Source: a virus (taxonomy: Duplodnaviria > Caudoviricetes). From it: a stretch of DNA of 64,000 bases. Of this stretch, positions 1 to 64,000 are shown piece after piece. A model generated the notes under the pieces. That model had not been told where the DNA came from. It searched no databases and saw nothing but the letters and a program-made list of their open reading frames with translations. The translations under genes and the position numbers were made by a program. Where the stretch lies: positions 2,893-66,892 of the IMG/VR virus record IMGVR_UViG_2974529408_000001. The stretch is one strand, 5' to 3'. How positions within the stretch are numbered: the stretch's first letter is position 1; every line of letters begins with the position of its first letter.

Positions 1-442
1 GAAGATGAAGCTCGCACCGATTCTGGCCCGAAACGCGATGAAGGAAGCCGAGCTGGTTTCCGTCCTGGACCAGATGTTCTACGACCTGGCGATGAAGTGG
101 TTCCCGGCGTACGAGGGGCTGAGCTTTGGCAGCGTCGTCCCCATCGTCAGCTTCGGTGACCCGATGCCCGTGGACCGCAAGGCGGTCATCGATGAGGTTA
201 TGGCATTGATCGGGGCAACGCCGCCGCTGATCACCCTGGAGATGGCCGTCGAACGGCTGTCCTCGGTGGGCTACACCTTCGGGCCGAACGCCGTGGAAGA
301 CCTGTTCGCGCTTATGGCACGGATCAGCGACACGTTGCTTGGTGGAGGGGGCGGTACCCAGACTGGTGAAGAGCTTGAGGCTGGGGACGAAGTGACCGGA
401 GACGAGGAAGAAGTCCAGGAGACTCCGGAAGAGGAAGCGTAG
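1..442 (+). CDS. portal protein, C-terminal part (gene begins upstream of window)
   Basis: Frame open from the window edge; FGDPMPVDRKAVIDEV...ITLEMAVERL resembles a portal C-terminus; acidic tail; precedes head genes. Confidence 0.7.
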   Translation, partial: KMKLAPILARNAMKEAELVSVLDQMFYDLAMKWFPAYEGLSFGSVVPIVSFGDPMPVDRKAVIDEVMALIGATPPLITLEMAVERLSSVGYTFGPNAVEDLFALMARISDTLLGGGGGTQTGEELEAGDEVTGDEEEVQETPEEEA

Positions 443-445
443 CCA

Positions 446-949
446 ATGGCAAACGTTTGGTATATTGGCGATGCCCAAGTTCGAGATATCACCCTCAATG
501 GGTCCACGTTCTCGTGGAGCATTTGGAACGGCTGGAGCATTCCAGAATCTGCGTTCACTTCTGGGCAGCTAGCTGAACTTGATGCTGACCCCGGATTCCT
601 GCTGGGGCAGACTGGGCCTCGTACTTTGCCTCCTTGGAGCCCAGACTCGACTGTGGGCCGAGAGTCCGTCTACCTTCAGCAGATGAAGGTGATTCGTGAT
701 GAAATCCCGGGCCGATTGAGCCAAGCGGCACTCGACGCCACATATGCCCCGGTTGCCCGCGCCGTCCCGACGGGCGGATCGACCGGGCAGGTGCTCACCA
801 AGACTGCCGACGGCACCGCCTGGCAGGCCGCACCCTCCGGCGGCGGGGGCGGCGGCATCGTCGAGAACCCAACGCGGCCCGGCACATTCCTCACCACCGG
901 CATCATCGAAAACCCCGCCCGCCCCGGCACCTTCCTGATTGGAGCATGA
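446..949 (+). CDS. virion fibre/adaptor-like protein
   Basis: GGSTGQVLTKTADG fibre-type motif, Gly linker, C-terminal duplicated GI(V/I)ENPxRPGTFL. Confidence 0.5.
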   Translation: MANVWYIGDAQVRDITLNGSTFSWSIWNGWSIPESAFTSGQLAELDADPGFLLGQTGPRTLPPWSPDSTVGRESVYLQQMKVIRDEIPGRLSQAALDATYAPVARAVPTGGSTGQVLTKTADGTAWQAAPSGGGGGGIVENPTRPGTFLTTGIIENPARPGTFLIGA

Positions 950-952
950 CCC

Positions 953-2182
953 ATGGCATACGTACCCGTCGGAGTGGACGACAACAACCTGCTCCCGCCC
1001 GCCGTGCGCGGCAAACTCCTCGAAACCACCGGCGCGAGCAACCTCGCCAGTTTCGTCACCCTCGGCGACTCCCGCACCCAGTTCAACGGGACCGTCAACC
1101 AGGCCGACACCTCCGGCGACAGCATCACCAAGCTCGATCGCGGCTACATGACGTGGGCGATGATCCTGCTGCGCCAGCGGATGCGGTGGCTCAAGAACGG
1201 CGGCGTCGGCGGTGACACCGTCGCCCAGATGCTCGCCCGCACCGACGCTCTCCTCGCACTGAATCCGGGCTGGCTCATCGGATTCGGCTGCATCAACTCG
1301 ATCAACAACGACGTCACCGCCGCAACGATCATCACCGACCTCACCAGCATCTTCAACAAATGCGCAGCCGCAGGCGTGCGGGTGGTGTGGGGCACCGACT
1401 GGTACTCGGCCGGCACCTCCACCACCGCCCGCAAAGCGGAGATGGACAAGGTCAACCAGTGGTTGCGGGAGCAGGCCACCACCCGCCGAGGCTTCTACCT
1501 CGCCGACTACGCCGCCCGCATGGTCGACCCCGTCACCGGTCAGATCCAGGCAGCACTCGCCTCGGACAACCTGCACCAGGACGGACCCGGCGGCTTCGTG
1601 ATGGCCCAAGAGTTGGTGCGCGTTCTCGAACCGCTGGTGCCGCCGTCAGATCGGCTCATCCACTCCAACGCCGACTCGACGAACCTCATCACCAATGGCA
1701 TGTTCGACGGCGACACCTCCGGGCGCGCCACCGGGTGGGCGTCGGGGTCGGGTGGCACCGTCACCTACACGAAGGTGGCACGCACCGACGGCTACCCCGG
1801 CTTCTGGCAGCAGGTCGCCGTGGTCGGTGCCACCGCCACCCGCCTGCGCTGGGACCTCCCGGTTGCGGGCGGCAAGTGGGTGGGCGGCGATACCGTCGTC
1901 GGCGAGCTGGAGTTCGAGACCGACCCCACCGACTGGAATGTCACCGAGTTCTCGCTGGTGGTGCACTGCTACAACGTGCCCGCCGGTCAGGTGTTCCGCG
2001 CCGTCGACTGCGTGCACGCCTCCGGAACACCGGCGCTGACGGCGGCGGCACGCCCACCCAAGGGCATCTTCCGTACCCCGGCGATCACCATCCACCCCGA
2101 CACCACCGAGGTTCGGCTCTACGTCAACTGCCTCGGCACCGGCACCTACCGGGTAGCGCGGGCACGCCTACGCAAGGTCTGA
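953..2182 (+). CDS. SGNH/GDSL-family esterase with C-terminal beta-sandwich (carbohydrate-binding-like) domain
   Basis: Blocks LGDS, GVGGDT, GCINS(N), DNLH; C-terminal NLITNGMFDG...W typical of CBM-like domains. Confidence 0.8.
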   Translation: MAYVPVGVDDNNLLPPAVRGKLLETTGASNLASFVTLGDSRTQFNGTVNQADTSGDSITKLDRGYMTWAMILLRQRMRWLKNGGVGGDTVAQMLARTDALLALNPGWLIGFGCINSINNDVTAATIITDLTSIFNKCAAAGVRVVWGTDWYSAGTSTTARKAEMDKVNQWLREQATTRRGFYLADYAARMVDPVTGQIQAALASDNLHQDGPGGFVMAQELVRVLEPLVPPSDRLIHSNADSTNLITNGMFDGDTSGRATGWASGSGGTVTYTKVARTDGYPGFWQQVAVVGATATRLRWDLPVAGGKWVGGDTVVGELEFETDPTDWNVTEFSLVVHCYNVPAGQVFRAVDCVHASGTPALTAAARPPKGIFRTPAITIHPDTTEVRLYVNCLGTGTYRVARARLRKV

Positions 2183-2243
2183 CACATGCTCGCGCCGGTA
2201 CGGCAATTCTGTACCAAACGGCATGGGGAGGAGAATCGACGAC

Positions 2244-2435
2244 ATGAGTTTCAGCGAAGCGCGGGACTGGGCCGCCAAAGGCTGGATGGACCTGTTCCGG
2301 ACGGTGAACGGCGAGTGGGGTCCGTACGATGCCGAGCACTACCTGACGGTCGTGCTGCCAGCCGACGCCCCTGATTGGCTACGCGAAGAGTTGGCATCAC
2401 AACTGGCCCGGGTCGACCTCGATCACTGGGACTGA
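2244..2435 (+). CDS. hypothetical protein
   Basis: ATG at 2244 with GGGGAGGAG RBS; 63 aa. Confidence 0.6.
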   Translation: MSFSEARDWAAKGWMDLFRTVNGEWGPYDAEHYLTVVLPADAPDWLREELASQLARVDLDHWD

Positions 2436-2439
2436 TGCC

Positions 2440-2481
2440 CCGCCCATATCCGCCGATATGCCGCCCATATCCCCGGAGATG
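2440..2481. repeat. imperfect 10-11 bp tandem repeat CCGCC(C/G)ATAT
   Basis: CCGCCCATAT 2440, CCGCCGATATG 2450, CCGCCCATAT 2461, degenerate fourth copy. Confidence 0.6.
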
Positions 2482-2513
2482 CCCACATGATGAACGAGTC
2501 TGACGCGGCACGC

Positions 2514-2519
2514 TATAAT
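2514..2519 (+). promoter_or_regulatory. SigA-type -10 element
   Basis: Perfect TATAAT in a GC-rich intergenic gap upstream of the basic-protein operon. Confidence 0.55.
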
Positions 2520-2613
2520 CGAGGCAGACGACCGGCCCGCCCCATGAAAGGCGTGGCATCGAGTCGGGTAGCCCGGAGGGCGATCACAGGCCGACGCAAG
2601 CGAAAGTGATCTG

Positions 2614-2916
2614 ATGCCAGACTACGGTTCGACACCCAAGGTGCCGAAGCGTCGTCAACGGCCCAAGATGCGACAGCAGCGTCGAGACTACAAACGGAAG
2701 CGTGACCGTGAAGGTCGCTTCGCTTCCACAGATCGTTCAGTGTCGTCTCGCCGGTATATCAGGGAACTTCGCCGAAAGTCCAAGAACCCCCGCCGTACCC
2801 GTAACACGTCCAAGAACATCTACAACGAACGTGGCGGACTCAAGTCCGCAAGTGCCAAAAGAGCGGGGAAGCGCCGAGGTACTGCTAGGAATAATTCCAA
2901 GCGAACTCGGAGGTAG
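2614..2916 (+). CDS. very Arg/Lys-rich hypothetical protein
   Basis: 100 aa, protamine-like composition, RDREGRFAS motif. Confidence 0.7.
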   Translation: MPDYGSTPKVPKRRQRPKMRQQRRDYKRKRDREGRFASTDRSVSSRRYIRELRRKSKNPRRTRNTSKNIYNERGGLKSASAKRAGKRRGTARNNSKRTRR

Positions 2917-2918
2917 AA

Positions 2919-3947
2919 GTGGCCAAGAAGCGGTACAAGAAGTACCGTCGCCGTGTTGGTGGCAATCGTGCCTGGGGCAACGCGCTTGGCGGATACCGGA
3001 CCCAAGCCCGAGTCGATGGACAGTTTGCCTCTGGCAAGGGTGGCAATCGAAAGTCCGCGTCGGCACGCCGCGCTGAGGGGTACCGCAAGAAGCAGGCCAA
3101 GGATCGCAAGCGTCGCAATCGTCGGAATGCCACGGTTGGCGCTGCGGTCGGCGCCACCATCGTAGTCGGTGCCGGAGCTTACGCTGTCCACAAGAGTCGG
3201 CAGTCGAAGGCATCGGCCACCAACGGTGTCCAGATGAAGACCTTCCGCAGTGTCCAGCGTCGGCCCAAGAAGATCGTTCCGGTCAGCGTTCCCAAGCCTG
3301 TGCCTACGGTCGGGAAGACGTCGATGGGGCGAAAGGACTTGCCCAAGAGGCCAGTCCCGCCGAAGAGCATCGTTGAGCAGGCTCGTGATATCCAGGGGCA
3401 GCGTGCGGCATCGAACGAACGCATGGGAACGTTCAAGTACCGGGGCAACAAGGGCGAATGGCGCGACCCCAACAACAAGAACAAGCAGCACGGCACCCTG
3501 AAGCCGGGGTCGCAGACGAACGGGTCTCAGGACATATTCACCGGCGTCATGCCTCGGTCAACTGGGCGCTTGAGGGCCCCAGATGCCAACGCACTGAACG
3601 CTGCCATGGAAGACTTCGCCAAGTCTCAGGGCATACAGGTCGGTGTCACTGTCAACAAGTCCATTCGGCGTACTCCGAAGATGACTAAGGGCCAGTTGGC
3701 TGGTGCCCTGCGGAAGGATCGCGCTCGGCACTCTCAGCGCGCCCTCAACAATGGTCGTGCCCTTTGGCACGGCGTCCAGACCGGACAGATCAAGACGGTG
3801 CCTGGTACCGGATCAATCAAGAGCCTGGCTGGCAATTCAGCTGCTGGCTATGCACTTCGTAATGGTGCCAACCTGTATGCTGCCAACTTCACCTTGAAGA
3901 ACACGCCCCGCAAACGGAAGCTCAAGCCCAAGCCGATGCTACCATAA
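2919..3947 (+). CDS. basic protein with GGxRAWGNALGG motif and one hydrophobic segment
   Basis: GGAGG RBS; 342 aa; N-terminal motif shared with 4208..5080. Confidence 0.8.
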   Translation: MAKKRYKKYRRRVGGNRAWGNALGGYRTQARVDGQFASGKGGNRKSASARRAEGYRKKQAKDRKRRNRRNATVGAAVGATIVVGAGAYAVHKSRQSKASATNGVQMKTFRSVQRRPKKIVPVSVPKPVPTVGKTSMGRKDLPKRPVPPKSIVEQARDIQGQRAASNERMGTFKYRGNKGEWRDPNNKNKQHGTLKPGSQTNGSQDIFTGVMPRSTGRLRAPDANALNAAMEDFAKSQGIQVGVTVNKSIRRTPKMTKGQLAGALRKDRARHSQRALNNGRALWHGVQTGQIKTVPGTGSIKSLAGNSAAGYALRNGANLYAANFTLKNTPRKRKLKPKPMLP

Positions 3948-3950
3948 GGA

Positions 3951-4208
3951 GTGATGGCAATGGCCGTCAGCCGCATGCCGCCACAGCTTCAGAAGAGCTA
4001 CCTGACTGGCAAGGTCGCGAAGCGAATCAGGTGGGGAACGCCAGGCGACTATCGTAGATGCCGGAGGCAGGCTCTCAAGCATGGGATGACTCCGCATCAA
4101 GCAGCAGGAGTATGTCAGACGCTACACAAGAAGGCCACTGGTATGTACACTGGTGATCGTCGTCACCTTGGCAAGAAGGCCAAGAGAGGCAGAAAGAAGA
4201 GGCGATAA
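3951..4208 (+). CDS. small basic head-region protein
   Basis: AGGAG RBS; IRWGTPGDYRRC...GVCQTLHKKATG motif; start may be 3954 or 3960. Confidence 0.7.
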   Translation: MMAMAVSRMPPQLQKSYLTGKVAKRIRWGTPGDYRRCRRQALKHGMTPHQAAGVCQTLHKKATGMYTGDRRHLGKKAKRGRKKRR

Positions 4209-5080
4209 TGGCCATCCGGCGTATCAGCGTCCCGAAGATTGGCGGAGGGCGCGCTTGGGGAAATGCCCTTGGTGGCTTCCGATTCCAGCATCGGAACCGT
4301 CTCGGTGAGTTCGCGCTGTCTGGGCAGAAGACGAACCGGGAACGGTACCTGGACGCTATTGCCAAGTCCCGTCGTCGGGGCAAGGTGGCCGCTGCCCGCA
4401 AGATCAAGAACCCGAATGCCACGACCCCTCACGGCAAGGCCGCGATGAAGTCGGCAGCGGCGCGGGCAACGAACGGGAAGAAGATCACCGCCGGTCTGGG
4501 AATTGCAGGTGGCACCGTAGCGGCCATCGGCATCATCCGGACCGTATCTGGTCTGTCGCCGTTCTTTGACATCAGCCGAAAGAACTTTCGCATTGGCGTC
4601 AAGCCGTCGGTTGACCTGGGGCGCAACTTCAAGTTGAGCACCATTCACTCCATTGGCATCGAGCGGACGGGTGATGACCTTTTCGACAAGGCCATCAAGC
4701 GCGGCCAAGAGGGCGTCTCCGTTGGCACTCGCCGAGCCTTCGGCAATGGCTCTCGGGGAGACCTGGCAGTTGGCATCGCCGACAACATCACTGGTCGCCA
4801 GACGCAGCTGAAGGTCGCCGGGGTCAAGCTCACCCAGGAGGGCGGCGGTGCCGGATCGGCACGACGTTGGCGATACAGCGGTGGCAACAGCAGCGGTAAG
4901 GCTGCGGTACCAGGAGCGCCCGCCTCGGCGAAGAATGCCAAGAGCAAGCGCAAGCCTGGCAAGGGTGCCCACACCGTGACCACCACTGCCAAGGGCAAGC
5001 CTGCCGTTCGGGGTCAGCGCCGAAAGAAGAAGGCAAAGGCTGCCAGCCAAAAGCGTCGGGGTCGAAGCTACACCAAGTGA
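4208..5080 (+). CDS. basic protein with GGxRAWGNALGG motif and one hydrophobic segment
   Basis: TAATG coupling to previous gene; 290 aa. Confidence 0.8.
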   Translation: MAIRRISVPKIGGGRAWGNALGGFRFQHRNRLGEFALSGQKTNRERYLDAIAKSRRRGKVAAARKIKNPNATTPHGKAAMKSAAARATNGKKITAGLGIAGGTVAAIGIIRTVSGLSPFFDISRKNFRIGVKPSVDLGRNFKLSTIHSIGIERTGDDLFDKAIKRGQEGVSVGTRRAFGNGSRGDLAVGIADNITGRQTQLKVAGVKLTQEGGGAGSARRWRYSGGNSSGKAAVPGAPASAKNAKSKRKPGKGAHTVTTTAKGKPAVRGQRRKKKAKAASQKRRGRSYTK

Positions 5081-5121
5081 TCCAGCAGGTATACTAGGTG
5101 AGAACCTAGTAGGAGGATACC

Positions 5122-5571
5122 ATGGAGTACATGCCTGCTGATCTGGCCAGGACGCTATCTGCGATGGCCAGGGGCACCCACAACGAGATTTGTGGTTTCA
5201 TCTTGGATGACTGGACGTTGATCTCCGTCCGGAATGTCGCCCAATTGCCAACCATCAGCTTTGAGATGAGTATGAATGCCATCCTCGGAGCTGTGGAGAT
5301 GGCCGCAGCATCTGGCCGGGAGATTCTGGGCACCTACCACAGCCACCCTGGCGGATCAACCGAGCCCAGTGAAACCGACCTTCATGGCTGGCCTCGATTC
5401 ATTGATGGATCATACGCTCGGTACTGGGTGGTAACCGGCGATACCGTTCGGGAGTTCGAGCGCACCGGGGAAGGATCGGAGATTGGCTTCCAGCTCATTC
5501 ATTCTATCGGAATCGGGGTCGTCGTCAAAAGACCCGAAGAAGGTATGGATCAATCGGTACCTGAGGATTGA
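5122..5571 (+). CDS. JAB/MPN (JAMM) metalloprotease
   Basis: NEICGFI ... YHSHPGGSTEPSETD = E-x(n)-HSH-x7-S-x2-D JAMM motif; AGGAGG RBS. Confidence 0.9.
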   Translation: MEYMPADLARTLSAMARGTHNEICGFILDDWTLISVRNVAQLPTISFEMSMNAILGAVEMAAASGREILGTYHSHPGGSTEPSETDLHGWPRFIDGSYARYWVVTGDTVREFERTGEGSEIGFQLIHSIGIGVVVKRPEEGMDQSVPED

Positions 5572-6430
5572 TCGTGAGTTCAACAAGGAACTCAATGAAG
5601 CACTTGTTCAAGCTGCCGAAGATGTTGAGCGGGAAGTTACTGAGCTCTTCGCCAAAGCCGGTGTGGGAGCCACTGTCCGCCGCGCTCAGCTCACAGGAGC
5701 TTCAGGAGTTATCACAAAAGTCCTCCATGCTCTATTTCTTTCCTCGGGAACACTCATTGGAACGTACCGAGCGAAAGCCGCGACCGAATCCGTCAAGGCC
5801 GCCAATGTCTGGGATGATGAGGTACTCAAAGCCCTCATACCGGACCCGGCGAAGCGTAAGGTCTTCAAGTCCAGTCTTGAGCTTACCGCATCACGCAATG
5901 TGGAGGCCATGGTCAAGCGAGTCACCGGTGACACGGTCACTCTGAGCCGGAGGGTCTACCGAAGTGAAGCGTTGGCTCGTGGGCAGATTGACCGTGTCAT
6001 CAACTCCAGCTTGGCTAAAGGCGACAGTGCTGCTGAGCTCGCACGCAAGGCGAGAGCCTTTATCCACCCTTCTACTCCTGGTGGAGCTTCTTTCGCTGCT
6101 AAGCGTCTTGGCCGTACTGAGATCAATAATGCGTTTCATGCCCAAGCAATCGAAACCAACAAGAGCCGACCTTGGGTTAGTCAAATCCGATGGCACCTCA
6201 GTGGCAGTCACACACCACGACCTGGTGATCCATGCGAACGGTACTACCGACAGGGAGTATTCCCTGTGGGATCAACTCCAAAGAAGCCACACCCACAGTG
6301 CCTCTGTTATATCACTCCAGAAGTACCGCCAATCGAGGTGATCCTCCAGCAGTACGAATCGGGGATATACGACCAATGGTTGGCCGATAACAGGCTCGAA
6401 CGTGACAGTAGGGTATTATCACCTGCGTAA
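5483..6430 (+). CDS. MuF-like minor capsid protein
   Basis: RLGRTEINNAF ... W ... C ... HPQCLC MuF signature; position before scaffold; start uncertain. Confidence 0.8.
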   Translation: MASSSFILSESGSSSKDPKKVWINRYLRIDREFNKELNEALVQAAEDVEREVTELFAKAGVGATVRRAQLTGASGVITKVLHALFLSSGTLIGTYRAKAATESVKAANVWDDEVLKALIPDPAKRKVFKSSLELTASRNVEAMVKRVTGDTVTLSRRVYRSEALARGQIDRVINSSLAKGDSAAELARKARAFIHPSTPGGASFAAKRLGRTEINNAFHAQAIETNKSRPWVSQIRWHLSGSHTPRPGDPCERYYRQGVFPVGSTPKKPHPQCLCYITPEVPPIEVILQQYESGIYDQWLADNRLERDSRVLSPA

Positions 6431-6455
6431 AGGGATCAACGAACCGGAGGTTCAC

Positions 6456-7241
6456 ATGTACGGCTTGAAGCCACTGAAGGCGCTCTCGGAAGCCACTGCC
6501 ATTCCATTCTGGTCGCTCAGCATCTATGGTGCGGAGGGCGAAGATGGTGGCGACGGTGGCGACGGCCAGGGCGGCGGCGATGACGGCGGCGACGACGATG
6601 GTGGTGATGACGGGGGTGACGAAGACAAGACCGACTTCTCGGCTATCAGCGACCCCAAGGAACGCCGCATCGCCGAGCTGAGCGACGAGGCTGCCAAGGC
6701 TCGCATCGCCAAGCGCGAGATGAAGAAGGAGCACACCGCCCAGATCAATGATCTCAACAAGCGGATCAAGGACCTGGAGAAGGCTGCCAAGGGCGGCGAG
6801 GGTGGCCCCGAGATCACCGACGAGATTCGGGCCGAGATCGAGCAGCCCCACGTCGAGAAGATCGGCCATCTGGAGAAGTTCGCCTACCGGCAGGCCATCG
6901 AGAATGCCATCCTCAAGGAGTCCGTGGCGGACGGGACCGCTCGCCGGGTTTGGTTCGACACCTCCGACGTGATCGCCAACCTCGACATGGATGCAATCGA
7001 CTTCGACCTTGAATCAGGTAGTATCGACGGTATCGCGGACGAGCTGAACCGCATCGCCTCAGCCAAGCCCCATCTCGTGAAGGAGAAGGGCAAGGCCAAG
7101 AAGAAGGAAGATGATGGCCAGCAGAGCCGCAGGGGAGCTTCTGGGAGACAACCTGGCGGTGCCGGGGCCCAAATCCATGGTATGGATAAGTCACGAAGAG
7201 ATGAACTGGGCGCCAAGTACCCGGTTCTGAATCGCCGCTAG
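6456..7241 (+). CDS. capsid scaffolding protein
   Basis: GGAGG RBS before ATG 6456; acidic Gly/Asp N-terminus, coiled coil, upstream of capsid genes. Confidence 0.75.
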   Translation: MYGLKPLKALSEATAIPFWSLSIYGAEGEDGGDGGDGQGGGDDGGDDDGGDDGGDEDKTDFSAISDPKERRIAELSDEAAKARIAKREMKKEHTAQINDLNKRIKDLEKAAKGGEGGPEITDEIRAEIEQPHVEKIGHLEKFAYRQAIENAILKESVADGTARRVWFDTSDVIANLDMDAIDFDLESGSIDGIADELNRIASAKPHLVKEKGKAKKKEDDGQQSRRGASGRQPGGAGAQIHGMDKSRRDELGAKYPVLNRR

Positions 7242-7261
7242 TCCAAGAAAGGTAGTAGACT

Positions 7262-7651
7262 GTGAGCGCAGACTACGACAAGTACGAGCCGTACTCCAAC
7301 GGCTTTCGTGCGATCCTCAACGCTGACTTCACGGATGACACCAAGTTCGGTGTCCCCCTGGGTGTTGGCCTGAACGCCAACGGTCTCCTCGTCGTCGGAG
7401 CCGGTCAGACCGGCATCGTGGGCGTGATGATCCTCGGCAAGAAGAAGAAGGCTGGCGCCGCAGTCGACACCATGACGTCCGGTGAGATCACCGGCTTCGC
7501 GGGAGTCGCTGGCACCAAGTACTTCGCTGATGCCTCCACCGGAGAGCTCAGCGCAACGGATGGCGCGGGCAAGACGTTCATCGGCTTCACCGCCGAGGCT
7601 GACCGTCTGATCGTTCGCACCGGCTCCAACTACAAGACCCCCACGGTCTGA
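7262..7651 (+). CDS. capsid decoration/cement protein
   Basis: 129 aa Gly-rich beta protein between scaffold and major capsid. Confidence 0.6.
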   Translation: MSADYDKYEPYSNGFRAILNADFTDDTKFGVPLGVGLNANGLLVVGAGQTGIVGVMILGKKKKAGAAVDTMTSGEITGFAGVAGTKYFADASTGELSATDGAGKTFIGFTAEADRLIVRTGSNYKTPTV

Positions 7652-7665
7652 GAGGAACCAGAACA

Positions 7666-8853
7666 ATGAGCGCAATGAACATGTTGCTCCTGGCTCCCAT
7701 CTATGGAGCTGAGCGTCGCAACGGTTACCTGACCGAAGCTGACATCGTCCGGACCACCATCGACGGCGTTGACCTCAACGCCCTGTGGCAGGACTTCCAG
7801 GACTCGGTGAACATCATCAACGAGCACCTGGGTCGACTCGTGGAGCTGCTGACCTTCCCGGTCACCAACCCCATCGAGACCGTCCCGCAGGTCGGCGCCA
7901 CCGAGTTCGAGCTGGCTACCGAGTTCGGTATCCCTCGGTCGCGCAAGGTTGAGGTCGACTACTTCCACCTCGGCTACGACTTCGATGACTACGATGGTCG
8001 TATCGCATACACGTGGAAGTTCCTGCGTGATGCGGACGCCCGTCAGGTCGAGGCCGTCCACCAGAAGAACCTGGAGGCCGATGGTCGCCTGGTCTTCCGC
8101 AAGGTCATGGAAGCCATCTTCGACAACCGGAACCGTGAGGCGGACATTCGTGACCGCCCGTACACGGTCTACCCGTTGTACAACGGTGATGGCACCGTGC
8201 CGCCGAGCTACAAGGGCGTCACCTTCGACGGCAACCACTCGCACTACTTGGTCTCGGGCGCTGCGGCGATCGACTCCAAGGACGTCGAGGACATGTACGA
8301 CCACATCGCCGAGCATGGCTATGGCATCGAGAATGGCACCACGTTCATCCTCTTCGTCAACAAGCAGCAGCTCAACGCGATCCGCACCTGGCGTCGCGGC
8401 GTGACCAACGCCAACGGTGCAGTGGCAACGTACGACTACATCCCGTCGCCCACTCGCCCGGCCATGTTCCTGCCCAACGCCGAGGGCCTGCTGGGCTCCC
8501 AGCCGCCTGCGGCATGGAATGGTCTGCCGGTGGACGGATCGTACGGTGACATCCTGATCATCGAAGAGCCGATGGTTCCGGCCAACTACCTCTTCATGTT
8601 CGGCACTGGCGGAGCTGGCAACCTCCAGAACGTCGTGGGCATCCGTGAGCACGAGGCCGAAGCCTACCGTGGCCTTCGCCTCATGCCGGGCAACCAGGCT
8701 CGGTACCCGCTCGTGGATTCGTACTACGGTCGGTCGTTTGGCACCGGTGTCCGCCAGCGTGCGGGCGCGGCCGTGATGCAGATCAAGGCCAGCGGCACGT
8801 ACGACATTCCCAACCAGTACAAGCGTGGCACCGGCCTGACCGTGGGAGTCTGA
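7666..8853 (+). CDS. major capsid protein
   Basis: 395 aa, strongly biased codon usage, canonical position. Confidence 0.85.
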   Translation: MSAMNMLLLAPIYGAERRNGYLTEADIVRTTIDGVDLNALWQDFQDSVNIINEHLGRLVELLTFPVTNPIETVPQVGATEFELATEFGIPRSRKVEVDYFHLGYDFDDYDGRIAYTWKFLRDADARQVEAVHQKNLEADGRLVFRKVMEAIFDNRNREADIRDRPYTVYPLYNGDGTVPPSYKGVTFDGNHSHYLVSGAAAIDSKDVEDMYDHIAEHGYGIENGTTFILFVNKQQLNAIRTWRRGVTNANGAVATYDYIPSPTRPAMFLPNAEGLLGSQPPAAWNGLPVDGSYGDILIIEEPMVPANYLFMFGTGGAGNLQNVVGIREHEAEAYRGLRLMPGNQARYPLVDSYYGRSFGTGVRQRAGAAVMQIKASGTYDIPNQYKRGTGLTVGV

Positions 8854-8854
8854 C

Positions 8855-9256
8855 ATGAGTCGATTCATCGATGACAACAAGCCATTCACCGAGGAGGACA
8901 TTGAGTACCTCCAGACTCGGCCGGATGGCGAGTACCGGATCAGCCTGAACCAGGCTCGGTTCGGTGACCTCTCGGACGAAGAGAAGTCGGAGGTGGCATC
9001 CCAGAAGGATGCTGACGACGAGTTCGACGCCCAGGAGGAAGCCCAGATCGAAGAGGCCATCGCCGAGTCGGAGCTGGACTTCGATGACGATGTGATCGCC
9101 AAGGTCGAACCGCTCTCCTACAATGAGCTTCGCCAAGCGGCGAAGAAGCACGACCTGGATGCCAGTGGCACCAAGGAAGAGCTTCAGGACCGCATGCTGG
9201 AGTTCTACCAGGAGCAGAAGGAAGCGTCGACCACCGTCCCGGTGATCAACGACTGA
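8855..9256 (+). CDS. acidic protein with C-terminal SAP-like motif
   Basis: LSYNELRQAAKKHDLDASGTKEELQDRM matches the SAP consensus. Confidence 0.7.
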   Translation: MSRFIDDNKPFTEEDIEYLQTRPDGEYRISLNQARFGDLSDEEKSEVASQKDADDEFDAQEEAQIEEAIAESELDFDDDVIAKVEPLSYNELRQAAKKHDLDASGTKEELQDRMLEFYQEQKEASTTVPVIND

Positions 9257-9268
9257 CCTCCGCAAGGG

Positions 9269-9309
9269 CGATGGAGGGGAGGCTGGCAATGCTGGTCTCC
9301 CCTTCGTCG
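9269..9309 (+). terminator. stem-loop after capsid operon
   Basis: CGATGGAGGGGAGG pairs with TCTCCCCTTCGTCG (G-U pairs allowed); weak U-tract. Confidence 0.5.
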
Positions 9310-9387
9310 TACTTGAATCCGGATGAGGGGAACTCTCCCCTTCCCTACCCTTCAAAATACGCACCCGGCAGGATGAGGTGGCTCTGA

Positions 9388-9699
9388 ATGGCGCTGATAG
9401 ACGACGTTAAGGCGGCGCTCCCCGGCGATATGCCGAACTGGACCGACCAGTACATCGAAGAGCAGATCGCAGACGGCAAGACTCTGGCTGGAATGCTGGC
9501 TTCGGCGTGGCAGCAGAAGGCAACCAAGCTCTATGCGCTCGTGGATGTTGCCGAATCTGGCTCCAGCCGCAACATGTCTGGCGTGTACAAGAATGCCCTT
9601 GAGCTGGCTCGGTACTGGAAAGAGATCGCCGACAAGGAAGAGGATCGGGCCACCGTAGGCCGACCTCGTTCCCGAGTCCACAAGGCAGTCCGAGTATGA
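9388..9699 (+). CDS. head-to-tail adaptor
   Basis: Size and position; DVAESGSSR motif. Confidence 0.6.
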   Translation: MALIDDVKAALPGDMPNWTDQYIEEQIADGKTLAGMLASAWQQKATKLYALVDVAESGSSRNMSGVYKNALELARYWKEIADKEEDRATVGRPRSRVHKAVRV

Positions 9700-10073
9700 C
9701 CGATCTCAACTTGGATCTGCTACGGCAGCAGACCGTTGACTTCATCAACACCGACCCGACTCCCATCACGCTCAAGACCACCACCATGTCCCGCTTGCCT
9801 GGCGGAGGGTACAAGAAACTTGGCGATATTGACCGTGAGCCGCAGATATTCAAGCTGATCTGGCAGGGCGGAGGAGGATCGGTCACATCGGATGATGGCG
9901 TGGACTCACAGTACGACATGATCTTGCTGGGGGTGCACGATGCTGAGATGGAGATTGGTGACTACTGGACGTATGAAGGCGTCAAGTACGTGATCCAAGA
10001 GTTCCTTCCCGGCAGTGGATACCAGCGCAAGGCCAAAGTCAAGGCGTTTGGAGCGAAGCCAATTGGGGGCTAA
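9696..10073 (+). CDS. head-to-tail stopper
   Basis: ATGA overlap; beta-rich IGDYWTYEGVKYVI; position. Confidence 0.6.
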   Translation: MTDLNLDLLRQQTVDFINTDPTPITLKTTTMSRLPGGGYKKLGDIDREPQIFKLIWQGGGGSVTSDDGVDSQYDMILLGVHDAEMEIGDYWTYEGVKYVIQEFLPGSGYQRKAKVKAFGAKPIGG

Positions 10074-10416
10074 GTTCAAGTACAACGACGGAGAGATTCG
10101 TCGTGAGTCCAGGAATCTTGACCGCAAGTTGGAGAATGCTGTTGAGCTGATCATTGACGCCGGGGCAACCCGAGGCGAAGCCTACATGAAGAACAATGCC
10201 CCGTGGACCGACCGAACAGGTGCCGCCAGGTCTGGTCTTACGACCATGACGCACCACGAATCGGATCAGAGCACCGTGGTCTTTGCCCATGCGGTAGACT
10301 ATGGTATATGGCTTGAGGTCAAGAATGACGGAGAGTACGAAGTGATCATGCCATCGGTGCTGCACACTGGCAAGGAAATCATGGATGACTTCCGAAATCT
10401 GTTCGAGAGGCTGTGA
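10063..10416 (+). CDS. HK97 gp10-like neck protein
   Basis: APWTDRTGAARSG ... VDYGIWLE motifs; TTG start with GGAG RBS. Confidence 0.75.
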   Translation: MGAKFKYNDGEIRRESRNLDRKLENAVELIIDAGATRGEAYMKNNAPWTDRTGAARSGLTTMTHHESDQSTVVFAHAVDYGIWLEVKNDGEYEVIMPSVLHTGKEIMDDFRNLFERL

Positions 10417-10844
10417 TGATCGAGGCACTGTATGACCTCCTGGTCAACGATGGCGACCTGGCGGACGAGGGATTTGACGATGAGTCCATCTTCCCTAATT
10501 TCACCATCCACAATGAAGGCCCGATCACGAGTCCTCGTGACAAGATGTTCATCACTGTCAAGTACGGGGAGCAGGCAGTCCGCAGTAACGTGATGCGCCG
10601 TGGCCCAGAAGTGATCCAATTCAACGTGCATCGTCCGGTTGAACTCGGGCCAGATTACAGGGCCATTCGAGATGTTCTGGATATCATCATCGCCATCATG
10701 GCTGAGGCCGAGAACTTCACATTCCAGAAGTATCGAATAACCAATACCCGGTTCATGGGGCTTGGTGCAGACTTGCGCGATCCTGGGTTCAATACCTTTA
10801 CCAAAGGTGTTGGATTCGAGATTCTTTCTCATCGCGTAGGGTAA
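10413..10844 (+). CDS. tail terminator
   Basis: Position and size between neck and major tail genes. Confidence 0.55.
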   Translation: MMIEALYDLLVNDGDLADEGFDDESIFPNFTIHNEGPITSPRDKMFITVKYGEQAVRSNVMRRGPEVIQFNVHRPVELGPDYRAIRDVLDIIIAIMAEAENFTFQKYRITNTRFMGLGADLRDPGFNTFTKGVGFEILSHRVG

Positions 10845-10852
10845 GATAGTCC

Positions 10853-11302
10853 GTGAACGAGAGGATCAGAAAAGTGCCCCGAGCGAAGAGCAGCCAGAAC
10901 CCAGTGGAGACCGACGAGTCCGCTGCCTCCATCGAGAACACCGAGGGCTTTGACGAGACTCTTCACAACGCCGACAATCTCGACGTTGAGAAGGTCATCA
11001 AGGCCAACAAGGGTGAACTCGATGAGGGCGAGCAGGGCGAGGTCGCCACTCGTAAGGTCGAGTTCGTCAAGTACGTTGGAAAGGCCACCCACCGGACCAT
11101 CGAGTCCGGAACGTGGCCGACTGGAGTCAAGAATCAGGACCTGACCGCTGAGTGGGGGTTCTTCAATGGCTTCAAGATTCCGGCGGCGTCGTTCACCGAC
11201 GATCAGCTCCACTACCTGCTGGAGGCAGTGGACCAGGAAGGCAAGCGCCTTGATCCTGGCTTCGAGCTGGTCGAGGAAGACGTGACGATCTCAGGTGCCT
11301 GA
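10853..11302 (+). CDS. hypothetical acidic protein
   Basis: 149 aa, phage-like codon usage; starts just after a TAAGAT -10 candidate (possibly leaderless). Confidence 0.7.
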   Translation: MNERIRKVPRAKSSQNPVETDESAASIENTEGFDETLHNADNLDVEKVIKANKGELDEGEQGEVATRKVEFVKYVGKATHRTIESGTWPTGVKNQDLTAEWGFFNGFKIPAASFTDDQLHYLLEAVDQEGKRLDPGFELVEEDVTISGA

Positions 11303-11483
11303 TCTGAGGTGCGAGAATAAATTGCATGGGGTGGCCTTGCCCAATGGGCAAATCGAAGTCGCATGCAATTCTCGATACTGTGGTAAAGGCCCCGGTGTAA
11401 CGGTGTTGCATCGGTTTGATCCAGAGAGTGGTGCTCTCCTGGAGACGAAACGATTCAAGACCCCAGGAAAGGGAACCCAATGA
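11295..11483 (+). CDS. small zinc-ribbon (Mu Com-like) protein
   Basis: DLRC...IEVACNSRYC pattern; overlaps both neighbours. Confidence 0.55.
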   Translation: MPDLRCENKLHGVALPNGQIEVACNSRYCGKGPGVTVLHRFDPESGALLETKRFKTPGKGTQ

Positions 11484-12337
11484 CCAGTCCCATGCCGGTC
11501 GCTCTGCCGTATGGCATCCGTGATTGCAAGCTCACCCCCTACTCGGATTCGAGTGGAACCGTCCTCGGCAACACCTCCATCGACCTGCCCTACATGCAGA
11601 CCTTCAGCTTCTCGGAGACCGAGGAGTTCCAGGAGCTGCGAGGCGATGACAAGGTCATCACCACTCGTGGCCAGGGTGCCCAGGTCGAATGGTCGCTGGA
11701 GTCGGGTGGCATCTCGCTGAAGGCGTGGGCCGTCTTCACTGGCGGAACCGTCACCGAGTCGGGCACCACTCCGAACCGCAAGGTCACCCTGCGGAAGCTC
11801 GCGACGGCCAACCGTCCGTACTTCCGCATCGAGGGCCAGGCCATCTCCGATTCGGGCGGCGACCTCCACGCCATCGTCTACCGTTGCCGTTGCAACGACA
11901 CCATCGAGGGTGAGTTCGCCGATGGCGAGTTCTTCGTGACCTCGGTGTCCGGTCTGGGTCTGCCGCTGCTGGACAGCGACTTCGATCTCCTGTACGATTT
12001 CGTCCAGAACGAAACCCTTCAGGCGATCTCGTCCACCCCGGCTGCCAACCCGTTCGGACCGCCCAGCGGCCTGACCAACGGTGCGGTTACCGCCACCAGC
12101 GTCGTGCTCAACTGGGCCGAGGTTGCCGGTGCCACCGGCTACAAGGTCGAGAAGTCGAGCGATGGTGGCTCCACCTGGTCGAGCGCCGGTACCGATCCCG
12201 CGGACGGTTCGACCACCACGCTCACCGCGTCCACTCTCACCGCGTCGACGACCTACCTGTTCCGCATCTCCACCAAGAAGAACGGAACCACTTCGTCGCC
12301 GTCCGCTCCGATCAGCGTGACCACCCCGGCCACCTGA
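11480..12337 (+). CDS. major tail protein with C-terminal fibronectin-III-like domain
   Basis: PYGIRDCKL, ELRGDD motifs; C-terminal PPSGL...TSVVLNW...GYKV...LTASTTYLFRI FN3 pattern. Confidence 0.85.
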   Translation: MTSPMPVALPYGIRDCKLTPYSDSSGTVLGNTSIDLPYMQTFSFSETEEFQELRGDDKVITTRGQGAQVEWSLESGGISLKAWAVFTGGTVTESGTTPNRKVTLRKLATANRPYFRIEGQAISDSGGDLHAIVYRCRCNDTIEGEFADGEFFVTSVSGLGLPLLDSDFDLLYDFVQNETLQAISSTPAANPFGPPSGLTNGAVTATSVVLNWAEVAGATGYKVEKSSDGGSTWSSAGTDPADGSTTTLTASTLTASTTYLFRISTKKNGTTSSPSAPISVTTPAT

Positions 12338-12380
12338 TCCTGATCAACAGACAACGGTTTAGGAATCCAAGGAGATCCCA

Positions 12381-12857
12381 ATGTCCAAGTACGAACCCAC
12401 AGCCTGGGGACAGTCTGACGACCTGATTGACATTCCCCTGCCTTCGGGCCAGCTGTGCCAGGCGCGAACTCTGGAGATGGAAGATATCATCCGTCTCGGC
12501 CTGATCAACGATCTCGACACCTTCTCGTCTGCATTTGGCGACGACAACGAGGATCGAGATGGTATCGAGTTCCTCAAGTCGGTCACCGACAGCGGTGCCT
12601 TCGACAAGCTGACTCGTACTCTCAACATCGTCGTGGTGGACCGTGTGGTACAACCGAAGGTCTACGCCGTTCCTGACCAGAAGAAGGAGCGGAAGGCCGA
12701 CCGAATCTACATCGACCAGATCAAGTTCACCGACAAGATGGCCATCTTCAGCGTGGTCTTCAAGGGTCTCGGTGATATGGGCGACTTTCGCGAAGAATCG
12801 GGAGATGGTGTGGGAGCTGTGGAATCGAAGCCAATCGTTGAGGGTGCGCCCCTCTGA
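12381..12857 (+). CDS. tail assembly chaperone (G)
   Basis: AAGGAG RBS; between major tail and tape measure. Confidence 0.8.
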   Translation: MSKYEPTAWGQSDDLIDIPLPSGQLCQARTLEMEDIIRLGLINDLDTFSSAFGDDNEDRDGIEFLKSVTDSGAFDKLTRTLNIVVVDRVVQPKVYAVPDQKKERKADRIYIDQIKFTDKMAIFSVVFKGLGDMGDFREESGDGVGAVESKPIVEGAPL

Positions 12858-13182
12858 TCTAGTCGGCTTCACCGACTCCATCAAGCGATTCTACTTTGAC
12901 CGAGGCGTCTGGCTATTTGGCACTAAGGTCGAAGCGGCACTCCAGCAAGCTGAGCAACAGGCACGGAAGAACAAAAAGAAAACATCTCAAGCAGCTGTGA
13001 ACATGGCCCGGCAACAGGTATTGGACAAGATGCTTAAGATACCGGCTGAACGACGAGCCAAGAGGTTCAAGGACCCAGCCATCCAGTTTCAAGGTCCCGC
13101 AAGCGGGAAGTCCGGTGGACAAAAGATAGCCATGTCGGATAATCGCAACGAGATTGAACTGGGGGCGGGATTCCTTGGCTGA
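12787..13182 (+). CDS. tail assembly chaperone T segment (via +1 frameshift at TTT-CGC, or own ATG at 12805)
   Basis: Overlapping +1-frame ORF FAKNREMVWELW...FYFDRGV ending at the tape-measure start. Confidence 0.7.
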   Translation, partial: FAKNREMVWELWNRSQSLRVRPSDLVGFTDSIKRFYFDRGVWLFGTKVEAALQQAEQQARKNKKKTSQAAVNMARQQVLDKMLKIPAERRAKRFKDPAIQFQGPASGKSGGQKIAMSDNRNEIELGAGFLG

Positions 13183-16100
13183 CTATGATCTTGGTAGGGC
13201 GCATGGCGAGATCGTCATTGACCATGACGAGCGCGCCAACAAGGCCACCGAGCGCGCCCTACGGGAACTCCGCGATGACATTCGGGCACTTGATCGACAG
13301 ATCAAGGACCTCAATGACACGATGCGTCGGCAGGCTGCCCATCTTCAAGCTTCCAGCCGTGCCGCTGATCATGCCTCTGCATCAACGAACCGGCTGACCG
13401 CTGCTCAACGGCGCAATGCCGTAGCCGCTCGGACCATGACAGCGGCGAACGTAACTCTGGGCAGGTCTCTTCGGAGTACTGGCAATCTTGCCACTGGAGC
13501 CGTACAAAGCCTGGCGGAGTTCGGTGCCAGCTATGTGGGAATCAAGAACGTTTCGTTCGCCGCCAAGGACATGGGCGAGAACATGGTCCGCCTTGGGGCT
13601 ACGCTCAAGCGAGTCAGCTACCGTCTGGACCCGTACCTCAGTGCCGTTCAGAACGTCAACATCGGTCTGAAGTGGACCGCCATGCGGTCGGCCCAGGCAT
13701 CGGCTGCACTTGCCAAGTTTGGTAATTCAGTTGGCATCGTCAGCCGTAACCTGCGAGACAGCTCAGCTGCATTCCGTGATAGCCAAAAGGCCGCATACGC
13801 CCATGCGGAAACCCTGTCCAACACGTACCGGAACATTCGGGTACTGGGCACGGAGATCCAGAACGAATACGTCAACATCGGTGCCCGGTTCGTCAAGAGC
13901 TTGGGACGGATGACCCTGACGGTCGGCGGACTCCGCAAGGCTCTGGCTGAGATGCCGCCTGCCATGAAGGCCATCTACAGCGCATCAATGGCAGTGGTTA
14001 CCGTTGCCAATGCCCTGGACAACATTGCCACGAAGGTCAAGACTGTCGGTGCAGCTTTGGGCTCTCTGGCCAGCGCAGGTTTTGCCAAGGCCACGGATGC
14101 AGCCAAGGCTATGGTGGCCTCTACCACTGCCGCCGCAGCTTCCCTTGCCAACGTCACCAAGGGGTTCGTCGCCGCTCGGATCGCCGCTCTGAAGTACGCC
14201 GCAGGAGCGGCACAGGCTGCCGCTGCCAATCTGCTAATCTCCAATACTTCTCGACGTACGCGGCTCATCATGGCTCAGTGGGCGGGGGTTCTCACTAACA
14301 ACGCCAAGGCCGCAACCAATTTCGTTCGTAGCACGAGCGGCTTCCAGGCCAGCGCTCGTGGTATCCGCCGAGTGGCCACCGCCTTCACCTTGTTTGGTGG
14401 ATCAGTCGCAGGGGCCATGACCCGAGTCGGCGGGCTCAATGTTCTCCGAAACCTAACGGTCCCCTTGAGGGGGTTGGCCCGAAACTTCATTGAGACGAAC
14501 GCTCATGTCCAGGCGTTCCGAAAGCGTCTCACTGACGCTGGAGTAAGCACCGCCCGCTTTGGTCGTACCCTCGGCGGCATGGGTGCAGGCGTCACGAAGA
14601 TGGCCAGCGGCATGCTCACTGCTGTGAGCGGCGCGGCGATGCTTCGACGGGCACTCACCGGCTTCAAGCCGCTCATGAACAAGATCGTATTTGGCCTCCA
14701 GGCCATAGTCCTCGCTGCGGTAGCAGTCGGCGCAGCTGGCGGACTGATCATGGGGTTGGGCAATGCCCTCAAGCAGCTGTCTGGCATTGTTGGCATTCTG
14801 CCCGGTGCCATCTCTGCCGCTGCACTTGCCCTTGGGCCGCTGATCATCGGCTTCATGGGACTTGCCAAGGCCATTGGTGCGGGCACCAAGGAAGGCGAAG
14901 AGTTCACCAAGGCCATCGAGGGCATGTCGCCTGAGATGAAGAAGGTGGCCTTTGCGGTCAAGGATGTCAAGGGTGAGTGGAAAGAACTCAAGGAGATCAC
15001 CACTGACACCATCTTCAAGGACTTCGATCAGGAAGTCCGAGGAATCACCAAGGATGTTCTGCCTTCTCTGAAGGTCGGCCTGAAGCAGGTCTCGGGTGGT
15101 CTCAATGATTTCATTCAGCAGATCACCAGCCACCTTCGTGAGCCGGAAACGATCCACAAACTCAACGCTGCCTTCACCGACACTGCGAACCTGACGACCA
15201 ACCTTGGTCGAGCATTCGGTCCGTTGCTTGATGGCATGCGAGAGTTTGGCACCGAGGGTCTGTCCATCCTGGCTCGAATGAGTCGGTCGGCATCCAACAT
15301 GACTTCGGTGTTCGCGGTATGGGCAAAGTCCATGACCGTGAAGGATGCCGAGACTGGAATGAGTCGACTGGACGCTATTGTCCAGCGAAGCATTCGGGGT
15401 TGGGGTCAGCTTGGCTCTATCGTCAAGGACGCCTTTGGCATTGTGGGAGACTTCTTCCATGCCATTGGTCGGTCCGGAACCAACGCTCTTGATCGTTGGG
15501 CTCGTAGCATTTCTGATGTTCGCCAGAGCCTCCAAGAGATGTACGCCGATGGCGGAATCAAGACGATGACCGCCGCATTCACGACGCTTGCTGGACACAT
15601 GCAGCAGGCTCTGAAGATCGTGGTTGATGGCTTCCGTGACCTTGGCGAAAGCATTGGTCCGGAGCTTGCCAATATTACTCAGGCGTTCTCCGTAGGCTTC
15701 GTCAATGGCGTTCGCAAGGCCGTAGAAATCATTGGCTCCTTCATCAAGCTGGTCGCCAATATCCCTGGCATTGATTCGATCATCGGTATCGCTGCCAGCA
15801 TGGTGACTCTGTTCAAGGCCACCCAGTTGGTCTTTGGCATGTTCTCCAAGCTCGTGGCCATTCTGGTCGCCCCGATCATGCTGTTCAAGGGTCTCACGAG
15901 TTCCATCGTCGGCTACATTGCAGCAGTCAAGGCAGGAACCACTGGCACCGCATTCATGGCTCGTGCCTTGGACCGCCTGAAGATTTCCGCAGTTGGTGCC
16001 CAGACTGCACTCGGCGCAATTGGTGCAGCCCTCGGTGTCGCCTTGGTGGCATTTGCCAGCTGGGCATACTTCTCTGAGAAGAGTCGCCAGAAGAATGCTG

Positions 16101-19100
16101 AGGTTGAGGCCAGCATCAAGAAGACCACGGAAGGTCTACATGACTTCCGTGATGCGGTATACGAGGCCAATGGCGCCATCGACACCAAGGCAATGGATGC
16201 GCTCGCCGTGTCCATTGAGGGCATGTACGAGCAGCTCACCCAGAAGGCGAACTCTGACGCCACTGGCATCAAGGAGTTTGCTCGACAGGTTGACAACATC
16301 AGCCAAGTCGTTACCTTTGGTATGGCTGGTCGAGATGACCACGAGAAGGAAGCCAACCAAATTGACGATGTGGCTCGGGCTGCTGAGAGGGGCAAGCAGA
16401 AGCTTGACTCTTATGGCATGTCCATGGCCGACATTGGCAGGGTTGCCTCTGGCTCCGAGGCCGACTTCCTGGCCTTCCGCCAGAACTTCGTCAACATGGG
16501 CAAGGATGGTGCCGATGTTGTTCAGCTGCTAGACAATGCTCGGGCCAAGGTTACAGCTGTCACTGACGCCGCGAAGGCCATGGGGCCAAGTGCACTTAAC
16601 ATCTCCAATGGCCTGCGGAAGATGGGCGAAGAGGGAGCGTCCACCACCGACAAGCTTGAAGGTCTCAAGCAGGTCTTGCAGGGGCTTGGCCTGATCCAGA
16701 CGTCTGCCGAACAGCAGATGTTCGAGTACCAGGAAGAGCTGAAGAAGCTCGGCGATACGAGCCAGTACGTCGTTGACCAGAATGCCAAGCTTGGCAAGGC
16801 GATGACCGATGTCAACGGCAAGCTGGACCCGCGCAACTCGAATGCCCAAGAGCTCAACAAGGTTCTCCAGGGAATCTCTGACAAGTTCCTGGCGAATGCG
16901 GCAGCAGGCAATGATGCTGGCCAGATGTACAAGGACCTCCTGCCCCAGATTCGCAAGGTTGGAGAAGCCTACGGATTCCAGGGCGACGAGATTCTTGAGG
17001 TTATCAAGAACTACGGTATCGTTCCTGCCGAGGTTAGCACCATCATGGCTCTGGTCGGTGCTGATTCGATTGAGCGGGACATTGCTGGTCTGCTCTTGCA
17101 GATTGATCAGCTCACCAACAAGCCGAAGACAATCAGCATCGAAAGCCAGGCGGCAGTTGATCAGCTGAAGGCCCTCGGAGTCGCGGTCGGCAACTTCAAC
17201 GCAGAGACCAAGACTGCGGAAGTCTCGCTCAAGCCCGGCCAAAATGCCGAGCAGGTGGCAGCGAGCCTCACCGCCTGGCTTAGCCAGAATGTCGAGGTTG
17301 ACCCGAAGCTCAAGCCTGGCTTCCAGCAGAACCTCAAGAAGGAGCTGTCAGGCCAGCCTCCTGTTGAGGTGCCGGTCAAGCCAGGTGTTGCTAGGCAGGA
17401 GCGCATACCAGCTAACGCAGGCGCTGGTGGGGCATCCACCCCGACCCCGACTCCGCAGGCACCTTCAAACCCTCTTCAGCCAGTAGAGCAAAGTGCCAAG
17501 GAGGCCGAATCTGGGGTAAACAACCTCAAGAAGGCCATGGATGGCCTCAAGGACGTTGTTGTCACCGTCAAGGTCTTCGGAACCAACGAGGCCGCAGTTG
17601 GCGCTGAGCGACTCCGTACCGCATTGGATGCGGTTCGTGAGAAGGTCGTCAATGTCAAGGTCTATGGCACGAACGAGGCTGCTGGGCCTGCCGAGCGACT
17701 GCGGGCTGCCCTCGATGCCATCAAGGATGTAACGGCCACGGTCACGATTGAGGGCCTGGACGCGATGAACGAAGCGATGCTTCGTACCATCGAACTCCTG
17801 GATGCAATCGGGAACTCTGCCGAGAAGGCGGCGACCAAGGTATCTGAATCCTTCAGATCCATGAAGACCGCAGCTGAAGAGTTCAAGACTCTCGTGGCTA
17901 CGATCAACGCCCAGCTGGTTACTCTTGCCAACTCGGGCTTCACTCGTGGACAGACTCTGGGCCAGGGCTTTGCCAATGGTATCCTGAGCAAGGTTGATGC
18001 TGTCCACGAAGCGGCGACTGAACTCGCTAAGGCGGCGGCCAAGCCACTTCCGAGCTCACCGGCTAAGACTGGCCCGTTCTCTGGTCGAGGATGGACCCCT
18101 TACCGAGGCAAGGCACTAGCCAAGGGATTCGCCGATGGCATCGCGGCAGGCACTGGCAGTGTCCAGTCTGTTTCGCTTGACCTGGCGCGAGCAGTGGCCT
18201 CAGCGATTGACGAGATAAACGTTGCATGGAGCGGTGTCGACACCAACTTCGATGCCAACCGTGACATTCCTGGTGCCAAGAAGTACTACCGTGATCCGGA
18301 AATCTCAAAGGCCGAACTGGAGAAGGCACGACGGGAGCGGGCCGAGGAAGAAGCTCAGCAGGCCAAGGATGACGCATACCGTGCCTCCAAGAAGGCAGGC
18401 GAAGACCTGCCTGAGCAGGAGTCCAAGGTCAAGGATGCCGAGCAGAAGGTCCGTGACGCTGAGAAGGAACTCAAGGAGGCCAAGGACGCCGAAGATACCA
18501 AGCGGGCCAAGGACCGGCTTGCCGAGGCTCAGGTTGACCTCAAGGAGCAGCGAGACGAGCTGAAGCGAATCAAGGATCAGGCAGCCAGCAACCCTGGCGC
18601 CGCGGCATCTGGTGCAGCAGGGGCAGGAACCAAGGGTGGCCTACGGCCCAACCCGAACCGGACCGATTACATCGCGGCGATGACCGACATTGCCAGCCGG
18701 TTCAACCTCCAGATGACTTCGGGCATGCGGGATGAGCCGGGTAGCTACCATAGCACTGGAACCGCTGCCGACTTCTCGAATGGCTCTGGCAATACCGATG
18801 AGATGCTGGCATTCGCCAACTTCATCAATGACAACTTCAAGCCGTGGACCAAGGAGCTAATCTACCAAGACCCGCGCTTCTCGGGCAAGCAAATTGGCGA
18901 CGGCAAGAACGTTCCAGACAGCTACTATGCTGATGCCGGTGACCATACCAACCACGTTCACTGGGCGGTCAGCGAGGCCCCTGAATGGACCGGCGCAATT
19001 GGCAAGGCCGTCACGGACTCCATCAACGAGGGCGCATCTGATGGTGCTCGAAAGGCTGAGCCTGGAGTAGCCAAGTCGATGGAAGGGGCGATGACCGTCC

Positions 19101-20374
19101 CGCTCCGTCGTAATCCAGACGGAACTTATTCGTCGACCGACCCCGCTTGGGATCACCTGATCCAGCGCGAGTCTGGCGGCAATCCGAAGATCATCCAGGG
19201 TGTCCAGGATGCCAATAGCGGTGGCAACGAGGCCGAAGGTCTCTTCCAGATTGCCCGTGGCACTTGGTCGGGTGCAGGTGGCAAGGAGTTCGCCGAGACT
19301 GCTGGACAGGCTACGGCTGAGCAGCAGGCGATCATCGCCGCTCGCATCTTCCAGAAGTCCGGCGGTTCCCCCTGGGGCGCTGGCATGCCTGGTCGCGAGT
19401 CTGAAGAGGAGCTTCGGGCGGGTCTCGTGCGGTCGGGAGCGGCCCCGCAGTCGAGCGGTACCTACGGGAGCGCAACTGAAGACACGGCAGCGCAGCAGCT
19501 AGAGGCTCTTCGGGCTCAGAATCAGACGCTTGATCAGACGATCAAGACTCTCCAGAATCCGGACTCTACTGACGAGCAAATCATCGGTGGCCTTCAGGAC
19601 CTGGATTCTACGATCAAGAACACCGAAGACCCTGACATCCGCGAGCAGCTGGAACAAATTCGTGACAACACGATGACGGACCGGGGCATCAAGGAATACG
19701 ACCCTGAAGAGGGTAAGTCAGAGGACCCGATTGGCGACACCATCGGCATCGCCCAGAATGTTCTTGGCATCTACAATGCCATGTCATCGGGCCTCCAGAA
19801 TGCTGGCCAGCTGTTCGAGATGATGGTCCGAGGTATCGAGAATACCAAGGACATCAACGACATGGTTGATGGTGTGCAGTCGATTGTCTCGACCATCACA
19901 GGTATCGTTGATACCGTGGTCTCCGTGGCAGGTACCGTGGCCAGCCTCGCAGCGTTGGCGGGTGCGGCAGTCCCCGGTGTGGGCCAGGCTCTGGCAGCCG
20001 TATCAGCTGTGACCGGCGGCATTGGACAGGTCCAGTCGGTCGTTGACTTGATCCAGGATGCATTCTCCATCGTGGGTCGTTGGGTTGGCTCGGCACTCAG
20101 TTGGCTCGTCGGCGGTGGGCAGGGGCCGCTCAAGGGTGACGTCAAGGCTCTCCTCGACACCAACAACCAGACGCTTAAGTTCTGGTCCAGCGACAATGCC
20201 CTCAACAAGAGTTCGTTCAACCTGGATCCGTTCAACATGTTCCAAGATCGCGAAACGGGAATGACCACGAACCAGTACAACATCTACGCCAACCCGAACG
20301 CTCCCGCCAGTGAGATCGTCAATGAGTTGGGCTACGCAATGAGGGTCAACGGAACAGGAGCGTACCAGGAATGA
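13175..20374 (+). CDS. tape measure protein with C-terminal metallopeptidase-like and Rpf-like transglycosylase domains
   Basis: About 2400 aa, Ala-rich helical; SYHSTGTAADF...HTNHVHW and WDHLIQRESGGN...GLFQI...TW...QQ...PW motifs. Confidence 0.95.
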   Translation: MADYDLGRAHGEIVIDHDERANKATERALRELRDDIRALDRQIKDLNDTMRRQAAHLQASSRAADHASASTNRLTAAQRRNAVAARTMTAANVTLGRSLRSTGNLATGAVQSLAEFGASYVGIKNVSFAAKDMGENMVRLGATLKRVSYRLDPYLSAVQNVNIGLKWTAMRSAQASAALAKFGNSVGIVSRNLRDSSAAFRDSQKAAYAHAETLSNTYRNIRVLGTEIQNEYVNIGARFVKSLGRMTLTVGGLRKALAEMPPAMKAIYSASMAVVTVANALDNIATKVKTVGAALGSLASAGFAKATDAAKAMVASTTAAAASLANVTKGFVAARIAALKYAAGAAQAAAANLLISNTSRRTRLIMAQWAGVLTNNAKAATNFVRSTSGFQASARGIRRVATAFTLFGGSVAGAMTRVGGLNVLRNLTVPLRGLARNFIETNAHVQAFRKRLTDAGVSTARFGRTLGGMGAGVTKMASGMLTAVSGAAMLRRALTGFKPLMNKIVFGLQAIVLAAVAVGAAGGLIMGLGNALKQLSGIVGILPGAISAAALALGPLIIGFMGLAKAIGAGTKEGEEFTKAIEGMSPEMKKVAFAVKDVKGEWKELKEITTDTIFKDFDQEVRGITKDVLPSLKVGLKQVSGGLNDFIQQITSHLREPETIHKLNAAFTDTANLTTNLGRAFGPLLDGMREFGTEGLSILARMSRSASNMTSVFAVWAKSMTVKDAETGMSRLDAIVQRSIRGWGQLGSIVKDAFGIVGDFFHAIGRSGTNALDRWARSISDVRQSLQEMYADGGIKTMTAAFTTLAGHMQQALKIVVDGFRDLGESIGPELANITQAFSVGFVNGVRKAVEIIGSFIKLVANIPGIDSIIGIAASMVTLFKATQLVFGMFSKLVAILVAPIMLFKGLTSSIVGYIAAVKAGTTGTAFMARALDRLKISAVGAQTALGAIGAALGVALVAFASWAYFSEKSRQKNAEVEASIKKTTEGLHDFRDAVYEANGAIDTKAMDALAVSIEGMYEQLTQKANSDATGIKEFARQVDNISQVVTFGMAGRDDHEKEANQIDDVARAAERGKQKLDSYGMSMADIGRVASGSEADFLAFRQNFVNMGKDGADVVQLLDNARAKVTAVTDAAKAMGPSALNISNGLRKMGEEGASTTDKLEGLKQVLQGLGLIQTSAEQQMFEYQEELKKLGDTSQYVVDQNAKLGKAMTDVNGKLDPRNSNAQELNKVLQGISDKFLANAAAGNDAGQMYKDLLPQIRKVGEAYGFQGDEILEVIKNYGIVPAEVSTIMALVGADSIERDIAGLLLQIDQLTNKPKTISIESQAAVDQLKALGVAVGNFNAETKTAEVSLKPGQNAEQVAASLTAWLSQNVEVDPKLKPGFQQNLKKELSGQPPVEVPVKPGVARQERIPANAGAGGASTPTPTPQAPSNPLQPVEQSAKEAESGVNNLKKAMDGLKDVVVTVKVFGTNEAAVGAERLRTALDAVREKVVNVKVYGTNEAAGPAERLRAALDAIKDVTATVTIEGLDAMNEAMLRTIELLDAIGNSAEKAATKVSESFRSMKTAAEEFKTLVATINAQLVTLANSGFTRGQTLGQGFANGILSKVDAVHEAATELAKAAAKPLPSSPAKTGPFSGRGWTPYRGKALAKGFADGIAAGTGSVQSVSLDLARAVASAIDEINVAWSGVDTNFDANRDIPGAKKYYRDPEISKAELEKARRERAEEEAQQAKDDAYRASKKAGEDLPEQESKVKDAEQKVRDAEKELKEAKDAEDTKRAKDRLAEAQVDLKEQRDELKRIKDQAASNPGAAASGAAGAGTKGGLRPNPNRTDYIAAMTDIASRFNLQMTSGMRDEPGSYHSTGTAADFSNGSGNTDEMLAFANFINDNFKPWTKELIYQDPRFSGKQIGDGKNVPDSYYADAGDHTNHVHWAVSEAPEWTGAIGKAVTDSINEGASDGARKAEPGVAKSMEGAMTVPLRRNPDGTYSSTDPAWDHLIQRESGGNPKIIQGVQDANSGGNEAEGLFQIARGTWSGAGGKEFAETAGQATAEQQAIIAARIFQKSGGSPWGAGMPGRESEEELRAGLVRSGAAPQSSGTYGSATEDTAAQQLEALRAQNQTLDQTIKTLQNPDSTDEQIIGGLQDLDSTIKNTEDPDIREQLEQIRDNTMTDRGIKEYDPEEGKSEDPIGDTIGIAQNVLGIYNAMSSGLQNAGQLFEMMVRGIENTKDINDMVDGVQSIVSTITGIVDTVVSVAGTVASLAALAGAAVPGVGQALAAVSAVTGGIGQVQSVVDLIQDAFSIVGRWVGSALSWLVGGGQGPLKGDVKALLDTNNQTLKFWSSDNALNKSSFNLDPFNMFQDRETGMTTNQYNIYANPNAPASEIVNELGYAMRVNGTGAYQE

Positions 20375-21234
20375 CTCGCCTACAGGAGGGCCAGTACAAG
20401 CTTGGTGATCTGGTGTTCGGGGCAGGAACTCCGATTCAGATCACCAAGTTCGAGCCCCAAGGCTTTGATGCTAACGTCAATGACCTGCCCAAGGAGCAGG
20501 TTGACGAGGTATCATTTGGCTTCGACTCGTACTCGCCGAAGCCCGTGGCCATTGAGGGCGGCATACTCAACCAGTTCGACGTGTTCCGTGGACCGGGCCA
20601 CCTCCTGCCTGGCGGAATCTCCGGCCAAGACCTCCAGGAGATGTTCTTCAAGGAGTGGCGAGCCGACGAAGTTCGTCGCGTATGGAATGCAATGAAGCCA
20701 TTGCACTACAAGAAGGGTGGTCCGCAGAAGATTCTGTTTGGCCGCCCTCGGAAGATCAACATGATCCCGGCTCGCCGTGGCGCTGACTTCATTCCATTCG
20801 TTGCAGAGTACATGCCAGCTGACGTTCTGGCCTATTCATACGAGGAGCATTCGACACCTGAGGTCTCCCCGACGACTGCCGGGACTAAGCCGTACTCTCT
20901 CACCCGCTTCGAGGGCACGGCAGACGCCTGGTTCAGGGCCGTCATTACCGGCCCCGCGAATCAGCCGACGATTGAGTTCGGCAACTGGATGGTCAAGGTT
21001 GACCACAACTTGGGCGCTGGCAAGCTCATGGAGATCAGCGCCCAGCCTTGGCTGCGTCGAGTGATCAATTCTGATTCGCTGAACCTGTCTGCTAAGCTAA
21101 TAGGTGATTCGGCGTACTTGAATGAGATGAAGATTCCCCCGAAGGCTACAACCAACTGGGGATTCTCCTGCACTGGTTCAACAAGCGCCACCAAGTGTTT
21201 CCTCACTTGGCGAGATGCGTACGTCTCATACTGA
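20371..21234 (+). CDS. minor tail protein (distal tail-like)
   Basis: Immediately after tape measure, ATGA overlap. Confidence 0.75.
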   Translation: MTRLQEGQYKLGDLVFGAGTPIQITKFEPQGFDANVNDLPKEQVDEVSFGFDSYSPKPVAIEGGILNQFDVFRGPGHLLPGGISGQDLQEMFFKEWRADEVRRVWNAMKPLHYKKGGPQKILFGRPRKINMIPARRGADFIPFVAEYMPADVLAYSYEEHSTPEVSPTTAGTKPYSLTRFEGTADAWFRAVITGPANQPTIEFGNWMVKVDHNLGAGKLMEISAQPWLRRVINSDSLNLSAKLIGDSAYLNEMKIPPKATTNWGFSCTGSTSATKCFLTWRDAYVSY

Positions 21235-21249
21235 GTCCAAGGAGACCGA

Positions 21250-22374
21250 ATGAGATTGATTGTGGAGCATGCTACCACGCGGGAGATACTCACGCGTGAC
21301 CTTGACGTGGCCGAGGCCAACTTCAGCAAGATGCTATCCGGACCTTGCCAAATCCAGGCGAAGATTCCGTGGAAGGGCCTGAACAACGACTTCATCAAGT
21401 TCAAGCCGTATGGGCACTTGATCCATGTCGAAGAAACCATCAATGGTACCCGCAAGATTCTTGGCAGTGGCATTGTGCAGCCATCCGAAGTCGATGACCA
21501 GACTGGCGATCTCGATCTCGTGGCAGAGGGGTTCAGCAATTACCCCAAGGGCATTCCGTGGTTGCAGAACTGGAACCCCATTACGGTGGACCCGTTCGAG
21601 ATATTTCACAAGGCTTGGCAGCATATCCAGAGCTACCCGACTGGTAATTTGAACGTCACCATCACGCCAGAGTCCTCTGGAACCTACATGCTGCCAGGCT
21701 TTAGCTTTGATGGCTCTGAATTCATCCTGGACTTCTTCGCATTCTTCCTGCGCTCCGCTGACATGCGGGACATTGCCGAGACGCTCAATGCCTTGGCCCG
21801 CGATATTCCATTCGACTACCTTGAGAGGTCGCAGTGGAACTCCAATCGTACTCAGATCGACAAGAGCATCCTGTTGGGCTACCCGAACTTCGGCGTCCAT
21901 CAGGAGGCTATGGTCTTTCGATTCGGAGAGAACGCGCTGGCGGGCAAGCCAAAGCCAGAGGCCGAGATCGAGTGGTCCAGCGAGATCATTATCAAGGGCT
22001 GGTTCCCTGGAAAGGTCTACAGCTCAGACTTCAAGAACGACGACAGTGACCGCCTTCGTCGAGTGATCAAGGAAGAAGATGCCCAGATCAACTCGAAGGA
22101 ACGAGCCAAGGCTTGGGCCAAGCGCAAACTGACTCGCCGCCAGGTGCCGGACTACTGGGAAGAGTTGACCGTCGATGCCAACCACCCGAATGCTCCGTTT
22201 GGCCAGTGGGACCTGGGGGACGAGATCAAGGTTGAGGGAATCATGCCGTGGGTTGGCAAGGTCTCCGCTCCTCACCGGATCATCGGCTATACCTGGGATG
22301 GCAGTGGTACCTCCACGCTTCGCATGAAGCACGAGGGCGCGTTCAACTATGATCCCGTCGAGTACGAAAGCTGA
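21250..22374 (+). CDS. minor tail protein (baseplate hub-like)
   Basis: AAGGAG RBS; position; C-terminal WDLGDEIKV. Confidence 0.75.
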   Translation: MRLIVEHATTREILTRDLDVAEANFSKMLSGPCQIQAKIPWKGLNNDFIKFKPYGHLIHVEETINGTRKILGSGIVQPSEVDDQTGDLDLVAEGFSNYPKGIPWLQNWNPITVDPFEIFHKAWQHIQSYPTGNLNVTITPESSGTYMLPGFSFDGSEFILDFFAFFLRSADMRDIAETLNALARDIPFDYLERSQWNSNRTQIDKSILLGYPNFGVHQEAMVFRFGENALAGKPKPEAEIEWSSEIIIKGWFPGKVYSSDFKNDDSDRLRRVIKEEDAQINSKERAKAWAKRKLTRRQVPDYWEELTVDANHPNAPFGQWDLGDEIKVEGIMPWVGKVSAPHRIIGYTWDGSGTSTLRMKHEGAFNYDPVEYES

Positions 22375-22376
22375 CC

Positions 22377-24356
22377 ATGGGCTGGAACGATTACGAGTCA
22401 AAGCAGGTTCGGGCACTTCGTGGCATCTCCACTCGCTCTGAGAAGCCCAACAAAGACCTTGAGACGAACATCCGCAACCTGAACAACTCGGTGCGGTACA
22501 TGTCTTCGATGATGGGGATCATGCAGGAGGGCATCGACGATGCCAACCGTGACATCCTCCAGCAGTTCAGTGACGCGATCCAAGACCTGATGATCATCTT
22601 CAACATCGGTGGAGGTGGCGATACCCTCAATCTCGACTGGGGCGACATCGGTGTGGTGCTGGAGAACATCTCGTCCATCCTGCGCTTTGACTTCTTGAAC
22701 CTTCCCGACTTCGATTTGCTGGGCTGGGCACAGGACGTTTGGGACGACACCTTTGGCAACCTGGACATTATGAATTTTGAGCGTCTCAAAGAGGCGTTCA
22801 ACGGCGAGTATGTCGGCCCAGACATTGCCCTCAACATTATCCAGAATGTCATCCGAACGATCAAGCGCCTGGCAAGCAGCATCATTGCCCCGTGGCGACT
22901 TCCGCAGATCAACGTCAGCTCGATCACGAATGAACCTGGCCCCAACTTGCTATCGAGCTTCGGCGGCTTCAACGCTGCCGAGGACATAGCTGGTGATGGC
23001 ATCTGGATCTTCGACCCTGATGTGGGCAAGACCTCCCTTGGATCGGCCCGTACCGATGCGAATGGAACTCTAAAGGTTCTGTCGTCAGAGGCCATCGCTG
23101 TTTCCGCTGGGCAGACACTCCAACTTGGCGGATGGGTCAAGTGGCAGGGTGCCGTGGCAACAGGTTCTGCCTTCAGTATCTTGGTGGTGCCGTACATTGG
23201 CAGTCTTGCCCAGACCCCGGTTCAGATCAGCACTCTGAACAGTCCAGCGGCCAACGGCGAGAATACGTTCCCGATGACCGACTGGACTGTTCCTGCCAGC
23301 GTTGACGCGGTCCGCGTTCGTGTGACCGTGGAGGCTTCTGTCACATCGGGAACCGTGTGGTGGGATGATCTGGTTCTTCGTAAGGCTGGATCCACACTTC
23401 CCCAGAGCTTCATTGGTGGCCTTGGGCAGCGGTTGCAGGACCTCGATGACAATGATACTGGGCTCGATGATGCCATCGGTAAGTTGGCTGGCAATATCAA
23501 CAATGCGGTCAATGCAACCATCGAAGACGTTGGCGAAGGCGTCGGTGACATCCTCGAAGCCTTCAATACCATCTTCAACCTGAATCGTCAGTCAAAGGCT
23601 GCAGAGGCTGCTGCCCTCGAAGCCAAGCAGATTCTCGCCGCGATGAACAATCAGGAAGACACCGGCGGCGACGGCATGGCCTGGTCGACAGACTTTACCG
23701 ACCCCAACGGCACTCCACTCAACCCTGCTGATTGGCAGAACGTAAGCAATATCCTGCATCGACAGAACGGCGCGGGCGTGCCGGATTCGGGTGGAACATT
23801 CACCGCCTGGGCTGTGACTACTCGCAGTACGAACACGGATTCACAGAAGTGTTCGTTCATTATTTCGAGAATACACGGACAGAGCGCATACTCGGGAGCG
23901 CTTGTTAGGTCCAACTCTGATCGCTCTAGCTACGTAAGATGCTTCGCCAATGAGGATGGAGACCTACAACTTAGCCGACTCAGTCCTGCAGGTAGCTCTA
24001 CCTTCCTGAGCGTCAACCACGCTGCTGGGTTTAAGGTTGGTGACCAGATTGAGATTAGGTGTAATGGAACTTTCTATTACATCTACAAGAACGGCAATCA
24101 GATTTACTCGTACAACGACGTGGAAGCTACGGCGGTCGTTGGAGCTTCCAACCGATGCTGCGGTATGCTTATGCAGAGGACTGGTAATGTTCTTTACTAC
24201 TACGAGTCGCCTCGGTTTGCTTCGTTCTACATGTCGGACTGGTACATCCCTCCAGGTGGGCCGGTCAACGTCTTCTGGCAGGGCACTCTGATCCAGTACA
24301 ACTCGCTGACCACAAAGCTTGACAACGCAGTCTACTTCATACTCCCGGCGACGTAG
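22377..24356 (+). CDS. minor tail protein (receptor-binding candidate)
   Basis: 659 aa; central CBM-like GPNLL...VWWDDLVL and C-terminal lectin-like beta domain. Confidence 0.75.
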   Translation: MGWNDYESKQVRALRGISTRSEKPNKDLETNIRNLNNSVRYMSSMMGIMQEGIDDANRDILQQFSDAIQDLMIIFNIGGGGDTLNLDWGDIGVVLENISSILRFDFLNLPDFDLLGWAQDVWDDTFGNLDIMNFERLKEAFNGEYVGPDIALNIIQNVIRTIKRLASSIIAPWRLPQINVSSITNEPGPNLLSSFGGFNAAEDIAGDGIWIFDPDVGKTSLGSARTDANGTLKVLSSEAIAVSAGQTLQLGGWVKWQGAVATGSAFSILVVPYIGSLAQTPVQISTLNSPAANGENTFPMTDWTVPASVDAVRVRVTVEASVTSGTVWWDDLVLRKAGSTLPQSFIGGLGQRLQDLDDNDTGLDDAIGKLAGNINNAVNATIEDVGEGVGDILEAFNTIFNLNRQSKAAEAAALEAKQILAAMNNQEDTGGDGMAWSTDFTDPNGTPLNPADWQNVSNILHRQNGAGVPDSGGTFTAWAVTTRSTNTDSQKCSFIISRIHGQSAYSGALVRSNSDRSSYVRCFANEDGDLQLSRLSPAGSSTFLSVNHAAGFKVGDQIEIRCNGTFYYIYKNGNQIYSYNDVEATAVVGASNRCCGMLMQRTGNVLYYYESPRFASFYMSDWYIPPGGPVNVFWQGTLIQYNSLTTKLDNAVYFILPAT

Positions 24357-24358
24357 CC

Positions 24359-24958
24359 ATGGCAGCTCCAATCGAGGCGGGCTCTCGAACTACGACGGGT
24401 AGCTATACACTTCCGGTTCCAAGCTGGTCAGACGTGATGGACTTTGTCATAGTCAGTGGTGGACGAAAGGGGTCCGATGGCACGCCCTATGTGAGCGGCA
24501 GTAGGGGCGACAACGGTGATGTACTGTTCGGTTCAGTGAAGGTGAGGCCTGGTTTATCTCTAGTCTGCTTCGTTGGCGGGAGCGACCAGGCCACGACAAT
24601 TAACTTTGTGTCAGCTACCATGAACGCCGACAGTGGTCCAGAGAAGAGTAGCAACACAGTCACGCTAACCGGAGCGCTAGAGGGCGACCCAGCTGTTCCA
24701 ACAACCTGGGCAGTCGACATAGGTACGCGCGGCAATGGTGGAGCTGGTGGAGCAAAGGGAGACTTCACTACAACGCCAAGCACACCTGGTGAGCCGGGCT
24801 CTCCGGGAACCGGCGGCGGAATCTTTTGGAGATTCCGGCAAGCAGCACAGGTTCCTCGACTTGGCTTAATTCGGGCGCAGGATGTGAAGATACAGAACAA
24901 ACAGGTCCAGGCCATCTATGTCGGCACCAAGAAGGTTTGGGATAAGTCACTCAACTAG
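24359..24958 (+). CDS. glycine-rich minor tail protein
   Basis: YTLPVPSW...GG pattern shared with 25132..26181. Confidence 0.7.
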   Translation: MAAPIEAGSRTTTGSYTLPVPSWSDVMDFVIVSGGRKGSDGTPYVSGSRGDNGDVLFGSVKVRPGLSLVCFVGGSDQATTINFVSATMNADSGPEKSSNTVTLTGALEGDPAVPTTWAVDIGTRGNGGAGGAKGDFTTTPSTPGEPGSPGTGGGIFWRFRQAAQVPRLGLIRAQDVKIQNKQVQAIYVGTKKVWDKSLN

Positions 24959-24967
24959 GAGGCACCA

Positions 24968-25135
24968 ATGACAGATATAACTTTCACTCACCCCGACGCA
25001 CCTGGCGTGACCTTCACGCTCAGTTCATCGGGAACCGGCGCAGACATGTTCACGCTACGCGCCCACAGCGATGACATGCAAGATGAGCTTGGCAACCCCA
25101 AGCTCCTGACCGAGGTAGGATTCCCCAGGCCATGA
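24968..25135 (+). CDS. small hypothetical protein (55 aa, absent from ORF track)
   Basis: AGGAGG RBS, MTDITFTHPD...GFPRP, ATGA overlap with next gene. Confidence 0.7.
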   Translation: MTDITFTHPDAPGVTFTLSSSGTGADMFTLRAHSDDMQDELGNPKLLTEVGFPRP

Positions 25136-26181
25136 GTGGCTGGTCTCCAGAAGGACCCCCAGTAGAAAGTGGTGGGGCACTGTGGTCATCGGGAGATGGC
25201 CCGCCCACTATTGCCTGGGGCTCCTTCTGGGGTAACGTTCCGGTCTTGACCGGGGTCGGATCGGCACTGGCCCAGGACAAGGCAGCTTTGAAGTACAAGG
25301 CCAACGTCCTGTCCAGTGCCCAGGCCGATGATGAACTGTACGTGGGGCTTGATCCCATGCAGGACTTCGAGGTTAGGATCAAGCCTCGGGAGAATGCCGG
25401 GGGCAATGATCGACTCGGCATGTCGATTGACGCGATCCTGCGGGAATCAGCCGGGGCCGTCGACCTTTCCCGGCTCGGCCTGAAGGGTAGAGACAACGGG
25501 GCAGGCTCCGACTTCGGCCTCAATAAGCCGAAAGTACCTGGCCGTGATGGTGGCGCAGCAGATGGTCTCTCGCTGGTCAACCTAGCATCTTCAGCCCGCG
25601 AATCTGGCGGAGGGGAGGACCTGGCCAGCAATAGATTCACACCAGTGTCACCACTATCTTCAGTTTACAGTACTGTTGGCACATTCTCATACACCATCCC
25701 GGTATGGAGCAGTGCCATTGAAATCATCTGCCTTGGCGGAGGATCAGGCGGTAATGGTGGTGGTAGCTTTGCTGGCGACGGCGGCAAGGCGTCAACTTGG
25801 GCCTGGGGTACATTCGTGCGGGGAGTCCATATTCCGTGGACTGAAATTAACCTGACGGTTGTAGTCGGCGCGGGCGGGAATGGCGGCGGAGCGTTCGGCG
25901 GCACGGGTGGAAATGGATCACCCAGCTACGTCCAACGATCTGGGAATGATATTCTTCGTTCTCACGGGGCTGTCGCAGTCGGCGGAACCGGCATTAACCG
26001 AACTGGTGACGCTGTATCACCAGCTACGTTAGAGCTGGGTGGTGTGACGTACAATGGTGGTGCAGCTTCAACGACCGACACCGCCAGCGTGCCTGGTTCG
26101 GGTGGTCGTGGTGGGGGCAGCCTCCAGTCCGGTACGGCCGGTGGTCGGGGGCAAGTTTGGGTAAGAGCAATCCAGTATTAA
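25132..26181 (+). CDS. glycine-rich minor tail protein
   Basis: FSYTIPVW...CLGGGSGG...VVGAGG...GQVWVR. Confidence 0.75.
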   Translation: MSGWSPEGPPVESGGALWSSGDGPPTIAWGSFWGNVPVLTGVGSALAQDKAALKYKANVLSSAQADDELYVGLDPMQDFEVRIKPRENAGGNDRLGMSIDAILRESAGAVDLSRLGLKGRDNGAGSDFGLNKPKVPGRDGGAADGLSLVNLASSARESGGGEDLASNRFTPVSPLSSVYSTVGTFSYTIPVWSSAIEIICLGGGSGGNGGGSFAGDGGKASTWAWGTFVRGVHIPWTEINLTVVVGAGGNGGGAFGGTGGNGSPSYVQRSGNDILRSHGAVAVGGTGINRTGDAVSPATLELGGVTYNGGAASTTDTASVPGSGGRGGGSLQSGTAGGRGQVWVRAIQY

Positions 26182-26198
26182 GATGAGAGGCAATTGAA

Positions 26199-26564
26199 AT
26201 GGCAGCAACATATCAGGACGCCCACCTTCTCGCGGCGACGAATGCGATCACGGCCCTGGGGAACAGGATCGGTCTGTACGTCGGTGACACTCGGGTTGGC
26301 ACGGTCTACGCCGACACCTCGTGGGGAGCAGCGGCGAAGGTGAACGAAGACGGGTTCACCTGGGGCAAGTCCATTGGCTCAGCGGCAACGATCACCGTGC
26401 CTGGTGGTACCTTGTCGAACGGAGCGGTGATCGACCGCTATGGAATCCTCAATGGTACCACGCTACTTCGTACCGAGGCGCTACCCGTGGCCCTGACCAT
26501 CAACGACGCAAGCCAGGAGTTCAGCGTGGACGTCACGCCGATCTTCCGATACCGAGGAGTGTAA
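26199..26564 (+). CDS. minor tail protein
   Basis: 121 aa beta-rich ORF in the tail module. Confidence 0.6.
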   Translation: MAATYQDAHLLAATNAITALGNRIGLYVGDTRVGTVYADTSWGAAAKVNEDGFTWGKSIGSAATITVPGGTLSNGAVIDRYGILNGTTLLRTEALPVALTINDASQEFSVDVTPIFRYRGV

Positions 26565-26566
26565 CA

Positions 26567-26800
26567 ATGATTAACCCAATGGAGACTGAGGCCGAGAAGG
26601 ACGTTTACATCGCTGTTCTGGAGCGACAGCTCCTGGGCGCGACGATGGACAGCCTGCGCCTTGCCGCACTCGTGGAGATCAAGGACGCTGACTCCAGCGT
26701 TCACGATGATGAGCTTCTGGATTGGGCAAAGAAGCGGGCTGAAGAACGGCTGGGCGGGTATCGGAATGACGTGAAGAAGATGGCGCAACGGTCATTCTGA
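26567..26800 (+). CDS. hypothetical protein
   Basis: GAGGAG RBS; 77 aa. Confidence 0.65.
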   Translation: MINPMETEAEKDVYIAVLERQLLGATMDSLRLAALVEIKDADSSVHDDELLDWAKKRAEERLGGYRNDVKKMAQRSF

Positions 26801-26806
26801 CTGAAC

Positions 26807-26827
26807 GGGTATACTAGGGGGTATACT
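26807..26827 (+). promoter_or_regulatory. tandem GGG-TATACT -10 elements ahead of lysis cassette
   Basis: GGGTATACT at 26807 and 26819. Confidence 0.55.
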
Positions 26828-26839
26828 CGGGAGGTAATA

Positions 26840-27946
26840 ATGGGTGATGTCGTCTGGCTCGAAAAGGCTTTCAGGAATGCTGGCCTACCGATTGAAGTAT
26901 TCCCTGGCGCGTATCAACGCGGCCACGGGGACCTGATCGGTGACAAGCCGTTCATGCACCACACTGGAAGTTTCAATGAGACGGCCAACGGCATCGCCAA
27001 CCACCCAAGCCTCGGGCTGTGCAGCCAGCTGTTCCTCAAGAAGGGCAAGTTCACCCTATGCGGGGTCGGGGTCGCCTACCATGCCGGAATGGGAAGTGGC
27101 TTCGGTCTCCCCACCAACAACGGCAACTGGCACTCCATCGGGATCGAGGCCGCCCACGATGGCAAAGCCAAGTGGGACACCTACCACCTGAACAACTACC
27201 TTGAGGGCATCCGGGTCATCAACCGGCACCGGGGCAAGCCGCTCAACGACGTGGTGGCACACAAGGAGTACGGGGCCATCCAGGGCAAGTGGGACCCAGG
27301 CAACCTCGACATGAAGTGGGTCCGCCAGGTTCTGCTGGAAGAGAAGAAGCCAGCCCAGGCCGTGGTCATCAACATGATCGAGCTGGAGGCCAAGGAGAAC
27401 CCTTGGGTCGGCAAGCGTCTGGCCAAGCCCGGTGCCGAGGGCGAGATGAAGGTCGGCCACAGGCTCCAGGGGCGTCTGGTGGAATACGAGAACGCCCACA
27501 TCTACTTCCACCCATCTTGCGGAGCCCATGCCATCCCTCATGGTGGGCTGTTCGAGGCTTACGCCAACTTTGGTTTCGAGAAGGGTCCGCTGGGATACCC
27601 CGTCCGAGACTTCACCAAGCTACCTGAGGGTGCCGTCATGGCATTCCAGGGTGCCGTCCTTTACAAGAAGGATGGCAAGGATGCCCAGTACGTCAAGGGC
27701 GTCATTGGGCAGCGCTGGGCCAAGGAGGGTTACGAGAAGGGGCCGCTGGGTTGGGCCACCTCTCTCGAAATCCCGAATGGCACTGGCGGAGTTATCCAGT
27801 ACTTTGAGAATGGCTCTCTGGAATGGGACCCGAGCGGTGCGGTCGAGAAGATTGGCCAGTTCGCAGTTCGAGACCTGTCCATCGTCAACGAGAAGACTGG
27901 CCTGCCGTTGGCTGTAGACGCAGTCAACTTGTCCACCGCAGCATAG
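26840..27946 (+). CDS. lysA: lysin A: N-acetylmuramoyl-L-alanine amidase + LGFP repeats
   Basis: HHTG, YHAG, SIGIE, AHKEY, KWDPG amidase_2 motifs; two GPLG(Y/W)(P/A) LGFP repeats. Confidence 0.9.
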   Translation: MGDVVWLEKAFRNAGLPIEVFPGAYQRGHGDLIGDKPFMHHTGSFNETANGIANHPSLGLCSQLFLKKGKFTLCGVGVAYHAGMGSGFGLPTNNGNWHSIGIEAAHDGKAKWDTYHLNNYLEGIRVINRHRGKPLNDVVAHKEYGAIQGKWDPGNLDMKWVRQVLLEEKKPAQAVVINMIELEAKENPWVGKRLAKPGAEGEMKVGHRLQGRLVEYENAHIYFHPSCGAHAIPHGGLFEAYANFGFEKGPLGYPVRDFTKLPEGAVMAFQGAVLYKKDGKDAQYVKGVIGQRWAKEGYEKGPLGWATSLEIPNGTGGVIQYFENGSLEWDPSGAVEKIGQFAVRDLSIVNEKTGLPLAVDAVNLSTAA

Positions 27947-27956
27947 GAGTTTTGGA

Positions 27957-28226
27957 ATGGCTGACACCGTACTTGAAGAGGAAGCCACCTGGGGGGACCG
28001 TGTTGGTCAGTACTCCAAGGCCATCGTGGCAACCGTGACCCCCGCAGTGTTCCTTGGTGGAGCATTGGCGCTCGTCCTTCCGGCAGAACAGGCGGCGTCC
28101 ATCACCGCCGCTGTTGCCAGTGTGACGGGATTCCTGACCTGGCTGGCTGGGAATACTGAGATTCTCAAGCGCCAGGCAGACGAGGCCGAAGAGGCCATCG
28201 AAGACGCCATCGGTCGCGAAATCTGA
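27957..28226 (+). CDS. holin
   Basis: Two TM segments, YSKAIVA motif, directly after lysin. Confidence 0.75.
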   Translation: MADTVLEEEATWGDRVGQYSKAIVATVTPAVFLGGALALVLPAEQAASITAAVASVTGFLTWLAGNTEILKRQADEAEEAIEDAIGREI

Positions 28227-28498
28227 TGTTGGCCGTCGCCCTGGCTGAAGAGCTGGGCGGGGGCTTTACGTGGTCTGATCTATCAGCGGGTGCATTGGTG
28301 GCGATCATCGTCATGCTCATCTTGCTGGGCAGATTGGTGCCAAAGTCTTCGCTGATCAAGGCCGAGAAGGAAGCCGAGTACTGGCGCGAAGCTGCGATGA
28401 AGGCTTTGAACCAGAACACGGAATTGATCAACGCAGCTCGATCTGGAACCCAGGTGGCAGCATACGTGCAGCAACTGGCGGAAGGGGCTGATTCCTAA
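28226..28498 (+). CDS. membrane protein (lysis accessory)
   Basis: One TM, GRLVP...YWRE coiled coil. Confidence 0.7.
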   Translation: MLAVALAEELGGGFTWSDLSAGALVAIIVMLILLGRLVPKSSLIKAEKEAEYWREAAMKALNQNTELINAARSGTQVAAYVQQLAEGADS

Positions 28499-28692
28499 TG
28501 CACTGGTGGCCATGGGGGAGGGGCACTACTCGGGACGCTGAGGCCGGAGCCAGGGAAGCTCAAAGCCATATCAGCAGACTAGATGGCCAAGAAGGTGAAG
28601 TGAAGCGGCTGGCAGAACTGGGTCGTAACCAGCAGCTTCATAATCACTTTGGCGAGGGAATTGAGCGTGCCATGAAACGGAGGTATGCGTGA
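28498..28692 (+). CDS. small lysis-cassette protein
   Basis: TAATG coupling; MHWWPW...NHFGE. Confidence 0.65.
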   Translation: MHWWPWGRGTTRDAEAGAREAQSHISRLDGQEGEVKRLAELGRNQQLHNHFGEGIERAMKRRYA

Positions 28693-29084
28693 AACAGGCT
28701 GCCATCAGCGCCTCAGCAACGACGGCAGTTGGCTCTTGTATTTATCTGGGAGTAGTGTATGGCCTGGGAGCCGATCCTGTATTTGCAGCCAACATTCTGC
28801 TGACCCTAATGTGCGGGTTCTCTTGGGTCTTTACTTTCTTGTATGGATTCAGATCACAATGGAACCTGACGGGGGCTGGGCGCACTCTCATGTACCTTTC
28901 CTTGTCATTCTCACTAGTCTTAACGCAGACCATGGCGTCCGTTTGGTCTCATTCGGAGTATCCCGCCAGGGGAATCGTCAGATTCATAGTCTACTTTGTC
29001 TTGGCCGCAGCCCTGCTCAATATGGTGCGCCGTGTCTTGATTGAGCAGGCTCTGGACGAGCAAGACAGGAACAACTTCAACTAA
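28689..29084 (+). CDS. multi-pass membrane protein (holin-like)
   Basis: About 4 hydrophobic segments; GTGA overlap. Confidence 0.7.
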   Translation: MKQAAISASATTAVGSCIYLGVVYGLGADPVFAANILLTLMCGFSWVFTFLYGFRSQWNLTGAGRTLMYLSLSFSLVLTQTMASVWSHSEYPARGIVRFIVYFVLAAALLNMVRRVLIEQALDEQDRNNFN

Positions 29085-29378
29085 ATATCGCACCAAGCGG
29101 GAGCCCGCTGGGGTATGGGAAACAATCCCACCCTGGTGGGTTTCCCCCTTTATATTGCGCGCCCGTCAAGGGAAACAAGGAGGGAGAATCCCTCCCTGAT
29201 GGGTAGGGTTTCCCTTCCCATCTTTGATCGCCCGCAGGGCTTGGTGCGCGGCGGCGGTGGTAAAGGGGAATCGGGCATCGAACGTACGTTCGGATTACCC
29301 GGATCGTTCCCTACGCGTATAGAGTCGGAATCGACCGAGGGCAGACGACCCCCGGCACGAAACCGATAGGACCCCGAA

Positions 29379-29801
29379 ATGCAGAACTACTCCGCCGACG
29401 TTATCCGCGCCGCGATTGCCGACCTACCCGCCGACGATACGGTCGTCGCTGCGCAGCGAAAGGCCGCAAACCTGCCGAACGTTGCCCCGTCCGAGGTGCA
29501 CGAGCTGCACGCCGCCGCGTACTCGGCACTTACCGGGATCGACGTCGATCCGAAGGTAGTGCAGATCGTCCTATCGCTGCACGGTGCCGTGCAGCGGTCG
29601 CAGCTTAACCGGGACCGCTCGCAGTACCGGGGTCGCACGGTCGCGTCTCTCCGAAAGGGTGCCGAGACGCTAGCCGAGAACCTTTCGACGGTTCCGGCAG
29701 AACTGCCGGGTGCAATCGCAGCTCGCAACGCGGCCCCGGCCCCGGCCCCGGCCCCGGCCCCGACGAGCAAGGCACGCCGCAAGGCACCGGCCCCGAAGTA
29801 G
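29379..29801 (+). CDS. hypothetical protein, paralogue of 39142..39621
   Basis: AGGA RBS; VQIVLSLHG motif; PAPAPA linker; RRKAPA tail. Confidence 0.75.
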   Translation: MQNYSADVIRAAIADLPADDTVVAAQRKAANLPNVAPSEVHELHAAAYSALTGIDVDPKVVQIVLSLHGAVQRSQLNRDRSQYRGRTVASLRKGAETLAENLSTVPAELPGAIAARNAAPAPAPAPAPTSKARRKAPAPK

Positions 29802-29808
29802 GGCAGGA

Positions 29809-29840
29809 CGGCCCCGACTCTTCGGAGTCGGGGCCGCTTC
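29809..29840 (+). terminator. intrinsic terminator-like hairpin with UUCG loop
   Basis: CGGCCCCGACTC-TTCG-GAGTCGGGGCCG, 12-bp perfect stem. Confidence 0.8.
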
Positions 29841-29932
29841 ACTATCGCGCGGCTGCGCACACCAAAAAAAATAATTCGGGGGAGAACCCAAAAAGGGTAG
29901 AAAGTTCTCCCACTGCGGGAAGGTACACCAAA

Positions 29933-30127
29933 ATGCACGCGAAAGTCGAAATCGTTTCCATCGAAGAAGTTTCGGGCGTTTCACCAGACGTTCGATGCGA
30001 GTCCATCGGTTGCGGGCGGCATGCGACCAAAGACGTAATCCTTCTTCTGAACGGGGAGCCGGAATGCGGCTCCACCGCCTGCGACCTGCACGCGGACTCC
30101 ATCGCCGAGGAGCTGCGCAATGCCTAA
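29933..30127 (+). CDS. small Cys-rich hypothetical protein
   Basis: GAAGG RBS; CxxxxC...CxxH. Confidence 0.6.
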   Translation: MHAKVEIVSIEEVSGVSPDVRCESIGCGRHATKDVILLLNGEPECGSTACDLHADSIAEELRNA

Positions 30128-30422
30128 GATCCACAGGGGCTCGCACGCACCATACGAGGCAGTCGTCGGCATCGTTGGACACGGACTCGGCAAGCTCCAC
30201 TACGCCTACCGCGACCAGTGCTACGGAGGCGAGGAACTCCAATTTCGGGTCCGCACTGCGAGGCATCGGTACTCTCCACTCGGAGACGGAAGTGCAAACT
30301 CTGAACTGCGGAAGCTAGGCATTACCGGACCAAAGCGCCCGGCGTGCCCGACCTGCTGGACCGAGGTCTCGATTACCAACGATTGCGAGTGCAGCGATGC
30401 ACTCCAGAAAGTAAGGGCGTAA
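30120..30422 (+). CDS. hypothetical protein with C-terminal zinc ribbon
   Basis: GAGGAG RBS; CPTC...CEC. Confidence 0.65.
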   Translation: MPKIHRGSHAPYEAVVGIVGHGLGKLHYAYRDQCYGGEELQFRVRTARHRYSPLGDGSANSELRKLGITGPKRPACPTCWTEVSITNDCECSDALQKVRA

Positions 30423-30427
30423 CTCCA

Positions 30428-30628
30428 ATGCAAAACCATCCCGCTGATAAGCTTACCGACGGGTTCGCATGGACCCCGGCAGTGAAGGACTTCTGTACCG
30501 TCGACGCAACTCCAATCGACGACGGATGTGGAAAGAAGGCGACCGTAACCCACACGTGTCCAGACGGGGCCGTCTCCTTCTGGTGCTACGACCACGCGCT
30601 CGAAGAAATCGCAAACCCGTCCAGCTGA
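30428..30628 (+). CDS. small Cys-rich hypothetical protein
   Basis: 66 aa; C...C...WCYDH. Confidence 0.6.
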   Translation: MQNHPADKLTDGFAWTPAVKDFCTVDATPIDDGCGKKATVTHTCPDGAVSFWCYDHALEEIANPSS

Positions 30629-30640
30629 TGCGTTGCGTAT

Positions 30641-30669
30641 CCACTTTCGACCAGATAGGTCGAAAGTGG
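30641..30669. terminator. stem-loop
   Basis: CCACTTTCGACC-AGATA-GGTCGAAAGTGG. Confidence 0.6.
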
Positions 30670-30722
30670 GTGCGGAGTCCATTAAGCTAGCGATCGGCTT
30701 ACTCCACGACGAAAGGCATACC

Positions 30723-31115
30723 ATGAAGTTCACTCGACTCACCGGCAGCGATGGTCTCACGCATTTCTGCGACCACGAGCACGCCCCGTCTTACCACTGC
30801 GGACGGGAGGCGAACCACGAGGTGCGGCACTTCGAGTCGGACCACGACGGAGACTTCCAGTGGTGCGAGTACCGCTGCCCGCTCCATGCCGTCGAGGCAT
30901 TCCAGCCGGGGGCCGAAGGTACCATTGAGAAGCTCGACGACGGAGAGACCATTTACGTCCAGTCGTTCGTCGCCTATGGATGGCGGAGGGACTGGGGCTA
31001 CGTGGTGTGGCGTGGAGATTCTCGCGAAGGCGGATGGGTTGCCGTGAAGGACCCGATGGACCTCGATACTGCCGTGGACCTCCTCGGAGGCATCGAACGC
31101 CTCATGGGAGTCTAG
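30723..31115 (+). CDS. hypothetical protein
   Basis: GAAAGG RBS before ATG 30723. Confidence 0.7.
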   Translation: MKFTRLTGSDGLTHFCDHEHAPSYHCGREANHEVRHFESDHDGDFQWCEYRCPLHAVEAFQPGAEGTIEKLDDGETIYVQSFVAYGWRRDWGYVVWRGDSREGGWVAVKDPMDLDTAVDLLGGIERLMGV

Positions 31116-31126
31116 GCTACCAAGCC

Positions 31127-31163
31127 GGGTGCTCGAACTTTCCATAAGAAAGTTCGAGCACCC
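31127..31163. terminator. stem-loop
   Basis: GGGTGCTCGAACTTTC-CATAA-GAAAGTTCGAGCACCC, 16-bp perfect stem. Confidence 0.65.
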
Positions 31164-31212
31164 TATTGGAAGTCTAGCGCAGAGCGCGCTATCCACTAAG
31201 AAAGGAAAACCA

Positions 31213-31650
31213 ATGAGCAACCAAATGCCGATGCCCTACGAGGGTGATCTGAGGAACGTCGAGTGGGGCCACGTTGGTCGTTCCGACTCCGAGACCTATG
31301 GTGTGGAGGGGGCGATCAACACGTCCACCGCAGGAGTCTTCATCACTCGGGAGGCACTGGATCGACTCGGTGAAATCCCGTCCAATGCCGGAGAAGCATT
31401 GGAGAAGCTCGCACGCATCGGAACCGAATGGACCGAGCAGCCCGATGGAACGTGGGCACCAACCGGCGAGGCAGTCGTGGTCTCGGACTGGACGCCGGAT
31501 GGAAAGTTCTACGAGTTCTCCACGATCTCCGACTTCTCCAGCTTCCGAGCCGTGTACTCGGTGGAGCACGACGCAATGGATGACGCGGTAACGATCCACG
31601 GAAGCGGCCTGCTCGATCTCGACGGGGGACCCACCTCGAACTTCGGCTGA
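31213..31650 (+). CDS. hypothetical acidic protein
   Basis: GAAAGGA RBS before ATG 31213. Confidence 0.7.
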   Translation: MSNQMPMPYEGDLRNVEWGHVGRSDSETYGVEGAINTSTAGVFITREALDRLGEIPSNAGEALEKLARIGTEWTEQPDGTWAPTGEAVVVSDWTPDGKFYEFSTISDFSSFRAVYSVEHDAMDDAVTIHGSGLLDLDGGPTSNFG

Positions 31651-31659
31651 ACCCAAACT

Positions 31660-31710
31660 AGGTCGCTACCCTGATCCGTACCTACTAGGGTAGGATAAGG
31701 GTAGCGACCT
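31660..31710. promoter_or_regulatory. inverted repeat enclosing a TAGGG-TAGGAT promoter motif
   Basis: AGGTCGCTACCCT 31660-31672 / AGGGTAGCGACCT 31698-31710. Confidence 0.6.
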
Positions 31711-31737
31711 GCTCGACTCAACCAGTTAGGATACCAA

Positions 31738-31881
31738 ATGCCGTACGAACCTTCCGCCATCAGCCAGGGGCTTGGCATCTTTGCCTTCATCATCCTGGTC
31801 GTTATCGCTGGCTGGGCCTGGGAGAAGATCAGCAGTTACGTTCTCCAGACCAGGGGAACCCGAGAGAGGATTGGCAAGTGA
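31738..31881 (+). CDS. small membrane protein (47 aa, absent from ORF track)
   Basis: AGGA RBS; LGIFAFIILVVIAGWAW TM; GTGA overlap. Confidence 0.65.
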   Translation: MPYEPSAISQGLGIFAFIILVVIAGWAWEKISSYVLQTRGTRERIGK

Positions 31882-32156
31882 TTGAGATGAATGCACTGGA
31901 CGAGCACGTTGAAGCGAGCGTGAAGTTCGTGAGGTTTTTGAACCGAGAGTTCAGCACGCTGAATGCCGAGGAGGAATCCACCGCAGCCGTGGACCTCGCG
32001 AACACCATTCGGCACCGACTCTCCAAGCACAACCAGTTCCTGTCCAGGAACCTCCAACTTCGGGACGTCACCATCTGCCTGCTGATGATGGGGCTGGACA
32101 TGCCGGTGATCGACTTGCTGAGCAAGCAGACCTTGGAATACCTCCGGAAGCTCTAG
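31878..32156 (+). CDS. hypothetical protein
   Basis: 92 aa, coupled to previous ORF. Confidence 0.6.
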   Translation: MIEMNALDEHVEASVKFVRFLNREFSTLNAEEESTAAVDLANTIRHRLSKHNQFLSRNLQLRDVTICLLMMGLDMPVIDLLSKQTLEYLRKL

Positions 32157-32199
32157 CCTCCGGATCACCGCAGTACCCAACTAGAAAGTGAGAAATAGA

Positions 32200-32601
32200 A
32201 TGAAGAAGCGCATCATTGGCGGAGCCCTCGGGGCCGTGGCAGCCTTCGTGGCATCGGTTGCCGTTCAGGCTGCTCCGGCCCAGGCCGAAATCGTAGACGA
32301 GTACGACGTGGTCAAGCACGTGAACTGTGCTCCGGAACACCTGCCCATCGAGCTGGAGCGGACGAACCAGTACGGCAATGACGAACGTGAGTTCGTCACC
32401 ATCACCGGCCCGACCAAGATTCCGGGGTGGAAGTGTGCCACCTGGGAGTTCATGGCAACCGACAGTATGGGAGGCGTGTCCAACTCGATGAACTCGGATG
32501 GGCCGGGCCGTCTATACTGCGCAATCTGGGTGAATGGGCAGATGGTCTCGGAGAACGAGTCCTACGGTGGTTCCTACGGGGATTACATTTACTGCATCTG
32601 A
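32200..32601 (+). CDS. exported protein, MmpS-like
   Basis: Sec signal MKKRIIGG...APAQA; C-terminal LYCAIWVNGQMVSEN...IYC. Confidence 0.6.
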   Translation: MKKRIIGGALGAVAAFVASVAVQAAPAQAEIVDEYDVVKHVNCAPEHLPIELERTNQYGNDEREFVTITGPTKIPGWKCATWEFMATDSMGGVSNSMNSDGPGRLYCAIWVNGQMVSENESYGGSYGDYIYCI

Positions 32602-32728
32602 CCTAATTGGGTCCGTTGAGTGCGCCTGGGACTTAAGGGGTTGGTCCCAGGTTGCGCTCTGCGCACCTACTAGGGTAGGTTCGATACGAGAGCAGGAGAG
32701 CCCTGCTCCAGATTGGTAAGGATAGGGA

Positions 32729-32995
32729 ATGCATATTCCAGAGCAGTTTGAGGAGTGCCGAATCTACGGCCACGCATGGAAGACTCACGCCATCGGATTC
32801 CACCGTGGGTGGATCGAGGAAGAGTTGGAGTGCATTCGGTGCGCCACCAAGAAGGTCAGCAACCTCCAGCGCAAGACCGGCTTGGTCTTGAAGGTCCGGT
32901 ACGTCTACCCGCCCAACTACATCCAGAAGGGCGAGAAGTTCGGCCGTCTGGAACGTGGTTCACTCCGTGTCCGCCATCTCAAGGGAAGGGGCTAA
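32729..32995 (+). CDS. small Zn-binding hypothetical protein
   Basis: CRIYGHAW...CIRC. Confidence 0.7.
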   Translation: MHIPEQFEECRIYGHAWKTHAIGFHRGWIEEELECIRCATKKVSNLQRKTGLVLKVRYVYPPNYIQKGEKFGRLERGSLRVRHLKGRG

Positions 32996-32999
32996 TCAA

Positions 33000-33860
33000 A
33001 TGGCGATCAAGTGCGGCAACTGCAAGCAGTACCACGACACCGTGGATGACGTGAAGGCGTGCCACTTTGGTGACGGATTGCTCGCCGATGTGGAAGAAGA
33101 GAACAACGCCATCGAAGCCCATCAGTTGGGTATGGCTTACGAGCACGAAGTCGCTGAAGACCCGTGGGCAGCCGAGCCTGAGGCTCGACGGGTGAACCCG
33201 TACGGCATCGGAGCGGTTCAGCAGAGCGGTGAGGGATTCCTCACCGGGCGCAAGGCCCAGAAGGTCTACCTCAACGTGCCTTTCGTTGAGAAGGACCGGG
33301 CCAAGACCGAGTTCGGTGCCAAGTGGGACGCCAAGGAGAAGAGGTGGTGGGTCTACGATGATGCCGACTTCGACTCCATGCCGGACAAGTGGTACCTGGC
33401 CTCTGGAAGCGACTCGGCTCTGGCGGACAGGCACGCTGCCTCTGCCAATTCCCGACCGTTCAATCCGATCAACGAAGATGGATTCTATCGGGTGAAGGAT
33501 GAGTTCGTTGGTGTGCTTGAGGCCGAGTTCATCAAGGTCCAGATGAATCGCGAAGGCTCCAGACTCTACGCCAAGCGTCTCAACAAGAACTACCCTGAGA
33601 AGCTGGAGCTGGAGCCCAACCCGAAGAATGCCATCTCCCTGTGGTGCGCCCAGAATGGAATGGGCAGGCCCATCGAGTGGGAGTTCATCAGCGGGCTCTA
33701 CTCAAATACAGGTGCCCACATGGTTGAGAAACTGAGCTTGGAGGAAGGCGAGGCATTTGGACGCCTGTATGGGGTCTGCATGAAATGCGGAGCGTTCCTC
33801 ACCAACGAAGAGTCCATCGAACGGGGCATGGGCCCCATCTGCGCAGGAAAGTGGAACTGA
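33000..33860 (+). CDS. DUF5710-like / DUF6011-like domain protein
   Basis: YLNVPFVEKDRAK..GAKWD...WW and CMKCG..LT.EESI..GMGPIC. Confidence 0.7.
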   Translation: MAIKCGNCKQYHDTVDDVKACHFGDGLLADVEEENNAIEAHQLGMAYEHEVAEDPWAAEPEARRVNPYGIGAVQQSGEGFLTGRKAQKVYLNVPFVEKDRAKTEFGAKWDAKEKRWWVYDDADFDSMPDKWYLASGSDSALADRHAASANSRPFNPINEDGFYRVKDEFVGVLEAEFIKVQMNREGSRLYAKRLNKNYPEKLELEPNPKNAISLWCAQNGMGRPIEWEFISGLYSNTGAHMVEKLSLEEGEAFGRLYGVCMKCGAFLTNEESIERGMGPICAGKWN

Positions 33861-33861
33861 A

Positions 33862-34173
33862 ATGAACATCGACGCACTGCACCCCAACTACCGGCCGCCA
33901 AACAACGAGGCCGTTCACACTATCCGTGTCTTCACCCCTGGGGGCATTGAGACCCTGAGGTTGGAGAGCGACTTCCCTTCGACCGACCCCCTGGTCCGAT
34001 CATTCAACGGGGTGGTCAAGGAGTGGGGATGGAATCTCCACCCCGAGTTCGCCGAGGCGTTGGAGGATGGCCTTCGCGGCTTCTCCATCAAGTCCTGGCC
34101 CATCGGCACGCCCACACAGTGGGCCAACGGCCATCTTGGTACTGTTCAATTCGTTCGGAAGGCAGCAGTCTGA
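33862..34173 (+). CDS. hypothetical protein
   Basis: Tightly packed operon ORF. Confidence 0.65.
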   Translation: MNIDALHPNYRPPNNEAVHTIRVFTPGGIETLRLESDFPSTDPLVRSFNGVVKEWGWNLHPEFAEALEDGLRGFSIKSWPIGTPTQWANGHLGTVQFVRKAAV

Positions 34174-34616
34174 TGACCAAGAAGCGCAATGGCGCTGATG
34201 TCTGGTACATCGGACGACCGGAGTCTGGTAAGATGACCGGGTTCACACAGAGCGAGGAGCACGCGCTGAAGACCGAGAATGGTACGCCGGTATTGGCGCC
34301 GGGTGATGTTCGCCGCGTCTGGGAGTCCGAGTACGCCCGGATCAAGGCTCGTCGCGAGCGCATCTGGGAGATGCTGCTGGACACGATGGAGGAGCTGTAC
34401 GAACTCCAAGAGAAGTTCGACGGTGAGAGGGTTGGTGACCCGGACCAGGATAGCCTGGCGGTGAAGTACAACGAGACCATCGCCCGGATCGACGCCTTCC
34501 AGTGTGCCCTGGCAGTCCTGGAGCTACCCTTTGGCAAGTACGACCAGGACCCCACTGCCGCCATCCAGACCATCGAAAACAAGGCCATCCAGAAGTACGA
34601 AGCGGAGGCCGAGTGA
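34173..34616 (+). CDS. hypothetical protein
   Basis: TGATG coupling. Confidence 0.7.
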   Translation: MTKKRNGADVWYIGRPESGKMTGFTQSEEHALKTENGTPVLAPGDVRRVWESEYARIKARRERIWEMLLDTMEELYELQEKFDGERVGDPDQDSLAVKYNETIARIDAFQCALAVLELPFGKYDQDPTAAIQTIENKAIQKYEAEAE

Positions 34617-34825
34617 TGTCCAAGATGGAGAAGAAGTTCACCTACAGCCACCTGGACAAGGACGGGCTTCCAGCTCCGAAGACTCCCGAAGAGCGATGCT
34701 ACCATTACAGGTGGCTCGATCAGCACTTTGGGACCGACACCGACTCCCCGCTCCACCACAACCATCGCTGCGTTCTGTGTGGCGAGAAGAGAAGAAAGGC
34801 CAGAAATGGGCAACATCACCAATGA
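34616..34825 (+). CDS. hypothetical protein
   Basis: TGATG coupling, GGAGG RBS; C.H...CxxC. Confidence 0.6.
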   Translation: MSKMEKKFTYSHLDKDGLPAPKTPEERCYHYRWLDQHFGTDTDSPLHHNHRCVLCGEKRRKARNGQHHQ

Positions 34826-35087
34826 GGTATCGCTGACCTGCGATGGACCGCGATGCCACGAGAAGATCATTTGGGACGGTGACATCAGTGGTCCGGATGA
34901 TCTCTACTCCGATTGGCTGTCAAGCCAGATGCGGAAGTCCGCCATCGAGAATGGTTGGTACATCGTGGACCAGGAGATTCTGATGGAGGACGGGTGCTAC
35001 TACGCCTTCCACAACGTGGCATGTCTGAAGCGGTACTTCAGGGAGCACGCCACCAGCCGCAAGCCGAAGTTGCACTTCCTGCCCTAG
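34806..35087 (+). CDS. hypothetical Zn-finger-like protein
   Basis: CDGPRC...HNVAC. Confidence 0.65.
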   Translation: MGNITNEVSLTCDGPRCHEKIIWDGDISGPDDLYSDWLSSQMRKSAIENGWYIVDQEILMEDGCYYAFHNVACLKRYFREHATSRKPKLHFLP

Positions 35088-35206
35088 TAGGGTAGGATGA
35101 CGGTAGACCGAGGGAGAGCCCCTTGGCACCAAGATGGAGGACTAGGATGGCACTCAGCAACATCTGGCCCCACTCATTCGACGAGATCAACTAAGGAGCA
35201 AGACCA

Positions 35207-35686
35207 ATGACCGAGACCACCACACGCGAGTTCCAGATCGGCGATTACGTTCGCATCAGCAAGGACCACATTGCCGAGATTCTGGAAGTGCCGCAGGCAA
35301 GCCACGCGGACCATGTGGGGCAGATCACTGAGCTTCACATGCCGGGGCCGATCCCGATTGTCCAGTTCTCGCACATTGGTGGCGAGTACAGCTTCAGCCC
35401 CAACGAGTTGCAGTTCATCGCCCGACCGCTCTATGAAGTCGCTCGTGACATCGTTGCCTGCTGGAAGAAGAAGCGACCCAGCCAGGCGACCATCGCTTAC
35501 GCTGGTCCGTACGTCGAGGCTATCGCTGGAATGCGCAAGCCGTCTGACTCGTACGGCCTGGAGAGCGGCGACATGATCATCGCCTACCTGCTGAACAATC
35601 TCCGCAACTGGCGGGGTGAGGATGCACGGCGCATCAAGGCCGAGCTGAACCGTGCGCTGGACGCCTACCGGGACGGCTGGCGATGA
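35207..35686 (+). CDS. hypothetical protein (SH3-like N-terminus)
   Basis: AAGGAG RBS; FQIGDYVRI; YLLNNLRNWRGEDARRIKAEL. Confidence 0.75.
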   Translation: MTETTTREFQIGDYVRISKDHIAEILEVPQASHADHVGQITELHMPGPIPIVQFSHIGGEYSFSPNELQFIARPLYEVARDIVACWKKKRPSQATIAYAGPYVEAIAGMRKPSDSYGLESGDMIIAYLLNNLRNWRGEDARRIKAELNRALDAYRDGWR

Positions 35687-35805
35687 GCGACGGGTGGATG
35701 GACGACTTCTTGGAGGCCGCGTACGAGGATGCCAATGGTGGACTCGTGGACACCTCTCGTGAGTACGATGACGAAGACATTTGGGACTGGGAGGGCGACG
35801 AATGA
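35683..35805 (+). CDS. 40-aa highly acidic peptide (absent from ORF track)
   Basis: ATGA overlaps at both ends; 16 of 40 residues D/E. Confidence 0.65.
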   Translation: MSDGWMDDFLEAAYEDANGGLVDTSREYDDEDIWDWEGDE

Positions 35806-36395
35806 GCGGGATGGACAAGGCCCAGGCGTTCGCCGCCGAGGCCCAAGCCAACGGTTGGACCACGAAGATCGAAACCAAGAACGGTGACGAGACTCATGTG
35901 GAGGCCGAGCGCAAGGGTGAACGCATCACGATCTGGTGGCGGGGCAACTCGCTGATTGAGACGCCGTTCCACCACTTCATGGGGCAGGTCAAATCGCTCC
36001 ACAACAAGGCGACGGCTACCCGCCAGCTTTCGATGAAGCCGAACCCCAAGGGGTTCCGTGGACCGAAGATGGGTGCGAGGTTTGTGGACCTCAAGCTCAC
36101 CGAGGATGGTGGCCTTCCGGAGGAAGTGGATCTTGAGTCCATCCGGTACCCGCTGCCATTCGACCCGAAGGAGTCCACGGATGGGGAGATTCTGAAGGAG
36201 ATTCGGGGCTCCACAATCGTCTTCGTCAATCGGATCAGCGGCAAGGGCGAGAGCGTCCACGTGGCCCGTTCGCTGAACATGAAGCCAGATAACTTCTATC
36301 TGGAGGAGTCGACTGAAGGGAAGCTCTACGTCACCTTCCTCTCAGCGACCGGCTTCAGGTCCGTCTACATCGACTCCATCCTGAGGATCATGTAG
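35802..36395 (+). CDS. hypothetical protein
   Basis: GGAGG RBS before ATG 35802. Confidence 0.75.
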   Translation: MSGMDKAQAFAAEAQANGWTTKIETKNGDETHVEAERKGERITIWWRGNSLIETPFHHFMGQVKSLHNKATATRQLSMKPNPKGFRGPKMGARFVDLKLTEDGGLPEEVDLESIRYPLPFDPKESTDGEILKEIRGSTIVFVNRISGKGESVHVARSLNMKPDNFYLEESTEGKLYVTFLSATGFRSVYIDSILRIM

Positions 36396-36544
36396 TGAAG
36401 TTCGCGCAATGCACCGAATGCGGTGGGTCCTGTGATCCTGTCTTTGACATGGTTACGGTATCCACCGCGTTTGGTGAAGTAGAGATTCCAATGTGCTGCG
36501 ATTGTTATGAGGAGGTGTATGGTGAAGCGGGTAGTGAAGACTGA
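36395..36544 (+). CDS. small zinc-ribbon protein (absent from ORF track)
   Basis: TAGTG coupling; CTEC...CCDC; fills the gap before the helicase. Confidence 0.5.
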   Translation: MKFAQCTECGGSCDPVFDMVTVSTAFGEVEIPMCCDCYEEVYGEAGSED

Positions 36545-38435
36545 GATAGTCGATGGGAAGATCGGCCTGGTCACCGAAGGCATGCACTGGGAGACCGGGC
36601 GCGACCTGGCCAAGATGGTCCCTGGCGGACGCTGGAACAAGGCCAAGAAGACCTGGACGTACCCGCTGGACTACCGCATCTGCTTGGAGATTCGGAAGGC
36701 GGCCAACAAGTACGAAGCCAAGGTTGCGATTGGACCCGAGCTGAATGCCTGGGCTCTGGCAGAGAAGGCGCGATTGGCCGACCGTCCCGAGGTCGACAGC
36801 ATGGAGCTTGTGGACCTGCCGAAGATTCGGGAGCAGCACCCCAACATCTGGGAGGCGATCAGCAGTCGCCCGTTCCAGACTGTGAGCGTCAAGTTCATAT
36901 CGCATGGTCGCTCAGCCGTCCTGGCGGACGACCCTGGTCTGGGAAAGACGCTTCAGTCTATCGCCACCGTTGCCAACAACTACGATGAGGGCATCTTCCT
37001 CGTGGTTGCGCCGAAGTCGGCCGCCAACATCACATGGCCCAAGGAGATCAGTCGTTGGCTCCCGATGGACACTGTTCACAACCTGGCCAATCTGACCTCG
37101 TACTCCACCGCCAAAGGCGAGCGGCAGGCTTTCCTGGAGTCCACCTTCTTTGCGTTGGAGACGCAGCCGGGACGGCACTGGGTGATCACCAATGACTACT
37201 GGATTCGGATTCGCGCTGAGAAGGAACGGGGCGAGTTCAAGCGGGATGCCAAGGGCAACGTCATCCAGCACTACAACCTGATCGAGCTGTTCGAGTTCGA
37301 GTGGGACGGTGTGATCGTTGACGAGTCCCACAAGGTGGTCATCGCAAACACCGCGAAGCGGTCCAAGCACACCCAGATGCGCTACGGCCTGGATAGTCTG
37401 CCCACGACAGACAATGCCCTGAAGTTGGCGTTGTCTGGTACGCCGATGCGCGGCAAGGCCGAGAACATGTGGGGCACGCTGAACTGGCTGAAGCCGAAGT
37501 ACTACACCAGCTACTGGAAGTGGATGGACAAGCACTTCGAGGCGTACGAGTCAGCGGATGGTTACGGCTCTGGCAAGGTGTACGAGGGTCTGAGGGATAA
37601 AGCGGCCTTCTACGAGGATATGAAGGACCTGTTCATCCGCCGTACGAAGGCTGAGGTAGCCTCTGATCTGCCTCCAAAGATGTACGGCGGCGAGCCGCTG
37701 AACCCCGACGACCCCGACTCACCGCATGGTGTCTGGCTCGATCTGCTGCCCAAGCAGAAGAAGCAGTATGAGCAGATGGTGAAGGAAGGGGCCACCGACG
37801 AGGGCATCATCGCCAACGGCATTCTGTCTGAATGGACCCGGCTCAAGCAGTTCGCTGGGGCAGTCTGCGAGGTCAGGGCAGATGGTTCAGTCGCCGCAAC
37901 CACAGAGTCCAACAAGATCGAGTGGATCGAAGAGTTCCTGGATGACCGAGGCATCTTGGATGACTCTGGCGAGAACAAGGTCATCATCGCCTCTCAGTTC
38001 TCGAAGATGGTAGACGCCATCGGCGAGCGACTGGACAAGCTGAAGGTTCCGTACTTCAAGCTGACTGGTGGCACGAAGACCAACGAACGAGTCACGATGG
38101 CGGATCGGTTCCAGGAGCCTGGTGGACCGAAGGTGTTCTTGCTGACCACGACCGCAGGTGGCGTCTCGCTGACCCTGGACGCGGCAGATGACGTGGTCAT
38201 CTGTGACGAGACCTGGGTTCCGGATGACCAGTTGCAGGTCGAGGATCGTGCTCACCGTCTGAGCAGAACAGACCACAACGTCACGATCTGGTACCTTCGC
38301 AGTCGGGGTACAATTGAAGAGGCTATCGCCGCCGTGACCACTGGACGTATGGATGAGACCCTCGGCGTCATGGACGAGTCCCGTGGCGTCGAAATCAAGC
38401 GCATTGCACTCAAGCATGAGGAGATTACCAAATGA
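36519..38435 (+). CDS. SNF2-like SF2 DNA helicase
   Basis: LADDPGLGKT, VDESH, LSGTP, QVEDRAHR; AGGAGG RBS. Confidence 0.9.
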   Translation: MVKRVVKTEIVDGKIGLVTEGMHWETGRDLAKMVPGGRWNKAKKTWTYPLDYRICLEIRKAANKYEAKVAIGPELNAWALAEKARLADRPEVDSMELVDLPKIREQHPNIWEAISSRPFQTVSVKFISHGRSAVLADDPGLGKTLQSIATVANNYDEGIFLVVAPKSAANITWPKEISRWLPMDTVHNLANLTSYSTAKGERQAFLESTFFALETQPGRHWVITNDYWIRIRAEKERGEFKRDAKGNVIQHYNLIELFEFEWDGVIVDESHKVVIANTAKRSKHTQMRYGLDSLPTTDNALKLALSGTPMRGKAENMWGTLNWLKPKYYTSYWKWMDKHFEAYESADGYGSGKVYEGLRDKAAFYEDMKDLFIRRTKAEVASDLPPKMYGGEPLNPDDPDSPHGVWLDLLPKQKKQYEQMVKEGATDEGIIANGILSEWTRLKQFAGAVCEVRADGSVAATTESNKIEWIEEFLDDRGILDDSGENKVIIASQFSKMVDAIGERLDKLKVPYFKLTGGTKTNERVTMADRFQEPGGPKVFLLTTTAGGVSLTLDAADDVVICDETWVPDDQLQVEDRAHRLSRTDHNVTIWYLRSRGTIEEAIAAVTTGRMDETLGVMDESRGVEIKRIALKHEEITK

Positions 38436-38599
38436 TCGACGCCAACATTGAACCCGACCGTTGCCTGATCTGCGGCGAGTTCATGGACTACTGCTTGGGG
38501 CATGGCCCCGACACCGAGCTGGACTTCTGGGACTCCCACGAAGCCGGGGACCACACCCGATGCAACAAGTTGGCATGTGAGGAGGCGAACCATGCTTGA
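38432..38599 (+). CDS. small Cys/His-rich protein (absent from ORF track)
   Basis: GAGGAG RBS, ATGA overlap; CLICG..DYCLGH...H..C. Confidence 0.6.
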   Translation: MIDANIEPDRCLICGEFMDYCLGHGPDTELDFWDSHEAGDHTRCNKLACEEANHA

Positions 38600-38852
38600 C
38601 TGGTTCATGGCACTGGGCTTCTCCGCCATCGGATTCATCGGCGGATGGTGCCTTGGCTATGCCATGAAGATGGACAAGATCAAGGAGCGGATGGTACAAG
38701 AGTACCACGAGGAGCAAGAGCACCGAAAGAGGCTTCAGCTGGAGCGTAATGGACGCAACGTTCCCAAGCGGCCTGATGCCGCTCCTGGGGCATCCCGCGT
38801 CCATTCAGTCAAGACTGGTCGCAACATGAAGCCGAGAGGAGGTGGAAGATGA
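38592..38852 (+). CDS. small membrane protein
   Basis: AGGAGG RBS; N-terminal TM. Confidence 0.7.
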   Translation: MLDWFMALGFSAIGFIGGWCLGYAMKMDKIKERMVQEYHEEQEHRKRLQLERNGRNVPKRPDAAPGASRVHSVKTGRNMKPRGGGR

Positions 38853-39010
38853 GCCAAGAGACTCGACGACAGAAGGCACTCACCGTGAAGTGCCCCAACT
38901 GTGACTCGGAACCATGGGAGCGATGCACTCAGCCGACTGATACGGCCCGTAAGCATGTCCGATGGGTTCACCTGGCGCGTGAACACGCGGCGATTGAGGG
39001 GCGCGAGTAG
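38849..39010 (+). CDS. small zinc-finger protein (absent from ORF track)
   Basis: AGGAGG RBS; CPNC..EPWERC...VHLAR. Confidence 0.65.
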   Translation: MSQETRRQKALTVKCPNCDSEPWERCTQPTDTARKHVRWVHLAREHAAIEGRE

Positions 39011-39053
39011 GTTCAGGCTCAGAAAACTTTTACCTACTTTTTAGATAGAAACG

Positions 39054-39082
39054 TTGCGTTCGCTACCGTCATCCGGTAGAGT
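39054..39082 (+). promoter_or_regulatory. SigA-type promoter
   Basis: TTGCGT-N17-TAGAGT with an AT-rich upstream tract. Confidence 0.7.
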
Positions 39083-39141
39083 CGAAGACGTACCGCAGGA
39101 ATGACCCCGAAGGGGTCACCATCAACCGAAGGAATGAAGCA

Positions 39142-39621
39142 ATGGCAGAAGAGACCGTGGCCGTCGACACCGAGGCCCAGGAGTCCGAGAAGGTCACCAA
39201 GGAGCGCACCCCGGTGAACCCCTTCGACAAGGAGCCCAGCCCGACCCATCGCTCGCTCGCCAAGTACGTCACCGAGAACTCGCCGGTGGAGCTGACCCCG
39301 GAGCAGGCGCAGGCCGTCCTGGTGCTGCATGGCCAGTGGCAGGCCAGCCCGGAGCGCAAGGCCGAGCGCGAAGCTGAGAAGGCTGAGAAGGCCCGCCTGG
39401 CCGAGGCAGCCAAGGCCGAGCGTGAGCGTAAGGCTGCTGAGCGGAAGGCCGAGAACGAGCGCAAGGCCGCTGAGAAGAAGGCCAAGGAGGCAGCCAAGGC
39501 TGCCGAGGCCAACGACGACGACAGCGACCTGGACGCCGTGGACAACTCGGACGACGACACCGAGACCGAGGCTCCCAAGCCGCGTCGTCGGCGCAAGGCA
39601 CCGGCCACCGTCGACGCCTGA
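39142..39621 (+). CDS. hypothetical protein with Lys/Ala/Glu coiled coil, paralogue of 29379..29801
   Basis: GAAGGA RBS; strongly biased codons; AQAVLVLHG; RRKAPA tail. Confidence 0.85.
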   Translation: MAEETVAVDTEAQESEKVTKERTPVNPFDKEPSPTHRSLAKYVTENSPVELTPEQAQAVLVLHGQWQASPERKAEREAEKAEKARLAEAAKAERERKAAERKAENERKAAEKKAKEAAKAAEANDDDSDLDAVDNSDDDTETEAPKPRRRRKAPATVDA

Positions 39622-39775
39622 TCCGCCCCCCCCCTGGGCCAGGCTCCCTGCCCTAGCGACATGGGGCAGGGGGTTCTGGTGGAGGCTGGGAAAACCGAAC
39701 CGCCAGTGACGTGCCTAGCCTCCTCCAGAGCCTTTAACAACATGAGAACGTAAAACAGAGAACAGGACCACTCGG

Positions 39776-40993
39776 ATGGCAGAACTCCAGATGCTTCGCT
39801 CTTCGGAGCGGAGCCAATTCAAGAAGTGCCCGCAGTCGTGGTGGTGGGGCTACGTCGAAGGTCTTCGACTGGCAGGCTCTGAGTCCATCCCGCTGTGGTT
39901 CGGCACCGGACTCCATCTCGTGTGGGCCGAATACTACATCCCAGGTTCCAAGCGGGGACGCAACCCGCACGAGACCTGGGATGAGTACTGTGGCGACGAG
40001 AACTTCGACGTGGTGAAGATCATCACGGACACCGAGGATGGACACGAAGTGTTCACCGACGCCAAGGAACTCGGCCACATCATGATTGACGAGTACCTGG
40101 CTGAGTACAAGGGTGACCCCAACTGGTACGTCGTTGCACCGGAGCAGCGCATCAGGGCCATCCTGCCTCACCCAAAGGACCTTACCCGACCGTACGTGGA
40201 CCTTCGTGGTACCATCGACCTCGTGGTTCGGGACGAGGCGAAGAATGGCCAGCTGGACCTCGTGGATCACAAGCACATGGCCAAGCTGTCCGTTGCCCAT
40301 CTTCCGATGGATGAGCAGCTGGGTGGCTACACGACCGTGGCGGAACATGCGCTGAGGTCTGCCGGGTTGATCTCGAAGACCGACACCATCGACACGATCA
40401 TCTACAACGTGCTGGCGAAGGCGAAGCCTGATACCCGACCGCGTGATCCCCAGGGGCGCTACCGGAACCAGCCCAAGAAGGCAGACTACATCGAGGCACT
40501 GGTCAAGCTGGGCCACGACAGCGGCGACTACGCAGATCGGGCCGATGATCTGAACCTGTCCGTTGAGGCAATCGAAGACCAGGACCGCAAAGAGCTGTCA
40601 AAGCTGACCCTCCCGAAGCTAAAGGCTGAGGCTGATGATTGTGACCTAGTAGTCTTCGGCGAGATCAGCAAGCGGCAGGGCACCCGGCATTTCCACCGAG
40701 AGGAAGTGTCCCTGACCAAGAAGCGGAAGCGCCGCCAGATTCAGCGCATTGGCGAGGACATGTTTGCCATGAACGCCGTGCGGAATGGCAAGCTGCCCAT
40801 CATGAAGTCGCCCGGTGAGCACTGCTCCTGGTGCCAGTTCCGTGAACTCTGCGAACTGGATGAGTCGGGCGGCGACACAGACGAGTTCAAGAAGATGGTC
40901 TTCAACAAGGAAGACCCGTACGCCGACCATCGGGAAGGCGCTGAGAACAGCAAGACCACGGTCCTGCTCAAGAGAAAGACAGGGGTGAGTTGA
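39776..40993 (+). CDS. Cas4/RecB-like PD-(D/E)XK exonuclease
   Basis: KCP, GTGLH, GTIDLV...VDHK, QL..Y, CSWC.....C (four Cys). Confidence 0.85.
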   Translation: MAELQMLRSSERSQFKKCPQSWWWGYVEGLRLAGSESIPLWFGTGLHLVWAEYYIPGSKRGRNPHETWDEYCGDENFDVVKIITDTEDGHEVFTDAKELGHIMIDEYLAEYKGDPNWYVVAPEQRIRAILPHPKDLTRPYVDLRGTIDLVVRDEAKNGQLDLVDHKHMAKLSVAHLPMDEQLGGYTTVAEHALRSAGLISKTDTIDTIIYNVLAKAKPDTRPRDPQGRYRNQPKKADYIEALVKLGHDSGDYADRADDLNLSVEAIEDQDRKELSKLTLPKLKAEADDCDLVVFGEISKRQGTRHFHREEVSLTKKRKRRQIQRIGEDMFAMNAVRNGKLPIMKSPGEHCSWCQFRELCELDESGGDTDEFKKMVFNKEDPYADHREGAENSKTTVLLKRKTGVS

Positions 40994-40994
40994 T

Positions 40995-41189
40995 GTGGCG
41001 CGTTCCCTCAACACCAAGGGCCGGGAGGAGCTAGCACTGGTCCGGAAGCGGGTGATTCGGCAAGAAGCGTTGGGCCGAATCTCAGCGTACGACGCCCGCG
41101 TTCTCCTGGACAAGATCAACGAACTCGACGCACTGATCATCAAGACCAACGAGCAAGACCAACCAGACAAGGAGACATTCAGTGTCTAG
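40995..41189 (+). CDS. hypothetical protein
   Basis: Fills the gap between nuclease and ATPase. Confidence 0.65.
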   Translation: MARSLNTKGREELALVRKRVIRQEALGRISAYDARVLLDKINELDALIIKTNEQDQPDKETFSV

Positions 41190-42273
41190 CCTCCCCGCCG
41201 ATATTGTTGACCTTCAGGAGTTCGACGACTCCATCAACCTCGGCATCTACGGACCATCCGGTGTCGGCAAGACCGTCCTGGCTGGATCGGATGACAACGT
41301 CCTGTTCCTCGCTGTGGAGAAGGGAACCGTCTCCGCCAAGCGGCAGGGATCGAAGGCCAAGGTGTGGCCGATCAAGCAGTGGAACGATCTGGAGAAGGCG
41401 TACAAGTGGCTCGAAGCCAACCCCGACGTCTTCCAGTGGGTCGTCCTCGACTCGGTGACCGAGATGCAGCAGATGGCCATCCGTGAGATTCTGGCCAAGG
41501 CCCACGCCGAGAATGGCAGCCGGGACCTCGACATTCCGGCGATCCAGGACCACCAGAAGTGGCAGAACATCTACAAGCGGTTCATAAACTACTTCGTGGA
41601 GCTGCCCATTGACACCGTGTTCCTGTTCCTGGTTCGCACCGCCGTGGACGAGGACAAGAACGAGTTCCTCACGCCTGACATCCAGGGCAAGAACTACCAG
41701 CTGTCCCAGTACACCTGTGGCCAGATGAGCGCCTACGGCTACATGTCCAACCGCAAGGTTGCCATGAAGAACGAGAAGGGCGAGATTCTGGTCGACACTG
41801 GCGGAAAGCGCGTCCCCCAGATCATCCGTCGCATCACCTGGATGGACACCGGAACGATCCGTGGAAAGGATCGCTACAACATCCTGGAGCCGTACACCGA
41901 GGACCTGACCCTCAAGGACATTCGCATGCTGATCGAGGGCGAGGTCACCCGAGAGGACCTGGGGCAGTTCATCCGCCCGAAGGTCGTCGGCACCAAGGAA
42001 GAACTGCTGGCCCAGAAGAAGGCGGCGAAGGCCAAGGCCAACTCGAAGCCCAACCGTCGCAAGGCGGAGCAAGAGGCGGCTGAGAAGGAAATGGAGCAGA
42101 TGGCAGCGGATGAAGACGCCGCCGCTGAGCCGGATGACGACGCCGCTGAGGTCGAGACGGCCAAGGCCGACGAGAAGGCCCACAAGGACGAGAAGGCCGA
42201 CGAGTCCAAGGACACCGAATCGGATGATGAGTTCGACTTCGAGATGGACGGGGACTTCGACTTCAGCGAGTAA
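41182..42273 (+). CDS. AAA_24/Sak4-like ATPase (recombinase candidate)
   Basis: IYGPSGVGKT Walker A, VVLDS Walker B, acidic tail. Confidence 0.85.
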   Translation: MSSLPADIVDLQEFDDSINLGIYGPSGVGKTVLAGSDDNVLFLAVEKGTVSAKRQGSKAKVWPIKQWNDLEKAYKWLEANPDVFQWVVLDSVTEMQQMAIREILAKAHAENGSRDLDIPAIQDHQKWQNIYKRFINYFVELPIDTVFLFLVRTAVDEDKNEFLTPDIQGKNYQLSQYTCGQMSAYGYMSNRKVAMKNEKGEILVDTGGKRVPQIIRRITWMDTGTIRGKDRYNILEPYTEDLTLKDIRMLIEGEVTREDLGQFIRPKVVGTKEELLAQKKAAKAKANSKPNRRKAEQEAAEKEMEQMAADEDAAAEPDDDAAEVETAKADEKAHKDEKADESKDTESDDEFDFEMDGDFDFSE

Positions 42274-42449
42274 TGTGTGGGGATAGTGGTGCATCGTTCC
42301 ATGCCACAACATGGTTCGCTTGGCGCTCAGTCCGGAACAGGGGCACCACAAGTCGGTATAGGCGGGTGAAGGCCGACACCTTAGACTACAACTGAATATC
42401 GTCTGTACCTGAACATGTCAACGGAGTAACTGAACGAAACGAGAACACA

Positions 42450-43100
42450 ATGCCCAAGTTCAAGGGTGGATTCGGCATCGACGACGTCAATGAGGCGATC
42501 AACGCCGATGCCGGTGACGCGCAGGTGGGTTACACCGGAGAAGTCCCTCCCAAGGGAGTCTACCGGGGTCGCCTCAAGCGCATGGAGCTGACGAAGACTG
42601 GGGAGCGTTCCAACAACCCCGGTACTCCGATGCTCCGCATGCTGGTGGAGATCGACGAGCCCAAGGGCTCGAAGAAGAGCCAGTACAACGGATATGGCAT
42701 CTGGAACAACCAGACCATCACCAAGAAGTCGACCGGCTTCGTCAACCAGGTGCTGGAGGCCCTGGTCGGGGGCAACGAGCAGAATGCCAAGGCCGTCAAG
42801 ACCTGGTTCTGGAAGGAGCAGTTGGTCACCGACGAACCCGAAGGTGGGCACATTCTCGCCATCGGCAAGTTCAAGATCAACTCTCCCGAGGCTGACATCG
42901 CCGTCATCGTGGACACGAAGAACAAGCGCACCAACGCCGAGTACCCCGACCCCGGTCTGGAGATCAAGCGGTGGCTGGTTCCGAGTGGCGACTCCGACGA
43001 CGACGACTCGGTGGATGAGGTTGATGACGACCTCGACGCCGACGAGTTGGATGACGAGGACGAGCTGGGTGACGACGACGACCTGGAGGCCGGGTTCTGA
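42450..43100 (+). CDS. single-stranded DNA-binding protein (putative)
   Basis: PPKGVY motif, long Asp-rich tail ending in F, follows nuclease/ATPase. Confidence 0.7.
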   Translation: MPKFKGGFGIDDVNEAINADAGDAQVGYTGEVPPKGVYRGRLKRMELTKTGERSNNPGTPMLRMLVEIDEPKGSKKSQYNGYGIWNNQTITKKSTGFVNQVLEALVGGNEQNAKAVKTWFWKEQLVTDEPEGGHILAIGKFKINSPEADIAVIVDTKNKRTNAEYPDPGLEIKRWLVPSGDSDDDDSVDEVDDDLDADELDDEDELGDDDDLEAGF

Positions 43101-43147
43101 CCAGTTCGGCGTAACCCCCGCTGGTTGGTCTATCTAGACCGTATCTG

Positions 43148-43193
43148 AGGATGACGGGGTCGGTTCGGTATACCGGATCGGCCCCGTCATCCT
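43148..43193. terminator. 46-bp near-perfect palindrome
   Basis: AGGATGACGGGGTCGGTTCGGTA|TACCGGATCGGCCCCGTCATCCT. Confidence 0.65.
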
Positions 43194-43233
43194 GCGTCTA
43201 GGCCGCGTGCCGGTACCGTATACGCGGGCCGGA

Positions 43234-43244
43234 TAGGGTAGAAT
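43234..43244 (+). promoter_or_regulatory. TAGGG-TAGAAT promoter motif
   Basis: Near-consensus -10 about 35 bp upstream of the operon start. Confidence 0.6.
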
Positions 43245-43278
43245 AATCGGAGTAGAGGAACCCCGAGAGGACAACAAA

Positions 43279-44085
43279 GTGAAAGTATGCGTGATTGGCT
43301 GTGGGCCTACGGGACTCTTGGCATCAGCCGCCGCAATGGAGATGGGGCATCAGGTTGAAATCTGGTCCCAGCCGAAGAAGTCAGAACTCTTCGGTGCCCA
43401 GTACCTGCACTGCCAACCGCCGCTCGTCCAGGGCGTTCCTGAGTTCACCGTGAACTACGAGACCTTGGGTGGAGCTGAGGCATACCGAAAGAAGGTCTAT
43501 GGCCCCAGCTGGGATGGAACGGTCAGCCCCGAGGACTTCCAAGAGCCGCATCAGGGTTGGGACATTCGTTTCACCTACGAGGTGCTATGGTCGCTGTTCG
43601 AGTGCAGCATCCACCCCTTCACCATCTCGAACTTTGATGAGGCGAATGTACTGATCGACTTCGACCAGTATGATGTGGTCTTCAGCTCGGTGCCTCGCAC
43701 CGTTTGGAAGATGGGCAATGAGGTATTCCTCAGCCAAGATGTTCTGGCAGTCGGCGACACCACCTGGCGGAAGCTGGACGTACCGATCCCACCGAACACT
43801 GTGATCTGCAACGGTCTCAACCATCCATCCTGGTACCGAGGTTCACACATCGACGGGTTCAAGACGCTCGAATGGCCGCTGCGGGACAAGTTCGATCGAG
43901 CAATCAAGCCACCCATCCCTGGCGTCGTCAAGGTCAAGAAGCCTTTGGCCTACCGACCTGATCCGAACAAGCCGAACCCGGCTGACCAGAGGTTCCATCA
44001 CATCGGAAGGTATGGAGAGTGGAAGAAGGGCGTGCTGACCAGCGACGCTATCGCCACCGTGAGGGAAGTGTTGGGTGATGGGTAA
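43279..44085 (+). CDS. FAD-dependent oxidoreductase (UDP-galactopyranose-mutase-like architecture)
   Basis: N-terminal VIGCGPTG Rossmann motif, GAQYLH, C-terminal GRYGEWK. Confidence 0.75.
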   Translation: MKVCVIGCGPTGLLASAAAMEMGHQVEIWSQPKKSELFGAQYLHCQPPLVQGVPEFTVNYETLGGAEAYRKKVYGPSWDGTVSPEDFQEPHQGWDIRFTYEVLWSLFECSIHPFTISNFDEANVLIDFDQYDVVFSSVPRTVWKMGNEVFLSQDVLAVGDTTWRKLDVPIPPNTVICNGLNHPSWYRGSHIDGFKTLEWPLRDKFDRAIKPPIPGVVKVKKPLAYRPDPNKPNPADQRFHHIGRYGEWKKGVLTSDAIATVREVLGDG

Positions 44086-44776
44086 CAATGGATCTCAGGC
44101 GTTCGATAACGGTAAACCAATTATCGCGTTGGACATTGACGGAACCCTCGGCGACTTTCATGGACATTTCCTTCGGTTCGCCGAAGCCTGGTATGGACGG
44201 CCTATGCCTGATCCCAGTGAGATTAATCCTGGGCTCCCGCTGCACAAGTTCATGCAGACGAGCAAGGCCACATATCGGCAATGCAAGCTTGCATACCGAC
44301 AGGGTGGTCTCAAAAGAAGTATGCCTGCCTACCCAGGAGCTGCTGGACTTACTCGATATATCCGCCAGAGTCTCGGTGCAGAGGTTTGGATCTGTACTAC
44401 CAGACCTTATCTACGTCTGGACAACATCGACCCAGACACCCGTCACTGGCTCCGTCGGAACAATATCCAATATGATGGCGTCGTGTGGGGGCCGCACAAA
44501 TACCGTGACCTGGCCAAGAGGGTTGGAACGGATCGCATTGTGGCGGTACTGGATGATGAGCTTGGCCTTGTCAAGCAAGCTAGAGAGGTTGGGGTTGAAA
44601 ACGTCTACCTCAGAGACCAACCGTACAATATTTGGTCGGATGCTCTCGGTAGGCCCAATCGCCGAATCATGAAGAAAGATGGGGTCATCCGGATTGACGG
44701 AAACTATGACCGGGGATTGATTCAGAAGTACCTCAGATGGGACGTGGAAGGATGGCACCAAGCAAGAAGCTTGTAG
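44078..44776 (+). CDS. HAD-family phosphatase / 5'(3')-deoxyribonucleotidase-like
   Basis: DIDGTL motif I, TTRP motif II, K, LDD, PYN. Confidence 0.85.
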   Translation: MGNNGSQAFDNGKPIIALDIDGTLGDFHGHFLRFAEAWYGRPMPDPSEINPGLPLHKFMQTSKATYRQCKLAYRQGGLKRSMPAYPGAAGLTRYIRQSLGAEVWICTTRPYLRLDNIDPDTRHWLRRNNIQYDGVVWGPHKYRDLAKRVGTDRIVAVLDDELGLVKQAREVGVENVYLRDQPYNIWSDALGRPNRRIMKKDGVIRIDGNYDRGLIQKYLRWDVEGWHQARSL

Positions 44777-44961
44777 ATGAGCTGGCCAACATCAGCAGTG
44801 GGAAGACACACTGGGCCAAGGACGACGAAGGATCGCCACTCTGTGGCACTTCACTGTGGGGCAGCCTATCAGGAACCATTGATGACCCCGACTACATCAA
44901 CTGCGTGACCTGTAAGACCTGCCTACGAATGATCAAGAAGCGAATGGAGAGAGAAGAATGA
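44752..44961 (+). CDS. small Zn-binding hypothetical protein
   Basis: H...LCG...CKTC. Confidence 0.6.
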   Translation: MAPSKKLVDELANISSGKTHWAKDDEGSPLCGTSLWGSLSGTIDDPDYINCVTCKTCLRMIKKRMEREE

Positions 44962-45290
44962 CTGACGCGATTGTGCTCACCGTGGACTACTACCCTGACC
45001 GACTGAGCACCCAGGGTGCCGAAATCATGTACCAGATCGCCCCGGTTGTCCTGGAGAACTTCGCTCGGAAGAACGCGGACTACGGCGACACCAGTTTCGA
45101 CCTGGGCATCGCCGGGCAGTACGCCGAGCTGTGGCGGAAGGTCGGCAAGCTCAAGGGGCCGATGTGGGAAGGCAAGGAACTGGCCTTCGAGCAGATGGAC
45201 GAGATCATCGAAGACCTGATCGGTCACTGCCTCCTGTCCCTCTACTTCATCAAGCAGCAGAAACTGAAAGGAACCATCAGCAATGGCTGA
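44958..45290 (+). CDS. nucleotide modification associated domain 1 (Nmad1/DUF1599-like) protein
   Basis: FARKNADYGD...K..KL...E...DLIGH signature. Confidence 0.8.
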   Translation: MTDAIVLTVDYYPDRLSTQGAEIMYQIAPVVLENFARKNADYGDTSFDLGIAGQYAELWRKVGKLKGPMWEGKELAFEQMDEIIEDLIGHCLLSLYFIKQQKLKGTISNG

Positions 45291-46011
45291 CGAGTTCGGA
45301 TGCGACACTGGCGTTCATGGTCGCAAGGAGAACCAGGGCAAGGGCTGGGTCGCCAAGTACGATGCCCGTGAGAACCCCCAGATGGATGAGCCGCTGAACT
45401 TCGCACTGTTTGGCCTGGCTCGCCAGCAGGAGTTCCTGGACATGAAGTGGCGCGAAGTCGACTGGGACCTTCCCGTTCTGGACCTCGGACCGGGGAACAA
45501 GATCATCCCCGGTGCGGTCCGGTGTGAGTACCCTGAGTACAACTTCGAGTCACCGGACTTCCTGCCCACGGCTCAGACGTCTACATCATTCAAGTTCCTA
45601 AGCTCGGATGACGTTCTGGATGGGAAGTTCGGGTACACTGACGCATACTCCCAGTACCGATGCACGTTGCCCTACCCAGACAACTCGGTGGGTGGCATCT
45701 TCGCGGTGAACATCCTCGAACACCTCTGGGACCCGAGACCGATCATGGAGGAGTGCGCCCGAGTCCTGGCACCGGGTTGCCCGCTGAACATCGTCGTGCC
45801 CCATGCCCACTCGGTGATCTACTCGCAAGACCTGGACCACAAGAAGGAGTTCGTGCTGGACTCCTTCAAGAACTGGCTCAACAACCAGTACTGGGGTCCG
45901 GATCGGACCGCGTTGAGGCTGCGGGTCGGCACCCTGTTCAAGTTCTCCATCAAGGAGGGCAACGAGAACATCCAGTGCCAGCTCGTGAAGAAGTTCGATT
46001 CGGAGGAGTGA
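45283..46011 (+). CDS. class I SAM-dependent methyltransferase
   Basis: LDLGPG, LPYPDNSV, LEHL, RVLAPG, IVVP. Confidence 0.8.
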   Translation: MADEFGCDTGVHGRKENQGKGWVAKYDARENPQMDEPLNFALFGLARQQEFLDMKWREVDWDLPVLDLGPGNKIIPGAVRCEYPEYNFESPDFLPTAQTSTSFKFLSSDDVLDGKFGYTDAYSQYRCTLPYPDNSVGGIFAVNILEHLWDPRPIMEECARVLAPGCPLNIVVPHAHSVIYSQDLDHKKEFVLDSFKNWLNNQYWGPDRTALRLRVGTLFKFSIKEGNENIQCQLVKKFDSEE

Positions 46012-46478
46012 TGGCCGGGAAGAACGTAGTACGGATGCTCAAAGGCACCGTCAACCACATCTGGGCGATGGTGAACTTTGAGGGTCCGTACGAGGACGAT
46101 GGTGATCGAAAGACTGACATCGTTGACCTGGGTAAGCAGTCGCCTTCTTCCGCCAACGGGATCAGTTCGCAGATCCATCCGGACTCCTTCACCGACTGGC
46201 GGAAGGGATCGGCAATCCAGTGGCACAAGCCTCTGATCGACATTGACATTCCGATTGCTGCCGTACCGTCCACGACCGAAGGCCACTTCCACCTGTTCAT
46301 CGACAAGGAGCTGACTTGGGAAGAGTACAAGACACTGCTGAAGGTTTTCCGTGACCTGAAGATCATTGAGGACGGGTACTACCAGGCGTCACTGCGACGC
46401 GGGGCCACATGGGTGAGGGCACCGTGGTGTAAGAAGCCACCCGAAGAGATCATCGAAGAAGAAGAGGAGACGTTCTGA
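46011..46478 (+). CDS. hypothetical protein
   Basis: TGATG coupling; HKPLIDID...SttEGHFHLFID. Confidence 0.7.
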   Translation: MAGKNVVRMLKGTVNHIWAMVNFEGPYEDDGDRKTDIVDLGKQSPSSANGISSQIHPDSFTDWRKGSAIQWHKPLIDIDIPIAAVPSTTEGHFHLFIDKELTWEEYKTLLKVFRDLKIIEDGYYQASLRRGATWVRAPWCKKPPEEIIEEEEETF

Positions 46479-47170
46479 TGGGTACCTACTTGGTGCTAGG
46501 GGGCAAGGATGGTGGCGTGGGCAAAGCCACCGTCGACCTCCTAACAGTGCAGGGGCATATCGTCGTGGCTACCGATGCCTCGGCAGACGTTCGATCCACC
46601 ATGATCATGAACACCATCGCCAAACAGATCGCCGAGTCGGACGACCTGCTGGGCGTGGTGTACTGCGCCGGGGTCAACACCTTGCAGTGGCTCGGGGACA
46701 TGGGCAACGACGGGCTGAAGGAGGCCGCCAACATCTTCGCTGTGAACTCCTTGGGGTTCCTGTCCATGATGGATGCTCTAGTTCGGGAGTGCGAGCGACC
46801 GCTGAGCGTCGTCGCGGTAAGCTCGGACGCTGCGGAGCGCCCGTTGAGGACTTCCTCGGCGTACTGCGCAAGCAAGGCCGCGCTCAACATGCTCGTGAGA
46901 GTCGCTGCTCGGGAGCTGGGGCCGAAAGGGTGGCGCGTGAACGCGGTCGCACCGGGCATGCTGGAGGGTACCGGAATGTCCAACCACATGGACACCCAGA
47001 TTCCCTTGGTTCGCGGGTGGTCGCTGAAGGAGGCGATGGAGTACGAGAAGTCTCAGGAGGTGGTGCCTGGTCGTATCCCGCCACGCGAGGTTGCCGAGGT
47101 GGTCTTCGACCTCCTGACCGGACCGAAGCACATGAACGGTGAGATCATCACCCTGAACGGGGGCAGGTAG
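46478..47170 (+). CDS. short-chain dehydrogenase/reductase (SDR)
   Basis: GGKDGGVG, CAG, SS, YCASK, RVNAVAPG, NGG. Confidence 0.9.
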   Translation: MGTYLVLGGKDGGVGKATVDLLTVQGHIVVATDASADVRSTMIMNTIAKQIAESDDLLGVVYCAGVNTLQWLGDMGNDGLKEAANIFAVNSLGFLSMMDALVRECERPLSVVAVSSDAAERPLRTSSAYCASKAALNMLVRVAARELGPKGWRVNAVAPGMLEGTGMSNHMDTQIPLVRGWSLKEAMEYEKSQEVVPGRIPPREVAEVVFDLLTGPKHMNGEIITLNGGR

Positions 47171-47173
47171 GTC

Positions 47174-47488
47174 ATGCCTCCTAACTGGCTTATTTGGCTC
47201 CTGGTTGCACTGGGCGTCTTTCTGCTGGTCATGATGCTCGCTAGCTTCATCGTCAATGGCATAGACAGAAGGATTGACCCCCGGCTGGACGAGAAGATGA
47301 TCAAGGCTAAGAATGATGCCTTGATGGATAGTGAGGAGAAGGCATACGCCGAGAGGCTTATGGAGGGGTGGCTCAGCAAGCACTGGGAGCCACTTGATGA
47401 ATGGGTTCCGACACCAGATCAGAAATGGGAAGACAATGCCGATGAGCTACGAAGAGGCCAAAGAGGCCCTTCACGAGATGTACGATGA
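47174..47488 (+). CDS. membrane protein
   Basis: N-terminal TM. Confidence 0.7.
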   Translation: MPPNWLIWLLVALGVFLLVMMLASFIVNGIDRRIDPRLDEKMIKAKNDALMDSEEKAYAERLMEGWLSKHWEPLDEWVPTPDQKWEDNADELRRGQRGPSRDVR

Positions 47489-47546
47489 CGAGTGGATCGA
47501 GCAGAATGGCGAGGAAGAGATGATCGAGGAGCTGATGAAGCTGTGA
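47436..47546 (+). CDS. small acidic peptide
   Basis: MPMSYEEAKEAL...EELMKL; GTGA overlap with next ORF; overlaps the previous gene by about 50 nt. Confidence 0.4.
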   Translation: MPMSYEEAKEALHEMYDDEWIEQNGEEEMIEELMKL

Positions 47547-47635
47547 GCTGGATCGGTTTCATTCAGACAATCGCGATCATGTTCTGGTTCTACATGCTCG
47601 CCGCCGGACTAGTCAGGGAGATCAAGAAGTCGTGA
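47543..47635 (+). CDS. 30-aa membrane peptide (absent from ORF track)
   Basis: GAGGAG RBS, GTGA overlaps at both ends, single TM. Confidence 0.5.
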   Translation: MSWIGFIQTIAIMFWFYMLAAGLVREIKKS

Positions 47636-48105
47636 AGTGGGTTGATGGTGCCCACCGTAGGTTTGAGGAGGTTCATCAGTGTGATGACTTTTGCAAGCCT
47701 ATTGGTGGCTCCATTGGCAGGCCGCCTACTCCATGGTGCAAGAGATTCCCAAGGTTGATATCTTATCAAGAAGACAACACCTGTTGGTGGTGGACCTCTT
47801 CGATGAATAAGACAGACGCCCAAAGGAATAGGCTGAACTTCTCTCTGAGGTCTCAGTTCTTCATAGATTTGGGGTATCCTGCGGCAGTTGATGCCTGTCG
47901 ATGGATATACGAAAATGAAATAGATGACATTCCTGAAGGAATGCAGATAGACCATCTCTGCGAAAATTGGAGATGCGTCAACCCTTACCACTTGGAACCC
48001 GTAACTGTTCTTGAAAACAACCAGCGATACCGAAGCACTCGGTCATCGTGGACCTTGCGTGATGAGCACGGCATCATTCGAGGTCGCAAGGAGGTGATGT
48101 CATGA
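47632..48105 (+). CDS. free-standing HNH homing endonuclease
   Basis: IDHLCENWRCVNPYHLEPVT..EN; visibly AT-richer than its flanks. Confidence 0.85.
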   Translation: MKWVDGAHRRFEEVHQCDDFCKPIGGSIGRPPTPWCKRFPRLISYQEDNTCWWWTSSMNKTDAQRNRLNFSLRSQFFIDLGYPAAVDACRWIYENEIDDIPEGMQIDHLCENWRCVNPYHLEPVTVLENNQRYRSTRSSWTLRDEHGIIRGRKEVMS

Positions 48106-51100
48106 GGTGGGTCAGTTTGCATACGCATTCGACCTTCTCCTAGGTGGCCTACGGAGACGGCTACGGGCCGGTGAAAGACCACGTTGCCCGAGTTGAGGAG
48201 CTTGGCATGACTGCCATCTGCCTCACCGAGCACGGCCACAACTCTTCTCACGTGCAGCTTGAGAAGGCATGCAAGGGCACCAGCATCAAGCCCATGTATG
48301 GATGCGAGCTGTACGTTGTCCACGACAACTGGGAAGAGCAGCGACGCAAGTACCACCAGATCGCGATTGCCATCAACGAGAAGGGTTACCAGAATCTCAA
48401 CCGTATCGTCTCAATCGCGAACTCGCCGGAATATCAGTACGACCGTTTCCCCACCATCCCCAAGCACATCCTGTTCGAGTACTCAGAGGGTCTGGTTGTT
48501 ACCAGTGGCTGTGCCGACTCGCTGCTGAGCTGTACCCTCCTTGGCGGAAAGAACATGGGCCCCAAGAGACTGGAATACAATGAAGAGCAATACCGAGAGA
48601 CTGTCGCACTTGCGGCAGAGTACCAAGAGGTATTCGGACCGCGTTACTTTCTGGAAGTGCAACGTTTCCCGAGACTGGACCGTACAAGGGTGCTCAATCC
48701 GGCCTTCGAGCGGATTGGTGCTGAACTTGGGATTGAGCTCGTTGCCACGGCGGACGTCCATTACCCTCACCCTGGGGACAACAAGATGCATCGCATACTC
48801 CACGCTGCGAATCGTGGTGGTGGGAAGACGATTGCCCAAGCTGACGCTGAGTGGGAATACGACATTCTCCTCACTTATCCTGAGTCAGATTCGGAAATCT
48901 ACCACGACCTTATTGCCACCGGACTCTCCCCGAAGGCAGCGAAGAGATCCATTCTGAACACTGCGGCCATCGCGAAGCGATGCACCGTAGAGCTTCCCAA
49001 GAACGAACCGATCAAGTGGCCCTACCCTGGCAGCGGTCTCCGTGGCGAGGACATTGTGGCCGACGTGGAGAAGGAGGGCAACAATGATCCGCAGACTTAT
49101 TCGAGCATTGAGGAATACACTTGGGCGCGTCTCCGCAAGGGTTGGGCGTTCCGCATCCAAAGCAATGTCCATATGCGGAAGAACAAAGCGCAGTATACTG
49201 AGCGTGTCAAGTACGAGATGGAGCGCATCATCCCTCGTGGATTCTGTGACTACTTCGGCATGCTCAGTTACCTGGTCACCTGGGCCAAGGACAACAAGAT
49301 TCCTGTTGGACCTGCTCGCGGAAGTGCTGCTGCTAGCCTGGTTTGTTACCTGCTCCGCATCACCGAGGTCGACCCACTACAGTTCCCGACGATGATGTTC
49401 GAGAGGTTCATCGACCCCAAGCGATTGGACCTCCCAGACGTCGACTTGGACTTCGCCGACGACCGACGCGATGAGGTCCGCCAGGAGGCCATCCGAGTCT
49501 TCGGGTCTGACCGTGTGGGCAACATCGGTAACTTCACCAGGTACAAGGGCAAGAACTCGATCACTGACGTGGCGAAGGTCTACGGCATCCCCAAGTTCGA
49601 TACTCAGGTCGTCAAGGACCTGATCATTGAAAGGTCAGGCGGTGACTCTCGACAGAACGACACGCTCATGGACACCTTCGAGATGTTCCCTAAGGCACGA
49701 GCAGTACTGGACAAGCATCCGGAATTGGAGCTTGCCTCGAAGCTTGAGGGGAACTACCGGGGCGCAGGGGTTCATGCAGCAGGACTCGTCATATCCAACG
49801 CTTCCATCCCGGACACCTGTGCCCTCCACACGCAAGAGTCAGGCGGTCGTGAGATTACCGCTGTCCCCTACGACAAGAAGGACGCAGAATATCTGGGCAT
49901 GCTGAAGGCTGACTTCCTTGGCCTGAAGACGATGGGCGAGATCGGGCTCATGCTGAACATCATCGGCATGGACCTGGAAGACCTTTACCGCATCCCCCTG
50001 GATGACGAGGAGGTGATGGACGCCTTCCAGAGGAACGATGTTCAGGGCATCTTCCAGTTCGAGGGTCGAGCCACCCGAGTCACCTGTGACCGAGTCAAGC
50101 CGGACAACTTCATGGAACTGGCGGACATCAACGCGCTGTCCCGACCTGGACCATTGTTCTCGGGCATGACTGATCATTATATCAAGGTCAAGTGGGGCGA
50201 GATGGAGATCGAGAAGCTCCATCCCATCGTCGATGAGTACACGTCGTTCACCAAAGGTCAGATCGTCTATCAGGAGCAGGTTCTTGGAATCATTAAAGAC
50301 CTGGGTGGATTCCCAGTTCAACGAGTTGGCGACATTCGGAAGATCATCAGCCAGAAGCTTGGCGAGGCGAGCTTCAACGAGATGTACGAGGAGTTTGAGT
50401 CTGGGGCCAAGCGACTTCATAATGTGGAACCTGCCCTCGCTAAGCGAATCTGGAGCTTCATGGTCACTTCGGCCACCTACAGTTTCAATATCGCTCACTG
50501 TGTCTCCTACAGCATGCTCGCTTTCTGGCAGATGTGGCTCAAGATCCATGATCCTGTCGCTTTCTACTACGCCAAGCTAGAGAAGACGCCGAACGACAAG
50601 AACAACCAGGACAAAATCCGCAAGTACATGAAAGACGCTGTGCGACACGGGGTTTCAGTTGCCGCACCGCATCTCAACAAGAGCACGAAGTCTTGGGCGT
50701 ACGACCATTACGTCCCGGCTTCAAAGACGAAGCCAATCACATGGAAGGAGGGTGATCCGCTGGTCGGCGCTGTCCATGCCGGATTTACCCAGATCAAGGG
50801 TATCGGAGACAGCTATGCTGACAATATTCTGGAGTTGCGTGATCGTCTCGGTGGTTTTGACAGCTGGGAGGATCTACTTGGCGCGAAGGGGATCGGACCG
50901 GGACGACTAGAGAAGATCATGGCCTTCGTAGAGAAGGATGATCCCTTTGACGTCCGACTGGCTGAGCACATTCTCACCGAGTACCGACGCCGCATCAACC
51001 TGGGCATCGACGGCTGGGACGAAGTGCTTGAGCCGGACATGACCTCTGACGAGGTGCCCAAGGACTTCTTCGGAATGTTCACCTGGATGGGTATGGTGAA

Positions 51101-51452
51101 GAAGAAGGAGTTCAAGGACCTGATGGAGGATGAGCGGGCACGATCTGGTCAGTCGACCGAAGAGATCATGGCCCGACTGAAGGACCCGCACCTCACCAAG
51201 AGCTGCACCCTGCACTGCTATGACGATGGTGACGAGGAGATTTACGCTCGCATCAGCCGATGGGACTACGAAGCATTGGAGACGCTACTCGAAGAGATCG
51301 AACCCAACAAAGACGTAATCGTGATCACTGGCAAGCGCAAGCGGATGTTTGGTATCTCCGTAGGAGTCAAGAACATCCAGGTGATCGACCCGACCGATGA
51401 CATCCCTGGCATTCTGGAGAATGCCCGAAAGAAAGCAGCTGGTATACAATGA
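48102..51452 (+). CDS. dnaE: DNA polymerase III alpha (DnaE-like), interrupted by in-frame TAG at 48141-48143
   Basis: AAGGAGGTGA SD + MRWVSLHTHSTFS*VAYGDG; TEHG, GCELY, DVHY, RGSAA, FERF, PDVDLDF, HAAG, KADFLG. Confidence 0.92.
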
Positions 51453-52081
51453 CGCTCGACCATCGCCAGGCCATTCGTGGCACCGCAGAGTTCAACGACC
51501 GTGAGCTCAACTTCCTGGATGATCGCTACCAGGACAACACCCTGATCTCCGCCATCTTCGAGTTCATGAAGGTTGGCAAGCAGCTCAAGGATAGCCGGGG
51601 CAAGTACATTCGATTCGGCGACGACCCCAAGGCACCCCACCGCAAGCGTCGTCGGTCCTGGCTGGCGAGCGCCGATGACGGGGAGGTTGGCGAGTTCCTG
51701 GACGCCGACTTCCAGAACGACCTCATCGAGTACATCGACGGGGCCATCGACGTGGCCTACATCGCCCTTGGCGGACTCATCGAAGCCAGCGAGGGAAGCG
51801 AGATCGTGGCCCAGATTCTCCTCAAGGAGGTGCTGCGATCCAACGAGACCAAGCTGGTCGACTGCGAGGTTCGGGACGATGGCAAGGTGGTGAAGGGGCC
51901 GTACTACGAGCCGCCCAGGATCGAGTCCATCCTCACCTACTTCGCCGTGCGTATCCCCGACCGGGGCGCGTCGGGGTCGGTCGTCGCTATCCCCGCTGCG
52001 ACGGGGCCGAACCTGACGGCAGTGCCGAACCCCGAACCTACCGAAGTCGGCGTCAACTTTCTCGGAGAGGACAACAACTGA
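51449..52081 (+). CDS. MazG-like/PRA-PH-type NTP pyrophosphohydrolase
   Basis: EVGEF...EYIDGAIDVAYI...EVLRSNETK...DGKVVKGP. Confidence 0.8.
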   Translation: MTLDHRQAIRGTAEFNDRELNFLDDRYQDNTLISAIFEFMKVGKQLKDSRGKYIRFGDDPKAPHRKRRRSWLASADDGEVGEFLDADFQNDLIEYIDGAIDVAYIALGGLIEASEGSEIVAQILLKEVLRSNETKLVDCEVRDDGKVVKGPYYEPPRIESILTYFAVRIPDRGASGSVVAIPAATGPNLTAVPNPEPTEVGVNFLGEDNN

Positions 52082-52380
52082 TGGCTGAGCTGAACCCCGA
52101 GCAGATTCAGACACTGCTCGGCTTCATGGACCGCATGGCGACCGGCCTTGAGAAGATGGTGGCCGCAACGAAGAAGACCAACGAGCTGCTGTTCAAGACC
52201 CTGAGTGTCATGGAGGCCAACGGGGAGAACGACGGCGACCTCGTGGAGCTGTTGGCATCGTGGCCGATCATCATCCCCAGCACCGACCCCGATGATCCCG
52301 ATGGGATCACCATCGCACCCGCTGCCCAGATCATCGAGATGATGGCCGAGGATGAAGAGGAGGACAAGGATGGAGAGTGA
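52081..52380 (+). CDS. hypothetical acidic protein
   Basis: TGATG coupling. Confidence 0.7.
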   Translation: MAELNPEQIQTLLGFMDRMATGLEKMVAATKKTNELLFKTLSVMEANGENDGDLVELLASWPIIIPSTDPDDPDGITIAPAAQIIEMMAEDEEEDKDGE

Positions 52381-52777
52381 CTGGCCCAAGGGGATCATCC
52401 CTCATGAAGGTCGGTGCGCTGGAACTGAGGACTGCAACCGATGTGTCCAGGAGAAGCTCAGGCGAATGGATGAGCCCAACACCTTCACGGGGCTGACCCC
52501 GGAAGAGGCCCAAGAGGAGTTGAACAAGAGAACGAACACCAGGCCCCGTCTGGGGGAGATCGGTTCATCGTCCTTCCGGACCCTGGACAAGATCGTTCTG
52601 GAGTCTGGCGTATCGAACGTGATCGACAAGCTCACTGCTCCGCCAGAGACCGTGCGAGAGCACCTGGACCGGATCGGCGTTGGCTTCAAGGTCCCGATGG
52701 TCAATGGCCGTCTCGTAATCGAAATTGATGTGGCGGAACTGGAAGCCGCCGAGAACCCCAAGGAGGGTCAAGAATGA
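52370..52777 (+). CDS. hypothetical protein
   Basis: GAGGAGG RBS; H..C....C..C. Confidence 0.65.
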   Translation: MESDWPKGIIPHEGRCAGTEDCNRCVQEKLRRMDEPNTFTGLTPEEAQEELNKRTNTRPRLGEIGSSSFRTLDKIVLESGVSNVIDKLTAPPETVREHLDRIGVGFKVPMVNGRLVIEIDVAELEAAENPKEGQE

Positions 52778-53829
52778 ACGCAGGACCGGGCAACAACCCT
52801 GATATGGGTGCAACGTGGCACGCCGACATGGAGGCGGCGCGCAAAGGCAAAGAGGTCCAACGCTGGGCGGACGACTTCATGTTTGAAGCGGAGGCAATTG
52901 ATGAAAATACAGGTCCCGAGGTCTACCTCCTGGCCGGTAATCCTGATCCACTGGGGAGCATTGCGGCTGCCGCGAAGGCATACGTGGGTGAGTTTGTGGG
53001 TTCGCTGTCCGAAATCACTGATGAGGAACGCCGACACTACCTCACCGAGATCCAGAAGACTGCCCTGGCGATGCCCCTGGAATCGGTACAGTTCCATTTT
53101 CGTATCAAGGGTGTCACTCGGGGATTCACCCATCAGATGGTACGTCAACGTACGGCTGCATACAGCCAGGAGTCCACACGATTTGCCGTCAAGTCCGGAG
53201 TTCCAGTGGGCCGACCGCCCTCACTCGACGGGACTCTGAGCCGGAAGGAATGGCGCGAGAACGAGGCGAAGACCACCAGCATGGGTTCTGCGAGCGAAGA
53301 CGTGTGGCTAGAGTACGAGGAGCGGTACGCCACCGACGCCCAGAAGGACCGCTTCGACTGGGACGACCTGATGGATCACGTGAAGGTGTTCTACAACAAG
53401 GTCGTGGACCGTGGTTCGATGCCTGCTGAGGATGCACGCGGCGCACTGCCGACGAACCTCCTGACTCAGCTGAACTACATCACGAACCTCCGCAACCTTC
53501 AGGTTGAGGGTGGCAAGCGACTCTGCACCCAGGCCCAGCATGAATGGGTTTTGGTGTGGGGCAAAATGCTCGAAGCTATTGCCAATTATGGAGACGAAAC
53601 AAATAATTGGCAATACCGAGAATTGGCCAGAATCTTCAAGCCAGTATGTTTTCTTGAAGGCAAATGTCCATTCAATGCCAGCTTTGACCGTAAGTGCAAC
53701 ATTCGCGGCAAAGTCGAACAATATGCCAGCCACGGAGTTCCAAGCTCAGATTGGCCAATGGGCCGTGCTGACCTTGGAATCCCGCCCATCCTTCCTCAAG
53801 AATGGACCAGGGCCGATGCCGCACGGTAA
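52774..53829 (+). CDS. thyX: ThyX-like flavin-dependent thymidylate synthase
   Basis: RGFTHQMVRQRTAAYSQESTRF, EDARGALP, NLR, RLCTQAQHE. Confidence 0.85.
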   Translation: MNAGPGNNPDMGATWHADMEAARKGKEVQRWADDFMFEAEAIDENTGPEVYLLAGNPDPLGSIAAAAKAYVGEFVGSLSEITDEERRHYLTEIQKTALAMPLESVQFHFRIKGVTRGFTHQMVRQRTAAYSQESTRFAVKSGVPVGRPPSLDGTLSRKEWRENEAKTTSMGSASEDVWLEYEERYATDAQKDRFDWDDLMDHVKVFYNKVVDRGSMPAEDARGALPTNLLTQLNYITNLRNLQVEGGKRLCTQAQHEWVLVWGKMLEAIANYGDETNNWQYRELARIFKPVCFLEGKCPFNASFDRKCNIRGKVEQYASHGVPSSDWPMGRADLGIPPILPQEWTRADAAR

Positions 53830-54226
53830 GGGATTGTGCAAATGTCACAGTAATCTCAAAGGCAGGACCATCAAAGCAAAGCATGGTCCTGGAATTTGCA
53901 AATGTCCAAAACATCAAACAAGAGAAACCCTATATAGGGTTGATTTTCAAGAGATGTTTGGCGACGGTCCATTTCCTTGCGGGGAAAAGAAACTGGGCTG
54001 CGGCGAACCAGTCATGTTCAACGAGTGCATCATTGATCATGTTGATGGCAATCACAAAAACAATGACCCTGATAATTGGCAGCCTATGCACAAGCGATGT
54101 CATGATAGGAAAAGCGCCATCGAAGATGGACGGGGCAGTCGAGTCATAGGAATGAATGCCCACCCAAGCAACAGTCCAGAGTCAAGGGCAGAAAGAGCAA
54201 GGATCCAACATGCCAAAAATCAATAG
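53816..54226 (+). CDS. free-standing HNH endonuclease
   Basis: IDHVDGNHKNNDPDNWQPMHKRCH; AT-rich. Confidence 0.85.
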   Translation: MPHGKGLCKCHSNLKGRTIKAKHGPGICKCPKHQTRETLYRVDFQEMFGDGPFPCGEKKLGCGEPVMFNECIIDHVDGNHKNNDPDNWQPMHKRCHDRKSAIEDGRGSRVIGMNAHPSNSPESRAERARIQHAKNQ

Positions 54227-54259
54227 CGCGACCTTGGAGCGCCCGAAGGCGGCGCGATA

Positions 54260-54412
54260 ATGGCAATGGTCTGTGGAATCTGCGCCGATGGTCTCTGCGA
54301 GAACCATGAAGAAGATTGCGTCACCGATGGCACCATCATCGAGACAATCGGCGGAAAGTGCAACTGCCCCAATCTGGATGGAGAGGAGAATGAAGGGGTT
54401 CCCAGTGACTGA
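54260..54412 (+). CDS. small Cys-rich protein (absent from ORF track)
   Basis: CGIC...C..H...C...CNC; 50 aa. Confidence 0.5.
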   Translation: MAMVCGICADGLCENHEEDCVTDGTIIETIGGKCNCPNLDGEENEGVPSD

Positions 54413-54743
54413 GAACGAGCCAGTCGACCCGAGCTACCCAGATGAGGATGAACCGACTACTTCAGCCGAGTACCGTGAGCGGTACCCGAACGTACCGGAC
54501 GGGTCAATCTGCCCCAGCTGCGAGAACGAGGACAGCAAGTGGGCTATAAGGAATGGGGTCTGCTACATCTGCATCTGTGGCTGCCCGAAGTGCGAGGGCC
54601 AACCCGATGCCCAACCGGACTGGGTCTCGCCGGATGGGAAGTACGAAGGATACATCGTTCAGCCAAAGATCGACCACAGTGAACCTCAACACAATGGTCC
54701 ACACGTTCACTTCGCTTTCAAGGAGGCCCAGGATGAGGATTGA
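54405..54743 (+). CDS. Cys-rich hypothetical protein
   Basis: CPSC...CYICICGCPKC; start could be 54390. Confidence 0.6.
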   Translation: MTENEPVDPSYPDEDEPTTSAEYRERYPNVPDGSICPSCENEDSKWAIRNGVCYICICGCPKCEGQPDAQPDWVSPDGKYEGYIVQPKIDHSEPQHNGPHVHFAFKEAQDED

Positions 54744-54936
54744 CCCATGCTGGCAAATGTACGCTCTGGGTCTGACCGGGGGAATCTTCATCAGCAATTG
54801 TTTCGTCAAGGTGCCCGATTGGTTGATTTTCATCGGCATCGTCGTCACGGTTGCCCATATCGCCTCGATGATCACCAGGTGGATCTTCGATAGGAAGGAG
54901 AGTGATGAAGCCGAGTCCGGCACCGGACCTGAGTGA
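54733..54936 (+). CDS. small membrane protein
   Basis: AAGGAGG RBS; two TMs. Confidence 0.65.
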   Translation: MRIDPCWQMYALGLTGGIFISNCFVKVPDWLIFIGIVVTVAHIASMITRWIFDRKESDEAESGTGPE

Positions 54937-55579
54937 GGGGCGGCTCGAACGAGCCAAGAAACCCAACCCCAAGTCCCTACCCAAGTTCGTGACGGTCATC
55001 GCCGTAGACCCTGGTGAGACGACGGGCTGGGCGCTGTGGAATCTGTATCCGGAGGTCCTGGTCTATGACGACGAGAAGATCATCGACAACATCCAGATGT
55101 GGACCCATGGCCAGGTTGAGTGCGTCAGCCGGTTTGAGGATGAGGACTTCGAGGACCTGGGCATCGCCTTCGTCAACGAGTCGGAGGCTATCGGCGTTGC
55201 CGAGTTGGTTGGCCTTCTTCGCTCGTGGGACGGCGCTGCCGTGGTCATCGAGTCCTTCATCCTCCGCCAGCAGCGCAAGGATGCCAGCCTGCTCAGCCCC
55301 GTCCGGATCACCGCAGCACTGAGCCAGTGGTTGTGGCAGCAGCGTCGGCTGTACTTCGTTCAGCAGCCGTCGATGGCTAAGACCACCGTCACCGATGCAC
55401 GCCTCAAGACCTGGGGCTTCTATGAACGCAGTGGCGGAATGCAGCATGCCAGGGATGCCGACCGTCACGCCATCACCTTCCTCAGAAGGTGCAAGGGCAG
55501 CAGTCCAGCTGCCTGCAAGCTGCGCCACAAGGCGTGGCCGCATATCTTTGATGAAAAGGGAGACTACCGATATGGATAA
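54905..55579 (+). CDS. RuvC-like Holliday junction resolvase
   Basis: IAVDPGETTGWA, VVIESF, HARDA. Confidence 0.8.
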   Translation: MKPSPAPDLSEGRLERAKKPNPKSLPKFVTVIAVDPGETTGWALWNLYPEVLVYDDEKIIDNIQMWTHGQVECVSRFEDEDFEDLGIAFVNESEAIGVAELVGLLRSWDGAAVVIESFILRQQRKDASLLSPVRITAALSQWLWQQRRLYFVQQPSMAKTTVTDARLKTWGFYERSGGMQHARDADRHAITFLRRCKGSSPAACKLRHKAWPHIFDEKGDYRYG

Positions 55580-56423
55580 GGTGAACAGGGTCGTTATCCT
55601 CGTGGCCCGAGGGATCGGCGAGAAGCTGGACCAGAACATCGCCATGCAAGTGGCCCATAAGGCCAGGGATGACATCTACACCGTTTTAACCCCGGTAAAG
55701 GTCACCGTCAAGGAGCTGCGCTGGCCCGCAGAGTATGGACCGTTCCCCAAGCCGCACTCCAAGGTCAGCTTCAACGACTCCCTGGAAACCCTTCACTCCA
55801 TGCTCAACATGGAGGTCTTCGATGATGGCCACACCATGTACTTCCTCGTGGGGTACTCCGGTGGAGCCGCAGGGATCGGCGACTGGTTGGCCGAAGCCAC
55901 CGCAGAGCAGAAGGAATTGGTGCTTGGCGCAGTGCTGATCGCTGATCCGTCGACGCCCAAGGGCATCATCCCGAACGATCCGATCCTGGGTGAGCCACGG
56001 TTCGGTATCCGAGGAAGCCGTCCCATTGACCACCACACCGTCAGGTGGATCTGCAATCCTGACGACGTGATCTGCTCCTGTCCCGAGAACAGCCCGCTTC
56101 GGCTGATCGCGTCGGCAACGCCGAACGCCGCCCTGGCGGACATGGCAAGCTGGGGCACAGTTCTCAACCAGATGGCTATTCGGCAGGCCAGCCAGATAGC
56201 AATGGGGCAGTTCACCAACATGATGAACAAGAAGAGTGCCCAGGAGCAGGTTGATGCCATCCGAAAGCAGTTTGACGTGGCATTCAGGGATGCCTACGGC
56301 TACATTGCTGGAGATGACCACGTGGCCTATCCGGTCCGAGGTGAGAAGAAGTTTCACCCAACCTGGTCGGAGACGGCAGCGCAATTCATCGGCCACAAGG
56401 TGCTCAGCACCTTCCGACGATGA
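55572..56423 (+). CDS. lysB: cutinase-like serine esterase (lysin B-like)
   Basis: WPAEYG, LVGYSGGA nucleophile elbow, LIADP, DDVIC, C-terminal H.AY. Confidence 0.75.
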   Translation: MDKVNRVVILVARGIGEKLDQNIAMQVAHKARDDIYTVLTPVKVTVKELRWPAEYGPFPKPHSKVSFNDSLETLHSMLNMEVFDDGHTMYFLVGYSGGAAGIGDWLAEATAEQKELVLGAVLIADPSTPKGIIPNDPILGEPRFGIRGSRPIDHHTVRWICNPDDVICSCPENSPLRLIASATPNAALADMASWGTVLNQMAIRQASQIAMGQFTNMMNKKSAQEQVDAIRKQFDVAFRDAYGYIAGDDHVAYPVRGEKKFHPTWSETAAQFIGHKVLSTFRR

Positions 56424-56594
56424 CCTCAGCCATATCGGCTGAAACGGAGATAGTGCCCTAACCGGGTAGGATAGTTCCCGGGGGCGAATACCGGATGGAC
56501 CGGGTTGGAACGACCTGCGGCACACTTGCCAGCAACTTGCAGGCCCCGGTATTCGCCCTCTTCCATTGAGCAGGCATAGAATGGATCACCAATA

Positions 56595-56843
56595 ATGTAC
56601 CTTCCCAAAAGCATTCCCTTCCCAGACAACAAGCGAGCGCCGCGTGGTGAGGGGGAAGCGAAGAAACCACTCAAGGTGTGGATGAGCCCTGAGATGGAAG
56701 AGACCGTCAACCAGTGGTCGCATGACCTCAACTGTGCCCCGGGCGTGATCGGCCGATGGCTCATGGGCATTGGTGCAGAGCATCTGAAAGCGGAGATCGA
56801 GCGAGAGCTTGGCGAAGAGTACGCCAACCGCCTCGTCAGTTGA
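56595..56843 (+). CDS. small DNA-binding protein (ribbon-helix-helix-like)
   Basis: KPLKVWMSPE strand followed by two helices; upstream of primase. Confidence 0.5.
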   Translation: MYLPKSIPFPDNKRAPRGEGEAKKPLKVWMSPEMEETVNQWSHDLNCAPGVIGRWLMGIGAEHLKAEIERELGEEYANRLVS

Positions 56844-56936
56844 TCACCATCAGAACCCCCGGAGGGTCTCACCAGGCTACGCCGACCCCGTAGCCGTTTT
56901 GTCATGCCCATCGTAGGGTAAGAAAGCGATCACCCA

Positions 56937-59708
56937 ATGGCAGAACCTGCTCGTGACATCAACTCGTCTCGGCCATTCCACCGTACGGCTCAGGCGTGGC
57001 TGGACAAGGGGCACCTTCCCTTCCCTTTGAAGCCAAAGGGTAAGAATCCCCTGGAGAAGGATGCCTATACTGGCAAGAAGAATCCATTCCCGAAGGACCC
57101 ACAACAGTTCGTTGAGGCCCAGCTAGCTAAGGCACCGCAACGAGCCAACATTGGCATCTGGGTCGGCCCTGATATCATCTGTCTTGACATCGACCACTAC
57201 GTCAAGGATGAGGGCACCGACAAGGAGAAGCGATACGTTGGCCACGACGAGTACCTGAAGCTGGCGGAAGAACTCGGGCCGCTTCCAGACACGTACATCA
57301 CCACCGCACGCTCCGATGGTAAGAGCGGCATCCATTGGTACCGGATGCCCGAGAAGTACATCAACCGTGAGACGCTGAACAACACCATCAATCTGTCTGG
57401 CAAGGCAGCGAGCAACATTGATGTTGTCCACCGTGGCTATCGTTTCGCAGTCGTCGGCCCTTCCATCCACCCTGAGACCGACTCACCATATCGAACCTAC
57501 GCCCCTGGTGTAGCACCGGATGGTAAGTCCTTCGAGGCCACCGACCCCTTCTCCACCGAAGACCTGCCGTACCTGCCTGAACCGTGGATCAAGTTCCTTT
57601 CCAAGGACTACACCGAGTACAGCGACGTCGACATGGACATGTCGATGCAGTCCGACAAGATCATCGACTGGTACCGGGACCGTATGCCCAAGGGCAAACC
57701 TTGTGCTCAGGTCAAGAAGTCCTTGAAATACGCTCTCAAGGAATTGAGTGAGCGAGCCGATGGACACGAAGTGCTCACCGCAGCTGACTGGAATCTCTTG
57801 AGCCTTGGCTCCGAGGGCCACCCTGGGGCATTGGCTGGGGCGAAGTACTTTGAGAAGCAGTACTTCGAGTCCATGGTGAAGCGAGGCAAGCGTTCACCGT
57901 CTGAGGTGAAGCGGGAAATCTTTCGGTCCAGGACCAACGCCATCCGTAAGATCAAGGCCCACGTCGATAAGATGGAGGACGAGGGCATCGACGTGGTGGG
58001 GAAGTCTTGCACCTGCGTCGACTTGAGCGAAATCGTTAGGGCGCAGTCGGAGGAACTAGCCTCAATTATCTCCCTCGTGCCGCTCGACGCCGGGAAGGCC
58101 GAGACGAAGGGCGGGGGTACCGTTCGGAGTCCCGAGGACTACTCGATGGACGATGATGGAAATGCTGAGTTCCTCTACGACCTCACCGGCCATGACAATC
58201 TCAAGTACGTCAAGGGGGTGAACAAGTTCATCCTGTGGAATGGTAAGCGGTGGAAGCAGGATGACGAGCTTCACTCGTTGACTCGAATCGTCTACCAGAA
58301 GGTGAAGGAACGACAGCAGACCTACGCCAACTCATTGAAGGATGCCGTCACCGAAGCAGCCAGCGGACTTCAAGAGGCTCGGAACGAGCAAGCCAAAGAC
58401 GGCTCGGTGTCTTCAGCGACCGAGGATTACAACACGGCCAAGAAGAAGTACAACGAGTGGCTGAGGTGGGCCCAGAGGTCCGGCAATGTACTCCATATCA
58501 AGAATGCACTCACCGCATATCAATCAACTAGCTTCGAGTCCACCATTGATTCGGGCGACCTTGATGCTAACCGTATGCTACTGGGCGTAAAGAATGGAGT
58601 ACTTGAGCTTCGTGAGGACCGGGTGGTGTTCCGCCAGGCGAAGTACAGTGACTTCGTCACCTTGAACACTGGCATCGAGTATTTCGAGGGTGGCATTGCT
58701 GAGGCGGCACGGAAGGGTGGAGACCTGGCTGAGTCGGCGATCATGTGGGAGAACTACCTCAACAAGGTCCTGCCGGACCTGGAGCTGAGGGAGTTCGTCC
58801 AGCGAGCATTCGGTGCAGCACTGGGTGGACCAGGCAAAGAGCGGCTGATGTACTTCCTCTATGGACCGAGCACGACTGGTAAGTCGACCATGATTCGGCT
58901 CATTGAGGAGGCATTGGGGGACTACTCGATGCCCATCAACCTCAACATCTTCAAGAATGCCAAGCTCAATCCTGCACTCGGAGAGGCCATGGACCGTCGA
59001 GTTGTGGTGGCAAGCGAGGTCTCGCTAGAGACCGGGATGGATGAAGGGATTGTCAAGCAGATCACCGGCAACGATCCGCTCTCCGTTGAGTACAAGAACT
59101 CAAACCACATGAAGCGGGGCATCTTCAAGGCGACCGTAGCCATTGCCACGAACGTTCCACCGAGGATCAAGGGGGCCGATGATGCGCTGTATCGACGGCT
59201 CTGCGTCATGCCATTCAATGAACGGCTGACCAGCGAGAACCCTAACTTCGTGGATGACTTCGTTCGTAAGAACGGGCTCACCATGGTCTTCCACTGGATG
59301 GTCGACGGCTACCAGGCATACACCAAGAAGGGGTTGCATCGTGGCACTTGGCCGGAACGGGTGAAGCTAGCCACCTTGGAGTTCGGCCACGGCATGAGTG
59401 ATATCGGCGAGTTCTTGGAGGCAACCGTAGTAGAAGTGCCCTTCAACGGTGAGACTGTCGAGACTCGCAGCTCTACTGCTCTGGAATGCAAGTCGGTCTA
59501 CAAGGCATACGAGTCGTGGTGTACCAAGCAGAAGATACCAGACGGAGACCGTCTGACCTTGAACGGATTCGGTCGGCAAATGAAGGCCCAGGGGTACCGA
59601 AGCCATGCCGTAAGGATGGTGAAGGGCAATCCGCCAGTCAAAGTTTACGAGGGAATCCAGTTCGTAGAGAGCTATGGCTCCACGCCGCAGTTCAAGGATG
59701 GAAGTTAG
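56937..59708 (+). CDS. bifunctional primase-polymerase fused to D5-like SF3 helicase
   Basis: NIGI, CLDID, GIHWY, GPSIHP; D5_N WNGKRW; GPSTTGKST Walker A; ATN; RRL. Confidence 0.9.
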   Translation: MAEPARDINSSRPFHRTAQAWLDKGHLPFPLKPKGKNPLEKDAYTGKKNPFPKDPQQFVEAQLAKAPQRANIGIWVGPDIICLDIDHYVKDEGTDKEKRYVGHDEYLKLAEELGPLPDTYITTARSDGKSGIHWYRMPEKYINRETLNNTINLSGKAASNIDVVHRGYRFAVVGPSIHPETDSPYRTYAPGVAPDGKSFEATDPFSTEDLPYLPEPWIKFLSKDYTEYSDVDMDMSMQSDKIIDWYRDRMPKGKPCAQVKKSLKYALKELSERADGHEVLTAADWNLLSLGSEGHPGALAGAKYFEKQYFESMVKRGKRSPSEVKREIFRSRTNAIRKIKAHVDKMEDEGIDVVGKSCTCVDLSEIVRAQSEELASIISLVPLDAGKAETKGGGTVRSPEDYSMDDDGNAEFLYDLTGHDNLKYVKGVNKFILWNGKRWKQDDELHSLTRIVYQKVKERQQTYANSLKDAVTEAASGLQEARNEQAKDGSVSSATEDYNTAKKKYNEWLRWAQRSGNVLHIKNALTAYQSTSFESTIDSGDLDANRMLLGVKNGVLELREDRVVFRQAKYSDFVTLNTGIEYFEGGIAEAARKGGDLAESAIMWENYLNKVLPDLELREFVQRAFGAALGGPGKERLMYFLYGPSTTGKSTMIRLIEEALGDYSMPINLNIFKNAKLNPALGEAMDRRVVVASEVSLETGMDEGIVKQITGNDPLSVEYKNSNHMKRGIFKATVAIATNVPPRIKGADDALYRRLCVMPFNERLTSENPNFVDDFVRKNGLTMVFHWMVDGYQAYTKKGLHRGTWPERVKLATLEFGHGMSDIGEFLEATVVEVPFNGETVETRSSTALECKSVYKAYESWCTKQKIPDGDRLTLNGFGRQMKAQGYRSHAVRMVKGNPPVKVYEGIQFVESYGSTPQFKDGS

Positions 59709-59716
59709 CACCATCG

Positions 59717-59756
59717 GACTTCCCTCTACTTTTTACCTAGAAAGTAGAGGGAAGTC
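59717..59756. terminator. stem-loop after primase-helicase
   Basis: GACTTCCCTCTACTTT / AAAGTAGAGGGAAGTC, 16-bp perfect stem. Confidence 0.7.
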
Positions 59757-59795
59757 GGGGGAATCCTATGCTGACCTGCATAGAAATCGACGGGC

Positions 59796-60050
59796 CGTTA
59801 CCGGGGGCCGAGAAACGGTTACGGTGAATAACCGCAGGTCGGAGTAGGTTTCTGAGGGTATCGTAACCGTAACCGATCGCCGAAAACTTAGCCCTATAGA
59901 GAAAAGGGGGATACCCCTAGCTTATCCCTTTTCTCTATACGTATAAGTTTCGATAATTCGGTTACCGGTTACGAACCGGGAAAAGTGCAGGTCGGAGGGG
60001 GTAAAAACCGTAACCGCGATCGGTTACGGTGCGGTTACGCGGTTACGGTT
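59796..60050. repeat. iteron/palindrome array, replication-origin candidate
   Basis: Eight CGGTTAC/GTAACCG copies, central AT-rich 14-bp inverted repeat, GCAGGTCGGAG x2. Confidence 0.7.
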
Positions 60051-60068
60051 TTCGAGAGAGGAAATACC

Positions 60069-60359
60069 ATGCAGAAAGATGTGATTAACGTTCCTTGTCC
60101 ACGATGCAAGGCGAAGCCTGGAGAGCAATGTGGCGGAAGGGCTCAGCCAGACAGTGCCGGTAATCGAGTCCATATACCACGGGTGGATCAGTACATCAGG
60201 GCATTCAACTTGGCTAGCGATGCTTGGGGCCACCTGAAGATCAGCGCTGAGAATGTGGCCGTGGGGCAGACTGATCCGGAACGGATCAAGTACCACCGAG
60301 AGCAATTTGAGAAGAAGCTGGCCAAGGCCAGGAGGCTGATGAAGCCATTGGCGGTTTGA
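60069..60359 (+). CDS. zinc-finger protein
   Basis: GAGGA RBS; VPCPRCKAKPGEQC...VHIPR. Confidence 0.7.
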   Translation: MQKDVINVPCPRCKAKPGEQCGGRAQPDSAGNRVHIPRVDQYIRAFNLASDAWGHLKISAENVAVGQTDPERIKYHREQFEKKLAKARRLMKPLAV

Positions 60360-60435
60360 TATAGTCACCCAGAAACGAGCGTTTTCGTTTCCGTCGAGGC
60401 GTACTCTCGTAGGAGACCCACCCAGGAGGAACACC

Positions 60436-61047
60436 ATGCCAGGACGACCACGGGGCCGATTGGCCAACGGGCCGACCCCATCAGAGATGAGCCACGGGCG
60501 GGGTACCAGGCCGAGCATCGACCTGTTCCCGCAGCCCGACATGGACTATGACATTCTCGCGTACAAGCGGGCCGTACTCCAGACCGACCCCACAGTGGCC
60601 GACGCTGAGCTGGACTTCTACGGGGACAAGGTCAACTACGATGAGTATGGCCGGGCACTGCCCACCCTCCGCGAGCGGGGCCACACTCCCATCGTGCGCG
60701 AGCGGGGACGGGGTGAGATGGATGACCGGCTGGACCCGACCAACCCGTACCTGTACGAGCAGCGGGAAGGTGTGGCCGGGGCTGATCCGAATGAATCCTG
60801 GCGGAAGGGCGAGGTCTCCGATCCACTTCGTGTCGGTTGGGAAGAGGAGCAGTACGACCCAGAGGTCAATGCCGAGACCGCTGCCTACAAGGCCGGTGTG
60901 GGAGAGCAGGCCTGGTTGAGCAGTGTGGCCACCTCGTTCCGAGACACCAACGTTCGGAAGATCAAGCGGATCGGTGGCCCCCCGCAGCAGCACTACAACC
61001 CCAACGGGGAGGCCGATCCACGACGGGACGAGCAACCTTGGACCTGA
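60436..61047 (+). CDS. hypothetical protein
   Basis: AGGAGG RBS; 203 aa. Confidence 0.75.
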   Translation: MPGRPRGRLANGPTPSEMSHGRGTRPSIDLFPQPDMDYDILAYKRAVLQTDPTVADAELDFYGDKVNYDEYGRALPTLRERGHTPIVRERGRGEMDDRLDPTNPYLYEQREGVAGADPNESWRKGEVSDPLRVGWEEEQYDPEVNAETAAYKAGVGEQAWLSSVATSFRDTNVRKIKRIGGPPQQHYNPNGEADPRRDEQPWT

Positions 61048-61238
61048 CCCTGAGCTGCAATGGCAGGCATCGGCAGTGCAGTCGGCACCATGCCGACCTG
61101 GTACAGACCTACCGAGCCGAACGGGAACGCCAAGAACTGGTGCTCGAAGGCATGGAGTACCAGGGCCGAGAGGACCATCAACGACCATCACTCATCACCT
61201 TCGGTGAGTGGTTGAGAGGCAGTAGGGTGAATGGCTGA
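61038..61238 (+). CDS. hypothetical protein
   Basis: TTG start; YRAERERQE...ITFGEWL; fills gap. Confidence 0.5.
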   Translation: MDLTLSCNGRHRQCSRHHADLVQTYRAERERQELVLEGMEYQGREDHQRPSLITFGEWLRGSRVNG

Positions 61239-61537
61239 GTGCTTTGAGGTAGACCCCGATGATCCCCGGCAGTTGGCCGGATTGCAGAAGATCGAAGAGG
61301 GCATCATGGAGGTGAGCATGGCCCTCTTTGAGGGCGATAACATCGACAATATGATGCCAGTTTGCTGGGGGGGTCGGGGTCGAACTCATCGGCTATAGTC
61401 GAGAGGGGCGACGGGTCCGACGGATCGAAACCCTGATGCCTGTGGGGCAGGGGTTCTCCGCAACGCGGGGTATCCTGGAGAATGCCGCTGAGGGCGCAGC
61501 CGATGCGTTCTTCAATGGCACCGAAGACGACGAATGA
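61231..61537 (+). pseudogene. small gene frameshifted at a G7 run (61367-61373)
   Basis: MAECFEVD...MMPVCWG continues in the +1 frame as VGVELIGYSREG...GQGFSATRGILE to a TGA overlapping the next ATG. Confidence 0.55.
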
Positions 61538-62094
61538 AAGAGATGGAGCGCATGGACGCCAACCCGAATGCAAGCCAGGTCCTCGCTGCCAAGGCAGCCA
61601 TCGAGCAGGCCAGGGTCACCAAGCAGACCGAGAAGGCCCTCTCCATGTTCGCTGATGCGGAGTCTGTGGAACAGGTCTGCCGCTACCTGGCAGGCTTCGC
61701 CTCTGTGGCATGGAGCAAGCCGCCGACTGGTGAGTTCGATCCGGACACTGCCAATATGGCAGCGTACCTGGCCGAGAAGCGCCTGGAAGAGATCATTCGA
61801 GATCGTATCTCCGAGGTCATCAACGGCCAGCTGGCGGACATGCTCGAACAGGCTCAGGCCAAGATCAACGCTTTCCCTGATATCGACGCTGACCCCTACG
61901 CCTTCTTCAAGCCAGGCATGAAGGTCAGGTTGACCGAGAGCGAGATTGTTGGTCGTGTCCTTACCAAGGACGAGGAGCAACCCCACCTGGTTCGAGTCGA
62001 CTGGGATAATGTCCACAATCCTTCGGATGAAGTGGGCCTGTACCGTGGTCGTGACCTGGTGATTATCTCCGAGGGGAACGATGGGGACCACTAG
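61534..62094 (+). CDS. hypothetical protein (SH3-like C-terminus)
   Basis: FKPGMKVRL...VRVDWD. Confidence 0.7.
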   Translation: MKEMERMDANPNASQVLAAKAAIEQARVTKQTEKALSMFADAESVEQVCRYLAGFASVAWSKPPTGEFDPDTANMAAYLAEKRLEEIIRDRISEVINGQLADMLEQAQAKINAFPDIDADPYAFFKPGMKVRLTESEIVGRVLTKDEEQPHLVRVDWDNVHNPSDEVGLYRGRDLVIISEGNDGDH

Positions 62095-63391
62095 GGCTCG
62101 GAACATCGGGGTTGCCGACACGGTTGAGAACCGCTCTCTCAATCTGATCGGCAAGCCCGATGGGCCGATGAAGTACATTGATGAGTTCGGCTTTGAGGTT
62201 GGCACGTTCACCAATCCGCGAACCGACCTGTACCGAGCCAAGGCTCGTACTGAGTTTGGCACCCTCATGCACCATGTCCCGCCCAGCAAGCGGGGCTACT
62301 ACCGGCCAGATCAGTGTGCCGACTACGATCCAGACGAGTTCGAGTACATCGTGGACCAGAAGGGCTATGCCCTCTGCACTCGGAAGACCAAATCAGGCAA
62401 AGCCTGTGCCAGCCGAGCACTCCACATGAGCTGGGTCTGCACTGCCCATGGTGGTGCTCTGCATCCCCTGGACAAGGCCATCTCTGAGGAGCGGGCCCTC
62501 ATGCCCACCAAGGATGGCGTCAGGCATGGCAACCAGTACCTGCCCGATGAGTTGGTGGGCCGCATGACTCGGTACCAGAAACTGGTCCACGGCATCATCA
62601 CAGTCGAAGACCTGGATGACGAAGAGTTGGCCCGAGGCCAGTGCCGAGACGAGAATGGCCGCTTCAGCGGAAAGCCACCCAAGGCTATCCCCAAGGACAT
62701 TCATGATGCCCTGGTGCGACGGCTCTTTGAGCGAGCACGCGAAGCGTTCCAGGCCGAGCTGCTCCCTGCGATCCAGACGCTCGGAGAGCTGGCACGGAGC
62801 GATGCTGTGGAACCGGCAGACCGGATCAAGGCCGCATCCCTGGTCATTGACCGGGTGATGGGCAAGAACGCCGAGGTCATCGTTCACAAGCAGGATGCCC
62901 CGTGGGAAGTGGCTCTCAAGACCATCACTGGCGGAAGTCGTGCCGAGTCCAGACGGGCTCGAGGTCTTGATCCAGAAACAGGCGAACCGATGGTTGACGC
63001 CGAGATCATTGATGAGGAGGATGAATATGTGGACATTGATTCTGATGAGCCTGGAGCCGTACCGGATTCTGGCGTAATCGAATGGACCGAAGAGCAGCGT
63101 GAGGCTCAGCAGGACTTGGCACAGTGGGGCGAAGAGAACCAGCCCGACGAAGAGTTGCCAGGCGAAGCCGCTCAACGGAAGGCCGAAGAAGCCAAGAACC
63201 TGCGAGACCGCCTCAAAGAGGCGCGTCGGCAACGGTACTCGGCACGCAATCGTGGGCTGGACTCGGTTGAGGACCTGCCCTACACCATGAAGTCCAAGAA
63301 GAACCCAGATGGTGAGGGATACCTCATCACTCTGACGCTCGATCTGGACAAAGACCCAGGAAGGAAGCGTCAGAGTGGAGACTTTGGCTGA
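62081..63391 (+). CDS. putative terminase small subunit
   Basis: CTRKTKSGKAC...CTAHGG zinc motif, LDDEELARG, DRIKAASLVIDR helical region; position preceding the packaging module in a circular gene order. Confidence 0.55.
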   Translation: MGTTRARNIGVADTVENRSLNLIGKPDGPMKYIDEFGFEVGTFTNPRTDLYRAKARTEFGTLMHHVPPSKRGYYRPDQCADYDPDEFEYIVDQKGYALCTRKTKSGKACASRALHMSWVCTAHGGALHPLDKAISEERALMPTKDGVRHGNQYLPDELVGRMTRYQKLVHGIITVEDLDDEELARGQCRDENGRFSGKPPKAIPKDIHDALVRRLFERAREAFQAELLPAIQTLGELARSDAVEPADRIKAASLVIDRVMGKNAEVIVHKQDAPWEVALKTITGGSRAESRRARGLDPETGEPMVDAEIIDEEDEYVDIDSDEPGAVPDSGVIEWTEEQREAQQDLAQWGEENQPDEELPGEAAQRKAEEAKNLRDRLKEARRQRYSARNRGLDSVEDLPYTMKSKKNPDGEGYLITLTLDLDKDPGRKRQSGDFG

Positions 63392-63587
63392 GCCAAAGAA
63401 CGGCTATGTGATCCGAGAGGAGGGGCCACGGGCCATCTGTCGCCACTGTGATGAGCCCATCTACCATTATGATCGGCAATACGCTTCCGCTGATGGCACG
63501 GGATGGGCGCATAGCCGAACCTTTATGGTTGGATGTCAGCCTTTCAACCGGCCGCGCTCGGCTCAGGTAGAATCGGGGCAGACCTAG
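63375..63587 (+). CDS. small Zn-binding protein
   Basis: CRHC.EPI...WAH....C; start may be TTG 63384. Confidence 0.55.
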   Translation: METLAEPKNGYVIREEGPRAICRHCDEPIYHYDRQYASADGTGWAHSRTFMVGCQPFNRPRSAQVESGQT

Positions 63588-63596
63588 GAGGCAATC

Positions 63597-63845
63597 ATGG
63601 GAATGACCCGACTGCGCAACATCCTGACCGGATCGCACAAGTTCACGCCCATCAAGCGTGAGATCGGCTTCGCCGAGCGACTGGGCGCATTCAAGATGGC
63701 AGAACGGGCCGCACTCGAACAGCGCACCATGCCCCAGCTGCCGCCCACCCCGCATGTCAACGTGCCGGGTGTCTCGGGCGTCAAGGCCAAGCCTGGCCTC
63801 GGTGGCGGAGTCATCAACCCGCTCTCCAACCGCAAGGCCAAGTAA
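63597..63845 (+). CDS. small basic hypothetical protein
   Basis: AGGAGG RBS; 82 aa. Confidence 0.7.
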   Translation: MGMTRLRNILTGSHKFTPIKREIGFAERLGAFKMAERAALEQRTMPQLPPTPHVNVPGVSGVKAKPGLGGGVINPLSNRKAK

Positions 63846-63943
63846 GCCTCGCTGGGCCCAACCCCCCAATCCCTGGACGGGTCCAGCAGGACGGTGGCTT
63901 GAGCGCCCGGTGGAGTCGGACCACGTCAGGAAAGCTCGCCCCG

Positions 63944-63977
63944 TGGGGCCCAGGTCACGTCACTGGCCTGGGCCCCA
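63944..63977. terminator. stem-loop
   Basis: TGGGGCCCAGGTCA...TGGCCTGGGCCCCA followed by an A-run. Confidence 0.55.
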
Positions 63978-64000
63978 AAACTTATCTCTAGGAGGACCAC

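What the first reader, a model, noticed from the sequence alone, without database searches (positions are those of the whole stretch)
47632..48160. dnaE broken by a 9-nt stop-containing hairpin insert right behind an HNH endonuclease: candidate homing-endonuclease + recoding cassette
Seen: a perfect SD (AAGGAGGTGA) and ATG 48102 give MRWVSLHTHSTFS, then TAG (48141) GTG GCC, then in-frame YGDG. Removing exactly TAG-GTG-GCC restores LHTHSTFSYGDG, the HxHSxxSxxDG first metal-binding motif of the DnaE PHP domain. The ORF-track start at 48144 loses both histidines. The insert sits in a hairpin TCTCC-TAGG-[TGG]-CCTA-C-GGAGA (48136-48157) and is bounded by a CCTA direct repeat. The AT-rich HNH gene overlaps the dnaE start. 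Established: in T4 the mobA HNH gene and the gene 60 ribosomal bypass sequence (take-off codon, UAG, stem-loop) form one mobile cassette, and the insert protects the cleavage site. Inference: the insert immunises dnaE against its own HNH. Expression would be rescued by (a) a 9-nt ribosomal hop TCC->GCC (2 of 3 bases match), (b) UAG readthrough adding 3 aa, or (c) stop-restart at TAG|GTG giving a split polymerase whose 13-aa peptide supplies two metal ligands.
Basis: partly seen in the sequence, partly recalled or inferred. Interest (0 to 1): 0.93.

Follow-up and report, generated by a model that had tools for sequence, protein, structure and literature searches.

The report
Nuclease-borne stop-containing gap in phage dnaE
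The only DNA polymerase gene of this Gordonia phage is interrupted after 13 codons by nine real bases that begin with a stop codon and arrived with a selfish nuclease gene, and comparison with related phages suggests that ribosomes hop over the gap, a very rare way of reading a gene that is still untested at the bench.

Summary
ATG 48102 opens 13 codons (MRWVSLHTHSTFS), then TAG GTG GCC, then in-frame YGDG. An HNH gene (47632-48105) overlaps the ATG.

- The nine bases are real. Four other cultured Gordonia phages carry them, all with the HNH gene.
- Of 39 matching phage records, the 32 that are nine bases shorter show no HNH gene under the match.
- Twelve further 2-7 base gap variants lie in the two PHP metal-binding motifs of actinophage dnaE genes. 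Ten have an HNH-type gene directly upstream, one 400 nt upstream, one none.
- Most of these gaps shift the frame, so readthrough or restart cannot explain them.
- In 13 of 13 variants the codon before the resume point shares at least two of three positions with the codon before the gap. In 11 of 13 a stop follows that codon directly.

Best reading (about 0.6): a homing-endonuclease cassette whose mini-gap is crossed by a short ribosomal hop (UCC to GCC), giving the canonical protein. For this in-frame case, restart at GTG 48144 remains a live rival.

The proposed hairpin is not supported: z is -1.2 and it is lost in Xenia2.

Earlier notes of this scan report the same class on other DNA. I found no paper describing it.

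The parts
47632..48105 (+). Free-standing HNH endonuclease gene (157 aa). Its GTG start overlaps the stop of the upstream small ORF, and its TGA stop overlaps the dnaE ATG.
   Evidence: - Pfam HNH_3 1.3e-8, 34.8 bits against a cut-off of 24.8; PHROG endonuclease families.
- G+C 48.5% against 58.4% for the window.
- Absent from Lambo, whose alignment stops at about 47628 and resumes at the dnaE start.
- Present at 88.5-98.7% protein identity in only 4 of the phage records, plus a 49% homologue in Mycobacterium phage Aikoy, also in front of dnaE.
48088..48097 (+). Shine-Dalgarno sequence AAGGAGGTGA for the dnaE leader, carried inside the 3' end of the HNH gene.
   Evidence: Read directly. It is identical in all five HNH-bearing phages apart from one base just upstream, at 48087, in Xenia2. 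Lambo has no such strong site.
48102..48140 (+). dnaE leader: 13 codons (MRWVSLHTHSTFS). They encode the first strand of the PHP domain with the H-x-H pair. The last codon, TCC 48138-48140, is the proposed take-off codon.
   Evidence: - Translation.
- The intact Lambo-type protein aligns without a gap to residues 6-21 of solved DnaE chains 4jom_A and 2hpi_A.
- Six of 15 codons compared with Lambo differ, and all six changes are synonymous.
48141..48149 (+). Nine-base insert TAG GTG GCC. It holds stop TAG 48141-48143, possible restart GTG 48144-48146 and proposed landing codon GCC 48147-48149. Because of the CCTA repeat it can equally be written CCTAGGTGG at 48139-48147.
   Evidence: Absent from 32 of 39 matching phage records and present in the 4 HNH-bearing ones. 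No indel in the isolate-run contigs.
48150..51452 (+). Remainder of dnaE from the resume codon TAC (YGDGYG...) to the stop. It covers the rest of the PHP domain, the polymerase core, the fingers and the HhH domains.
   Evidence: Pfam PHP, DNA_pol3_alpha, DNA_pol3_finger, HHH_3 and HHH_6. It is the only polymerase found in the 66,892-base genome: PF07733 gives 1 match, PF00476 and PF00136 give 0.
48040..48152 (+). Island of near-identity with the divergent phage Xenia2. It spans the HNH 3' end, the Shine-Dalgarno site, the leader, the insert and the resume codon.
   Evidence: One difference in 113 bases. Upstream identity is 77.6% and 87.1%, and downstream it is 79.0%.
48136..48157 (+). It is part of the description only, not a supported element.
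   Evidence: It forms in 51- and 63-nt folds, but with z -1.24 and -1.15. It is not in the 111-nt fold and is lost in Xenia2.

Best explanation
Positions 47630 to about 48154 are a mobile homing-endonuclease cassette. It holds an HNH gene, a silently recoded copy of the first 13 codons of dnaE with its own strong ribosome-binding site, and a nine-base gap that starts with a stop codon.

Inferred steps:
1. The nuclease cuts the conserved 5' PHP-motif sequence of dnaE in phages that lack the cassette.
2. Repair copies the cassette in.
3. The silent changes plus the gap keep the carrier's own gene from being cut.

Proposed decoding:
1. Ribosomes start at ATG 48102 and reach UCC (Ser13) with UAG in the A site.
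2. A share of them do not terminate. They keep the peptidyl-tRNA-Ser, slide nine bases and re-pair it to GCC, matching two of three positions.
3. They resume at UAC.

The product has the canonical ...STFS|YGDG... junction that insert-less relatives encode directly.

Shown here: the anatomy, the link between HNH and gap, the frame-changing sister gaps, and the likeness of take-off and landing codons.
Inferred: cleavage, immunity and the hop itself.
For: 1. The gap travels with the HNH gene. Of 39 records, 4 have both, 32 are nine bases shorter and show no HNH gene under the match, and 3 carry another endonuclease type with a 4-base gap.

2. The same architecture recurs with unrelated or distant endonucleases.
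- Aikoy (HNH_3, 49% identity): 5 bases, TAT TGA AC GGC, against insert-less Onyinye.
- Leopard (gene 81, no BLASTP likeness to the window's HNH): 5 bases, TCT TAG CC ACT.
- Wojtek, DoobyDoo and OtterstedtS21 (NUMOD3 endonuclease or its remnant): 4 bases, TAT TGA C GGC.
- Metagenomic L033, L061 and L076.
- A second hot spot after TEHG in L012, L021-24, L025, L059 and L090, including GGT TGA GGT and GGT TGA GGC.

3. Among 79 distinct loci, 7 of 9 with an HNH homologue upstream have a gap. Among the 70 without one, 2 were flagged, and one of those is only a divergent protein. Fisher p = 4e-7.

4. Gaps of 2, 4, 5 and 7 bases change the frame. In Leopard I read no start codon in the dnaE frame near the gap. 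In Wojtek the record's dnaE starts 35 codons downstream, and in L033 the first listed start is 53 codons downstream. Only a shift or hop can give a complete PHP domain there.

5. In 13 of 13 variants the landing codon shares at least two of three positions with the take-off codon, counting U/C at the third position as a match. In 11 of 13 a stop follows the take-off codon directly (for site A; my reading for site B). My estimate of the chance of such a match is about 0.25 per case.

6. Leaders stay intact with only silent changes.
- Window against Lambo: 6 of 15 codons differ.
- Aikoy against Onyinye: 10 of 14.
- Leopard against Onyinye: 7 of 10.
- After the gap was acquired, Wojtek against DoobyDoo/OtterstedtS21: 2 of 18.

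7. A three-residue sense insert at this place is seen in none of the loci surveyed. The motif aligns without a gap to solved DnaE structures.

8. dnaE is the only polymerase gene. The phages are cultured isolates.

9. Precedents, from passages read:
- T4 gene 60 with MobA.
- 10-nt UUA bypass in Streptomyces phage Hau3.
- Synthetic stop-hops.
Against: - There are no protein or ribosome data.
- The landing codon GCC mismatches UCC at the first position. The T4-type elements have matched or wobble-matched codons.
- No RNA structure is better than chance (z -0.46 to -1.24). The sister gaps share no common hairpin.
- This gap is in frame and TAG is followed at once by GTG. Termination with restart could therefore give a protein without any hop.
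- Two HNH-bearing lineages (L018, L083) have no gap, so a gap is not needed to carry the nuclease.
- One 2-base gap (L088) has no nuclease nearby and may be an assembly error.
- The likeness of take-off and landing codons follows partly from an insert that splits a codon. The 13 variants are not all independent.
- The identity island with Xenia2 may reflect recent gene conversion rather than selection on recoding signals.
- The silent leader differences may predate the gaps.
- The HNH-positive class rests on phmmer hits to my 7 queries, so other nuclease families would be missed.
Confidence: 0.6

Rival explanations
1. Termination and restart. Ribosomes release the 13-residue peptide at UAG and re-initiate at the adjacent GUG 48144. 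This is the start the database annotators chose. The resulting DnaE lacks the first PHP strand and both histidines. The polymerase still works, and PHP proofreading is lost or dispensable.
For: - TAG and GTG are adjacent and in frame. My estimate of the chance that a start codon falls right after the stop is about 3 in 64.
- The ORF from 48144 is intact over 1102 aa.
- Erutan and Patos are annotated this way.
- Spontaneous 70S sliding and re-initiation are described (abstract of PMC11194080, seen in the listing).
Against: - There is no purine-rich ribosome-binding site before GTG 48144.
- The sister cassettes have frame-changing gaps. In Leopard I read no in-frame start near the gap, and the first start used or listed lies 35 codons downstream in Wojtek and 53 in L033. 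A general restart mechanism fails there.
- The leader, its start codon and a strong Shine-Dalgarno site are kept in every cassette with only silent changes.
- The lost strand aligns with the conserved N-terminal motif of solved DnaE chains. That these histidines bind metal is recalled knowledge, not a call.
Confidence: 0.22
2. UAG readthrough. A near-cognate or suppressor tRNA reads TAG, giving DnaE with three extra residues (x-V-A) between the H-x-H-S-x-x-S strand and the D-G.
For: The gap is a multiple of three and has no second stop.
Against: - There is no tRNA gene in the window or in the whole genome.
- TAG ends 19 of 68 crude ORFs in the window, so it is an ordinary stop here.
- No surveyed homologue has extra residues at this spot, and the motif aligns without a gap to solved structures.
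- Readthrough cannot rescue the 2-, 4-, 5- and 7-base sister gaps.
Confidence: 0.05
3. The gene is simply damaged by a selfish element. The N-terminal piece is junk or works as a separate 13-residue peptide in trans, and the phage tolerates a crippled or host-substituted polymerase.
For: - Homing elements can be mildly harmful (discussion of MobA).
- In Onyinye-type phages dnaE is naturally split into a PHP protein and a polymerase protein.
Against: - dnaE is the only polymerase gene.
- The 1102-codon frame is intact in five isolates. That includes Xenia2, at about 80% DNA identity but 87% protein identity over the first 319 residues.
- Stops directly at the take-off codon (11 of 13) and matched landing codons (13 of 13) are not expected of random damage.
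- The Leopard, Aikoy and Wojtek remainders have no start of their own near the gap.
Confidence: 0.06
4. Sequencing or assembly artefact.
For: None found.
Against: The same nine bases stand in four independently isolated phages from New Mexico, New York and Florida. They also stand in deep contigs of three isolate runs without an indel.
Confidence: 0.01

Closest known systems
Phage T4 gene 60 translational bypass within the MobA HNH homing-endonuclease element (Manning and Atkins, bioRxiv 10.1101/2022.08.31.505936; abstract and sections 12 and 16 read)
   Same: - An HNH homing-endonuclease gene sits just upstream of a short recoded 5' piece of an essential replication gene.
- A non-coding gap lies inside a conserved metal-binding motif.
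- The take-off codon is followed at once by UAG.
- The gap is absent from relatives without the nuclease.
- The gap is kept in some phages that have lost the nuclease (here DoobyDoo and OtterstedtS21).
- Different nuclease types can stand in front of the same kind of gap.
   Different: - The gap is 9 bases (2-7 in sister cassettes), not 50.
- The target is dnaE, not the topoisomerase gene.
- Hosts are actinobacteria.
- The landing codon here matches in only two of three positions.
- There is no supported take-off stem-loop.
- The host gene is not split into two ORFs with added tails.
- No sequence homology to the T4 element was tested or is claimed.
- Nothing here has been shown at the bench.
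Synthetic 'stop-hops' in E. coli (Weiss et al. 1987, as described in Atkins et al. 2016, PMC5009743; passages read)
   Same: Peptidyl-tRNA leaves a codon that is followed by a stop and re-pairs a few bases downstream. The sister gaps GGT TGA GGT and GGT TGA GGC (L021, L025) have exactly this form.
   Different: - Those were engineered, low-level events with matched codons.
- The review states that no natural in-frame stop-hop was known.
- The window's hop would be +9 with a first-position mismatch.
UUA-triggered bypass of 10-nt inserts in the terminase gene of Streptomyces phage Hau3 (Antonov et al. 2023, PMC10732093; passages read)
   Same: It is a short coding gap in an essential actinophage gene with a slow-to-decode A-site codon, and the junction peptide was shown by mass spectrometry in E. 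coli. L033 has a UUA instead of a stop at its gap.
   Different: No homing endonuclease is mentioned in the paper (0 occurrences of HNH or homing). A regulatory role tied to the host's bldA tRNA is proposed. The trigger is a rare sense codon, not a stop.
[quoted passage not shown] 2015, PMC4351075; passages read)
   Same: In cultured actinophages an HNH gene inserted in front of an essential gene leaves it without a usable start. Mass spectrometry showed translation upstream of the annotated start, and the authors name a bypass as one possibility.
   Different: The gene is different, no defined mini-gap or take-off and landing pair is described, and the mechanism was left open.

Membership tests
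Free-standing HNH homing endonuclease | HNH nuclease domain | tested here: met
   Pfam HNH_3 scores 34.8 bits against a cut-off of 24.8. zf-His_Me_endon scores 25.7 bits, just under its cut-off of 27. PHROG endonuclease families match down to 7.5e-20.
Free-standing HNH homing endonuclease | Sporadic presence among close relatives at one fixed site, with foreign composition | tested here: met
   Four phage records plus the window carry it, while 32 records of the same group are nine bases shorter and show no HNH gene under the match. G+C is 48.5% against 58.4%.
Free-standing HNH homing endonuclease | Donor allele differs from the recipient allele around the presumed cut site (co-conversion tract) | tested here: met
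   Six silent codon changes plus the nine-base gap separate it from Lambo within 48102-48155, then identity resumes. Against Xenia2 there is a sharp 3' boundary at 48152/48153.
Free-standing HNH homing endonuclease | Cleaves the cassette-less allele, spares its own, and is inherited preferentially in mixed infection | not testable with these tools
   This needs enzyme assays and phage crosses.
T4 gene 60 / MobA-type bypass cassette | Take-off codon followed directly by a stop or hungry codon | tested here: met
   TCC TAG at 48138-48143. The same holds in 11 of 13 variants, with UUA in L033.
T4 gene 60 / MobA-type bypass cassette | [quoted passage not shown] | tested here: not met
   UCC against GCC mismatches at the first position. 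The feature is met in sister gaps L021, L025 and L090 (GGU to GGU or GGC).
T4 gene 60 / MobA-type bypass cassette | Take-off stem-loop and 5' stem-loop | tested here: inconclusive
   Both can be drawn. However, z is -1.15 to -1.24, the take-off stem is broken in Xenia2, and there is no common fold in the sister cassettes.
T4 gene 60 / MobA-type bypass cassette | About 50-nt gap with an internal Shine-Dalgarno-like site, inserted in the topoisomerase gene; sequence homology to the MobA element | tested here: not met
   The gap is 9 bases and lies in dnaE. An AGGTGG lies inside the gap. Homology to MobA was not tested.
T4 gene 60 / MobA-type bypass cassette | One polypeptide made across the gap | not testable with these tools
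   No proteomic or ribosome-profiling data could be found. The RNA-labelled runs did not cover the gap.
Programmed stop-codon readthrough | Suppressor or near-cognate decoding that gives a tolerated, conserved extended product | tested here: not met
   There are 0 tRNA genes in the genome. No homologue has extra residues at this place.
Termination-reinitiation (translational coupling) | Stop and start adjacent or overlapping | tested here: met
   TAG 48141-48143 is followed by GTG 48144-48146.
Termination-reinitiation (translational coupling) | Explains the related cassettes as well | tested here: not met
   In Leopard, Aikoy and Wojtek I read no in-frame start at or near the gap. The dnaE of the Wojtek record starts 35 codons downstream, and the first start listed in L033 lies 53 codons downstream.
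DnaE PHP domain, first metal-binding motif | H-x-H-[ST]-x-x-S-x-x-D-G at the N-terminus with fixed spacing | tested here: met
   The motif is restored only if the nine bases are skipped. The intact Lambo-type protein aligns without a gap to 4jom_A and 2hpi_A residues 6-21. The PHP profile is matched only from position 11 by the ORF from 48144. The metal-binding role of these residues is recalled knowledge.

The most novel reading that the evidence does not exclude
Actinophage dnaE genes carry a family of natural stop-hop gaps of 2-9 bases. Several unrelated homing endonucleases plant them in the two PHP metal-binding motifs, and ribosomes cross them by sliding with the peptidyl-tRNA to a codon that need match in only two positions. 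The window's form would be a +9 in-frame hop (UCC over UAG GUG to GCC). At the product level it differs from readthrough only by three missing residues. It sits in cultured, freely available Gordonia phages with insert-less sister phages as built-in controls. That would make it the first tractable natural system for short-range bypassing, and for testing whether such gaps serve as self-immunity for homing endonucleases.
Probability: 0.55. Interest if true: 0.88.

Novelty: new variant of a known kind. Interest (0 to 1): 0.8.

Why it matters
Translational bypassing has very few natural examples: T4 gene 60 and its relatives, yeast mitochondria, and a candidate in phage Hau3. The 2016 recoding review states that no natural in-frame stop-hop was known.

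If the reading is right:
- Short hops are a recurrent, evolvable answer to homing-endonuclease invasion of essential genes.
- The rules for landing-site choice can be read from a natural series of 2-9-base gaps.
- Many phage dnaE genes in the databases are annotated with wrong or truncated starts. Erutan and Patos start at the GTG. Xenia2, Wojtek and Leopard start further downstream. Aikoy is extended upstream in the frame shared with the HNH gene.

The window's case is directly testable. The phages and their non-pathogenic host are in culture collections, and nearly identical insert-less phages exist.

Tried and rejected
- **RNA structure as a recoding signal.** I folded 51, 63, 111 and 121 nt of the window and 51-nt stretches of Xenia2, Aikoy, Leopard and Wojtek, plus 42 nt of Lambo. 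z-scores ran from -1.49 to +0.77 and there was no common fold. I rejected it as evidence. In the 63-nt fold, two silent leader changes relative to Lambo (CTT to TTG, TCC to TCG) each complete a pair of a possible 5' stem-loop. That rests on one comparison.
- **Suppressor tRNA or TAG reassignment.** There are no tRNA genes and TAG is an ordinary stop.
- **Expression data.** The run search returned isolate DNA runs and wastewater runs. The one RNA-labelled run that I laid (X5, probably DNA) gave no cover over the gap, so it says nothing about expression.
- **'HNH without gap' as a counter-example.** Seven HNH-bearing metagenomic lineages first looked uninterrupted at the leader. Five of them turned out to carry a gap at a second site after TEHG. 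Only L018 and L083 remain without one.
- **My earlier notebook figure.** I had noted '43 of 44 IMG/VR loci canonical'. That was wrong. The right count is 40 canonical, 3 divergent proteins without the motif (L050-L052) and 1 interrupted (L033).
- **Structure prediction, fold search, complex prediction, the large protein searches and the protein atlas** were not used. A 13-residue peptide is below the complex tool's size limit, and a model would not separate hop from restart.
- **Genome contigs** was not scanned.
- **Literature.** Three searches found no paper describing gaps in phage dnaE. Subscription journals and supplementary files were not visible, and supplements of the papers read were not opened.

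Full report
**What is there**

The window is most of a 66,892-base Gordonia phage genome. Its closest named relatives are Erutan (96.6% identity over 47400-48700), Patos and NorManre, which belong to or sit near the genus Lambovirus.

At 48088-48097 stands AAGGAGGTGA and at 48102 an ATG. Thirteen codons follow (MRWVSLHTHSTFS). Then come TAG (48141), GTG, GCC and, in frame, TAC GGA GAC GGC (YGDG).

ORF 47632-48105 ends in a TGA that overlaps this ATG. It is an HNH endonuclease (Pfam HNH_3, 34.8 bits against a cut-off of 24.8). Its G+C is lower, at 48.5% against 58.4% for the window.

The long ORF that gene callers take starts at GTG 48144 (1102 aa). It matches the PHP profile only from position 11 of 164.

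The intact protein of the HNH-less relative aligns without a gap to residues 6-21 of solved DnaE chains. The alignment reads rwvslhthstfsygdg against RFVHLHVHSDYSMIDG and KFAHLHQHTQFSLLDG. That these two histidines and the aspartate bind metal in active PHP domains is recalled knowledge.

**The nine bases are real and travel with the nuclease gene**

Lambo has no HNH gene and reads TTC TCG TAT GGT, exactly nine bases shorter.

Of 39 phage records that match 48102-48180:
- 4 keep every base (Patos, NorManre, Erutan, Xenia2), and all four have the HNH gene.
- 32 are nine bases shorter in the record than in the query and show no HNH gene under the match. This count includes GenBank and RefSeq duplicates.
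- 3 are five bases shorter (Wojtek, OtterstedtS21, DoobyDoo).

The HNH protein finds only those four records at 88.5-98.7% identity, plus one homologue at 49%.

Contigs of three isolate sequencing runs (word depth 511-782) cover the stretch without an indel and without another letter at 48141-48149. They differ from the window at 5-10 other places, so they are relatives and not necessarily the window's own run.

The cassette replaces about 46 bases of the Lambo arrangement, from 47630 to about 48154. Inside it, 6 of 15 compared dnaE codons differ from Lambo, all silently.

Against the divergent Xenia2, positions 48040-48152 show 1 difference in 113 bases. The rest of the HNH gene is 77.6-87.1% identical and the following dnaE 79.0%. 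The drop falls right after the resume codon.

This pattern is expected if a double-strand break near the gap is repaired from a cassette donor. It could also reflect selection on the sequence. I cannot separate the two.

**The same design recurs with other nucleases**

This is the main new evidence.

1. Mycobacterium phage Aikoy has a 49%-identical HNH_3 gene in front of dnaE. Its leader MEYVSLHHHSTFSY is followed by TGA and a five-base offset. Its relative Onyinye has neither the nuclease nor the five bases.

2. Mycobacterium phage Leopard has a different gene there: a weak HNH_2 match below the cut-off, with no BLASTP likeness to the window's HNH. Its five-base gap sits three codons earlier (CAC TCT TAG CC ACT).

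3. Gordonia phage Wojtek has an unannotated ORF with a NUMOD3 motif and cysteine/histidine motifs. Its leader is MGKKMHWVSLHTHSTFSY, followed by TGA and a four-base offset. DoobyDoo and OtterstedtS21 keep the same gap and leader but only the last 110 or so bases of the nuclease gene.

4. Among 44 IMG/VR loci:
- 40 have the canonical motif in frame.
- 3 are divergent proteins without it (L050-L052).
- 1 (L033) has a seven-base offset after SLHH that begins with the rare codon TTA, behind an ORF with an HNH motif and a weak HNH_3 match below the cut-off (17.3 against 24.8 bits).

5. Among 80 metagenome loci:
- 74 are canonical at this site.
- 2 are cut by the contig end.
- 4 are interrupted. These are L061 (five bases, Leopard-like), L076 (seven bases), L088 (two bases, no nuclease nearby, possibly an error) and L098, which is the same contig as L033.

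6. A second hot spot lies after the motif TEHG, about codon 42:
- L012/L125: seven bases.
- L021-L024, L074 and L075: six bases (GGT TGA GGT AAC).
- L025: six bases (GGT TGA GGC AAC).
- L059 and L090: five bases.
Each of these has an HNH homologue directly upstream.

After removing identical sequences, 79 loci could be judged. Of 9 with an HNH homologue upstream, 7 have a gap. Of 70 without one, 2 were flagged. One of those two, L050, is only a divergent protein. Fisher p = 4e-7.

'HNH homologue' here means a phmmer hit at E of 1e-3 or better to one of my seven nuclease queries. Other nuclease families would be missed. L018 and L083 carry an HNH gene but no gap.

**What the series says about decoding**

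Gaps of 2, 4, 5 and 7 bases change the frame.
- In Leopard I read no ATG, GTG or TTG in the dnaE frame between the preceding stop and the gap.
- In Wojtek the annotated start lies 35 codons downstream.
- In L033 the first listed start is 53 codons downstream.

Neither readthrough nor restart can therefore give a PHP domain with its first strand in these phages. Yet Aikoy, Leopard, Wojtek, DoobyDoo and OtterstedtS21 are cultured isolates.

In 11 of 13 variants a stop codon follows the last leader codon directly. The exceptions are UUA in L033 and CAA in L088.

In 13 of 13 the codon just before the point where the canonical protein resumes shares at least two of three positions with that last leader codon, counting U/C at the third position as a match:
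- UCC to GCC (window).
- UAU to AAC (Aikoy).
- UAU to GAC (Wojtek type).
- UCU to GCC and UCU to GCU (Leopard, L061).
- UAU to UGC (L076).
- CAC to CGC (L033).
- UCU to UCA (L088).
- GGU to GGU, GGC, GGA, GGC and AGC at the second site.

Site B is my reading.

By my estimate such a match has a chance of about one in four per case. The variants are not all independent, and part of the match follows from an insert that splits a codon.

This is the signature of a peptidyl-tRNA that leaves a codon facing a stop and re-pairs a few bases on. It is the form known from synthetic stop-hops and, at longer range, from T4 gene 60. In each case the predicted product is the canonical protein with no extra residue.

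Leaders differ from insert-less relatives only silently:
- Aikoy against Onyinye: 10 of 14 codons.
- Leopard against Onyinye: 7 of 10 codons.

The two changes that arose after the four-base gap was acquired (Wojtek against DoobyDoo/OtterstedtS21) are silent as well. Two changes are a weak test.

**The window's own case**

Here the gap is in frame, so three routes are open.

Readthrough is unlikely:
- The genome has no tRNA gene.
- TAG ends 19 of 68 crude ORFs.
- No surveyed homologue has extra residues at this spot.

Restart at GTG 48144 cannot be excluded. TAG and GTG are adjacent, although no ribosome-binding site precedes the GTG. It would give a protein without the first PHP strand.

By analogy with the frame-changing sister cassettes I favour a +9 hop from UCC to GCC, resuming at UAC. 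Both routes may run side by side.

The weak points are the first-position mismatch and the lack of any supported RNA structure.

dnaE is the only polymerase gene found. The 1102-codon frame is kept in Xenia2 at 87% protein identity over the first 319 residues. The gene is therefore in use.

**Comparison with what is known**

The design works like the T4 MobA/gene 60 element. A homing HNH gene, a recoded 5' gene piece and a gap in a metal-binding motif move as one. The gap begins with a stop after the take-off codon. It persists after the nuclease is lost, and it can be served by different nucleases.

It is not a member of that family:
- The gap is 9 bases, not 50.
- The target gene differs.
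- The codons are not matched.
- No stem-loop is supported.

A 10-nt bypass has been shown for the Hau3 terminase in E. coli, without a nuclease. [quoted passage not shown]

Three literature searches found no description of gaps in phage dnaE. Papers outside the library and supplements were not visible.

Earlier notes of this scan report the same class in other genomes. They describe 5-12-base and 42-base gaps in dnaE beside nuclease genes, and one mentions cultured Gordonia phages. I reached my reading before seeing them. They are unchecked AI notes and I do not count them as support. My own calls reproduced two of their forms: the six-base Gly-stop-Gly gap and the seven-base gap after codon 42.

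**Verdict**

The feature is real and belongs to a recurrent homing-endonuclease cassette.

| Reading | Confidence |
|---|---|
| Short ribosomal hop | about 0.6 |
| Restart at GTG 48144 | about 0.2 |
| Damaged gene or leader peptide acting in trans | 0.06 |
| Readthrough | 0.05 |
| Sequencing artefact | 0.01 |

It is a new variant of a known kind. Interest is high because it can be tested in cultured phages that have natural controls.

Noticed in passing
L012 2567-2651; L021 and L025 2561-2660; L059 768-852; L090 1567-1651: A second gap hot spot in dnaE lies after the PHP motif TEHG (about codon 42). The gaps are 5, 6 or 7 bases and start with TGA or TAG. Two have the textbook stop-hop form GGT TGA GGT/GGC. 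Each has an HNH homologue directly upstream of dnaE.
   Followed up: partly
L053 450-908 (Wojtek); L054 and L135 about 790-905: Wojtek has an unannotated endonuclease ORF (NUMOD3 motif plus cysteine/histidine motifs) in front of dnaE. DoobyDoo and OtterstedtS21 keep only its last 110 or so bases, yet retain the four-base gap and the leader. The nuclease has been lost and the gap kept.
   Followed up: partly
window 48144-48152 and L005 1629-1637: The nine-mer GGTGGCCTA of the window's gap region also forms the last codons and stop of the Aikoy HNH gene (GGG GTG GCC TAA), right at its junction with dnaE. This may be chance or a trace of how the gap arose.
   Followed up: no
L005 1595-2596; L006 761-1714 and 2021 onward; L008: In Onyinye-type mycobacteriophages dnaE is naturally split into a PHP protein of about 317 aa and a separate polymerase protein, with a small gene between them. 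The annotated start of Aikoy gene 83 lies upstream in the dnaE frame and overlaps the HNH gene, which gives an N-terminus without the histidine motif.
   Followed up: no
window 53504-54226: A second HNH-type ORF (motif ...DHVDGNHKNND...HKRCH...) overlaps the 3' end of the thyX-like gene 52774-53829. I saw no mini-gap there in a quick look at the ORFs.
   Followed up: no
L033 2660-5863: The DnaE of this metagenomic phage also carries a large insertion inside the polymerase part. It has intein-like ends and an HNH-like motif, as read from the ORF translation.
   Followed up: no
L076 1-651: The HNH_3-like ORF (54-446) lies in another frame over the front of an ORF whose end looks like a DNA methyltransferase (motif ...DPFAGSGTT...). 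The nuclease may interrupt that gene. The dnaE gap lies about 400 bases further on.
   Followed up: no
window 48109-48135: In the 63-nt fold, two silent differences from Lambo (CTT to TTG at codon 6, TCC to TCG at codon 10) each complete a base pair of a possible stem-loop just 5' of the take-off codon. The codons AGT TTG CA for S-L-H recur in the window, Aikoy, Leopard, L061 and L012 cassettes, though TTG looked unusual beside CTT and CTC in the insert-less relatives.
   Followed up: partly
L088 about 860-900: A two-base offset (TCT CA ACC) sits in the leader of a metagenomic dnaE with a dCTP-deaminase-like gene upstream and no nuclease. It is either a +2 shift site (UCU to UCA) or an assembly error on a 2.2-kb contig.
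   Followed up: no
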